NCBI GenBank assembly: GCA_030390025.1
Contig: CM059432.1
Span: 78,990,001 to 79,054,000, forward strand
DNA: 64,000 bases
Source: Squalus acanthias
Taxonomy: Eukaryota
Direction of reading: 5' to 3'
This document shows, in pieces, positions 1 through 64,000 of this stretch. How positions within the stretch are numbered: the first letter of the stretch is position 1; each line of letters begins with the position of its first letter. Both the position numbers and the translations under genes were made by a program. A model generated the notes under the pieces. That model was not told the origin of the DNA. It ran no database searches and was given only the letters and a program-made list of their open reading frames with translations.

Positions 1-518
1 AAAAGCTTTATTGGGCATTGGATAACTTGCCCAAAGTTACTTCCAAGAAACCAGAACCCATCTTCTCCAGTTCCTCTCGATGTCCCCACTGATGGATTGA
101 GAGAATCTGAGACAATACTGACTGGTTCTGCTTTACAGTCATGTTATGTGCAAGTTGGCTAAAAGTAGCCAGAATTGAAGATATGTAGGATATATGGGAG
201 GCATAGGATCAAATTGTAGTTTCTCTAGAAAGGTTGCAACCAAAAACACTACTTCCAATTTTTGTCCCTCTTTCAAGTGAGCAGCCAAGGAAATATGAAA
301 TTACAAGACGCAATCATGAACCAAATTCTCAAGTGAGTGAGTGACATGGCTGAAGCAGCGATCCTTGCCTAAAGTTGAAATTTCCTAAATCAAGAGTATA
401 ATTAGAGATTCTCCCAGTTGTCTTGTTTGGTTATTTATGTGAAATATGGATGATGTTAAATGTAGAAATATTTTTATGTAATGCATGCACACCTCAGAAG
501 ACCAATGCCACAGCTTAC

Positions 519-668
519 CTGTATTGGAGTTTCAAATCGTACAGTTTTTGAAGTATTTTGCGGCTTTATCTCAGACAAGATAACATTTCTGCTCCATGTA
601 TTTGTGGTGATGTCCGATTTTTCAGGTAATAAGGTCCTCAGTAATGAGCTGGTCAACAGGCTTTCAGA
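519..668 (-). CDS. MYBL1: MYBL1 exon 15
   Basis: ttacag|TCT...CAG|gtaagc; 150 nt; SESLLTSSLLRTLLPEKSDITTNTWSRNVILSEIKPQNTSKTVRFETPIQ. Confidence 0.88.
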
Positions 669-989
669 CTGTAACACAGAGGCAACTTATTTCCCCCATT
701 TATGTTTGTTTCTCCAATTGCCACATTATTTCCTAATGAAAAGGGCATGTAAGCAAGCAACCTCTAAGTTCACCCAATGACTCAAGGCGACTGCCAGTGG
801 ACATACAAGCCTAATATAGGTTGACTCACCTGTAATTTTTCTGCTCCCTGTGGAAAGCAAGTAGCCTCAAAAATGCATCTTTTGACTAGAACAATATTTA
901 CTCTGATAAATTTATGTTTTGCCACTTTTTCCCCATCCTCTCCTGAAGGTGCTGACTCTTGTTAGGTGTAGTTGCACAGGTGCCAAAAG

Positions 990-1057
990 GAGGGGGAAAA
1001 GAGAGAGAGACACACACACAGAGAGGGAGAGGGAAAAAAGAGGGCGAAAGAGAGAGG

Positions 1058-1117
<60 letters not shown>

Positions 1118-1275
1118 AAGAGAGAGAAAGAAAAAGAGAGGGAGAGAGAGAGAGAGGGGGAGAGAGAGAGAGAGAGGGGAGAGAGACAGACAGAGAGCGA
1201 GAGAGGGAGGGAGAGAGACAGATAGAGGGGTAGAGAGAGAAAGAAAGAGACAGAGACAGGGAAATACACACACAT
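990..1275. repeat. (GA)n / purine-rich microsatellite
   Basis: Long perfect (AG)n core at about 1060-1112 with degenerate flanks; it generates the spurious ER/SL ORFs. Confidence 0.97.
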
Positions 1276-1529
1276 ATACCTTCCAGCAAGAGTCAATGAT
1301 AGCAATCAGGGAAAGCAATCATATCTGATTTTCTCCCTCCCTATCTATAGAAGTAAGAGCTAGGCTGCATGACTGCTCTGTAGATGGATATTGAACTTCT
1401 TTCAAAGAAGAATAAAACCATATCTATGGTGTACAAATGACAATTCTTCCCAATGAATGCATACTATCGTCATCTCGCTGTTTTCTTTTCCTTCTGTATT
1501 ATAAATCTTGCAAATAAATTTGACTGTTA

Positions 1530-2765
1530 GTTTTAGCCAAATCTATCTTTCCCGCAACTCCATGTTTGAATTTCTCCAATCGGGTATTCGCCCTTGCCAC
1601 AGCATTGAAACAGGCCTACTCAAAGTCGCAAATTATATCCTTTGTGACTATGGTGCATTATCCCTCTTCATCCTCCTCAACCTCTCTTGGTTTTCAAAAC
1701 AATCAATCACACCATCCTCCGCCAATACTTCTCTTCTGTTGTCCAGCTCAGTGGGATTGCCCTCACGGATCCACTCTTATCTATCCAAACCTATCTAGAA
1801 CATCTACAGCACCTTCCAGAACGCGCACTATTACTTCTGGAGACGCCAGGATCTATCATTGGCCCCCTCCTACCATATGTACACTGATCATACTCAGCTC
1901 TACGTCTCCATCTCTCATGACCCTTTCACCGCCTCTGTGCCGTCAGACTGCTTGTTTGACTTCCAGTCCTTGACAAGCTGCAATTTCATCCAATAAAGCA
2001 TTGGAAAAGCCGAAGCTATCGTCTCCATACCCCACCAGAAACTCCGTGATCTTGCCACTAATTCCATCCCCCACCCCGGCCACTGTCTAAGGCTGATCCA
2101 GAATGTTCACAACCTTAACGTCCTCTTCGGTTCCAAGCTGATCTTCCAATCTCATATCTTCTCCATCACAAAGGCAGCTTATTTCCAATTCCGTAACACC
2201 GCCCATTTCCACCCCTACCTCAGTCTATCTACTGCTGAAACCCTCATCCATGCATTTGTCACCTCCAGACTTGACTATTCAAATGCTCTTCTGATCGGCT
2301 TCCTATTCTCTACCTTCCGTAAACTTCAGCTCATCCAAAACTTATACCTGTATCTATCCCACACCAAGTCCACTCACCTACCCTTACTGACCTACATTAG
2401 CTGCCAGTTCTCCAATGCCCCCAATTTAAAATTCTCAGCCTATTGTTTAAGTCCCTTCACGCCCTCACCCATCCCAAATTATCCATTCCTCCAACTCTAG
2501 CTTTTTGTGCAACCCACCCTCCCTTCTGCCCCACCAATGGCAGCCTCGTCTTCAGCCGTCTAGGCCCCATGCTTTGGAATTCCCTCTCTATATCCCTCCA
2601 CCTTCCTCTTCCCCTTTAAGACCCCCCTTAAACTTCAATTCTTTGGCCAAGCTTTTGGTCACCTCGTCCCAATATCTCCTTTTACTAGCCATTCATTTTT
2701 GTCTGAGAAACTTCTATGTCTGTCGATGTTAAAGGCACCAAATAAATGCAAGTTATTGTTGTTGT
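1530..2765 (+). mobile_element. Decayed L2-clade LINE, 3' part
   Basis: RT relic FEFLQSGIRPCHSIETGLLKV; L2-type downstream sequence (ctcatccatgcatttgtcacctccagacttgactattc); tail ataaatgcaagttattgttgttgt. Confidence 0.8.
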
Positions 2766-3686
2766 AACGTGAATAATTTATTCCAATAGGTGTTTTTTGC
2801 CTTTTGCAGAGAAAAGAAGTGTATAATAGGCAGTTTGTGCAACCTCCAATGCAAAAAAACTCAGTAAGAGTCACTGTAATCATGTGGCATATGACTTCTG
2901 TTCACAGCACACATAAGGGTGTAAATTTGATCAGTCTTCCTACAGAAACTACATTTTACTGCAATCTAACACACACTGTAAGCAGGAATATACCTAAGTA
3001 CAACTTTTCAAAGAATGAAAATGACCATATCTGTGGTGAGCAACCTACCTTTCTTACTCATTCATTCAACTGTCACATACAAATGGAAGTACGCCCTAGT
3101 AGTGTATAAACTGTAGGCAAGAACACTGCCAAAACACTTATCCTGAGCTGTTAGGTTAAGACAATCATTCTTTAAGAAAGCATATAAACTGCTTCAGACA
3201 GCTTTCTTACTGACAGCTTTGAAATCAACTGTTCACATGTTGGGCCAAGAGGGGCAGAATGGCCTCTGACCTTCCTTGGTGAGTCATGCCTGGCAAGAGA
3301 ACAACCATCCAACTCACTGAACTTCAATGAGGATATGGCACATCCATCACTATACAAAAGTTAAAGATCCATATGCATCAATCACGTGATGATTCCTTTC
3401 AGTGGAAGAAACTGGAGGTGGCTGATAAAACTGGAACGCTGCAATTCTCTAGAGTGAAACTGGTGTTTAATTTTTGGCAAAATCAATGGGTAAGGCCCAA
3501 GGAATGCCCTGTACAGAGGGCAAACAGGTATGGCAAGGCACCAAGCATCTCAGTTACCCTTCCATTACCAAGATGCAACTTGGAATCTTCCTCACCCCGT
3601 CTCAAACGGACAAGCAATTGGAAATCCTCCCCCAACCCACCCCACATCCTCGAGAAGCAGTTTGAGACTTTCCACTCCCCAATGTA

Positions 3687-5078
3687 AAGTAGAATAGAAC
3701 AGTACAGCACATAAGGAGGCCATTCGGCCCAGCAAGTCTGTGCCGGCTCTTTCAAAGAGCAATCCAGTTAGTCCCACTCCCCTGCTCTTTCCTCATATCC
3801 TTGTAATTTTTCTCCTTCAAGTATTTATCCAATTCCATTTTGAAGGCTACTGAACTTCAATGAGGATATGGCACGTCCACCACCCGATCAGGCAGTGCAT
3901 TCCAAATCCTAACCACTCGTTGCGTAAAATAGTTTTTCTTCACGTCACCTCTGGTTCTTTTAGCAATCACCTTAAATCTGTGCCCTCTGGTTATCGACCC
4001 TTCAGCCATTGGAAATGGTTTCTCTTTATTTACTTTATCTAAATCCTTCATGATTTTTCACACCTCTATCAAATCTCCTCTTAGCCTTCTCTGCTCAAAG
4101 GAGTACAACCCCATGTCTCTAGTCCATCCACGTAACTGTATTCCCTCATCCCTGGAACCATTCTATTAAATCTCTTCTGTACCTACTCCAAAGTCTTCCG
4201 TCCATCCTAAGTATGGTGCCCAGAATTGGACACAATACTCCAGCTGGGGCCGAACTAATGTTTTATATAGGTTTACCATAACTTCCTGGTTTTTGCACTC
4301 TATTTATAAATATGCTTTATTAACTGCTTTGAAGGTGCCAGGACAGGTTAACAAAGGATGTGTGCACAAGCACCCCCAGGTCTCTCTGTTCTTGCACTCC
4401 CTTTAAAATTGTACCATTTAGTATGTATGGTCTCTCTTCATTCTTCCTACCAAAATGTATCACCTCACACTTCCCTGCATTGAATTTCATCCGCCATGTG
4501 TCCGCCCATTCCACCAGCTGGTCTATATTCTCTTGAAGTCTATTACTCACTGTTTATTACATTTCCAAGTTTCGTGTCATCTGCAAATTTCAAAATTGTG
4601 CCTTGTAACCCCCACCTCCCCACCCCCCCCATGGCTTCAATTTTGCGAACAAGCCTAGAATGTGGTACTTTATCAAACGCCTTTTGAAAGTCCAAATACA
4701 CATTAACTGCACTGCCCTCATCCATCCGCTCTGTTACATCATCAAGTTAGTCAAACACAACTTGCCCTTAACAAATCCATGCTGGCTCTCCTTTATTAGT
4801 CCATGCTTGTCCAAGTGGCTGTTCATTTTCTCCCAGATTATTGTTTCTAAAAGCTTCCCCACCACAGATGTTAAACTGACTGGCCTGTAATTGCCAGGTT
4901 TATCCTTCTCCCCTTTTTTGAACAAGGGTGTAAACATTTGCAATCCTCTAGTCCTTTGGCACCACCCCTATATCTAAGGAGGATTGCAAGATTGGGGCCA
5001 GCACCTCCACAATTTCTACCCTTACTTCCCTCAGTAACCTAGGCTGCATCCCATCCGGACTGGGTGACTTATCTACAT
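3687..5078 (-). mobile_element. 5'-truncated CR1 LINE
   Basis: Minus-strand RT fragments [56 protein letters not shown]. Confidence 0.92.
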
Positions 5079-5817
5079 TGCATAGCATGTTAAATGTTTA
5101 CTTACTAAACTTATACATACTAAACTTTTACTTACTAATTCCACCCCCCACTACTGAGAAGCTATCGAGTACTAACCCTCCAACTGGCAAGCAACTCTAG
5201 CCTCCCCTCGAGAACCTAATTTGTTATCTCACACCACTGAGAACCAATTCTGGTTCCCCCTCCCAGAGAACCAACTTTGGTTTCTTCTCTTGCCTCCCCT
5301 TACAGCCAAAGTCCTTCCCTTCACCCTGCATTGAGAAGGAACCTGGAACCCTTCCCACCCCCCCCCACCCGCCCCCAGACATTGAGCCAAAAACCTGTCC
5401 TCTGCCACCACCCCACTGAAAAGAAAACCAGTCCTGCCCCTCACCACCCTCATGGAGATGGAAATGGGCCATGGCCCATTGCAACCTACCCATCCAACCC
5501 CCAAACACCCCAAAAGAAAGTCAGTCCTTGCTCAGCCACGTGATGCTCTCTCTCCTCCATCCCTCCTCCCTGTCCCACCCCATTCACCTTCCCTATCTTT
5601 CTCTCCCCTCCCCTTTCTATTCTCTCCCTCTGCTGCCTCTCCCCTCTCATGCTTGGATCCAGTTATCCTCTCACTGTTTGTCCTAAATACTGCACTTGGT
5701 CTTGACTCCCTATTTGCCACACCATGAGGGATAAACTAGTTTAATACATTTTCAAAAAAATTGCCAGACAACTACTTTTATATTGTAGACTTAACTACAT
5801 AGTTACAGGGCACTGAA

Positions 5818-6066
5818 CAACCAATAAACGGCAAGATAAAACTTGCTGGCATGAATAGACAAAAGTCCGTTTTTTTTATTTTGTACCATCAGTCCCAAGG
5901 CATGATTCAGAATGGTGCACTTGTATAAATAACACTGGATCAACCAATAAACGGCAAGATAAAACTTGCTGGCATGAATAGACAAAAGTCCGTTTTTTTT
6001 ATTTTGTACCATCAGTCCCAAGGCATGATTCAGAATGGTGCACTTGTATAAATAACACTGGATCAA
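5818..6066. repeat. Perfect tandem duplication, 123-bp unit x2
   Basis: 5818-5940 appears identical to 5941-6063 (caaccaataaacggcaag...aacactggat). Confidence 0.95.
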
Positions 6067-6905
6067 GATTTACAGAATGCAATGGTCACATATCGGGTGA
6101 AGCTTTTAAAAAGGAAAGTGAGTATTAGCAATTCCCGTTTGTATCTGGGGGTTGAATGAACGATGGCTCTCTAAATAAAAAAAAAAGTCTACTATTGGAA
6201 TCGAGTCAAATGCTACCACAATACTAGACATAAATAAATGACTTCAAAAGAATATGACAGCTTATTTTAAAGCACAGAATAAATCCTACCTCTAGCGCCA
6301 AGTTTAAAAGAAATTCTACTGTATCAACTCTTCCAATAGATAGCTGAAGAGTTTGTCCCATAATCCTCCATAGGCTGAGATCTTGATCACAACTATTTCA
6401 TTCTGACAGCTCTGCTAATTCTTAAACATATATTGAAATCAATGCTAATAAAAATTACAATTAAATCAGGTGCAGGGGGAAAACCTAACAAAACCAGGAA
6501 AAGGGTGATCAGAAAGAGAAAATTTTAAAAGCAAAATACATTTTCCAGCGATAAGAAATAATCTCAGGAAAATTGCACATGTGCAATTTTATTAGATCAC
6601 AGATCTTCCCCACTGTAACACATAGTATAAATGGTTGATGTAAATAAATAGTTTATAAAAGTTAAGGGAAGTAGCATACATAGATCTTAAAAAAAAAAAA
6701 AATTTTTTTTTAAAACCACTTACATAGATACACGGAGCCATGAACCATAACATGTGAAGCAATCACAATGAATATGAAGTTAAACTTTGCAGCTAATTAC
6801 AACAAGTTCTCATACTAATTCTCTCTAAGAGACTTAGATGCATAATTAATTTGCTTCTAAAAATGTCTACATTGCAAAGTTTCCAATAAGCATTAGCGAA
6901 CTCAC

Positions 6906-7013
6906 CTGTACATCTGAAACAGAGGTCTGTGTGAACTTTTGAGTACCATGGTCATCCTTGATCCACGTGTCTAAAACAAGAGACTTTCGCACTTTCTTGA
7001 AAGGAGCCGTGTG
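6906..7013 (-). CDS. MYBL1: MYBL1 exon 14
   Basis: cacag|CAC...CAG|gtgag; 108 nt; HTAPFKKVRKSLVLDTWIKDDHGTQKFTQTSVSDVQ. Confidence 0.94.
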
Positions 7014-7139
7014 CTGTGATTTGTTGGGGGCGGGGGAGGAGAACAGGAGTAAAGATGAAAATCAGGAAATTACAAATCAGTCAGAATAGCCTTGATCACA
7101 AACCATTCAGGCTACAAGAAAAATAAACTATATTACCAC

Positions 7140-7256
7140 CTCTTGCTCACAGACTTTGAAGATGGGGTCCATTCCTTCTCCAAGTAATATGTCAGTACCA
7201 GTCTCCTTCTTTAAGACCTCTCGAATATCCTCTTCTAAGTGTGCAAGTGACTGAGG
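7140..7256 (-). CDS. MYBL1: MYBL1 exon 13 (3' end at 7140 or 7137, tandem donor)
   Basis: ctag|CCT...GAG|gtggtaata; PQSLAHLEEDIREVLKKETGTDILLGEGMDPIFKVCEQE(V). Confidence 0.9.
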
Positions 7257-8005
7257 CTAGATAGACAAAGGAGTAATTACATTTTCTTCATTTAAACAGA
7301 TGGTGAATTTTTAAACTGGTCAAACTGCTTGGAACTATTATTGTTTAAAAATGCTATGTTAAAATTCATTGGTTCCTTTACAAGACGATAATTTGTAGAA
7401 GAGTCAAGAATTAATTTCTCAAGTTTTAACAATTTCCAGCTATAGGAGGTGCACATGCACGTCCTCAAAAAGGCAAAATATTTTAAAAACATTTGAGACT
7501 CCATAGAATTGTTGTTAAAAAGATAATCTGGAAAGGAGCCAAACTAAAAAATTGACAGGAAGATAGTTAATAGATAGTGTATGCAAAGGCAGATAAATAA
7601 ATCAGAAAGTACCGACTAACAGATGAAAACAAAACAGCAAACATTACACTGGCCAAGTCATGTCTAGGCCGTTTTCTGTAAACCACCTTTTCAAATTTTA
7701 ATTTATACTATACAATATGGTATTTTTTCTTCATATAAAACAAATTTAGTAATATGTATTTTTGTGCTGCCATATCTTGACATGGTTGCTGGGTTGATAT
7801 TGTTGGTGCTGCCTTCCATTGGAGGACAGTATCATTGGACAGTCTGATGGATAGTAATACCCAGTTGTTTACATAAGGGCGCTTCATAGTGAGATAACAA
7901 TGATAGCAGGATGGAACAAAAAAGGAAGCGAAAGACCTCAAGACAGACAAATACATGCTGAACATAACCAAGCCAACAAGCGCTGATCTACAATACTGCA
8001 CTTAC

Positions 8006-8120
8006 CACCATTCTAAGAGGCCCATATTTCTTTTCTTGGGCAGCAAGTGCATTCTTGAAAGGGGTAGGTGTCCTCGGTGTGCTGTCTAAAACCGTTCGTC
8101 TTATAGTGGGGGTCCTAAAA
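8006..8120 (-). CDS. MYBL1: MYBL1 exon 12
   Basis: tgtag|TTTTAGG...GTG|gtaag; 115 nt; FRTPTIRRTVLDSTPRTPTPFKNALAAQEKKYGPLRMV. Confidence 0.96.
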
Positions 8121-8923
8121 CTACAAGACATAAATTCCAGTGTTAAATATGAAATAAAACTCATCAGGATATTTGAAAAGCCAAAATATGGATGAAAAGA
8201 ACAGTTTCTAATCAGTTTAATTACAATAGGTGAGACCAAGTTAGATAAAACTGAAGAAGAAGAAAACATTTGCTTTTGAAGCGACGGAATGGAAAGGGAG
8301 AAAATGAGTTATGTACTGAAGTGTATTTCCAAGTCACCACTCAAGAGCAAAGAAAATTCAGCTTGGTTAATTAGATTTTTGCATCACATTTTCTGAAAAA
8401 GCTGAGTATAGTCCCCCGTGGTACCAAGCTACTAAACTCAAATGTTGACAGGAGTGGGAGCTGCACAGACAGGAATAAGCTTTCTATGTATAATGAACGA
8501 TGTGTTAATTCAGTCAAGATCAAGAGTGGCATAAATATGTTTATTCAGATACTAGCTGATCTCCCTAAGGAGCTGCTCATGAATAGTTCTTTTGAAAATA
8601 AAATAGTTACCAGACTATTTACTATCCATGCAATGTACTATGCATTTGTACTATTGCATTGATCACCTGCATGTACTACACAGTTCCATTAGTTTGTAAT
8701 CTATTAATGTATTGGAAGGAAATAGTGAACCCACCCTCCCAATTTATATTGTATTAGTAGCACATTTTTGAAGAGATTTTACAGCCAAAGAAAAATCAAT
8801 TAAAACTACTCAGTGATGTAACAATAACTTGCATTTATGTAACTCCTTTAATATAGAAAAATGTCCCAAGGATCTTCAGAGATATAGCCAGACAAAAATG
8901 GACAATAAGACAAAGGAAATAAT

Positions 8924-9674
8924 GGCCCGGATTTTGTGGGAGAAATAACGATGAGGCCATCAGCGCTCACCTTTATTAAAGAGTAAATTGGACAGCATCT
9001 TGCGGCGACCGTACATGCGCAGTCAAACACAGAAATTAGGAAGTTGCGGTCCGAGTTCTCTGCTCCTCCAGAAGCTTCGCTATACCGGTATCTGGCCGAT
9101 AGTTGGCATTGAAATACATGGAAGAGCGTGAAGTTGCAGTACTTGCATGATAGATACCCACTGCCAGAAAAAGCTAAGACTTGTCCATTCCAGTGCAAGT
9201 AATTTTTTTTTTAAATGGCGTGAGAAGTCTTAATTACTGCCAAACAACCTCTCTGGCACTGAAAATTAACTTTTACAAGTATCGAGCCTCATTCCGTCAC
9301 ATTTTAATTATTGTTGGAGATTTTTTTTTTAATTAACATTTTCTTTCTTTCGCTTATCTCTTTCGCTTAAACCCATCTTTCGTTTCCTCTCTCTATTTTG
9401 CTTTTGGTACATGATTTGGCATTGAATTAACTATTATAATTTACACTTCCTGGTTCAGACTGCACGCCTCATTGAGAATTCTTCAATCTGACTGGTTAAG
9501 GAGATACAGTTACTTGCTCTTTTCACACCGATCCCTGTAGGAGGGGTCCGCGCTGAAATGGATGTCTAATCACCGCAAGTTCCGGTGCAAAAGCCCATAG
9601 AAAGTCAGTGAGCCAGTGTAAGTGAAATGAACGGCTGCTGCTGTTCGCTCGCCGCTGATCACAAAATCCAGGCA
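8924..9674. mobile_element. Non-autonomous TIR element (Harbinger-type MITE) inserted in L2
   Basis: Ends ggcccggattttgtg / cacaaaatccaggca; 3-bp aat/att flanks; body similar to 44996-45573. Confidence 0.75.
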
Positions 9675-10430
9675 ATTAAGAGATGACCAAAAAGCTTGGT
9701 CAAAGGGTTTCAAGGAGAGCTTTAAAAGGAGGAGGAGAGGGAGGTGGAGAGGCAGAAGGTTTAGAGGGAACTCCAAAGAGTAGGGCCTAGATGGCTGAAG
9801 GCACTGCCGCCAATGGTGGTGCAAAGCGAGGGGAGTGCACAAAAGGTCAAAGTCAGAGGAATGGAGAGTTTGGGGGGTGGAGGAGGGGGAAGAGTGTGTG
9901 TTGCAGGGCTGGAGGGGGTTACAGAGATAGGGAGGACCAAGGCCATGAAGAGATTTAAACAGGAAATTAGAATTTTAAATTTGCGGCATGGCGGAAACTG
10001 GAAGCCAATGTAGGTCAGCAAGGACAGGAGTGATGATGTGAAGTGCCTTGGGTCATTTTACTACACTAAGGATGCTATATAAATACAAGTTGTTGTTGTT
10101 GAGTAGGACATGATACAGGCAGCAGAATTTTGGATGAGCTGAAGATTACAGAGGGTGAATAATGGGAGGCCAGACAGGAGAGCATTGGAATAGTCGTATC
10201 TAGAGGTGACAAAGGTGCAGATGCGCTGAGGCAGGGGCGGAGGAAGATGATGTTACGGAGGTGGAAGTAGACAGTCTTTATGATGGGAGTATTTGGGATT
10301 GGAAGCTCAGCTTGTGGTCAAATAGGATGCCAAGACTGCAAACAGTCTGGTTCAGCCTGAAACAACAGCCAGGGCGGAGGATGGAATCGGTGGCAAGGGT
10401 ACAGAATTTATGGTGGGGGCCAAAGACGAT

Positions 10431-10832
10431 GGGCTGGATTTTGATACTGGGGCGGGTTGGGGTCGTGTCATCCACCCGACTGCAATTGGATGTGGGAGAT
10501 TGATGCAATTTTCACCTAATTGGGCAATTGAGTTCCAGCATGTGGGAACCCATGAACCAATTAGTGTTTTCAGAAAGACACAGACACAGACACACACACT
10601 TCACGTAGAACAAGGGTTAAAATCACAACGGCCTTTCAAAATGGCACTATAGAGCCAATTTAGTGCTTGTTAAGGGCCTTAACAGCCTATCCAGTCTCTT
10701 AAAGGCAGGACACAGTCGGGACCAGCAGACACGATTTCATGAAAATTGCGTGGAGGCGGACTTGCGCCCGCCCGCCAGTTTTCGCAATTTTAACCCCCCA
10801 CACGCCTCCAAGGGTCAATGAAAATCCAGCCC
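10431..10832. mobile_element. Harbinger-type MITE, 402 bp
   Basis: Perfect 12-bp TIR gggctggatttt / aaaatccagccc; 3-bp TSD GAT on both sides; interrupts L2. Confidence 0.88.
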
Positions 10833-12049
10833 GATGACTTTAGTCTTCCTAATGTTTAACTGAATGAAATTGCGGCTCATCCAAAACCAATATCAGACAA
10901 GCGGAGGATCGAGTGGTGGAGAGGTAGACCTGGGCGTTGTTAGTATGCATGTTGAAGCTGACCCCATGTTTGCGGATGATGACGCCAAGGGGAAGAATTT
11001 AGATGAGGAAGAAGAGAGGCGAGAAGGACAAATCCTTGGGGGCCTCCAGAGGTAATAGTATAGGGGTGGCAAGAGAAGCCATTTCTGGAGATTCTCTGGC
11101 TATCAGATATGTAGAAGTGGAACCAAACGAGGGCAATCGCAAGAGCCGGACAACAGAGGAAAGGCGTTACAGGACGATGGTGTGTGCGAACACGTCAAAG
11201 GCTACAGATAGGTCGGAGGAGGAGGGATAACGCTCCAGTCCCAACCACATTTGTAATTTTGATCAAGGCCGTTTCAGTGCTTTGACAGGGAAGGAACTTA
11301 ATCAACATGATGTAACTTAACCATTACAAGAAATTATATCACAATGAATAAGTAGTTACCAGGGCCAATTACATATGAAAGTTTTCAGTCACATTTTCCC
11401 CATGGACTTATCACAACATTCAAAACCAAAGACGTGCAGTTCCCACAAAAACAATGAGCCACTATTGTATCAAGATTCCCTTTGAAGAATCTCATTGGTC
11501 AGTGGTAGATTAGCCTATACTAAGGCATGTAATGCTGCAATATTTTTTGTCATCTGAATTGACAGGAGACAATGGGAATCCTATATATTTCTCCAGTAAG
11601 CAATTTACTATTATAGGGATCAATTGTTAGACATGGGCTGTGCTAACTTTGTGTGGCAATGAATAAAGATGCAGTTTTCAGTTCGTATAAGACTGCTTAC
11701 CTAAACGGTCATCAAGCCATTTACACGAGACAAAAAAAAGCATTAGGAAAACCAGCACCCCCTCCATCATGGTAGATAATGTAAGGTTCCACTGCAGTTA
11801 ATTATTTCTCTTAAAAGCATAATTAGACTTCCTAATGACACAAGAAAGCTTTTTATATGTTGTTGGTATTTTTCCCATCTCTCTGCAGAATGACCAAATA
11901 CAAAACAAAAAAAAAACTATACTGTCCTTGTATAAGAACTTGGTTAGGCCTCATCTAGAATACAGTGTCCCGTTATGGTCCCCTCACATGGTGGGTGAAT
12001 ATAGAGGCCCTAGAAAAGATTCAGAGGAGGGCCATTACATTTATACCTA

Positions 12050-12778
12050 GGGCGCGATCTTGCCAGCCCTGGGGAGGCGGGTATGGAGGCAGGACTGCCG
12101 GGAAAATGGCAGAATTTGGGGGCGGGTGCCTAACCCGCCTCAGTGCCATCTTGCCAGGAGGTGGGTAGCTGTCCCGCGCTGGGTCCCGTCTCCTTGGAGG
12201 CGGGAAGGGGATTAGTGCCACTTATTTTACCCACAAAAGTGCGGGCTTCCCGAAGGCTCCATAACCCGCCAGGGTCACCGAGGCGAGTAGTGGATCTGCG
12301 GGGTCTAAAAGTGTGCTGTGGAGATGAGTGATGAGTGCAAGTGTGGAGAGGTGAGTATCTGAGGTAAGTGGAAAGTGTTAGAAAAAGTGTACTTATCTTT
12401 GGTTCTTCCTGCAGGCTTCAATCGTTGGGTATGCAGAGAGTCTCGCACCTCCGGGGCAGAGATGACAGATGGCCGTTTGATGAGTCTTGAATACAAGGAC
12501 TCATCAAACAACAGAGAATGTCAGTGTTTGACAGCTTCACAGAGCTGTCAAACGATGACAATTCATCTGTCAAAATTTTTTGACAGATGAAACGTCATAC
12601 GCTGACATTCTCTGTAACCGGCTTTCCCTTAATTGGCCTGCTAAGCCTACTGGGTGGGCTTAACAAGGTCAATCAAGGGAAAATAGCGTGGGTTGGCCAC
12701 AAATCGATGGAGGCAGGACATCGACCCTCCAAGCAGAAGTCCCGCCTCCAATGCACCCCCATTGGCAAAATCACCCCC
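12050..12778. mobile_element. Harbinger-type MITE
   Basis: Imperfect TIR gggcgcgatcttgcca / tggcaaaatcaccccc; interrupts the CR1 reading frame. Confidence 0.65.
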
Positions 12779-12829
12779 CGAGTTTAAAGGCCCTTAGTGA
12801 CTATGATAGGCTTACAGCGCTGGGCTATA

Positions 12830-13396
12830 CAGGAAACTCTTGTTTATCCGGCACCCAAATATCCGGAATTCTCGCTTAACCGGCAAAAATCATCCTCCGA
12901 AAACTCCTCTCAAATAACCGGCAATGTTGCCGAGTCGCAGTCCGAGTCTCCGCGAACGCCGAGTACTCCGAAAACTCCTCTCAAATAACCGGCAATGTTG
13001 CCGATCCCGAGTCCGCGAACGCCGATTTAGTCAGTAGGGGTAGTTTTCAAAAGTGCCACTACTCGGCCTCCTGGTGCTGTCGGAAGTTCGAAACACTGCA
13101 GTAGCAGGAGTTGATTCTCCCGCGCTGCCGGGAGTCTCACTTACTGTTAAGTAATTACAGAGTTATGGATTACTCTCAACTGGCAGTACTGTACTTAATC
13201 AAGCATCTTCCACCATCCATTTAACACAACATTCTGTAGGGGAGTACCCAAATACTGTATACTGCACATTTCTTGATTTTTTTAAATTTTCTTTGTTAAA
13301 AATAGCCTCGGTAGATATAACTCTCCGTTATCCGGAACTTTCGATCAACCGGCACCACGCCGGTCCCGTCGGTGCCGGATACCAAAGAGTTTCCTG
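12830..13396 (+). mobile_element. Tc1/mariner-pogo (Tigger-like) MITE, copy 1
   Basis: TA|caggaaactcttgtttatccggcacc ... ggtgccggataccaaagagtttcctg|TA; near-identical to 56568-57133. Confidence 0.9.
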
Positions 13397-14248
13397 TATA
13401 TGGAAAAGTACAGACAGAGGAGATTTGATTGAGCTCTTTAAAATAATGAAAGAATTATATTTGATTCATGCAGATATGTTACTCGAGTTAGATAGGTTAG
13501 GGAGGAACAGGAGACAGAAGTACAAGTTATGCAATCATAGAACTAGGTTAGTTGTCAGGAGGTTTTTATTTCCAAAGTCATCAACCTTTGGAGCAGAGAA
13601 GATTAAGAGGAGATTTAATAGAGGTGTTCAAAATCATGAAGGGTTTTTAATAGCGTAAATTACATAGAATTTGCAGCACAGAAACAGACCATTCAGCCCA
13701 ACTGGTCTTATGTGGTTTTTATGCTGTGTTTTATGCTCCACACGCGCCTCCTCCTACCCTACTTCATCTAACCCCATCAACATATCCTTCTGTTCCTTTC
13801 TCCCTCATGTACTTTTCTAGCTGCCCCTTAAATGCATTGATGTTATTCGCCTCAGTTACTCCCTGTGGTAGCAATTTCCTCAATCTAACCACTCTCTGGG
13901 TAAAGAAGTTTCTCCAGAATTCCTTATTGCACTTATTAGTGACCATCTTATGTTTATGACCCCTAGTTTTGGACTCCCCATGAGTGGAAATATCTTCTCT
14001 ACTTCTACCCTATCAAACCCCTTTATAATTTGAGAGACCTCTATTAGGTCACCCCTCAACCTTCTCTTTTCTAGAGAAAAAGAGCCCCAGCCTGTTCAAT
14101 TCTTCCCGATGGTTATAACCTCTCAATTCTGGTATTATAAATCTTTTTTGCACCTTCTCCAGTGCCTCTATATCCTTTTATAATATGGAGACCAGAACTG
14201 TGCACTGTACTCCAAGTGTGGTCTAACCAATGTTCTATACAAGTTTAA

Positions 14249-17200
14249 TGTTAGTATAGTGGTTATGTTATTGGACTAGTAACCCAGAGGCCTGGACTAA
14301 TAATCCGGAGATGCCACCACGGCAGCGGGGGAATTTAAATTTGGTCAATTAAATAAATCTGGAATAAAAAGCTAGTATCAGTAATGGTGACCATGATACT
14401 ACCAGATTGTTGTAAAAACCCATCTGGTTCACTAATATCCTTTAGGGAAGGAAATATGCCGTCCTTACCTGGTCTGGCCTATGTGACTCCAGACCCACAG
14501 CAATGCAGTTGACTCTTAGCTGCCTAGCAAGCCACTCAGTTGTAACAAACCGTTACAAGAAACAAAAATAAGAATAAATGGGACAGACCACCCGGCATCG
14601 ACCTCGGCACACCCAGCTCAGTCGACCCTGCAAAGTCCTCCTCACCAACATCTGGGGACTTGTGCCAAAATTGGGAGAGCTGTCCCACAGACTAGTCAAG
14701 CAACAGCCTGACATAATCATACTTACAGAATCATACCTATCAGCCAATGTCCCTGACACAGCCATCACCATCCCTGGGTATGTCCTGTCCCAGCAGCAGG
14801 ACAGACCCACCAGAGGTGGCGGCACAGTGGTATACAGTCGGGAGGGAGTGGCCCTGGGGGTCCTCAACACTGACTCCCAACCCCATCAGGTCAAATATGG
14901 GCAAGGAAACCTCCTGCTGATTACCACCTACCACCCTCCCTCAGCTGATGAATCAGTACTCCTCCATGTTGAACACCACTTGGAAGAAGCACTGAGAGTA
15001 GCAAGGGCACAGAATGTACTCTGGGTGGGGGACTTCAATGTCCATCACAAAGAGTGGCTCGGTAGCACCACTACTGAGCGAGCTGGCCAAGTCCTAAAGG
15101 ACATAGCTGCCAGACTGGGCCTGCGGCAGGTGGTAAGAGAAAAACCTACTTGACCTCGTCCTCACCAATCTACCTGTCGCAGATGCATCTGTCCTTGATA
15201 GTATTGGTAGCAGTGACCACCGCACAGTCATTGTGGAGACGAAGTCCCGTCTTCACACTGAGGACACCCTCCATTGTGTTGTGTGGCACTACCACCATGC
15301 TAAATGGGATAGATTCAGAACAGATCTAGCAGCTCAAAACTGGGCATTCATGAGGCGCTGTGGGCCATCAGCAGCAGCAGAATTGTATTCCACCACAATC
15401 TGTAACCTCATGGCCCAGCATGTCCCTCACTACCATCATCATCAAGCCAGGCAACCAACCCTGGTTTAATGAGGAGTGTAGAAGAGCATGCCAGGAGCAG
15501 CACCAGGCATACCTAAAAAATGAGGTGCCAACCTGGGGAAGCTGCAACACAGGACTACATGCATGCTACACAACAGAAGCAGCATGCTATAAGACAGATC
15601 TAAGCGATCCCACAACCAACTGATCAGATCAAAGCTCTGCAGTCCTGCCACATCAGTCTTAAATGGTGGTGGACCATTAAACAACTAACGGGAGGAGGAG
15701 TCTCCGTGAACATCCCCATCCTCAATGATGGCGGAGCCCAGCATGCAAGTGCAAAAGACAAGGCTGAAGCATTTGCAACCATCTTCAGCCAGAAGTGCCG
15801 AGTGGATGATCCATCTCCGCCTCCTCCTGAGGTCCCCACCATCACAGAAGCCAGTCTTCAGCCAATTCGGTTCACTCCACGTGATATCAAGAAAAGGCTG
15901 AGTGCATTGGATACAGCAAAAGCTATGGGCCCCGTCAACATCCCGGCTGTCATGCTGAAGACTTCTGCTCCAGAACTAGCCATGCCTCTAGCTAAGCTGT
16001 TCCAGTACAGCTACAATACTGGCATCTATCCGACAATGTGGAAAACTGCACAGGTATGTCCTGTCCACAAAAAAACAGGACAAATCCAATCCGGCCAATT
16101 ACCGCCCCGTAAGTCTAATCTCAATCATCGGCAAAGTGATAGAAGATGTTGTCGACAGTGCTATCAAGCAGCACTTACTCACCAATAACCTGCTCACTGA
16201 TGCTCAGTTTGGGTTCCGCCAGGACCACTCGGCTCCAGACCTCATTACAGCCTTGGTCCAAACATGGACAAAAGAGCTGAATTCCAGAGGTGAGGAGAGA
16301 GTGACTGCCCTTGACATCAAGGCAGCAATTGAACGAGTGTGGCATCAAGGATCCCTAGTAAAATTGAAGTCAATGGGAATCAGGGGAAAACACTCCACTG
16401 CCTGGATTCATACCTAGCACAAATGAAGATGGTTGTGGTCGTAGTTGTTGGAGGCCAATCATCTAAGCCCAAGAAATTTCTTCACTCAGAGGGTTGTCAA
16501 TATTCTGAATTCTCTAGCCCAGAGGGCTGTGGATGCTGAGTCGTTGAGTATATTCAAGGCTGAGATCAATAGATTTTTAGAATCAAAGGAAATCAAGCAA
16601 TATGGGGATCGGGCGGGAAAGTGGTTTTGAGGTTGAAGATCAACCATGATCTTATTGAATGGCGGAGCAGGCTCGAGGGGCCGTATGGCCTACTCCTGCT
16701 CCTATTTCGTATGTTCAAAGGCATCGCTGCAGGAGTTCCTCAGGGCAGTGTCCTAGGCCCAACTATCTTCAGCTGCTTCATCATAAGATCAGAAGTGGGG
16801 ATGTTCGCTGATGATTGCAGTGTTCAGTTCCATTCGCAACTCCTCAGACAATGAAGCAGTCCATGCCCGCATGCAAGACCTGGCTTGGGCAGATAAGTGG
16901 CAAGTAACAGTCATTGCCTGGCACTTGTGTGGCGCGAATATCTCCAACAAGAGAGCGTTAACCACCGCCCCTTGACATTCAACGGCATTACCATCGCCGA
17001 ATTCCCCACCATCAACATCCTGGGGGTTCACCATTGACCAGAAACTTAACTGGACCAGTCACAAATACTGTGGCTACAACAGCAGGTTAGAGGCTGGGTA
17101 TTCTGCCTCCTGACTCCTCAAAGTCTTTCCACAAGGCACACGTCAGGAGTGTAATGGAATACTGTCCACTAGCCTGGATGAGTACTGCTCCAACAACAGT

Positions 17201-17648
17201 GAAGAAGCTCGACACCATCCAGGATAAAGCAGCCCGCTTGATTGGCATCCCACCCACCACCTTAAACATTCACTCCCTCCACCACCGGCGCACCATGTGC
17301 ACCATCTACAAGATGCACTGCAGCAACTCGCCAAGGATTCTTCGACAGCACCTCCCAAACTCATGACCTCTACCACCTAGAAGGACAAGGGCAGCAGGCG
17401 CATGGGAACACCATCACCTCCAAGTCACACACCATCCTGACTTGGAAATATATCACCATTCCTTCATCGTCGCTGGGTCAAAATCCTGGAACTCCCTCCC
17501 TAATAACACTGTGTGAGTACTTTCTCCACGCGGACTGCAGCGGTTCAAGGTGGCGGCTCACCACCACCTTCTCAAGGACAATTAGGGATGGGCAATAAAT
17601 GCTGGCCTTGCCAGCAACGCCCACATCCCAGGAACTAATAAAAAAAAC
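14249..17648 (+). mobile_element. Near full-length EN-RT non-LTR retrotransposon (CR1/Jockey-group-like) with tRNA/SINE-like 5' head; frameshifted
   Basis: APE endonuclease [67 protein letters not shown]; tail gggcaataaatgctggcc...A-run. Confidence 0.88.
16471..16716 (+). mobile_element. Short CR1 3' end inserted into the LINE RT
   Basis: NFFTQRVVNILNSL and CR1 tail ctcctgctcctatttcgtatgttc; the host LINE resumes at AAGVPQGS. Confidence 0.85.
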
Positions 17649-18242
17649 ATACCTCTCTGCTTTTCAATTCTATTCCTCTAGAATGAACCCCAGTACTTTG
17701 TTTGCATTTCTTATGACCTTGTTAACCTGCGTTGCTACTTTTAAGGTTCAGGGCATCAGAATACTATGGCACCAAGAATACAGTCTGAACTCCAGTTTCA
17801 GGTTTAACTCTGAACTACTGACACCAGACTAGTGAATTAAAGGAAGATCCTGGTTCCTCCTTTTTTTTTGGAGACTAGCCCAAGATTTCTAGAAATACTT
17901 TCATTTAATCCTACAAGACCTAGATTGCAAGATAGATGCAGATGGGAAGGTCTTTTGACCCATCTTAGCTCATTCATGCTGACAGATCCTACAGTTTCCC
18001 AAACATGGAATCCAACTGTTTCATGAATGATTCATTGCCTCCACTATATTAACTGAAAGTCCATTGGTCAGTCTTTACGTGAAGAAGGACTTTCTATGTC
18101 CGTAATGTGCCTCTTATAAGGAGAAACTGTTTCCAGTGGCAGAAGGGTGGGTAACTAGAGGACACAGATTTAAGGTAACTGACAAAAGTACCAGAGGCAT
18201 GATGAGAATTTCTTTTTTGTTACATACAGCGAGTTGTCATGA

Positions 18243-21007
18243 CCAAGGCTGGGAACTCAACATAGAGGGGCATTCAATATTCAGGAAAGATAGGCAAAAA
18301 GGAAAAGGAGGTGGGGTAGCATTGCTGGTTAAAGAGGGGATTAACACAATTGTAAGGAAGGATATTAGCTCTGATGATGTGGAATCTGTATGGGTAGAAC
18401 TGAGAAATACCAAGGGGCAAAAACGCTAGTGGGAGTGGTGTATAGACCCCCAAACAGTAATACGGAGGTTGGGGATGGCATTAAAAGGGAAATTAGAGAA
18501 GCGTGCAATAAGAGCACAGCAGTTATCATGGGCAACTTTAATCTACATATAGATTGGGCTAACCAAATTAGTAACAATACTGTGGAGGAGGAATTCCTGG
18601 AGTGTATACGGGATGGTTTCCTGGACCAATATGTCAAGGAACCAACTAGAGATCAGGCCATCTTAGACTGGGTATTATGTAATGAGAAAGGATTAATTAG
18701 CAATCTTGTTGTGCGAGGCCCCTTGGGTCAGAGCGATCATAATATGATCGAATTCTTCATTAAGATGGAGAGTGAAGTAGTTGACTCAGAGACTAGGGTC
18801 CTGAATTTAAATAAAGGAAACTATGATGGTATGAGTCGCGAGTTGGGTAGGATTGATTGGGGAATGTCACTCAAAGGGTTGACGGTGGATAGGCAATGGC
18901 AAACATTCAAAGATCGCATGAATGAACTACAGAATTTATTCATCCCAGTTTGGCATAAAAATAAAACAAAAAGGTGACTCAACCGTGGCTAACAAAAGGA
19001 AATTAGGGATAGCATAAGATCCAAGGAAAGGACATATAAATTGGCCAGAAAAAGCAAAAAACCTGAGGATTGGGAGCAGTATAGGATTCAGCAAAGAAGG
19101 ACAAAGGGATTAATTAAGAGGGGGGAAATAGAGTATGAGAGTAAGCTTGCAGGGAACATAAAAACTGACTGTAAAAGCTTTTATAGATATGTGAAGAGAA
19201 AAAGATTGGTGAAGTCAAGCGTAGGTCCCTTGCAGTCAGAATCAGGGGAATTTATAATGGGGAACAAAGAAATGGCAGACCAATTAAATACATACTTTGG
19301 TTCTGTCTTCACAAAGGAGGACACAAATAACCTCCCAGAGATGTCAGGGAACATAGGGTCTAATGAGAGGGAGGAACTGAAAGAAATCAGGATTTGTAGG
19401 GAAATAGTGTTAGGGAAATTAACGGGATTGAAGGCCGATAAATCCCCAGGGCCTGATAATCTACATCCTAGGGTACTTAAGGAAGTGGCCCTAGAAACAG
19501 TAGATGCATTGCTGGTCATCTTCCAAAATTCTATAGACTCTGGAACAGTACCCATGGATTGGAGGGTAGCTAATGTTACCCCACTATTCAAAAAAGGTGG
19601 TAGAGAGAAAACGGGGAATTATAGACCGGTAAGCCTGACATCGGTAGTGGGGACAATGCTAGAGTCCATTATAAAAGATGCAATAGCAGAGCATTTGGAA
19701 AACAGTGACAGGATGGGACAAAGTCAACATGGATTTACAAAAGGTAAATCGTGCTTGACTAATCTACTGGAATTTTTTGAGGATGTAACTGGTAAAATAG
19801 ATAAGGGAGAACCAGTGGATGTGGTGTATTTGGACTTTCAGAAGGCTTTCGATAAGGTCCCGCATAAGAGATTAGCGTGTAAAGTTAAGGCACATGGGAT
19901 TGGGGGCAAGGTATTGACTTGGATAGAGAACTGGTTGGCAGACAGAAAGCAAAGAGTTGGAATAAATGGGTCTTTTTCGAGTGGCAGGCAGTGACTAGTG
20001 GGGTACCGCAGGGATTGGTCCTAGGACCCCAGCTATTCACAATATATATTAATGATCTAGAAGAGGGAATTGGATGTAATATCTCCAAGTTTGCAGACGA
20101 CACAAAGCTGGGTGGGAGTGTGTGCCGCGAGGAGGATGCAGAGAAACTCCAGTATGATTTGGACAGGTTGGGTGATTGGGCAGATGCAATATAATGTGGA
20201 TAAATGCGAGGTTATCCACTTTGGTGTCAAAAACAGGAAGGTAGATTATTATCTGAATGGCAATAGATTGGGAGAAGGGGAGGTGCAACGAGACCCGGGT
20301 GTCCTTGTGCACCAGTTGCTGAAGGTAAGCATGCAGGTGCAGCAGGCGGTTAAGAAGGCAAATGGTACGTTGGCCTTCGTAGCGAAAGGGTTCGAGTACA
20401 GGAACAAGAATGTCTTGCTGCAGTTGCACAGGGCCTTGGTGAGATCGCATCTTGAGTATTGTGTGCAGTTTTGGTCGCCTTATCTGAGGAAGGATGTTCT
20501 TGCTATGGAGGGAGTGCAGCGAAGATTCACCAAGCTGATACCTGGGATGGCAGGAATGACGTATGAGGAGATTGGGTCGATTGGGCCTATACTCGCTGGA
20601 GTTTAGAAGAATGAGAGGGGATCTCATTGAAACATATAAAATTCTAACAGGACTAGACAGACTAGATGCAGGAAGGATGTTCCCGATGGCGGGTGAGTCC
20701 AGAACCAGAGGACACAGTCTAAGGATAAGGGGTAAGCCATTTAGGACTGAGATGAGGAGGAATTTCTTCACCCAGAGAGTGGTGAACCTGTGGAATTCTC
20801 TACCACAGAAGGCAGTTGAGGCCAATTCATTAAATATATTCAAGAAGGAGTTTGATATATTTCTTAAAGCTAAAGGGATCAAGGGATATGGAGAGAAGGC
20901 AGGGACAGGGTACTGAATTTGGATGATCAGCCATGATCTCATTGAATGGTGGAGCAGGCTCGAGGGGCTGAATGGCCTGCTCCTGCTCCTATCTTCTATG
21001 TTTCTAT
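18243..21007 (+). mobile_element. Young CR1 LINE ORF2 (EN+RT, several frameshifts) nested in an older CR1 tail (about 18100-18242 and 21008-21205)
   Basis: ORFs 18390-18977, 19041-19994, 19919-20194, 20070-20606 and 20563-20916 (VGVVYRPPNS, SDHN, NYRPVSLTS, FADDTKL). Confidence 0.95.
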
Positions 21008-22173
21008 CTCTAATGCAATGCCTGAAAGGGTGATGGAAGCAGATTCAATAATAACTTTCGAAAGGGAATTGGATAAGTACTTGAAGGGGCAAAACTTGCA
21101 GGGCTATGGGGAATGAGACTAATTGGATAGCTCTTTCAAAGAGCTGGCACAGGCACGATGGGCTGAATGGCCTCTTTCTGTGCAGTATCATTCTATGATT
21201 CTATCTAGGGCCCAGAAATTATCAAATGCCACTTGGAGCATGCCCAGTGCTTGTGGATGGCCTATGTTCTCCTCCCATTGGTGGGATTGCAGCAGGGTGG
21301 TCCTAATGCCCACCAACGTGAAATAGCTGCTAACCCATTACAATTTCTTCTCAGAACCCTCATTAGCAATGCAGGTGGTTTGGAGGCCAGACAACTGCCC
21401 TTCATTGGCTTACCACCAGTGGAAGGGAGGGAAACAAGACTTCTGGTGCAGTCTTTAAAAAAAAAACTGCAGCCAGTTAAAGGGCAACATCACGTTTCAG
21501 CAAAATGACATAAGGAGCAGCAACCTCAGGGGTGTTAGCAGTTGGAAAGACCCCCAGATTTTCCAATACATCTATGGAAGTGGCGCTGGCAGAAGCAAGG
21601 GCCTGGAGGGACCATCTGATGGGCACCGAGGGCAGGAAGCTCCATGAGAGAATGGCGTAGGCTGTCTGAAGGAAGGTCGCAAAGGCAGTCAGTGCAATCG
21701 CCACTACTCGAAGAACTGCCACATTATGCAGAGGGAGGTTCTGGTGCCAACACCCATCTTCTACCACTCGAAGTTTCATTCACCTCTCTACCAATCATAC
21801 TCTTTCTCTGAGCACCTAGATGTCAGCAAAACTCACTTCTGTAAACAGCAACATCTCCAAACACTCAAACACCTTCTTTACTCAAAACCACTCTCAACTC
21901 ACTTTGCCCACAAGGACTTCTACTATTCTTCAAACACAATTAATTTAAAAAAGGGACAAGACACCTTCACCTCTCATCATGGCATGCGTGATCTCATATG
22001 GGAGGAGTTCCCAAGTAATTCACAGGCCTGTTACTTTTTCTTCTCTCCCTTCAGAAGAGTAAAATAGCATAGAACTAGCACCACACAATGAGAACCGGGG
22101 AAGGACAACTATCAACAAAAAACCCCCCCAAAAAAAAACCCACAAGAGGAAGCACCAGACTCAATAACTAAAC

Positions 22174-22385
22174 ATAAAAACAGAAAATGCTGGAAATACT
22201 CAGCAGGTCAGGCAGCATCTGTGGAGAGAGAAACAGAGTTAACGTTTCAGGTCAATGACCCTTCGTCAGACCTGAAACGTTAACTCGGTTTCTCTCTCCA
22301 CAGATGCTGCCTGACCTGCTGAGTGTTTCCAGCATTTTCTGTTTTTATTTCAGATTTCCAGCACCCGCAGTATTTTGCTTTTGTT
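22174..22385. mobile_element. Penelope terminal-repeat-derived palindromic mini-element
   Basis: 80-bp inverted arms (22174-22253 / 22269-22348, 2 mismatches); arm sequence matches the Penelope end at about 60370-60500; flanked by imperfect direct repeats tcaataactaaacat / tcaataagtagacat. Confidence 0.82.
22237..22273 (-). ncRNA. Minimal type-I hammerhead ribozyme motif (intact core)
   Basis: Minus strand: aggt CUGACGA A GGGUC-AUU-GACCU GAAA C GUU AACU. Confidence 0.6.
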
Positions 22386-24872
22386 TCAATAAGTAGACAT
22401 ACAGGAGAGCCTGTATGAGAGGGCGAGCTGGTAAGAGAAGGTTGGTAAAGGCTGGGTGGGGTTCATCATGTATAGTTTCAGCTTAATATGTTTCTGCAAA
22501 GTATTGCAATACCCTACACTCACTCAATGTTTCTTCAAAAGAAAATGTCACCATGTGCATAGCTAACTCTTCTATCTTTCAAATCATATGGAATGCCTTG
22601 GCGGAAGAGGTCAGCCACCCCATGACTGACCAGGCACTTTCAAATCCACTGCGGTTGCCACATCCTCACCAGCTCTATCTTGGCATCTCACCTGCACAAT
22701 CACCAGCACAAAGACACCTACTCACAAGGAATTAGGAGGGTCGTCAATGGGTGGATCACTGAGTACCTGGGAGTGGAAGAGAGGGAGTGTGCCAGTCCTC
22801 CACGAAGGAGGGAGATATGACTGCCCTGAGCTGAAAAACATACGGAGCCAGTCTTCAAAAGAGCAATGATTCAAGAGCATCAACCTTATGTGTAGACAGT
22901 GGAAATAGTTCCTACGCATATAGTTCAGATGATAGATAAATGTGAAGAGTCCATTATTTGAATCTGCAACACTCTGCAGGAAGTTTCTCATGACTCTGGA
23001 GACTGGGACAGCCCAGAAGTTTTCTGAAGCATCAAGATGCCAGGAAGAGCCTCTAAGGTCATTGGTGACTTCTGGAGTTGCAGCCACCAATGCTTCAATA
23101 GATGCCTTGCCTGAATGCCATACTTGCACAGGCTGCCAATTGGAGCCATTTGGTCTGTAATGACACCGACCAGTAACACCTCCGAACCTGCGCATAACAC
23201 CAGTGGACTGCAAGGAGTGGGTGAAGATGTTGCTAACTCTCCAGAAAGCGGCAATGGAACCCATTTCTTCTTTCACATGTAGGAACTTCAGACACAGGCC
23301 TGGCACCCCTTACTGCAAGCACCAGGTTGCCAAAAGCTGGCCCTTCTAGTTCAGCAGCTACCCCCAAGAAGAAATTCATCTCAGTTCTCCAAGACTCCAT
23401 GGGTGTCATCCAGCTACCACCATTCAACCTCATTTCACTCAGAACACTTTGTAGGAGTAGATTAGAAACTAGAGCAAGGAATTTAGCTGGCACAAAAAGG
23501 TAATTATGGTTTTAAGTAGTAGCTGTAGAAAGGGAGAATAGATTTTGTTGGTATTTCCTCATGAATTTTGTTTAAAGACAGCTTGATCATATAGTTAAAA
23601 GTGTACTCAAATGATCTTGCAACTTTCGGGTGTAGGATCATGGCAAGGGAAATGTAGACTTCTGTCTTATGAAGGACCATGGCAAAGTATTGAAAAGTGA
23701 GGGGGGGTATGGGGGCAGGGAGAACAGGCAGGTGTGAAGTGACTTTATTTGGTGCATCAACCTTTATTTATTGAAAGATCTGGGCTATCAGTTGTGCTAC
23801 CCTTGCTCTGGCAGCTGGCTATCCTGTTCCACTTCCTCCCTTTCTTGTGCACCCGCCTGTGGGGCTGCACAAGACCGACCTTCTTGGTCTGTAATCCCTG
23901 GTGAGTTAATGTTTACATGCAGGAAGAGATACCTTTGGTGATACCCGACTCCAAGAGTCCCCAGCCTAGCCTCTTCTGTGTCTTCATCCTCTCCTCCTTT
24001 TCAAATCAAAATAAAGGCATTCCTATTGAGAAATCCATGTCTACAGCACAAAGCAGTACTTTGAGTAGAGCGTTGTAAAGTAGTAGCGAAATTTCTGACT
24101 CAACCCCAAAGTACTAAAAGATCACCAAGCATCCTTCAATAGTAGCACACAAAAGTCTCCTCAGTGTGGTGTCCACCTCAGGGATAGCTTGCAGCAGCTC
24201 TTATCGCTACTGATAGTGTTGATAATTATTTATAGCAGAAACGGAGAGGAATGGGGCACAAGGTTTACCCATGCCCATCTGTTTAAATATGGCGGAGTGG
24301 GCTTGTGGTAGGCCTTAAAGGAACTGGTGATTTTTTTTGAAGGGGAATGCAGGTACTGTTTGTTTGTGGCAGATTTGAGGCAGTAGGCTTGAAGAATACA
24401 TTTAACTCCGTTTACCACTCCAAATCCACATCAACAGGTAGTGACTCAGGAGAACCCAGGCCTATACCTTCTGTTGGGGGTGGGAAGAGAAAACAGGTAA
24501 TTTTTATCTTTACAATTAAACTTTTGATGATCTGAATTTGAATCTACTTGCCAATAGATTAAAAAAAGAAAATCCAGAGTTGAGATAAAGTCAGACAGTC
24601 CATCATGCCATCCCCATCCAGAGTCTATATATGATTATATTAAATGCTTTTACAGAACCACATCATAGGAACAGATTCCTCAAATATCACTCATGCGTCC
24701 AAGTGCTGTATCGTTAGTAATCTGAAGACCACTTAGTGTGAACGTGAGCTTTTGTAAAAGGCTGTTTGATGTAGAGATTGGGAAAAACATAATATTGAAC
24801 AAAATCTTTCAGAAGTAATTCTTTCCAATATTACTTGTGTGTCTGAAGGAGGGAAGAACTATAACTACTCAC

Positions 24873-25015
24873 CCTGCATTTTCTTTTTGAACTCTAGGCG
24901 TTTGATCTTTCCGCAGCGGAGTTGTGACGAGAACTTTTTGCCCGCAGACTGGAGTTGAAGTAAGTGCTGGGTTATCAAGGTTCAGATGATCATTGCCAGA
25001 GTAGATATTAAAAAA
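24873..25015 (-). CDS. MYBL1: MYBL1 exon 11
   Basis: cccag|TTT...GCAGG|gtgagt; 143 nt; [48 protein letters not shown]. Confidence 0.95.
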
Positions 25016-25072
25016 CTGGGGAGGAAATAAAATGTAAAAGCTGTAATACTGAAGTTTTGTGATTTTCTAGTA

Positions 25073-25530
25073 CAGTAAACTCTTTCGTATCCGGCAGCTA
25101 TGGGACCGGGATGGTGCCGGTTGATTAAAAATTCCAGATAACGGAGAGGTATACCTACCGAGGCAATTTATATATCGGTAATTCTGTGGGGGTGTTCCGA
25201 ACTCAGGAGGGGAGGTGGGACATGGAGTGGCAATGGCCCAAGCTGGTTTTGTAAAAGCCGAAGGAGCACACCTGCTTATTCTGGCCCCACAAATATACAG
25301 TAAAACTTACCTTTGGGTTCCTCTTTGGCTGGACAGCCAGCTGATACTGTGCGGGGAAGATTGTAGCGCCCACAGCGACGGCGGGAACAAGTGGGAAGTC
25401 ATTCCCCACCATTTTCGGGACACTACTGCCCCGTTCCTTCTGGGGCGGAAGCCTCAAAACCTACTCCTGAATTTTGCCGGTTATTAAAGAATTCCGGATG
25501 ATTAAGTGCCATTTAAACAAGAGTTTACTG
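25073..25530 (-). mobile_element. Tc1/mariner-pogo MITE related to the 12830/56568 family, opposite orientation
   Basis: TA|cagtaaactctt ... aagagtttactg|TA; its left ~100 bp is the reverse complement of the right end of the other two copies. Confidence 0.82.
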
Positions 25531-25599
25531 TATTTACAAATAACTGGGTTTATACCATAAAATACTTTAGCAAGACAATTATGACAAAAGGACAAAAAA

Positions 25600-25800
25600 A
25601 GAAAAACTGCAAGTGCTGGAAATCAGAAATAAAAAAACAGAAATGCTGGAATTACACAGCAAGTTTGTTGGGTTAATCATCTAGGTTAAACATTTCATCA
25701 CAACTGTTTCCGACGCAGGGTCTGCATCTGAAATGTCAACCTAACTACTCTTTCCACATGCTGACATACTTGTGGTAATGCCAGAACTTCTGCTTTTTAA
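25600..25800. mobile_element. Old degenerate copy of the Penelope-derived palindrome
   Basis: gctggaaatcagaaataaaaaaacagaaatgctgga ... ccgacgcagggtctgcatctgaaatgtcaac (decayed hammerhead-like) ... ccagaacttctgctttt. Confidence 0.55.
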
Positions 25801-26265
25801 TTACAATAAAATCACCTTTCGGATGAGAAAAGGCTATCTAGCCTATCAGCTTCTTGAATTAATGTTGTTGTCTATCCCTGCACCATAATGTATAAATCAG
25901 ACTCCTTCACTTTCAAAAGCCACAAACCCATCTCCATCTTAAGCTCCTGCCGTTACAATATTCATCCAGTTCCTTTTGAATGATTCTAAAGATCAAACAT
26001 TTACTGCACTAGACAGCAGCCTATTAACTGCATGAAATTTTTCCTACTTATTTGGCTAGTGGTTTCCTAATCTTAAAACCTGTCTTGTACAATCCTTAGT
26101 TGTTTGAAAAAAGAGTTAGACCGACTTTAAATATGCTATATTTACATTTTTTCTTTGCTAAACTATTTCTAAACAGAAAATTTGAACAATCCTAAAAACT
26201 AAATCACAATAATTATAAATGTAAACAGTGATGTCTGTTTATTAAAATGGTTCTGTGAGTTCTAC

Positions 26266-26640
26266 CTGAGAAGGAGAAAAAGGCAGTGTTTTTACTGGAG
26301 TACTTTTTGGGCTCGTAGTGCTGTTGTCCATGAAGGAAATACTGTTACAGTCACTGGATGGAGATGGGCCAAGCCGAAGTCTCCTTTTCCTCCTCAAAAT
26401 GGTTGGTGGTGTGCTGAACTTGGCAACGATAGGGGACGTTATAGGAATGAGCTCACCCTGCCCACTGCTGTTACTGCAAGTACTTCTGCTCAGATCTGAA
26501 ATGGCATGGCCATCAAAGCGATAACCTATTCCACCTCTGTGCTGCAATCGTTCAAATTTAGCTGGAGTCTGTTTAGCAGGTGTTTTCTCATTAACTTCAG
26601 AGAAGTCAAAGTTAGTTAGTTCATTCCACACTACAGAATC
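26266..26640 (-). CDS. MYBL1: MYBL1 exon 10
   Basis: cccag|GAT...CAG|gtaga; 375 nt; DSVVWNELTNFD...AKFSTPPTILRRKRR...KSTPVKTLPFSPSQ. Confidence 0.95.
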
Positions 26641-27282
26641 CTGGGAAAAAGGAAAAAACACCAGTTAGTTATACTCAAACTACAAAATCGATAGTAAAGG
26701 GTATAATTTTAATTCAAACGTAGATCCAGCATTGTGGTCATCAAACAACAGTGCAGGATACAAGATCTTTTTATTTAGCATTCTTAAAAACCTACAAACT
26801 TTTTAGATCACACAAGTCCTTCTATTAGTTGATGAGAAATGGAGAGAAGGAAGGTTGTTGCAGTTTGAATACAAGTAGATTGATGTCATCATATTCTATT
26901 GTTATGGTTACAGTAGTTGTTTAGTTCTACATATTATTGAAGATTCAGGACTGTTGGTGATAAAATACAGTAAAATTAAAGCCAGAATACCAGAATTCAG
27001 AGTCTTCAGGTTCCATATACAATTTATTACACACAATAACGCCTTCAAAAAGAAAAATACAAGCACAAGTAAGCATACTTAATTATTATTATTTTTTTTT
27101 TTTTTTAAAAAGATGTCAAATACTTAACTCTAGTTTAATTTATAAGAAAAGTAACAAGATTACACCTGTATTAGAAACATTTCCACAATGGTCAGGTCAC
27201 CTTCTTTAATTAAAAAAGTGCCTCTCTCACACTCTCATTGGTTCAATTTATATTTCAGTTTGTCGCACACTTTTCTCACACT

Positions 27283-28333
27283 GGGGTCAATTTTAGTCTT
27301 CCAGCGTAAAACTGGCAAGAGGTGGGCAGAGCAAGAGAAACAGCTGCCCGGACGAGTCATTGGGATGGGGGAGTGATTTCATTTCTCAGGTTGCTCCTCA
27401 TTTTCATGCGGTAGGCAAGCTTACAGCACTAAAATCACGTCCCATAAGCAGCTCACCATTTAGGAGGTGGGAAATCAGGCACTGCTGCAGGTTCTTAACA
27501 TTTCGCAGCAGCTTAAAGGGCAGATGGCTTTTTGTGGCCAAACCAGGGAAGCAACACTGTGGAGATGCAGGAAGATGTCTGGAATCAAGAAGAATTCTAG
27601 CTGAGATACTGGTGGAACAAGTTTGATAGAGGAAGGAGTTCCTCTTCCCCTCGTATGGTGAGTGGGTATGAATGGGTAATGCTGAGAGGTGGCACAACAT
27701 GTGAATGTGAGCAGAATTTTATCCAGGACTTGGTTACTGTGCAGAAGGATCTGTGATCTCACCAAAAGTATTAAGGCAAAACTCCCCCTCACATTTCATT
27801 CTTTCTGCACAGCCCTACAGGCTCCCACCTTTGTCTCAGCGCAATCAATCCCTCACCCCCCCCCCCCCCCTTCCCCACTTCTTGGGGTTTTCCATAAGTC
27901 AGGAGGGAAGAAATCACTGAACTTCTTTTCTTCTTCACTTAGCCCCTCAAAAGCTGCTGCTACTACTACTGCCCTCACAACTACTACTTCTTCTTGGCCA
28001 CACTTGCTGCTTCTTACTGTCAACATGCATACTAGGAGGAGCTGACTCATAAATGGTGAGGGTTGAAAGCCTTTGCCCAATGCATATATTAACCCACGTC
28101 AATTCTTCTTGCAAGAGAAGCTTGCGCACAACAACTAGCATAAGACGACCTGGCACTCGACAAAACCTCACCCCTCCTGAAGAGGCTGCCATTGACATAA
28201 CAGGAAGACATACAGCAGTCAGCATTGGTGATGATATAGCAGGGTTTGTTGGCAACTTCTAGACTGCTTTTCTTTCTTCTTAACTCTAAGTAATGCATTC
28301 GCTTGATGTATGCCAAATGTTAATATTGAGCCT
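27283..28333 (+). mobile_element. Internally deleted Harbinger derivative with Myb/SANT-like relic
   Basis: Imperfect TIR ggggtcaatttta / taatattgagcct; relic LAEILVEQV..RKEFLFP..EVAQHVNVSRILSRTWLLCRRICDL (about 27597-27765). Confidence 0.55.
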
Positions 28334-28756
28334 GCCCTGGGCATATCATCAAATTCAACCTGATCAGTGCTATTTGATTGTTCCTGGGATATTATGGAAA
28401 AAAAGAGAATTCAAGAAACTACAGATCAAGACAAAGAAAAAGACCAACCACAAGAAAAGCAATCTTGAAAGCAAAGAAAAATAAAAAAATAAAGCACAAT
28501 AAGAAAAAATGTCTAAAAATACAGAAATTTTAAATAAAATTTTTGAAGTAGACGGTGTAATTTTTTACTGCAGTTAAACTTACACATGGAACCACAGAAA
28601 AAAAATTCTACACAAGTTAAATGATTTTTGCATGATACATATGAAAATAGTAAATTAAAACAGTGTGCAAACCATTGCTAAGTACTATTATCAATTATAA
28701 GGTAGCCAAATGGATTTCATATTACTACATTTAATGATGGGAGGTGACAAACTTAC

Positions 28757-29002
28757 TGCTTCAATGAGCTCAAATGTCTTGGCAAAATCAGGAATTGACT
28801 GTAGTGTGCTGAGGACTGAACTCTCCTCTTGTGCAAGAAACCGGCTGAGGGCAGCCTGCTGTACAGGTGTGCTTGTCCCCTGGAGCTGCTCCTTGGTGCA
28901 AATTTCACTTGCCTTATCCTCCAGGCTACTCAAGGTACTGGACAAACTTTCATCACCAAAAAAACTTCTTGACCAGCTGGTGAAGTCAGAAGACTCTTGT
29001 GG
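28757..29002 (-). CDS. MYBL1: MYBL1 exon 9
   Basis: tttag|CCA...GCA|gtaag; 246 nt; PQESSDFTSWSRSF...VLSTLQSIPDFAKTFELIEA. Confidence 0.92.
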
Positions 29003-30600
29003 CTAAACAAAACAATGAAACAAAAAGCAGCTTACTCTAAAGTAAATGTGTCTGCAATAAAGTTCAGAATTCTATTTATAAAACAGAATTGTTTTTAGAT
29101 TTTGTAGAAACAATTATTTGACCCACCATGGTCAAACCACCAAAACAGTTTCACATCAAAAGACTAACTACTCCACATTGCAGAAATTTAGGCAGAGGCA
29201 TCATAATCCAAATAGATTAATACCTTACTGTTGATAAAATATTAATATTTAATACAAATCCTATACAATCTTATTTAAGTGTCCTTTTAGTTACAAACAT
29301 TTAGTTATAATGATCACTGCAGCCACTTAAGTAGAATTTCTACAAATATAGTTTGAATGCGACACAGTTGAACACATTAAGAAATAGTTTTAGCTTCTGA
29401 ACAAATGCCTCCATGGTATTTAAAAGATGTTCCTTCTAATGTTTTCAGACCATAATTTTAGACATACCTGTAGAAATATTTAAGATATACTAAAAATTTT
29501 AAGGCAACAAGATATAACTCAATAATGTAATTAAAAATTTAAAGACTCAGTAAGTTCTAATTATTCTTATGGTCATTCTGAAATACATACTACTGTTAGA
29601 ACTTTTCTGATTTAGGTTAGTAGTATGGTTTATTACTACAATTTTAATCTTCAAGTATATGGAGTAAAGGTTTTAATTTTCTCAGTTTGATTTGAAAACT
29701 ATTTTGTGCAAAACACTAAGCACTCATTTCGGAGCAATCCAATTATCAACCTTTAAGTAATACATGTTTCACAACAAACCTCCAGATGCAGCTACCAAAT
29801 ATAGGAGACAAAAATCACCATAAATGCTTGCAGAAGTTGTACTATATGACAAAATATTGCACAACACTAGCATGTTACACTCCTCAAGCATAAACAGCAT
29901 TCCTAGTGATTTCCACAGCCTCGCCAAGGGTGCAATTGCCAACAGGAATTTTTCTCAAGTTATCCTTATTCCCATGAATGCGTGAAACATGCACCACTTG
30001 ATAAATACTGCACTTTAGTATTATATTCAAAATATAACATCTGAGGGAAAGTGCTAAGTGGCTATTTATTTATTTTACAAAAAGCACAGTCAGTTGCTAT
30101 TCTCAGACCCAAATCATCTTCAAGAGGCTAAAAACAAATTACCTTAACCTCTAAACTTGCATTGTTCTCAGCACAGGCATATACATGCCAAGAAATGTGA
30201 TCGGAGTAATGCATACAAGCACCATGTAATCAAAATATACAATGGCTTCATAAAATATATGTCAACATAAACTGTTGAGTTCAATTAAGAAAATGCACGG
30301 TTAAAAAAAATTAAGCCACTTAGACAAAAAAAAAAATTAAAAACAAACTTTACCGAACCACAGAATACGAATCCCAAGGACAAACTATTATTAAAACAAA
30401 AAGTTTTTAACTGCATCAAAACATAAAGATGCTATTTTTCAATGTGTACTCATTTCTAAAACACAATTCTAAAAGTTGTGTTAGTGGAACCATAACATCA
30501 CAATGAAAGGCTAAAATAAGAAGAAAGCATAGATGAAATAGCAAGTCTAAGATGAAAAAGGCTAAGCAATCTAAAGGTTGTGAGTGCACAGAATCCTTAC

Positions 30601-30705
30601 AGCTCCTGCTCGTTTTCTTCTGACTTCATTCTCTGCTGACATTAGGAGGAGTTCAAGTTCCTTTATTCTTTGCTCTTTATCAGGATCGTCATCAATATAT
30701 GGTTG
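30601..30705 (-). CDS. MYBL1: MYBL1 exon 8 (transactivation domain, KIX-binding LxxLL)
   Basis: ttcag|CAA...GCT|gtaag; 105 nt; QPYIDDDPDKEQRIKELELLLMSAENEVRRKRAGA. Confidence 0.96.
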
Positions 30706-31383
30706 CTGAAATGAACATGTAACAAGAGAAAAAAAGAGGAAAAGAACAAAATGGAGAGTGACAGGAAGAGAGACGAAGATATGTGGTTTACTCTTTCATT
30801 CAAGTGCACGAACTATTACAAGGTTATCAATGATACGCAGTTTTAAAATCTGGTACTGTTTCCAATCATGAAGCAACACCATCAAATGAAAATGGCAGCA
30901 AAATAATTTTTGGTGTGGACATTTGCTTCATTTATAGAATAGCTTCAGTGCCTCAGATATCAGTGTAATAGTAGTAGCAGCTTTGAAGCAGAATGCAAAT
31001 CCTTTTTTGATCCCTCTTAAAGGAAATCAGAAGACTTAAATGGGCTGCATTTTCTCCATATTGATTGAAGCATAAATTAAAGCGGAGATGTCTGGATTCA
31101 GAAATGTGAGGTATCATGGATAACCAAGACAGAACAGGATACAATTTAAATAGATAAAGCACAATGCATTGTTATGTGACAAATAGAACAGAAATATATT
31201 TTTCAAAAATGTCTAGGCTTAAACCTTGCAATATGTTTTAATAATGTCTGGATATTAATATATATGTATAAACACTAAAAACAGATCAGTTTTGCAATTA
31301 GCATTATGAATATGTAAATACATATTCTTAAACCGATTAAAACCTCATTAAAATCAAATCAAAGAAAAAAGTCAGTTTCTTAC

Positions 31384-31452
31384 TTGAGTAAAACCTGTTG
31401 TAGTATTTTCTATGCAAGGTTCTTCTGTACCCAAGTACTGATGTCTTAGGGC
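31384..31452 (-). CDS. MYBL1: MYBL1 exon 7
   Basis: ttttttaag|GCC...CAA|gtaag; 69 nt in frame; ALRHQYLGTEEPCIENTTTGFTQ resembles the A-Myb segment just before the TAD. The acceptor is the less common AAG. Confidence 0.8.
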
Positions 31453-31599
31453 CTTAAAAAAAGACGACTACATCTCAATTTCATGTCACTATTGGTAAAA
31501 CAGTTATTTAATATTCGATATCAAATTAAGAACAGCATCAAATAATGCTACGGCATACAAATTCATGAATTACTCAACAAAAAAGTGCAAGTCATTTAC

Positions 31600-31786
31600 T
31601 TGAGTAGACACAGGAATGAAAAACTGGTTCTGGAACTGCACTGGGTTCAGAGGAGTCCTAGGTGGTACTTTCTGTTGCTGAATACTTGGAAGCAAGTCAC
31701 ATTTGGGTGCCTCCTGCAGATATCCTTCCTGCTCAACCTTCCTTCTCATTGTGGAATTCCAGTGGTTCTTGATTGAATTATCTGTC
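31600..31786 (-). CDS. MYBL1: MYBL1 exon 6 (end of R3)
   Basis: acag|GACAGAT...CAA|gtaaat; 187 nt; [29 protein letters not shown]...[11 protein letters not shown]. Confidence 0.95.
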
Positions 31787-32065
31787 CTGTATGGATTTAA
31801 TAATGTGCATAAAAATAAACTAGACAAAGTTCTGTACATTATTGTTACTGAAACCATAAAGATAAACTTCTGGCAGTAAACAAAATATTGGCTGTGAAAA
31901 AAATAGTAAAAAAAAATATATTGAGCTTTAGTGAAAGAATTTCTAGCAATCACATCACATAGTTTTAAACTGACAGTATAAAAGGTGTACATTACTTTAA
32001 AATATAGGAATTCTGCAAGAACTGTAACCTGCCAACCATTTTTTAAAATGCTACTCATACTTGTG

Positions 32066-34710
32066 GGCCCCGATATTCATGGGGAGGCGGGGAGGGCGCA
32101 GGAAAGCACAGTAGGGTGTGGAAAACCCAGCAAAGCCAGCGACGTGGAGGCCCTGCTGATCTTAATGGTAGGACCTCGTTTAAATAACATGCTGCAGTCT
32201 CCTGCCCGATAGCCGGACAAATTGACAGCTTGACATGCTGGCGGAAGCGCAAACAAGCAACAGGAGGATGCAGCCGGGGTCCCATGGGACGGTCCCCTGG
32301 CATTTACCATGGTGGGGGGGGGGGGGAGAAAGAGTGGGAAGGAAGGCAGTCAGTGCCGTGATCAGGAGGCTAAGAGGGTAGCAAGGGAGGCCCAATGCTT
32401 TCCACTCCTGGCCCACAAGAAAGCCTGAAAAATAAATTTTAAACTCATCTTCTGGCCCAGGATCCAGCTCCCGGCAGGTTTTATCAGATACGAACATACA
32501 TATGAATTAGGAGCAGGAGTAGGCCACTCAGCCCCACGAGCCTGCTCCGCCATTCAATAAGATCATGGCTGATCTGATTACTCCACATTCCCGCCTACCC
32601 CCGATAACCTTTCATCCCCCTTGCTTATCAAGAATCTATCTACCTCTGCCTTAAAAATATTCAAAGACTCTGCTTCCACCGCCCTCTGAGGAAGAGAGTT
32701 CCAAAGACTCACGACCCTCAGAAAAAATTTCTCCTCATCTGTCTTAAATGGGCGACCCCTTATTTTTAAAAACAGTGACCCCTAGATCTAGATTCTCCTA
32801 CAAGAGGAAACATCTTTTCCACATCTACCCTGTCCAGACCCCTCAGGAGCTTATATGTTTCAATCAAGTCACCTCTTACTCTTCTAAACTCCAGCGGATA
32901 CAAACCTAGCCTGTCCAACCTTTCCTCATAGGACAACCCGCCCATTCCAGGTATTAGTCGAGTAAACCTTCTCTGAACTGCTTCCAACACATTTACATCC
33001 TTCCTTAAATAAGGAGACCAATACTGTATACAGTACTCCAGATGTGGTCTCACCAATGCCCTGTATAACTGAAGCATAACCTCCCTACTGTTGTATTCAA
33101 TTCCCCTCGCAATAAACGATAACATTCTATTAGCTTTCCTAATTACTTGCTGTACCTGCATACGAACCTTTTGCGAATCATGCACCAGGACACCCAGATC
33201 CCTCTGCATCTCAGAGCTCTGCAATCTCTCACCATTTAGATAATATGCTTCTTTCTTATTCTTCCTGACAAAATGGACAACTTCACATTTTCCCCAATTA
33301 TACTCCATTTGCCAGATCTTTGCCCACTCACTTAACCTATCTATATCCCTTTGTAGCCTCCTCCTTATGTCCTCTTCACAATTTACTTTCCTACCTATCT
33401 TTGTGTCATCAGCAAATTTAGCAACCATACCTTCGGTCCCTTCATCCAAGTCATTTATATAAATTGTAAAAAGTTGAGGCCCCAGCACTGATCCCTGTGG
33501 CACACCACTCGTTACATCTTGCCAACCAGAAAATGATCCATTTATGCCGACTCTGTTTCCTGTTAGCTAGCCAATCTTCTATCCATGCCAATATGTTACC
33601 CACTACACCATGAGCTTTTATTTTCCGCAATAACCTTTGATGTGGCACCTTATCAAAATGCCTTCTGGAAATCTAAGTACAGTACATCCACCGGTTCCCC
33701 TTTATCCACAGCACATGTTACTTCCTCAAAGAACTCCAACAAATTGGTTGAACATGATTTCCCTTTCACAAAACCATGTTGACTCTGCCTGATTACCTTG
33801 AACTTTTCTAAGTGCCCTGCTATAACGTCTTTAATAATAGCTTCGAACATCTTCTCTATGACAGATGTTAAGCTAACTGGCCTGTAGTTTCCTGCTTTCT
33901 GTCTCCCTCCCTTTTTGAATAAAGGAGTTACATTTGCTATTTTCCAATCTAATGGAGCCTTCCCTGAATCTAGGGAAATTTGGAAAATTAAAACCAAGAC
34001 ATCAACTATCTCACTAGCCACTTCTTTTAAGACCCGGGGACTTGTCAGCCCGCAGCTCCAATAATTTGCTCAGTACCACTTCCCTGGTGAATATAATTTT
34101 CTTGAGTTCCTCCCTCCCTTCCATTTCCTGATTTACAGCTATTTCTGGGATGTTACTTGTATCCTCTATAGTGAAGACCGATGCAAAATACCTGTTCAAT
34201 TCAACTGCCATCTCCTTATTTGCCATTATTAATTCCCCAGACTCACTTTTTATAGGACCAACGCTCACTTTGTTAACTCTTTTCTTTTTTAAATATCTAT
34301 AGAAACTCTTACCATATGTTTTTATATTTCTAGCTAGCTTTCTCTGGTATTCTAATTTTTCTCTCATTAATCTTTGTCATTCTTTGCTGTTTTTTTATAT
34401 TCTGTCCAATCTTCAGACCTGCCACCCATCTTCGCACAATTATATGGTTTTTTTTTTAAGTTTGATGGGGGAGCAGACACTGCTCAGGCTTCAGGCTGAT
34501 ATTGCAGATCGGGCCCTGATGACATCATCGGACCCGATCTGCATATTTAAAACAGGACCCCGCTTCCTTCCTGCAGGTTTCCTGCTCAAAAGAGCAGGTT
34601 AATGTTGGGACAGGGCAGGAGGGAAGCGGGATCGGTGGGGGTAAGTGACTTGTTAGTTTAACTGCCTACTTGCCTGGTTTCCACCAGGTGGCGAAGTTAA
34701 AATCGGGGCC
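32066..34710. mobile_element. Harbinger-type MITE split by a CR1
   Basis: TIR ggccccgatatt / aaaatcggggcc; gtg/atg flanks. Confidence 0.75.
32488..34465 (-). mobile_element. CR1 LINE, 5'-truncated
   Basis: Minus-strand ORFs 32766-33503, 33653-34021 and 34014-34367 encode RT. Confidence 0.95.
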
Positions 34711-35307
34711 ATGAGGTTTACTAAAATTTATTTAATTACGTGTCAATTTTGAAAAGAATGTTAGATTGCCTACCATAGGCATGATCTTTATGTGCAGATT
34801 GAACTGGCCAAATAAGATGATTAATCATCTTCACAGGGAAAAATTACCTGCCAATGACATTGTAAGAATTTCATCCCTTGCTTCCAGAGGACTATCCCCA
34901 ATTCAATTTTTTTTTATGATGGCCTCATTTGACCACACCTAAACTTCTTGACTGGAGAAGTCAGCATCAAGACTGCTAGCATACAACACTAGCAATTATG
35001 CACACCCTAAATTCAAAGAACTCCAAGGCCACCAGAAAATTGAGATATATATAGGCTGGAGGAGAACTTTGTACATGAAGATAAACTGCAGTTCAAATAA
35101 TAAGCCCAGTGGTACAGCAAGTAACCTAAAGGCAACTTTATATTAAAAGGAGTGTCATTATTATTCAAAGAGAGATTGTACTGAAGTAGCTACTTAAACT
35201 TAAGGTAAACAGATTACTGGAACCAGAGTGTTTAAATCAGAACATCCTGAGGGAAACTTGGGAAGAAATAGTCAACACTGAGTTAAATTAATTTGTACCA
35301 GGGAGCA

Positions 35308-37243
35308 GACATATAAATTGGCCAGAAAAAGCAGCAAACCGGAGGATTGGGAGCAGTTTAGGATTCAGCAAAGGAGGACAAAGGGATTAATTAAGAGGGG
35401 GAAAATAGAGTATGAGAGTAAGCTTGCGAGGAACATAAAAACTGACTGTAAAAGCTTCTATAGATATGCGAAGAGAAAAAGATTGGTGAAGTCAAGCGTA
35501 GGTCCCTTGCAGTCAGAATCAGGGGAATTTATAATGGGGAACAAAGAAATGGCAGTCCAATTAAATACATACTTTGGTTCTGTCTTCACAAAGGAGGACA
35601 CAAATAAACTCCCAGAGAGGTCGGGGAACATAGAGTCTAATGAGAGGGAGAAACTGAATTAAATCAGTATTTGTAGGGAAATAGTGTTAGGGAAATTGAC
35701 GGGATTGTAGGCCGATAAATCCCCAGGGCCTGATAATCTACATCTCAGGGTACTTAAGGAAGTGGCCCTAGAAATAGTAGATGCATTGCTGGTCATCTTC
35801 CAAAATTCTATAGACTCTGGAACAGTTCCCATGGATTGGAGGGTAGCTAATGTAGCCCCACTATTTAAAAAAGGTGGTAGAGAGAAAACGGGGAATTATA
35901 GCCTGACATCGGTAGTGGGGACAATGCTAGAGTCTATTATAAAAGATGTAATAGCACTTGGAAAACAGTGACAGAATCAGACAAAGTCAACATGGATTTA
36001 CAAAAGGTAAATCATGCTTGACAAATCTACTGGAATTTTTTTGAGGATGTAACTGGTAGAATTGATAAAGGAGAACCAGTGGATGTGGTGTATTTGGACT
36101 TTCATAAGAGATTAGCATGCAAAATTAAAGCACATGGGATTGGGGGTAAGGTACTGACTTGGATAGAGAACTGGTTGGCAGACAGGAAGCAAAGAGTTGG
36201 AATAAACGGGTCTTTTTCCAAGTGGCAGGCAGTGACTAGTGGGGTACCGCAGGGATCAGTGCTAGAACCCCAGCTATTCACAATATATATTAATGATTTA
36301 GACGAGGGAACTAGATGTAATATCTCCAAGTTTGCAGATGACACAAAGCTGGGTGGGCGAGTGTGCTGTGAGGAGGATGCAGAGAAACTCCAGTATGATT
36401 TGGACAGGTTGGGTGAGTGGGCAAATGCATGGCAGATGCAGTATAATGTGGATAAATGTGAGGTTATCCACTTTGGTGGCAAAAACAGGAAGGCAGATTA
36501 TTATCTGAATGGCAATAGATTGGGAAAAGGGGAGGTGCAACGAGACCTGGGTGTCCTTGTGCACCAGTCGCTGAAGGTAAGCATGCAGATGCAGCAGGCG
36601 GTTAAGAAGGCAAATGGTACGTTGGACTTCATAGCGAGAGGATTCGAGTACAGGAGCAAGGATGTCTTGCTGCAGTTGTACAGGGCCTTGATGAGACCAC
36701 ACCTTGAGTATTTTGTGCAGTTTTGGTCACCTTATCTGAGGAAGGATGTTCTTGTCATGGAGGGAGTGCAGCGAAGATTCACCAGACTGATACCTGGTAT
36801 GGCAGGAATGACGTATGAGGAGAGATTGGGTCGATTAGGCTTATATTCGCTAGAGTTTATTAGAATGAGAGGGGATCTCATTGAAACTTATAAAATTCTA
36901 ACAGGACTAGACAGACTAGATGCAGGAAGGATGTTCCCGATGGCGGGTGAGTCCAGAACCAGGGGTCACAGTCTAAGGATAAGGGGTAAGCCATTTAGGA
37001 CTGAGATGAGGAGGAATTTCTTCACCCAGAGAGTGGTGAACCTGTGAAATTCTCTACCATAGAAGGCAGTTGAGGCCAATTCATTAAATATATTCAAGAA
37101 GGAGTTAGATATATTTCTTAAGGCTAAAGGGATCAAGGGATATGGGGAGAAAGCAGGGACAGGGAATTTGGATGATCAGCCATGATCTCATTGAATGGCG
37201 GAGCAAGCTTGAAGGGCCGAATGGCCTACTCCTGTTCCTATGT
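35308..37243 (+). mobile_element. Young CR1 LINE, 5'-truncated; same subfamily as 18243-21007 and 62661-63692
   Basis: ORFs 35318-35662 and 36079-37047; sequence nearly collinear with 19030-21000. Confidence 0.95.
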
Positions 37244-37276
37244 TACCAGAGGACTGGATCCCATCTTCAAAAAAGC

Positions 37277-37437
37277 GTTCAGTTGTTCATAAACTACAAG
37301 AAAGAAAAGGAAAAAGGAAGGAAGGGAAGGAAGGGAAAGAAAGAGAGAGAGAGAAAGAGAAAAGAGAGAAAAGAGAGGAGAGAAGAGAAAGAGAGAAAAA
37401 AGAGAAAAAAAAGAGAAAAAAGAGGGAAAGAAAAAAG
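37277..37437. repeat. Purine-rich low-complexity tract (expanded SINE tail)
   Basis: (GAAA/GA)n directly abutting the 3' end of the minus-strand SINE. Confidence 0.85.
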
Positions 37438-37892
37438 ACTTACATTTACATAGCGCCTTTCACGACCACCGGACGTCTCAAAGGGCTTTACAGCCAATTA
37501 AGTACTTTTGGAGTGTAGTCATTGTTGTAATGTGGGAAGCACGGCAGCCAATTTGCGCACAGCAAGCTCCCACAAACAGCAATGTGATAATGACCAGATA
37601 ATCTGTTTTTGTTATGTTGATTGAGGGATAAATATTGGCCAGGACACCGGGGTTAACTCCCCTGCTCTTCTTCGAAATAGTGCCATGGGATCTTTTACGT
37701 CCACCTGAGAGCGTAGACAAGGCCTTGGTTTAACGTCTCACCCGAAAGACGGCACCTCCGACTGTGTAGCATGCCCTCAGCACTGCACGGGAGTGTCAGC
37801 CTAGATTTATGTGATCAAGTCCCTGGAGTGGGACTTGAACCCACAACCTTCTGACTCAGAGGCGAGTGTGCTACCAACTGAGCCACAGCTGA
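37434..37892 (-). mobile_element. tRNA-derived DeuSINE (SacSINE1/AmnSINE1-like)
   Basis: Minus strand: A box TGGCTCAGTTGG, B box GGTTCAAGTCC, Deu-domain-like ggaggtgccgtctttcgg...gtaaaagatcccatggcactattt, L2-like tail. Confidence 0.85.
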
Positions 37893-37899
37893 AACAAAA

Positions 37900-38620
37900 G
37901 CTAATCAGGGCTAGTCAGCACGGACTTCTAAAAGGCAGGTCATGCTTGCCCGACCACATACAATTCTTTGATAAATAACAAAGAATAGGTAAAGGAGATG
38001 TAGTGGATGAGATTTACAGATTATAAAAAAGCATTCGATAAAGTGCCACATAAGAAACTTATGGCAAAGATAACAGCAAATAGAATTAATGGGAATGTGG
38101 TCACATGGATAGGCATATGGTTGGAGGGCAGAAAATAAAGGGTACAGATAAAAGGGGAAGTTTCCTGGAATGTGAAGATGTAGTGAGTGGTGTTCCACAG
38201 GGGTATACAATATATACATCTGGATTAGGAATTGAGGGAATATACTGAAATTTGCAGATGACACCAAACTGGGGTATGGAAAATTGTGAAAGCCTGAAGA
38301 AAACATTGGCTAGCAGGATGGGCAGATAGGTGCCAGATCCAATTCAGAGTAGAAAAATGTGAAGAATACATCTTAGAAGTAAGATTAGGGAAAGAAATGT
38401 CCATTTACCCATACCCTTTGCTTCCTGTCTATCAAGCAACTTTTATCCATTACTGTACACCTGATAGTTTTTTTTAAACAAGTCACCTATGAGACACCTT
38501 ATCAAACCCCTTCTGAAAATACAACACAACTCCATTCTTTTTATCTATCAAATTTGTTAGTTTTTCATAAGAATTCTATTAAGTTTTTGAAATCCTTATG
38601 AAACCGAATATATTTCAGTT
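37900..38620. mobile_element. Old CR1 RT relics (plus strand, then minus strand)
   Basis: gcattcgataaagtgccacataag and tttgcagatgacaccaaact motifs. Confidence 0.6.
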
Positions 38621-38684
38621 CTTTCCTCAATGTTAACTGCTTTTGTGCAAGCCTGTTCCACATAACCACTAGGTATGGGTAAAA

Positions 38685-38912
38685 CCTCCAAGTCACACTA
38701 TCTTGATTTGGAAATATATCACCGTTCCTTCATCGTCACTGGGTTAAAATCCTGGAACTCCCGCCCTAATAGCACTGTGAGAATAGCTTCACCACACAGA
38801 CTGCAGCGGTTCAAGGAGGAAGCTGACCATCACCTTCTCAAGGACAATTAGGGATGGGCAATAAATGCTGGCTTGCCAGCGATGCCGACATCCCGTGAAT
38901 GAATTAAAAAAA
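38685..38912 (+). mobile_element. 3' tail fragment of the 14249-17648 LINE family
   Basis: Matches 17417-17648. Confidence 0.88.
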
Positions 38913-39486
38913 TGACTCATTAGGTAAAAAAATTACTGTGGGGGAAAAAAAAAGTATTCTCTTTCATAGCTTCTGAATAGTGTAAACATCAGGGGGCCAG
39001 TACAGAACTGTGAAATTCCACGAGTCACACCAGTCAACAGAACTTTCCGAATTCCTATACTGCTGAGATTTCAATCCAGATAGCATTCTTGCCATTTTCC
39101 CTTAAGCTTAATCTTTTTTATAAAAGCACTAATAGTCCAAAATTCAGCATTCACTTGATGCAGCACTATTTGGAAAAGTCACTCACAGATCACAAGGGTG
39201 GGTGCTATAGGAAACAGAACTGGTACACTGTGCAGTGGAGGTGCCTGCTTAAGTACTACAAAAGGCATATTGCTGGAGCACTGCAGAGAGAACTTTTACC
39301 TGTATAAAAAATATTCTATAAATAACCTGAGAGTACTTGTTGATCCTACCCGAATGCAAGAAGTAGAAAAATATTCCATTCCTCAGCATCAGTCACAGCA
39401 TCCACAAAGTCAAAGAAATTATAATTTCCTCTAACATTCTCAATCAAAACAGAAAATTTTAAATTGTAAAAATAGACTAAGCATAC

Positions 39487-39707
39487 CTTCCAGGAAGCAA
39501 CTTTGCAATCTCAGCCCAGCGATTTCCCAGACGCTTATGTGCTTCATAAATGACCTTGTCTTCTTCTTCTGTCCAGGAAGATTTTTTAACTTCAGGATTT
39601 AAATGATTGTGCCACCTTTCCCGACACTGTTTTCCAATCCTGCCTTTTAGGTATTTGGCAATCAATGACCATCGTTTTGGACCATATTTCTGAACTAACT
39701 CAATTAC
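39487..39707 (-). CDS. MYBL1: MYBL1 exon 5 (R2/R3)
   Basis: atag|GTA...GGAAG|gtatgc; 221 nt; VIELVQKYGPKRWSLIAKYLKGRIGKQCRERWHNHLNPEVKKSSWTEEEDKVIYEAHKRLGNRWAEIAKLLPGR. Confidence 0.97.
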
Positions 39708-39929
39708 CTATGGTAAGTGGGGTAGGGGAGCGGAAAATAAAGCTAAAAGTTGTATCACATCAAAAGTATCTGATTCCATACTTCATACAATAAATTAAAA
39801 AAAGTCAGGACCAAAATTATTTTTTGCTAAAATCAATCTGCTAAAGCGCATACTCCAATGCAAAAAAGAAATCCTACATACAAGTTCATTTAGTTTTTGT
39901 GATAATAAAATATTTGGTTAACTGAATTT

Positions 39930-40262
39930 CTTTGCGCCCCCCCCCCCTTCCATTTTTTCTGACAATTTTCTCATTTCTTTACCCCTCCTATGGGCATTGA
40001 TTCCTTGCTGAGGTATAATCCACAGGTGCCAGTATCCTCAGTTACCTCACACAATTGGTCATTCTTCATGTGTAAGCTTAGACAGCAAGTGTCAGGAAGT
40101 TATTAAACCACAGCATCAGAATCCTGTCTTCACTTCAAGTCCCTACCAACCCAGCTAAGATCAGTTAACTTAGCACGGACCAGCAATTGAATCTGGGATC
40201 TTCCTGGTCTGTATAGTTCAGCTGCTCACTGTCTTAATCAGATGAGCCATCAGAGGAGCTGC
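39930..40262 (-). mobile_element. Old tRNA-derived SINE (AmnSINE2-like, from recollection)
   Basis: Minus strand: agctcctctgatggctca...atacagaccaggaagatcccagattcaat...gtgctaagttaactgatctt. Confidence 0.5.
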
Positions 40263-41385
40263 TGAATTGAATGACACACAAACACTATTTCTGCATTGTT
40301 TCCTCTCCAGCCCGCTAATCAAAAGTGTGTAAATATCTGGGCTATTTGGTTGCATTGGCAAATCCACTTTTCCGAAGAGTTTAAACTTGACCTTAAAGCA
40401 CAAATATCTGGGTTAGCATTGCCACAGAGCTAATAGCAAGCACCTCTAATGTTGATCGATGAACTAGAAATAATAGACTACCCACAGTGCTGCTTCAGGT
40501 GTGACTATGTGTCACTGAATGCTGATGCCCAAATAAAGAGTGCACAACATACATGGCAAATTTATTATAAATTGTTTATCTCAAACCAACACAACAAAGC
40601 TCTTTGAGGGGCTTTTTTGTAAGCGCAGACCGTTACACTCAAGGAGTCCTGCCTCACCACTACAACCTGTATATGCAATGGAACTACATGAACCAAAGAA
40701 CTAGGGAAACTGTACTATATTTATATCCCCACACATGGCAGTTTTTGGTTACAGAAATGTCAATCAGAATAAAAACAATGGCAGGAAATGGCTTATGTAC
40801 TATGTTGATTGGTAGTAATAACCATTGTCTACTTTAGAGGTGATGCCAATTGTGACGTAATGTGCATTGGATAGCTTTAGAAAACCAGCTTATTTTGATG
40901 GTTCAGTCATTAAAGATAATTATAGCATTTGCTCGCACAGTGGCAACTTTACATAGATTAACATACTGTAAACCTGAATATATCCGGCCAACCAACCCGG
41001 ATGGTTTGTAGAAAAAACCCTCTGCACTTCATGTCAAACCCAGATAGTGTATTCTCTCCTTCACAAAGACAATAGAAATCTCTCCCAGAAAGCAGTCAGA
41101 GACCATTTTAAAGTTGTTACAATACTAGGCATAGCAATAAATTCCTGTAAAAATATGCAATACAGAAGATTCTCATGATCTGAAACAGGACAGATCCTCA
41201 GGTCTGACAGTGACATATCTGTGGATTGATCCTGCAAAAAAAAATTATAATAAAGAATGGAGTACAAGATAGATTATGGAGACGCCATAAAATCTAAAGT
41301 TGTATTTGCAAAAATAATTGAATGGTGGCATGGTAGAAAAATAGGGTTATTTCCAATTTTGTGTGCACTCACAATTGGCATCACC

Positions 41386-42409
41386 TCTAGTGGGGTACTG
41401 CAAGATCAGTGCTTGGGCCTCAGCTATTCACAATCTACATCAATGATTTGGATGAGGGGACCAAATGTAATATATCCAAGTTTGCTGATGATACAAAGCT
41501 GGGTGGGAATGTAAGTTGTGAGGAGGATGCAAGGAGGCTTCAAGGGGATATAGACAGGCTAAGTGAGTGGGCAAGAACATGGCAAATGAAATATAATGTG
41601 GAGAAATGTGCAGTTATCCACTTTGGTAAGAAAAATAGAAAAGCAGTGTATTTTTTAAATGGTGAGAGATTGGAAAATGTTGGTGTTCAAAGGGACCTGG
41701 GTGTCCTTGTACACTAATCACTGAAAGTTAACATGCAGGTAAAGCAAGTAATTAGGAAAGTAAATGGTATGATGGCCTTTATTACAAGAGGATTTGAGTA
41801 GAAGAGTAAAGACGTCTTACTGCAATTATATAGGGCCCTGGTGAGACCACACCTGGAGTATTGTGTATAGTTTTGGTCTCCTTACCTAAGGAAGGATATA
41901 CTTGCCACAGAGGGAGTGCAATGAAGGTTCACCAGACTGGTTCCTAGGATGGGGGCATTGTCCTATGAGGAGAGATTGAGTGCACTAGGCCTATATTCGA
42001 GAGTTTAGAAGAATGAGAGGTGATCTCATTGAAACACACAAAATTCTTACAGGGCTTGACAGGGTAGATGCAGGGAGGATGTTTCCCCTGACTGGGGAGT
42101 CTAGAACTACGGGTCACAGTCTCAGAATAAGGGGTCGACCATTTAGGACTGAGATGAGGAGAAATTTCTTCACTCAGAGGGTGGTGAATCTTTGGAATTC
42201 TCTACCCCAGAGGGCTGTGGAGGCTCAGTCATTGAGTATATTCAAGACAGAGATCGATAGATTTTTTAATATTAAGGGAATCAAGGAATATGGGGATAGT
42301 GCAGGAAAGTGGAGATGAGGTAGAAGATCAGCCATGATCTTGTTGAATGGCGGAGCAGGCTCGAAGGGCCAAATAGCCTACTCCTGCTCCTATTTATGTT
42401 CTTATGTTC
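41386..42409 (+). mobile_element. CR1 LINE 3' part
   Basis: ORFs 41409-41717 and 42013-42318; CR1 tail. Confidence 0.93.
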
Positions 42410-42573
42410 ACTCTGTTTCCATTAATTCAATGAATGGAATGAACAAAAACATCTTTTTATATAAAAGACAAAAAAAAAAAATCAGGGTTTAACATTTAGA
42501 AAATGTTACTTTGAGATTAAGAATTAACAACAGCAGCATACTTCAAGAAGTTTCAGATTTATAATTATCTTAC

Positions 42574-42666
42574 CTTTTGATCTTCCTCCTTAGTCCATGG
42601 TCCTTTTATTAGCTCTGGATTTAAAACCTTTTGCCACCTATGCTGACATTGAACATCTGTTCGGTT
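42574..42666 (-). CDS. MYBL1: MYBL1 exon 4 (R1/R2)
   Basis: atag|AAC...AAG|gtaag; 93 nt; NRTDVQCQHRWQKVLNPELIKGPWTKEEDQK. Confidence 0.96.
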
Positions 42667-42861
42667 CTATAACATTTCAAAAGACCTTGATTAGAAATGT
42701 AGCACCAGAAATGTGTCAAAATTAAAAGTCATTTTCGTTAACCAGAGGGAGCTTTTCTACTGGTTTTACAACTGAAAACGCATCACACTAAAGCATCAAG
42801 GAATATAATAGCATACCAGAGGACCTCTTGCAGAGTTGCTCACCAAATTGGAAGATATTGG

Positions 42862-44340
42862 TTTTTTTTTTTAAATTCGTTCCTGGGATGTGAGCGAGGC
42901 TGGCAAGGCCAGCATTTATTGCCCATCCCTAATTGCCCTCGAGAAGGTGGTGGCGAGCTGCCTTCTTGAACCGCTGCAGTCCGTGTGGTGAAGGTACTCC
43001 CATAATGCTGTTAGGGAGCGAGCTCCAGGATTTCGACCCAGCGATGATGAAGGAACGGCAATATATTTCCAAGTCAGGATGGTGCGTGATGGTGTGCCCA
43101 TGCACCTGCTGCCCTTGTCCTTCTAGGTGGTAGCGGTCGTGGGTTTGGGAGGTGCTGCCGAAAGAGCCTTGGCGAGTTGCTGCAGTGCATCTTGTAGATG
43201 GTACACACTGCAGCCACGGTGCGCCGGTGGTGGAGGGAGTGAATGTTTAAGGTGGTGGATGGGGTGCCAATCAAGCAAGCAGCATTGTCCTGGATGGTTT
43301 GGAGCTTCTTCAGTGTTGTTGGAGCTGCACTCATCCAGGCAAGTGGACAGTATTCCATCACACTCCTGACTTGTGCCTTGTAGATGGTGGAAAGGCTTTG
43401 GGGAGTCAGGTGAGACACTCAACACAGAATACCCAGCCTCTGACCTGCTCTTGTTGCCACAGTATTTATGTGGCTGGTCCAGTTAAGTTTCTGGTCAATG
43501 GTGACCCCCAGGGTGTTAATGGTGGGGGATTCGGCGATGGTCATGCCATTGAATGTCAAGGGGTGGTGGTCAGACTCTCGCTTGTTGGAGAGTCATTGCC
43601 TGGCACTAATATTACTTGCTATTTATCAGCCCAAGCCTGAATGTGTTGCTGCATGTGGGCACGGACTGCTTCATTATCTGAGAAGTTGCGAATGGAACTG
43701 AACACTGCAAAATCACCAGCGAACATTCCCGCTTCTGACTTTATGATGGAGGGAAGGTCATTGATGAAGCAGCTGAAGATGGCTGGGCCTAGGACACTGT
43801 CCTGAGGAACTCCTGCAGCGATGTCCTGGGGCTGAGAGAATTGGCCTCCAACAACCACAACGATCTTCCTTTTTTCCTCGATATGACTCCAGCCAGTGGA
43901 GAGTTTTCCCTTGATTCCCATTGACTTCAGTTTTACTTGGGCTCCTGGATGCCACACTCGGTCAAATGCTGCTTGTCAAAGGCAGTTACTCTCACCTCAC
44001 CTCTGGAATTCAGCTCTTTTGTCCATGTTTGGACCAAGGCTGTTATGAGATCGGGGGCCGAGTGGTCCTGGCGGAACCCAAACTGAGCATCGGTGAGCAG
44101 GTTATTGGTGAGTAAGTGCCACTTGATAGCACTGTCGATGACACCTTCCATCACTTTGCTGATGATTGAGAGTAGACTGATGGGGCGGTAATTGGCCGGA
44201 TTGGATTTGTCCTGCTTTTTGTGGACAGGACATACCTGGGCAGTTTTCCACATTGTCGGGTAGATGCCAGTGTTGTAGCTATACTGGAACAGTTTGGCTA
44301 GAGGCACGGCTAGTTCTGAAGTACAAGTCTTTAGCACAGT
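42862..44340 (-). mobile_element. 5'-truncated copy of the 14249-17648 LINE family
   Basis: Poly-T at 42862; ORFs 43074-43418, 43619-43957 and 43933-44412 (NYRPISLLSIISKVME). Confidence 0.92.
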
Positions 44341-44995
44341 TAAAATGGGTCGCACAAGGCCCAAAAATGGCGGGCAGGATGAGTGCGCACACTTCCAACC
44401 AACAAGAGGCATCCTCTAACCAAGCGTTGAGACATTTGCATATGCAAATAAGGTGCCCAATGTCCCTGCTGCAACATCAGCTTGCCTCGAGGCAGCCAAC
44501 CCCAACTGCCTCGGAGAAAACAAAATCTAAACGTCGTGAATGTAAAAAAAAGGCACGTACTTACCAGAATCACCGCCTCTCCCGGTCCCAACCACCCAAA
44601 CTCCCTCCTGACCTCGATGCCTTCCAACCCTCGATTCCTCCCTCCAGTCCCTGATGTCTTCCTCCATAACCCACCCAATCTTGATCCCGACCCCCTATGT
44701 CAATTCCGAAGCCCACGATATCCCTCCTCGACAGCACTCCTGAGCCCCCCCCACCCAAATGCACTCCAGAGACCTGCGATCTACTTACACGTGAGCCACT
44801 GCGCTAGCAGCAGCCCAAACTTGGAGGACCTACCTGATGCTGCTTCCTACCACAGCGCCGGCTTCACGATGATGAGGTCTGAGGCCAAATATCCAGGGCT
44901 CCTCGGACCTCACCATTTGTGCGCAGGGGAATAACACAGGGGTCACTCTCAGATTTAACCCCCATAACTGTTTTATAAGAAGAGTATTATACAGT

Positions 44996-45573
44996 GGGCC
45001 AGAATTTGCTGGCAAAATAACGACGAGTTTAATGCACCATTATTATGTAAATCACACAGCAATTTGTGGCGAGGAAGAGATACCCCGTGAGTTATGAATC
45101 GCCACAAATTGCTGGGGGATTTGCGTCATTAGCCTTGCGAAAACAGCAGCTCGCCGTCATTCTCCCTGTGAGTTCCAAGAAATTACATTTGCGCAATAAT
45201 TACCAATTAAACCCTCCACAGAAAACTTAGGGCTGGTACTTATTCGTGCAAGGACCCTTCTAATGATGAGATTTATTTTCCTGCAAAGCCACTCAACCTC
45301 TCCAGCCCAGAAAGGGAACAATTGAAACTGTGGAGTCTCATTCCTGCAGGTAGTAAATTGTTTGAGATTTCTTTAAATTAAAAAAAAATTCTTACTTTTC
45401 CTTTGTCTCTTTTTCTCTCTCAATATAATCTTTTTTTCCTTCTCTATTTCTCTTTCTGCACCTGATTTGACTCTAATTCACGCTATTTCCTTCTCAGTCA
45501 TTCCTCAGTTTCTTGCTCAGTCCTTAAATCTCATTGGTTAAGCGAGATGCTCCATTCCAGCAGATTCTGTGCC
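44996..45573. mobile_element. Harbinger-type MITE, related to 8924-9674
   Basis: TIR gggccagaatttgctgg / ccagcagattctgtgcc. Confidence 0.7.
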
Positions 45574-45947
45574 AATGTACTTATATCAATGCATTATTCT
45601 CCTCCTAAGTGGAGATTTGTCCCTTTAAGGTCACAAGCTCCAATTGATGTAAATAGGCAACCCAAGGAAAATTAGAGGTTAATTCTTGTTTAAAGTTTCG
45701 GATTAGCAGCTGCTTAACTTTTCTCCTTTTCTGAAAAGTGAAGAAAAACCAGGAAATGACTGGGTTTCTTTCTCTTATATTTAAGACTTTTTTTTTAAAT
45801 TGCTGCTAGAAATTTCTCCAGCTACCATAGAAGTGAAAGTGTTATCTTCCTCTTTAAGTGATGGCTTCACCCATCATGTACACATCATGGTTTTCAAAGC
45901 AAAAAAAAAAATCACAAAATGTAATTATTAAAAATTCTTTCACTTAC

Positions 45948-46019
45948 AAGAAAATGACTAGCAATGAAATTCCAATCTTCTGTACCATGTTCTTCTACCA
46001 ACCTCTTTAACTTCTCATC
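45948..46019 (-). CDS. MYBL1: MYBL1 exon 3 (R1)
   Basis: aacag|GAT...CTT|gtaagt; 72 nt; DEKLKRLVEEHGTEDWNFIASHFL. Confidence 0.95.
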
Positions 46020-46359
46020 CTGTTTATTACAAATGAGAGAATATAGGGTATTCACTATTAGTAGAATAGAATTGCAAAAGTTAGGACAGAAACTAACACA
46101 GCCAAGAATTTTAAGTTATTTGGCTGAAAGCATCTGTTAATTGGTTCAACCATGAGAATTCAAACAGAAACCAAGTTAAGGTCTTTAGTACTTCAGCAAT
46201 TTATCACTACAGTCAAAATAGATGTGAACTATAAAATTATTTCCTGTGGAAGTTTGGTTCTGCAATTATACAACATTATCTTCATATTTAATATTGCGAT
46301 AGCTAAATGGTAGATCAAAAAAGCCACGCACATATTCTATTAGGACCATTCAGATTTAC

Positions 46360-46465
46360 CTCATCAGGTATCCATTTAACTTTGTTACAGAGCTTCTTTG
46401 TACCTTTCTGTTGAGGCATGTCATAGTCACGATCTTGGAACAGATGCTCATCATCATCATCTTCA
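46360..46465 (-). CDS. MYBL1: MYBL1 exon 2 (acidic N-terminus, start of R1)
   Basis: aacag|TGAAGAT...GATGAG|gtaaat; 106 nt; EDDDDEHLFQDRDYDMPQQKGTKKLCNKVKWIPDE. Confidence 0.93.
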
Positions 46466-47214
46466 CTGTTTCCAAAAGACAGATGTTCATACATTATTTT
46501 ACACATTGAAATTAGTCACTAGAACGTTCAAGACTATTTAAGTCCATATTGGTGAAAATAAAATAAAATTGTACTAGGTTTCACTCTCTCTCTCCAAAAC
46601 AATGATACTAAAAATTCATAAAGGAACAAAAGTTTTGAGATTTATATAAAACAGGTTTAAAAAAAGGTTGTTCAAGATTTTTGTCTAAGCCACATAAGTG
46701 TGTACCTTGGAGCCAAGTATAAATGTTTACATCCATGTTTCCATTCATTTGCAAATACCTCAAGTCACTGATACTAGGTGCTTTAATTTAGGATTTATCC
46801 ACCAACAATGTCAAGGCCAGGTCTTTCCAAACCTCCAGGCGCACAAAACTCAAACAGGACAAACTAGAAAATAAGAAATGCATATAATCTACTCTTAATT
46901 CAAAAATTGCTCAATTCAAACTATCTAATTACATTAAGCACTAAATTCTCACTTTACTGTTAATTACATTGCTTAATTCAGATTATTGGATAATTCACAT
47001 TTTTTAAGCACAAAAAGTGACTGAATTATCAATAGTAGATTGTAAAGACATAGCTCCTTCATCTTTATGGGCCAGATTGGCAGGTGTTAAGCCCAGACAT
47101 GGCTCCCTGAAGGTGTTGACTTTCCTGGGGTATGTTTCCATGGGTACCTACATCAAGGTGGTACCTCACGCAAGTGCCCATTCTTCATACATACGCCGAG
47201 ACAGTAAGTAGTAG

Positions 47215-48910
47215 GAATCATAGGAATAGGAGTAGGTTATTCAGCCCTCGAGCCCGTTTTGCCATTCAATTAGATCATGGTTGATCTGTACAACTCCATT
47301 TACCCACTTCTGATCATATCCCTTGATATCCTTACCTAATAAAAATCTCTCGGTCTCAGCCTTGAAAATTTCAATTGACCTAGCATCCATAGCACTTTGG
47401 GTGGTGGCGGGGGGGGAGAGGAGAGAGAGAGAGAGAGGAGAATTCTGGATTTCCACTACCTTTTGTGTGAAAAATTTCACTTCCAAATGACCTAGCTCTA
47501 ATTTTAAAGATGATGTCCCTTTATTTCAGATACCCCCACCAGAGGAAATAGTTTCTGTATCTACCATATCCAAGCCTTTTATCATTTTAAACTCCTCAAT
47601 TAAATCACTCAAGGGAATAACAAGCCAAGTTTATGCAACCTGTTCTCATAATTAAAACTTTAGTACTGGTACCATTCTGGTGAATCTGCACTGTACCCTT
47701 TCCAAGGCCAATATATCCTTCCTGAGGTTCTGTGCACAAAACTGAAGGCATTACCCCAGATAGGGCTTGAACAAGACAGTACAACTGAAGCATAACTTCC
47801 TCCCTTTTGTAATACAGCCCCCTTGAGATAAAGGCCAACATTCCATTAGCCCTTTTGATTACTTTTTGTACTTGTCATTAGGTTTTACTGATTAGTATAC
47901 CTGGACAACCAAATCCCTTTGCTCCTCCATGGTTCCTAATCTCTCCCCATTAGAACATATGCCGATTTGTCTTTCTTGGATTCAAAGTGGTGACCTCATA
48001 CTTCCCCACATTGAACTCCATCTGCCAGAATTTTACCCACTCACTTAATCTGTCTATGTCCCTTTGCAACTTCCTGCCCCCATCTACACAACTTACTGTG
48101 CCTCCCAATTTTGTGTCATCTGCGAACTTGGATATACAACTTTATTCCTTCATTCAAGCCATTGATATATATGGTGAAAAGCGGAGGCCCCAGTACAGAT
48201 CCCTGGGGAACACCACTGGTCACATCCTGCCAATCAGTAAATATTTCCTTTACCCCTACTCTCTGTCTCCTAACTCCCAACCAATTACCAATCCATGTCA
48301 CCAGATTACCTCAAATTCTATGCACCTTTATTTTCGCTATTCTCTTGTGTAAAACCTGATCAAATGCCTTTGGAAGTCCATATAGACAACATCCATAGAC
48401 ACTCCCCTATCCACCAGGTTAGTGACCTCTTCAAAAATTTCAACTAGATTAGTCAGACATGACCTTCACAATTGCATGTTAACTCCCTTTGATCAGCTGA
48501 TACTTGTTCAAGTGCTCAGTCACTCTGTCTCCGATGATAGTTGTGGGGAATTACTGGAATCTGACATGAAACTGGCAGGTCTGTAGTTTCTCGTTTCACC
48601 CTTCCTCCTTTCCTAGCTAATAGAGTGACATTTGCAATTTTCCAATCCAAAGGCAGAGTTCCCAAATCTAGAGAGCATTCGAAAGTGATAATTAACCATT
48701 CTATATATTACCACTGGTTTCTTTTAATACCCTAGGGTGGAAACCATAAGGTCCTGGAGATTTATCTATCTTAAGTCCCATTATTTCCTCCATTATCATT
48801 TTCTTACTTATATTAAATCCATTTAGTTCCTCCCCATGACTTATTTTTAGGTTCCCTTGTACCGCTGGTATTTTGTCCTCTTCCTCTACTATGAAAATAG
48901 ATACAAAGTC
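47215..48910 (-). mobile_element. Older CR1 LINE
   Basis: Minus-strand [24 protein letters not shown] and FFTQKVV; CR1 tail. Confidence 0.88.
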
Positions 48911-48927
48911 TGGCTCATTGGACGTAT

Positions 48928-49430
48928 GTCAGCCTTGGCTCAGAGGTAGCACTCTCGCCTCTGAATCAGAAGGTTGTGGATTCAAGCCCCACTCCAGGGA
49001 TTTGAACACTTAATCCAGGCTGACACTTCACAGCATTACTGTTGGAGGCATCATCTTTCGGACGAGGTGTTAAACCTAGGTCCCATCTGCTCTCTCTCTC
49101 CAGTTGAATGTAAAAGGTCCCATGGCACTAATCAAAAATGAGAAGTCGCACAACACCAGGTTATAGTCCAACAGTTTTATTTGAAATTACGAGCTTTCGG
49201 AGCTCTGCTCCTTCGTCAAGTACACTGGGAGTTCTGTGTGTCTGGGCAATGCTTACCCCTCAATCAACATCACTTTAAAAAAAAAAGATTATCTGATCAT
49301 TGCTGTTTGTGGAACCTTGCATTTCCCTATAATACAAAAGTGACTACACTTCAAAAAAAAGTACTTAATTGACTGTAGAGCACTTTGGGATGTCCTCAGA
49401 TTGTGAAAGGTACTGTATCCTTTTACTTTT
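48928..49430 (+). mobile_element. DeuSINE copy interrupted by a Penelope terminal fragment (about 49140-49223)
   Basis: gtcagccttggctcagaggtagc...ggattcaagccc; homologous to the reverse complement of 37434-37892. Confidence 0.82.
49188..49223 (-). ncRNA. Hammerhead-like motif of a second Penelope family (C3->U)
   Basis: Minus strand: UAC UUGACGA A GGAGC-AGA-GCUCC GAAA G CUC GUA. Confidence 0.5.
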
Positions 49431-51016
49431 ATATGTAGTTTGCAAACCCTAGGAATCTAACTGACAAAGTCCAGGAAACTCAAGTTTGATTCACACATAT
49501 ATTTCTTACTTGCTGGTTTGTCCTGTTTTAATTTTCTGGCCTGAGAGACATGGAGAACCCATTATTAGTGCTGTTGTCTCATTTGTGGATAAATCCTAAC
49601 TCACAACATCAAAATCTGTTAGTATCTGCAGTTTGAGATATATTTATCCTGCGAGGCTCCATGGTATGCACCGGTAAGCAGCCTGCAAAAACAAATTAAA
49701 AGTTTGGACACTCCCAATTTAACACCTCGGAAAATGTGTCTGTCACTTTTTCCCTTAATAGGGCCCGTTTAGTACTTTCCCTTGAACAAAAGTTTTCAAA
49801 ATAGAAAAAGGAAAAAGCCTTAGGCCCACATAGCCAGTTTGTGTTTTTGACTTGGGCTCAATTCTATCGACGAGCCTTCTTACCACATTCCTCAATGCCT
49901 TCCCTCCAGAAGGCAAATCTTCAACCCACATATTCGGTTTGCTTCAATGGCTATGCAACTTGTTCCACAAGTCTATTTCCTTTTGTATTATATTTTAAAA
50001 AGTCCAAATGACTTCCCTTTTAATTCTATCCTAATCTTTGCCATACTGACGGAACATGAATTTCTTCTGCATCCATTCAGAGATTAGTAGTGCACACCAA
50101 CAGAACAAGTATAATAGTGGAGGGATGAAAGGAGTCAGCGACAATGGGAAGAGGCGGAAAACAGCAGAGCAAAAGGTCAATTGCAGCATTGGAGCAGAAT
50201 CTAGAGCTAGATGGGAACCAGAAGGAACAGATCAGAGCTATTTCAGCACAGAGGAGCAGAAAACTGAACACAGCAGCAGGCCAGATACTAGAATCCAGAC
50301 GGCTCAGCAGAGAAATTAGTCTCCGTAGAAAGTGGCAATGACATTGGAGGTGACTATAAAATCCAGAGGCAGTGGAGAAATGAACTTTGGTCCAGGAGAA
50401 AGTGGATTTTTGTCCAGGACCCACACAGCAGCAAAATAAAGCTCGTCACCCCACTCCAGCTAAGCCTGCAGACCAAAGTCCCAACGGTAGGGGGGTCACA
50501 GCTGGACAAGCAGTGACCCACTCCCCACTGCTTGTCCAGCCAAGACCACACTGCACTGGTAAACTGTGTGGTTTTAGCTTGTGAAACCCCAGCTGTACCC
50601 CACGCACAACTGAAAGTCCCTGAGCCTCATCTTTTCCAATCTGCTCTCTGGACTTAGTTAAGTGAGGTTTGTCCCAATGGGGACAGGGTGTGTGTCCTCC
50701 TTATCTGGCTCACTGAATTCCAACATGTCTAAATTTCTCAGTGGCGTCGGATCAGGTGCGTGCGGGCCGCACCGCAGGTCGGGAACACGATGTTCTGCTC
50801 AGCAGCGTTCTTCAGGGCAACTTTCACTTAATGGCCCCACTTAAAGCAGTCATGCGTGTTTCCCAGCCCAATTAAATGCAACGGGTCTGATGATGTCATC
50901 GATGACTTGTTTCCAGTGCCAATATTTAAAGCAGCCTTGCACTCAATTCATTTCAAGGTTGCTAGAGGAGGGTGGAAGCTGAAATCCAAAGGGCTGAGTA
51001 CTCTTCTAAACCAGCA

Positions 51017-52818
51017 ATGATGGATAGCCAAAGGCAGAGGGCTGCACCACGGTTTTCCGATGTATCCCTGCATACTCTGGTGGAGGCAGTCAGAGCACGC
51101 AGGGAGGTCCTCTTCCCTGCTGATAGGTGAAGGAGACCTCCAAAAGAGCCTGGCTGGATACAGCAGAGGAGGTCAGCAGCAGGGATGTGGTGAGGAGGAC
51201 CTGGATCCAGTGCAGGGAACAATTCAATGATCTCATGAGGTCAGGAAAGGGGAGTACAATGCCACACTCATCTACATCCTGATGTGCCTGTCACCACATC
51301 CTCATCACTCTGCATTTCCAAGCCTACTCCTGCACATCATTCCTCATACCTTGCACATCCACCCATCCCTCTCTCTCTATGTACATACTCACATCCCCAT
51401 CTGACTAACCACCCCCACACTCGCCCTCATCCTAATGCAATCATAGCAAGTAACACCACAGAAGCAGGCCATTTGGCATTGTCACCCCACTCCCTCAGTC
51501 ACCCTCTACAGATGTAACCCATCCATTCCTCACACTCAATACATCATTCACTCAAACTTCTCTTTTTTCCCCTCCTTGCAGGAGAAAAAAAAAATCCCAG
51601 AAGATGCAGGTGGCCCTCCAGTCTTCACCCAACTAACACCAGCTGAGGAGGGAGATGCTAGCGTTAGGAGATGGAGAGAGGGGAACATCCCAGCAACCTG
51701 GTGACAGAAACACATCTACAGCCACATGGCATACAGCAGTCACTCATATGGTGACTGATGTCAGCAGCCAGTGTGCATAACGGTGCATCATGTGCATAAT
51801 GGCAACGTTACACATTATAAACAATGAATTCTAATTCATCTCTTTACTCTCCCACAGGTACATCAACTGCCGCCCCCCCATTGTCCAGCCGGAGGAGGAA
51901 GACGACTCCTCAGGAGGAACCTCCAGCCTCTGAGGGTGCAGCGTCAGCAGACCCAAGAACACACGGCACCAGCGCAGATATGCACAGCTCGGTGAGTCCT
52001 GTGCGAGCTAGAGTAGTGTTGTCACCTGGTGTCTCACAATTCACAAGTGAGCAAGAGCAGGTGGTGTTGTCAGGGACAGCAGTGGAGACTCCTCGCCGGA
52101 GGGCGCAGGACACTCCAAGCTCTGCTGAGCTGCATGCCGATGCTGAGCCTCGGGAGCCATTGAAAAAGAGGGCGATCTTGGAGGGGCAGCAACAATTGCA
52201 TGAGGCTCTGGCATCTTTTACAGCCGCAATGTCTGCAAATGTGCAGAGAATGGAGGAGTCCATCTCCAACATGAGCACCACCATGTCTCAGGCGATGGCA
52301 ACGATATGCTGTTCCATGGAAAGGAGGGCCACCTGTATGGAGCAGCAAATGCGCCAGTCACATGAGCACATGCGTACTGTGGACAACAGATGACAGGTGC
52401 TCAGAGCTCCTCTCTAGGAGGGATGTAAACGTAGACTCGGGTGTTCATCGCCCCACTGATGTGCAGCAAAGTGCTCTCCAGCTCCTTGCTAGCAGGGAAG
52501 TGCAAGTGGCCCATGAGAGGGATGATGGTGAGAGGGGACATAGAAGTGGGGCTCTTCTCAAAGTGCTCACACTTCTCCCTCGTTGCCTCCCCCTCAGTCC
52601 CATGCTTCCTCAGAGCCCGATGGCTGAGTCTGCCCCTGCAAAGTTGCAGGAGGAGCAGACTTTGGTGGGGCCATCACAGACTCCAAAACCCAGAGGATCT
52701 GCCAAAAGTGTCTAATGAGTCGCAGCAGGGAAGTAAGCAGCCTGCCTCTACCTCTGCTGAAGCCACAGGGGTTGCACCTTGTAGAAGCACTCGGAAAAGA
52801 AAAAAGACACAAAAGTAG
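51017..52818 (+). pseudogene. Harbinger Myb/SANT-like DNA-binding gene, three exons (about 51017-51249, 51582-51700, 51858-52818)
   Basis: MMDSQRQRAAPRFSDVSLHTLVEAVRARREVLFP*..AWLDTAEEVSSRDVVRRTWIQCREQFNDL; acceptors ttgcag (51581) and cccacag (51857); coiled-coil-like ORF 51824-52393; basic C-terminus RSTRKRKK; stop codon, frameshifts and mutated donor. Confidence 0.78.
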
Positions 52819-53056
52819 ATATACATGGGTGTATGAAAAAATGTTAGTGTTAAGTTTCAGTTATTTTGATGACACATAAAATGTATTTATTTGAACCACT
52901 TTCCAGTCTTGTCCATTTTTGCATGCTACTTTGGAATTGGCTTAGTCATTGGAATGAATGCTGAGACATTAGTTAACCTTGAGCACTGGGGGTTTGGGTG
53001 AGGGGAATGGCTTGGTCATTGTAGGGATGCTTTATGGTGCTGTGGGGTGGGGAAAC

Positions 53057-54250
53057 TTAGTACAGCATGTGGCAGCATTGGAGCAAGTAAATCTGAACAT
53101 GACGAGGCCATCCCGGGCAGCAATGTGCACCGCTGCTGGTGCCATCGCCACTTAAGCTTCCTCCTCCTCTTCCACCTACTCCTCCTAAGAGGCTTTGCGC
53201 TCTGTGTTTTGCTCCTCCTGCAGCTCCAATCCTCGCTGTTGTGCTATGTTGTGCAGCACGCAGCAAACGATGATGATTCTGGAGACCTTGGCTGGTGCGT
53301 ACTGAAGGGCGCCTCCAGATCTGTCAAGGCATCTGAAGCGCATCTTCAGCATGCCTACTGCTTGCTCTATGACACATCTGATGGAGATGTGGCTCTCATT
53401 ATAACGCTCCTGGGCCTCAGTACTTGGTGTCCTCAAGGGTGTCATGAGCCACGTCTTCAGTGGATAGCCCTCGTCTTCAAGCAGCCAATGGTAAGTCTGT
53501 TTGGAGTTGCGGAGAGCTAAGGGAGGGTGGACTGGCGCAGCACAAAAGAGTCATGACAGCTGCCAGGGAATCTGGCACACACATACACGATCATCTTTTT
53601 ATGGTCGCAGACGAGCTGTACATTGAGGGAGTGGAAGCCCTTGTGGTTCACAAACACTCCTGGGCGATGGAGTGCCTTCATGGGTGCAGTTGATGACGCC
53701 CTGCACCTGTGGGAAGTCAGCCAGAGTTGCAAAGCCGAGCACCCACTCAGTAACACTGGCCAAGTTGATATAATTGGCTGACTTGTCAAACATGGCATCA
53801 GTCACCTGGGTGATGCATCTGTGGGCGGCCGACTGCAAGATCCCGCAAATGTCTGCTGCAGGTCCCTGGAAGGAGCTTGAGGCGAAGAAGTTGAGGGCGG
53901 TGGTGGCTTTGACAGCCACTGGTAAGGAGTGCCCACCAGGACCACTGGGCAGCAGGTCTTGTTCCAGCAAGCTACAAATGTCTGCGACGACCTGGCGCAA
54001 TAGCCTGATCTGCCTGAAGCACTGCTGCTCAGTCATGTGGAGGAAGCTCATCCTCTGCCTGTATACCCTGTGTTGGGGGTATCGCCTCCAGTGCACTGCA
54101 GCCCTGTGGTGCCCCCCTCTCTCCGGTGAAGCATCAGGTAATTGAGGAGAAGGCTGCTGTTGTGGTTGCTGCTGCTGCCGGTGTTGTTGGTGGTGGGGCT
54201 CATCTTGGTCAGAATCTGACCACCAAGGTGAGAGTATAATTGACACCCAT
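53057..54250 (-). pseudogene. Harbinger (HARBI1-like, DDE_Tnp_4) transposase, frameshifted
   Basis: [22 protein letters not shown] (first catalytic D appears as N), [66 protein letters not shown]. Confidence 0.92.
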
Positions 54251-55449
54251 GCTGCAGCAGTAGATGGCAGGTAAAGTGGAGATCAGGAGGCCAATCCCTC
54301 AATGTCGTGATAGTGAGTAGCAACGTGGTGAGAGTGGCTTCCGAGGTTTCAGAAATGACCTGCAAACTGCTGACACCCAAATCTGTGCACAAAATGGAGT
54401 GAGCAAGAGCCTTTCCACGAGGCAAGTAATGAGGTGAAATGTTGCAGTATTTATATGCGTTTTCCAGCTCTCAGGCCACTGAGCTTCCGGCTCCCCATCA
54501 CAGGCAAGGTACCCGAGCTGGGTGAATTTTATGCTCCTGCAGTAAAAGTCAAAAGCTGGCGTTAAAAACCCTCTTAAGGGTCTCTCAACAAGCATTAAAT
54601 GACTTCAATGAGGACGGCCACCTCTGCCGACCGGGTCCGTGTTGGGACCAGGGTCCTTCAAAGCCGTCCGAGTTAAATGCGTGAGTCGGTGTGTTCCTGA
54701 CACACTCGCTATTTCCGGGGTTTTTACTGCCGACCCGCCCCCAAACCCCACGTTTGGCAACGGGAAAATTACGGCCTTGGTTTGGAAACTTAAGCAGGGT
54801 GATAAGTTTCACCATATGCAAGATACTCGACGGATTTAAAAATACAAAAAACAAAAATGCTAGCCCATTTTTTCTTTACAGATGCTGATTGACCTGTTGT
54901 GTATTTATGGCATATTTTACTTTTATTCCCAACGTATTTTGCTATTTATCCACAATCCTCATTGTAGGATATGATCTAAGTTTCTTACAGTTTAAAAATA
55001 TCTAAAGTTCAAGATGACTGCTTCTATTGAAATTCAGGCTAGCTGTAGAGAAAGTTAATATTCCGGTGGCAAGAACACATTTCTTTACCTATCTGCCAGA
55101 GTATGTCATCACATAACTATTTGAGTTCCAAAATACATTCTTTAAACATAGCCAGTTCACCTACATACTTCAACTAAACAGGATGTGGGCTGTCTGCCAT
55201 AGCCTTGCAACACTGAAGTAAATAGCATGGCACTAAGCACTTTTTTCCCCCCAAAAAAGTGGGAAGGAAACACATTTACCACCATTTTTCACCTATCACC
55301 TACTTGCTCTCAATGCTAAATACAAATTAGCAAGATAATACTTCAAAATATTTGGAACAGCGTAATTGGGCCATGTCAAAAATGAAAATTTTGCAGGAGT
55401 GATTGCCAGCCACTCTACTTAACGCAATACATTGTAAATTATGTTTATA

Positions 55450-56051
55450 GGTTTCAATTTATATTTGTAGTATCAACGCTTAGTCCCACTAGCAGCAGCA
55501 TCCTCCCAAGCAGCATAGCGAGTAGCCGGCCCATCTGGGTGCAAGAGGCCCAGTCAATAATATCACTGGCCGACTACCCAACTAAAACAGCCTGGAAGTC
55601 AACAAGAGGCAGTGGAAAGTCGGGTGGCCCACAGGATTCCCACTGGGTTCCAAGGTGAGAGCGTGGGGGTGGGGGGGTAGTCCAGGCAGGGGAGGCCTAC
55701 ACTTCCCTTTCTGGGCCTACAGGAGCACTCCTGCCCTTCTTGGCCTCACAAAGGAAAAGTTATAAACTTCTCTCTTTGGTGGTATGCCGAGGTTCTTGCA
55801 GTCAGGGCGATCGCGGCAGGTGCCCTGCTGCTTTCCTGGTTAAGATGGAGTCAGGGACCTACTGACGTAATACAACCCCAATTTGGATAAGTGTATGATG
55901 CTCCTGTCAGATTCAGGCAGGTGCCTCCTGCACCAGAAAAATCAGGCATTTTTAAATCACAATGGATCGGGGACGGAATGAGAAATTCACCCGCTCAATT
56001 TTAATTGCCTCCTGCCTGGTTTCCACTGTGCAGGAAGAGTTAAAATTCCCC
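55450..56051. mobile_element. Decayed Harbinger-type MITE
   Basis: The right end tgcctggtttccac...gttaaaattcccc resembles the right end of 32066-34710; the left end is uncertain. Confidence 0.45.
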
Positions 56052-56567
56052 CATTTTCAGGAAGTCAAAACTAGTCCACAGGTGCAATCTGATCTCTTAA
56101 TTGTTAGTGGCAGAGATAAAAATGCCCTACAATACTCGAGACTCCCAATTAAGTGAAACAATCTGCTCCTGTTAATTTGAAGTTATTCAAATTAAGCAAG
56201 TTTAATAAATGAAACAACACTAAAAGCATTAAGGGAGGTAATCACAGGTTCAAATAGAACTGTGTGAGGTGATTGACACAAGGGCTGAACACTTCTAACA
56301 CAGACTGGTCAATAGAATGGAGGAGATTTCAATTAAAGATAATGTGAGATAGCAATTTTGACACTAAAACTCAGTTTTCAGTCCTCAGTAATCTTTGTGG
56401 TAGAAGTTGTAGGAGTACTTTATCTAGCATATATAAAAAGGTGTCTCTAAAAATCAGAAAGTTCATCTCCAACAGAGAGAGAGAGAGAGAGATAGAGAGA
56501 GAGAGCGAAAGGTTACACGAGATTGTATGGCTATACCAGTCAGATACTGGCAACTACAAGTGTATTA

Positions 56568-57133
56568 CAGGAAACTCTTGTTTATCCGGCACCCAAATAT
56601 CCAGAATTCTCGCTTAACCGGCAAAAATCATCCTCCGAAAACTCCTCTCAAATAACCGGCAATGTTGCCGAGTCGCAGTCCGAGTCTCCGCAAACGCCGA
56701 GTACTCCGAAAACTCCTCTCAAATAACCGGCAATGTTGCCGATCCCGAGTCCACCAACGCCGATTTAGTCAGTAGGGGTAGTTTTCAAAAGTGCCACTAC
56801 TCGGCCTCCTGGCGCTGTCGGAAGTCCGAAACACTGCAGTAGCAGGAGTTGATTCTCCCACGCTGCCGGGAGTCTCACTTACTGTTAAGTAATTAAAGAG
56901 TTATGGATTACTCTCAACTGGCAGTACTGTACTTAATCAAGCATCTTCCACCATCCATTTAACACAACATTCTGTAGGTGAGTACCCAAATACTGTATAC
57001 TGCACACTTCTTGATTTTTTTATTTTTCTTTGTTAAAAATAGCCTCGGTAGATATAACTCTCTGTTATCCGGAACTTTCGATCAACCGGCACCACGCCAG
57101 TCCCGTCGGTGCCGGATACCAAAGAGTTTCCTG
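56568..57133 (+). mobile_element. Tc1/mariner-pogo MITE, copy 2
   Basis: TA TSDs; same TIRs and body as 12830-13396. Confidence 0.9.
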
Positions 57134-57382
57134 TACTTAGATGTACAAATTTCCCCGAGATCAAGGGAGATGACATCTAAGCCAGCTAGTTCAGATACAG
57201 CTATCAGCAAGGAAGGTGAATTTACACAAGAGCAGAGGATTGAATGCACCCCGACAAACAGAGATTCACGGTGACATCTCAGAAGGCTAACACCATTCTC
57301 CTAGAAGAAGTCAAGACAACCAGTTTGTCCATGCCAGCTCACAAGGACAAGGTCCAGAAACATTGCTAACTACAAGCATATA

Positions 57383-59052
57383 GGCCTAGAAATTAGAATG
57401 GGCCGGAAATCTGTTGGTAACAGCGCCAGCCAAGGCTAACAGCTGCCCGCAGAGAGAGCGCAGGCAGCACCGGTATTTTGGTGCTGCCTGCTAATTTACA
57501 TCAGCGGAGCGGAGAATTTGTGGTGTAATGCACTCTTTCCAGCGCTAAGCTCAGCAGGAGGCCGAAGGTTGCGTGTGTCCCGCTTGCATTTAAGGAGAAC
57601 GAGGAAGAAACAAGTCACTAGACCACGTAGGGAACAGTTGCTGTATTTATCATAACAATTTAACTGCCACCCGCTCACCAATCAATGTTACAGCATTGCA
57701 TTCAGCTTTTGTGAAGAAAGCTCTTGTTTAAAGTGCAAAGTGACACAAGCAAAGCTCTGGAACCTATCGATGGAAGTCATCTTTTAAATCAGTTCAGGCT
57801 CCGGTGCGCAAAATTTCTACAGATGGAAATATGGTTCGGCAACTTGTTTATGCATTTGTGGGGCGTCTGTCGACTGCGCTGGGGAAGTCTGTGGTTTGAT
57901 CATACTTCGGGTTTTATGGGATCGGAGGAGAAGGGGGGGGGGCGGTTGGAAGGGTATGGGTGCAAAACAGACAAATTGATTATCTTGTTTGTACTGAGTC
58001 TGTACCTCTCATTGCGCTGAAGGCATGCAGCTTTCGCTGAAGGCGTTTTAAAGAGCTGTTTAAAGAGAAACCGTTCCCTGTGAATGCCATAGCGGAAAGG
58101 GAACACTGTTCATTTTTTTTTGGACATTGAGCCAAGTAATGGCTTTCAAGAAATCTCCCCCATCACTTTACCCACACATCTCATTTAAAAGGAATAGAGA
58201 CTAAGTAAAGCTCTTTATTTTAAATGTTTGTTTAAATTTTCATGAAGTAGGAATAAAAAGATATAGCACAGGAGTGGTCAAATCTAGTGCTTTGTAGTTT
58301 TTGAAACCATTATACTGTAGTCATAATTTCATTGATATGCTGAGGTCACTTTATTCACTGGCTTACGACGGTCTGACAACAAAGGGCTTTTTACTATTCC
58401 ATGCTGAAGACAGAGTACTCATATCTGATAACTTAAAGACTTTGAATTCACACTTCAGATTTCAGAGATTGAAACACTGAACATCAATAGGTGATTCCTA
58501 ATCTAAACCCCATGCTTACTCTTCTAGTCACTCAGAAGTAATCACTTGCAATATTCTGCATCTTCCCATTTGTTACACATTCAGTATTACAATCTCAACC
58601 AGGACAGTTTCAAATAAGCAAACCACTGAAAAAAAAAATTAAACTTTATCTACAAATCTCAAGGTTAACACTGCTACATGGAGATAATTCTATCTTTACT
58701 CTCTGGCTGTCTTACGTTTGTCACTTGAAACGTCCACATGGAATTGCTGTTTACGCTGGTGAAGCGCCGTCATCGGCTGCATGCACGGGCATGCTTTGGA
58801 GAGGGCAGCAAAAGGAGCGGCGATCTCCAAAATAGATGAGCGGGCATCAACTCGGCGTTGCATGCCAATTGATGTCACGCTCCAACTAATTACAATACTT
58901 TCAGCGAGCGCAGGCAACGACAGCGCTGCCGACATGCCGAAAGTGCCGGCTGCCGCGGAACCCCCCGGCAGTGGGCGGAAGGAAGGCAGCCACCATTTTC
59001 CCCCCCAAAACGAGTCTTAACGGCCAGTGCAAACACTTCTAATTTCTAGGCC
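57383..59052. mobile_element. Non-autonomous Harbinger-type element, 1670 bp
   Basis: Perfect 16-bp TIR ggcctagaaattagaa / ttctaatttctaggcc; 3-bp TSD ATA on both sides; GC-rich subterminal regions and AT-rich core. Confidence 0.88.
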
Positions 59053-59149
59053 ATAGACTTTAATCTATTCAATACAGTCGTTATCTAATGCTGTTTGCTT
59101 GTCAGCTATCTAAGGAGCCTAATCATAAATTAATCTCAATCTCAGACAC

Positions 59150-60367
59150 TGATCACAATTTGAGATTGAGGAGCAAATTTGTAGGCAAATTTCAGACTAA
59201 TGTAAAATAATAGAGCAGTAAGCATAGGGGACTTATTACCCTAATATAGAAAGGGGTGGGGAGAGTAAAGGGCAAGGAGGGTGAAGATTTCCTAAAATGT
59301 GTACAGGAGAACTTCCTTAAATCAATATATTTCTAGCCCAATGAGGAATAAAGCAGTGCTGGATCTAGTTCTGGGGAATGAAATAGGGCAAGTGGAGCAT
59401 GTTTCAGTGGGAGAGGATCTGGGTAATAGTGATCATAATATAATTAGGTTTAAAGTGGTTATAGAAAAGGACAAAGAAAAATCAACAGTGAAAATACCCA
59501 ACTGGAAGAGAGCCAATTTCAGTGATTTGAGAAGGGATCTAGCACAGGTGGACTGGAAACAAAGATTGGCCAGGAAAACAGTAAATGAGCAATGGCAGGC
59601 CTTCAAGGCAGAGATAGTTCAGGTACAAACCAAGCAGATTCCTGTAAGGAGGAAGGCTAGAGCTCCCTGGAAGACAAAGGAAATGGAGGTTAAAATAAAA
59701 CAGAAAAAGGAAGTTTATAACAAATGTCAGGTATCGAATACAATTGAAAACCAGGCAGAATATAGAGAGTACACGAAGAATTTGAAAAAAAATACAAGAA
59801 AGGCAAAGAGAGTATGAGAAAAGATTAGTGGGTAACATAAAAAGAGAACCCAAAATCTTTTGTAAACACATAAAAAGGAAAAGGATCGTTAAAGGAATGG
59901 TGGGGCCGATTAGGGACAAAAAAAAGGAAATGTTCTTGTGGAGACAGAGGGTATGACTGAGGTACTGAATGAGTGCTTTGCATCTTTCTTCACAAAAGAA
60001 GAGGATGAAGTTAATGTCGCAAGGGTGGGGGGGGGGGGGGAAAAGGGAGTAGGGATATTGGATTGGATAAAAAAGATAGAAAGGAGGTACTAAATAGGTT
60101 GGCATCACTTGGTTCAGATGGGATGCATCCTAGGTTGCTGAGGGAATCTAGGATGGAGATAGCATAAGCTCTGACCAATGTTTTTGTTAAGGTGCATGGC
60201 CGCTAGGCGCTCTGCAGCACTCGCAGCGCCGGCACAGCGGCTTTTAAACAGGAAAAACCGCGCATGCGCAGTATTTTGAATGGGCCACACAGCCTCTTAA
60301 AGGGGCTGCACACCCAAAAAAAAAATGAAAGGGAACATTGGCTCTGACCACAATGTTTCAATCCTCG
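59150..60367 (+). mobile_element. Old CR1 ORF2 endonuclease-region fragment
   Basis: ORF 59299-59817 (LDLVLGNE..LGNSDHNII). Confidence 0.85.
60176..60340. mobile_element. hAT-type MITE, 165 bp
   Basis: 8-bp TSD gctctgac at 60168-60175 and 60341-60348; termini caatgtt / aacattg. Confidence 0.85.
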
Positions 60368-61545
60368 ATAGCAAAATACTGCGGATGCTGGAAATCCGAA
60401 ATAACAACAGAAAACGCTGGAAAAACTCAGCAGGCCAGGCAGTATCCGTGGAGAGAGAAACAGAGTTAACGTGTCAGGTCGAAGACCCTTCGTCAGAACT
60501 GGAAAAAAGCAGGAAATGAAATAGATTTAAAGCAAGAATAAAGCTGGGAAAAGGGGGAGGGGTGAAAGAACAAAAGGGAAGGTCAGTGGTAGTATAGAAG
60601 GCAGGAGAGATTAAGAGGCATTAAGAGATATTCAAGACAAGAGGAGGTGGTAATGTGACAGGTTGAGGCTAGATGAAGTGTGAAATGCGCTTGCGGAATG
60701 AAGGACAGCTGCCAGCTTCAGGGAGGGAAGAAAAAAAAGGGGCCAAACAAAAGGGTGGATGAAAAAAAAAAAAATATATATATATATATATATAAATAAT
60801 GATCTGAAATTGTTGAACTCTATGTTGAGTCCAGAGGCCTGTAGCGTGCCTAAACGAAAGATGAGGTGCTGTTCCTCGAGCTTACGATGAGCTTCCGTGG
60901 GACAATGCAAGAGGCCGAGGACGGTGAGGTCAGAGTGGGAGTGGAGCGGAGAATTAAAGTGACAGGCCACCGGGAGCTCGGGGTCCCCCTTACGGACTGA
61001 ACGGAGGTGTTCCGCAAAGCGGTCACCCAATCTGCGTTTGGTCTCCCCAATGTAGAGGAGACCACATCGTGAGCAGCGAATACAGTATACTAAATTGCAG
61101 GAAGTACACGTAAATCGCTGTTTCACCTGGAAGGGGTGTTTGGGGCCCTGGACAGTGGGAAGGGGGGAGGTATAAGGGCATGTGTAACATCTCCTGCACT
61201 TGCACGGGAAGGTGCTGGGCGAAGGGGAAGGTGTGCTGGGGGTGGTAGAGGAGTGGACTAGGGTGTCACGGAGGGAGCGGTCCCTACGGAATGCTGAAAG
61301 GGGAGGTGAGGGGAAGATGCGTTTGGTGGCTGGAGGTGGCGGAAATGGCGGAGGATGATCCGTTGAATGTGGAGGCTGGTGGGGTGAAAGGTGAGGATAA
61401 GGGGAACTCTATTGTGGTTCCAGGAGGGAGAGGCAGGGGTGAGGGCAGAAGTGCGAGCGATAGAACGGACACGGTCAAGGGCCGTGTCAACCACAGTAGA
61501 GGGGAATCCTCGGTTGAGAAAAAAGGAAGACATGTCGGAAGCACT
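60368..61545 (-). mobile_element. Penelope-like element 3' part (GIY-YIG endonuclease and terminal repeat)
   Basis: ORF 60632-61126: FTCTSCNLVYCIRCSRCGLLYIGETKRRLGDRFAEHL...GLN. Confidence 0.92.
60464..60500 (-). ncRNA. Hammerhead motif in the Penelope terminal repeat (GAAA->GACA)
   Basis: Minus strand: AGUU CUGACGA A GGGUC-UUC-GACCU GACA C GUU AACU; stem I AGUU/AACU. Confidence 0.6.
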
Positions 61546-64000
61546 GGACTACACTTCCTCCCACCCCGCCTCCTGTAAGGACTCTATTCCATTCTCCCCA
61601 TCTCCTCTGGAGATCTTCCCCCCCACGGCCGCCAAACTCATAGTTCCCCAACCCCGCACAGCCCACTTCTACCTCCTTCCCAAGATCCACATACAGGACT
61701 GCCCCGGTAGACCCATCGTTTCAGCCTGTTCTTGCCCCACAGAACTTATCTCTTCCTATCTCGACTCTATTTTTTCTCCCCTTGTCCAGTCTCTTCCCAC
61801 CTACATCCGCGACTCTTCCGACGCCTGACGCCACTTTAACAGTTTCCCGGCCCCAACCGCCTCCTTTCCACGATGGACGTACAATCCCTCTACACCTCCA
61901 TCCCCCACCAGGATAGCCTGAGGGCGCTCCGCTTCTTCCTTGAACAGAGGCCCAACCAGTCCCCATCCACCACCATCCTACTCCGCCTGGCTGAACTTGT
62001 TCTCACATTGAACAACTTCTCCTTTGACTCCACTCATTTCTTCCAAATCAAAGGTGTTGCTATGGGTACCCGCATGGGTCCTATCTATGCCTGGCTTTTC
62101 GTGGGATATGTGGAACACTCTTTGTTCCAGTCCTACTCGGGTCCCCTCCCTCACCTCTTTTTCCGGTACATTGATGACTGTATCGGTGCCGTCTCCTGCT
62201 CTCGCCCTGAACTAGAACATTTCATTCACTATACTTCCAATTTCCACCCTTCCCTCACCTTCACATGGTCCATCTCCGACTCTTCCCTTCCCTTACTCGA
62301 CTTCTCCGTCTCCATCTCTGGGGATAGGTTATTGGCTAACATTCACTACAAGCCCACTGACTCCCACAGCTACCTGGACTACACTTCCTCCCACCCAGCC
62401 TCCTGTAAGGACTCTATTCCATTCTCCCAGTTTCTCCGTCTCCGCCGCATCTGCCCTGACGATGCCTCCTTCCATACCAGTGCTTCCGACAAGTCTTCCT
62501 TTTTTCTCAACTGAGGATTCCCCTCTACTGTGTTTGACACGGCCCTCGACCGTATCCATTCTATCTCCTGCACTTCTGCCCTCACCCCTGCCCCTCCCTC
62601 CCGGAACCACGATAGAGTTCCCCTTGTCCTCATCTTTCACCCCACCAGCCTCCACATTCATAGAAACATGGAAACAAAGAAGATAGGAGCAGGAGTAGGC
62701 CATTCAGCCCCTCGAGCCTGCTCCGCCATTCGATGAGATCATGGCTGATCATCCAAACTCAGTACCCTATACCTGCCTTCTCCCCATATCCCTTGATACC
62801 TTTAGCTTTAAGAAATATATCTAACTCATTCTTGAATATATTTAATGACTTGGCCTCAACTACCTTCTGTGGTAGAGAATTCCACAGGTTCACCAATCTC
62901 TGGGTGAAGAAATTCTTCCTCATTTCTGTCCTAAATGGCTTACCCCTTATCCTTAGATTATGACCCCTGGTTCCGGACTCTCCGACCATCGGGAACATTC
63001 TTCCTGCATCTAGTTTGTCCAGACCTGTCAGAATTTTATATGTTTCGATGAGATCCCTCTCATTCTTCTATACTCCAGCGAGTATAAGCCCAATCGACCC
63101 AATCTCTCCTCATATGTCATTCCTGCCATCCCAGGTATCAGCCTTGTGAATCTTCGCTGAACTCCTTCCATGGCAAGAACATCCTTCCTCAGATAAGGCG
63201 ACCAAAACTGCACACAGTACTCAAGGTGTGGTCTCACCAAGGCCCTGTACAACTGCAGCAGGACATCCCTGTTCCTATACTCAAACCCTTTCGCTATGAA
63301 GGGCAACATACCATTTGCCTTCTTCACTGCCTGCTGCACCTGCATGCTTACCTTCAGTGACTGGTGCACAAGGACACCCAGGTCTCATTGCACTTCCCCT
63401 TCTCCCAATCTATTGCCATTCAGATAATAGTCTGCCTTTCTGTTTTTGACACCAAAGTGAATAACCTCGCATTTATCCACGTTATATTGCATCTGCCACG
63501 CTTCTGCCCACTCACCCAACCTGTCCAAATCATCCTGGAGTTTCTCAGTATCCTCCTCGGAGCACACACGCCCACCCAGCTTTGTGTCATCTGCAAACTT
63601 GGAGACATTACATTTAGTTCCCTTATCCAGATCATTAATGTATATTGTGAATAGCTGCGGTCCAAGGACCGAACCCTGCGGTACCCCTCTAGTCGATCAT
63701 CCTCCGCCATTTCCGCCACCTCCAGCGTGATCCCACCACCAAACGCATCTTCCCCTCACCTCCCCTTTCAGCATTCCGTAGGGAGCGCTACCTCCGCGAC
63801 ACCCTAGTCCACTCCTCTACCACCCCCAGCACCCCTTCCACTTCGCCCAGCACCTTCCCGTGCAAGTGCAGGAGATGCTACACCTGCCCTTATACCTCCC
63901 CCCTTCCCACTGTCCAGGGCCCCAAACACCCCTTCCAGGTGAAACAGCGATTTAAGTGTACTTCCTGCAATTTAGTATACTGTATTCGCTGCTCACGATG
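61544..64000 (+). mobile_element. Penelope-like element RT to GIY-YIG, interrupted by CR1, runs off the window
   Basis: FYLLPKIH..CPGRPIVS; ORF 61873-62514 with MDVQSLYTSIPH, GVAMGTRMGP, RYIDD; resumes at about 63693. Confidence 0.93.
62661..63692 (-). mobile_element. Young CR1 3' part inserted in Penelope
   Basis: Minus-strand ORFs 62759-62998 and 63028-63369; close to the reverse complement of 19995-21007. Confidence 0.94.

Follow-up and report, generated by a model that had tools for sequence, protein, structure and literature searches.

Penelope-like elements (PLEs) leave a recognizable footprint when they integrate. The available text of PMC8557442 describes an inverted 5'-truncated copy and a one-sided tail of 30-40 bp as typical of PLEs, and this source and PMC3846280, in the portions accessible, give head-to-head as the most frequent arrangement and 8-10 bp as the length of the target-site duplications (TSDs). 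The accessible part of PMC8557442 also describes a CX2-5CxxC linker between the reverse transcriptase (RT) and the C-terminal GIY-YIG domain, which marks Neptune and Nematis elements and is absent in Penelope and Poseidon. According to the excerpted text of PMC11167929, a PLE of Anolis nicks and extends both target strands, begins reverse transcription at two sites bounding the tail, and uses an uncleaved RNA template; its hammerhead cleaves only with the element's own protein. Minimal PLE hammerheads show low activity even as dimers (PMC4209133, in the text available), and the dimer requirement of minimal hammerheads is reviewed in PMC6765202, again as available in part. Here we compare with these systems a 212-bp hairpin element in the window, by which we mean the whole 64,000-nucleotide stretch of Squalus acanthias DNA that was analyzed.

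Layout of the insertion and its parent family

The element occupies positions 22174-22385. The earlier note had claimed a near-perfect 80-bp hairpin with two mismatches and a 15-nt spacer, and the inverted-repeat coordinates bear this out: the arms (22174-22253 and 22269-22348) are 80 nt each, 98% complementary and separated by 15 nt, with mismatches at 22197/22325 and 22235/22287. The minus-strand RNA of the 212 bp has a folding energy of -156.1 kcal/mol (z -22.4), and none of 200 shuffled sequences was equally stable. The hairpin is flanked by a direct repeat on the plus strand. A 13/15 match had been proposed as TSD-like; it is present, extends to 14/16 (22161-22176 versus 22386-22401), and exceeds chance, as an equal score was reached in 5 of 20,000 random flank-pair draws and in 0 of 20,000 when the left flank was kept as it is. 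The two copies differ at 2 of 16 positions (P 0.14). We also compared contigs from 4 of 24 sequencing runs, representing three organisms, with a 1.2-kb stretch around the element. Since no empty site was found among the 15 contig joints listed (the contigs hold 1,142 further joints), we describe this 16-bp flanking repeat as a probable TSD.

The 212 bp consist of two 3' ends of a single PLE, each truncated on its 5' side, placed head to head and facing outward. The left one (22174-22270, minus strand) has no tail, carries the hammerhead core and has lost all but 1 nt of the genuine 5' strand of stem I; its first 3 nt (ATA) are at the same time the final 3 nt of the left probable TSD copy. The right one (22269-22348, plus strand) begins in the stem II 3' strand and lacks the CUGANGA box. 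It alone is extended at its 3' end by a PLE tail of 37 nt (22349-22385, plus strand), within the 30-40 bp range of one-sided tails in PLE insertions, and the right probable TSD copy follows. In run X1, 970 family contigs diverge from the stretch behind 22384, in line with this tail. As in PLE insertions, an inverted 5'-truncated copy adjoins the 5' end.

A BLAST comparison of the element with the window returned one relative (60370-60504) along with two decayed ends, located near 25.6 and 54.9 kb. The minus-strand arm (22174-22270) is identical to 60401-60497 at 88 of 97 positions without gaps, the plus-strand arm with its tail (22269-22379) matches the reverse complement of 60370-60480 at 101 of 111 positions, and the tail alone matches the end of the relative at 29 of 31, giving an overall identity of approximately 91%. 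The relative is a longer 5'-truncated family copy on the minus strand (60370-61547), comprising a CX4CxxC linker, GIY-YIG, the 3' region, a degenerate hammerhead and the tail. Its inverted partner on the plus strand (61544-64000) comprises a 55-nt insert, an RT region, a LINE insertion, and an endonuclease region running off the window. The 60.4-64 kb relative is therefore itself inverted head to head, with its joint in the RT at about 61544-61599 and inverted matches of 92-94%; the 55-nt insert at this joint was copied from the element's own RT region (98% to 62374-62428). We take the interrupting LINE (about 62661-63694) to be CR1-like.

Both enzymatic domains were detected by Pfam in broken frames and just under their cut-offs: GIY-YIG on the minus-strand copy (E 1.9e-4, 22.1 bits, cut-off 22.6) and RVT_1 on the plus-strand partner (E 2.1e-6, 28 bits, cut-off 29.6). 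The PLE origin proposed in the earlier note thus holds, the element being the end of the family of this RT- and GIY-YIG-encoding relative. The linker upstream of the GIY-YIG core reads CKCRRCYTC (CX4CxxC) and suggests a family of the Neptune type, although this motif is shared with Nematis. A Penelope/Poseidon label was dropped on the same linker evidence. An older decayed relative at 25594-25800, in the intron just upstream, apparently has the same layout, with the tail arm on the minus strand (78-81% by BLAST) and the hammerhead arm, visible in alignment only, on the plus strand; a search for a TSD around this old copy found none. Both this copy and 54878-54950 represent older ends, now decayed, from related PLE subfamilies.

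The insertion lies in a Myb-family gene on the minus strand, in which Pfam places LMSTEN and Myb domains upstream of the Cmyb_C exons. The Cmyb_C profile continues from the exon on one side of the element (about 25015-24873, profile 6-52) to the exon on the other (about 8119-8009, profile 54-90), so the element lies within one intron of about 16.8 kb, about 2.5 kb into it, with the hammerhead sense to the pre-mRNA. Motifs allowed 11 exons to be placed, but not exons 1 and 7. The earlier placement of the hairpin sense to the MYBL1 pre-mRNA in intron 11 is confirmed as to orientation, intronic position and gene family, whereas the names MYBL1 and intron 11 are our assumption based on human residues and exon numbering.

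Other repeats share the window. A 571-bp element, probably a young noncoding transposon, occurs twice (12828-13398 and 56566-57135; the copies share 97.5% identity and an internal repeat of some 68 nt), and a shorter relative of it lies at about 25070-25530. Nested imperfect palindromes at 12511-12615 (86% over 44 nt, 71% over 113 nt) are unrelated to the PLE family. At 5811-6066, a segment of about 122-134 bp is duplicated in tandem (98.5% identical), and 51800-54470 holds broken frames, presumably of a PIF/Harbinger transposase on the minus strand and of a second gene on the plus strand.

The hammerhead motif, its stem I and the hairpin

The minus strand at 22237-22273 reads CUGACGA-A-GGGUC-AUU-GACCU-GAAA-C-GUU-AACU, with GUU as the cut triplet and a predicted cut between 22241 and 22240. 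Stem II has five base pairs (G.U, GC, GC, UA, CG) and an AUU loop, an extra A follows CUGACGA, and the palindrome is ACGU. The core elements CUGANGA, GAAA and UH and the extra nucleotide between 9 and 10.1 are all present, in agreement with the previous assignment to the minimal type-I hammerheads with a palindromic ACGU. A degenerate core pattern, built from this site after seeing it, matched once in the 64-kb window and in 0 of 100 shuffles; a relaxed scan of the window found no second intact core, and the core is altered in two of the three window copies that contain it. The proposed check by hammerhead covariance models came out negative, as an Rfam search to E 10 returned 21 hits, none of them a hammerhead and none at gathering score. 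Sub-threshold Rfam hits of hairpin type, including miRNA, fell far below gathering scores and were dismissed as generic. Exact-pattern scans of viral contigs, metagenome contigs and GTDB genomes gave 0 loci.

The hammerhead had been called intact, which is true of its core letters but not of stem I. Minimal hammerheads have a stem I of 4-5 bp; here it consists of 1 bp, a mismatch and 2 bp, while the relative at 60.5 kb has 4 bp (AGUU/AACU). The relative's own hammerhead is degenerate, its GAAA reading GACA, with C3 at 60496. In place of the G10.1-C11.1 pair of minimal hammerheads, both this copy and the relative have G.U. In run X1 contigs, the base of stem II is A-U instead of G.U in 1.27 of 2.85 million summed depth; this variant, at 22261, is compatible with the hammerhead fold.

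Comparison with the relative (60477-60512) accounts for the broken stem. The antisense arm agrees with the relative up to TCAGA (22270), and GACCT (22269) opens the sense arm, so that the two arms share GA at the head-to-head junction (22269-22270). The shared GA sits in an imperfect 6-nt match, GAACTG in the antisense arm versus GACCTG in the sense arm. As a result, three of the four letters of the stem I 5' strand come from the other arm and the strand reads AGGU, whereas family contigs go on behind 22270 with ACTG (578 contigs in run X1). The imperfect stem I (AGGU/AACU) of the earlier note is therefore observed, but it is not a feature of the ribozyme, because the head-to-head junction replaced the true 5' strand. 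The arms reach 30 and 13 nt upstream of the hammerhead cut site; both extend past it, indicating that both templates were uncleaved. Beyond ACTG, family contigs carry loose letters (376-621 contigs per run) whose agreement is only 0.36. This low agreement looks as if many copies start just 5' of the hammerhead, and mixed subfamilies could equally explain it.

A competition between the hairpin and the ribozyme fold had been suggested, and computed folding agrees. Stem II has a pair probability below 1e-8 in the fold of the whole element, compared with 0.93-0.95 in the sequence context of the relative; the energy needed to impose the hammerhead fold is 36.5 kcal/mol in the element versus 5.2 in the relative's context. 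When prefixes of the transcript were folded, the stem II probability reached at most 0.034 over the 11 lengths tried, since the upstream arm is transcribed first. Self-pairing of the palindrome in a dimer contributes -1.7 to -6.2 kcal/mol; opening the hairpin would thus cost about 36 kcal/mol against roughly 6 at most from dimer pairing. The models therefore predict that the hairpin locks up the hammerhead, and that the ribozyme would neither fold nor cut in the pre-mRNA. They also argue against dimer self-cleavage in this context. Against these computed predictions stands the protein-assisted cleavage described for the Anolis PLE (PMC11167929).

Family joints and the origin of the arrangement

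The PLE end is a very abundant repeat in all three organisms. Contigs on the 1.2-kb stretch numbered 88,500, 50,851, 103,658 and 108,271 per run, nearly all of them by depth on the element, and summed contig depth, which is not a copy number, reaches millions over the element versus about 20 on the X1 flank contigs. RNA runs among those listed, whose contigs have shares of 0.05-0.12, do not count as evidence of expression. Contigs of X1 cross from each unique flank into the element, by 26 and 29 letters with 0 differences. One X6 contig enters it by 32 letters, above the 31-letter threshold; on the right-hand side, contigs of X6 and X7 extend 25 and 21 letters inside, below it. The insertion is therefore shared with at least one related species, organism B, and probably also with C, where the right flanks are approximately 4% different.

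These flank-crossing contigs from X1, X6 and X7 also bear on whether the hairpin is an artefact of assembly. No listed contig covers the whole element, as such an artefact would have it, but this is expected for a high-copy repeat; moreover, the arms differ at two sites and the layout is the published one. We consider the chance of an artefact negligible.

We next consider the arms. The flank divergence of about 4% predicts 3.3 mismatches between them versus the 2 observed (P(<=2) 0.35). Concerted evolution of the arms was rejected, as this difference fits drift, and the identity of the arms shows no sign of selection or homogenization. Editing or dicing of the hairpin may occur, as for any inverted repeat within an intron, again with no sign of a selected role. 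It is conceivable, albeit very improbable, that the insertion has been co-opted to regulate the Myb-family pre-mRNA as a switchable ribozyme, a miRNA-like precursor or an editing site. Its sense orientation, its intact core letters, the near-perfect hairpin, and its presence in at least two species would suit such a role, but the arms are no more alike than neutral drift predicts, stem I is broken and the fold buried, the Rfam miRNA hits are far under gathering scores, and the family is hugely abundant.

The joints in the contigs inform on how the arrangement arose. Among the 15 joints listed (1,142 further joints exist), 12 by our own reading connect antisense to sense arm, at several places; of the remainder, one is a small duplication, one deletes an internal segment, and one leads from the tail back to the start. 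Seven of the 12 listed fold-back joints cluster at 22250-22255 to 22302/22303 or its mirror, and these come from all three organisms. In addition, the loop is crossed in the register of this copy by four of the listed contigs, which have 0-1 gaps and 13-20 other letters. Some junctions are thus fixed and recurrent, as amplified fold-back subfamilies would also predict; the recurring 22250-22255 to 22302/22303 junction is either a hot spot or such a subfamily.

These observations raise the question of whether the fold-back unit constitutes a nonautonomous subfamily, in which a palindromic master RNA is mobilized in trans by PLE protein and the hairpin silences the hammerhead. The contigs that cross the loop in the same register, the second junction recurring in three organisms, and the TSD-like repeat bounding the unit are all compatible with this idea. 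Furthermore, pLTR sequences are enough for mobilization in trans (PMC3846280, in the part available), and retrozymes derive from pLTRs (bioRxiv 10.64898/2026.07.22.740005, likewise). We nevertheless consider it unlikely. The joints are many and different (the 15 listed plus 1,142 further), microhomology at the junction would cause recurrence even without a master copy, the long relative is likewise inverted but at another depth, and an 80-bp duplex would presumably conceal the region where reverse transcription starts. A stronger version, which we regard as quite improbable, holds that the hammerhead's own sequence drives a fixed, disarming junction, because the 5' strand of stem I nearly matches the 3' strand of stem II, and that the resulting hairpins are amplified as a class of palindromic nonautonomous retroelements. 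If true, near-perfect 80-bp duplexes would be found in introns genome-wide, where they would feed ADAR or Dicer and silence the parent family. Of the roughly 210-bp nonautonomous ribozyme-bearing retroelement proposed in the earlier note, the ribozyme-bearing PLE derivative stands, but self-propagation is not supported, given a layout like that of an ordinary single PLE insertion and the many different joints.

Our preferred reading is a single insertion. Most likely, one insertion by an endonuclease-positive PLE, presumably a Neptune-type one, gave rise to the element, which would now be inert. The published layout, the inversion of the long relative at another depth, and the varied joints of the family all favor a single event. 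Under this single-insertion reading, the endonuclease would nick both target strands about 16 bp apart, and each nicked 3' end would prime reverse transcription, one at the end of the tail and the other 37 nt inside, the internal start relying on ATA, 3 nt that match the target. The two cDNAs would then halt in the hammerhead region and be joined via GA/GACCTG microhomology, a joining that would replace the stem I 5' strand. In the pre-mRNA, the upstream arm would pair with the hammerhead during transcription, leaving the ribozyme unfolded. We infer the double-priming steps by analogy, transferring them from a Poseidon element studied in vitro to the present family.

The same origin and inert outcome could instead involve self-priming, the inversion arising by fold-back of one nascent strand. 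The accessible text of Arkhipova et al. 2013 (PMC3846280) interprets palindromes at inverted junctions in this way, on an antisense template, and the present junction is self-complementary, although imperfectly and over a short length. On the other hand, one arm is 37 nt shorter and ends exactly at the TSD-like repeat with a 3-nt overlap; such an offset and overlap fit priming on two separate occasions, which in vitro has been observed for both strands. Self-priming, which overlaps with our preferred reading, is thus possible but doubtful.

As one among very many PLE ends in this genome, with a layout already known for PLEs, this single copy carries little weight. It is of modest use as a clear record of how PLEs integrate, since it combines two 3' ends offset by 37 nt with a 16-bp repeat, a joint at microhomology, and templates that were both uncleaved. 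This footprint fits the two-start, two-strand priming of the Anolis element in vitro, here in a Neptune-type family. Genome-wide, such joints could discriminate between double priming and self-priming as treated in the available portions of PMC3846280 and PMC11167929. In the literature searched, whose reach excluded most subscription journals, we found no shark fold-back PLE family, and, among papers on twin priming, none whose title or abstract start concerned PLE integration.

Comparison with described elements

Four known systems resemble the present element, each described in sources available in part. Insertions of endonuclease-positive PLEs with inverted pLTRs and a tail (Arkhipova et al. 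2013, PMC3846280; Craig et al. 2021, PMC8557442) share with it the head-to-head truncated copies, the one-sided tail, a short TSD (probable here), and the microhomology at the joint. Unlike in those insertions, both copies are here reduced to about 100 bp, leaving only a hairpin, and the TSD-like repeat is 16 bp, whereas the TSDs of rotifer PLE copies are 8-10 bp. In PAc, the Poseidon PLE of Anolis carolinensis (Frangieh et al. 2024, PMC11167929), two 3' ends likewise bound the tail, the target is AT-rich, and the template is uncleaved. However, the CX4CxxC linker of our relative, as in Neptune and Nematis, is absent from Penelope and Poseidon, and the mechanism is a transferred one.

The metazoan PLE minimal hammerheads (Cervera and De la Pena 2014, PMC4209133) resemble the motif in their core, the extra nucleotide between 9 and 10.1, the palindromic 15.2-16.2, and the 4-bp stem I found in the present family; in the text available they are mostly single dispersed motifs from truncated PLEs. 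The same text calls G-C at 10.1-11.1 highly conserved, whereas we observe G.U (A-U in part of the family). The motif studied here further differs in its 5-bp stem II, the loss of the stem I 5' strand, and its burial in a duplex. Finally, the non-LTR retrozymes (Li et al., bioRxiv 10.64898/2026.07.22.740005) are, according to the part accessible, also noncoding, derived from pLTRs, and equipped with a type-I hammerhead. Their tandem units run head to tail, each containing a complete hammerhead, in contrast to the head-to-head pair with one core described here. Identity with a non-LTR retrozyme was excluded on these grounds, as the element contains a single core and no head-to-tail tandem.
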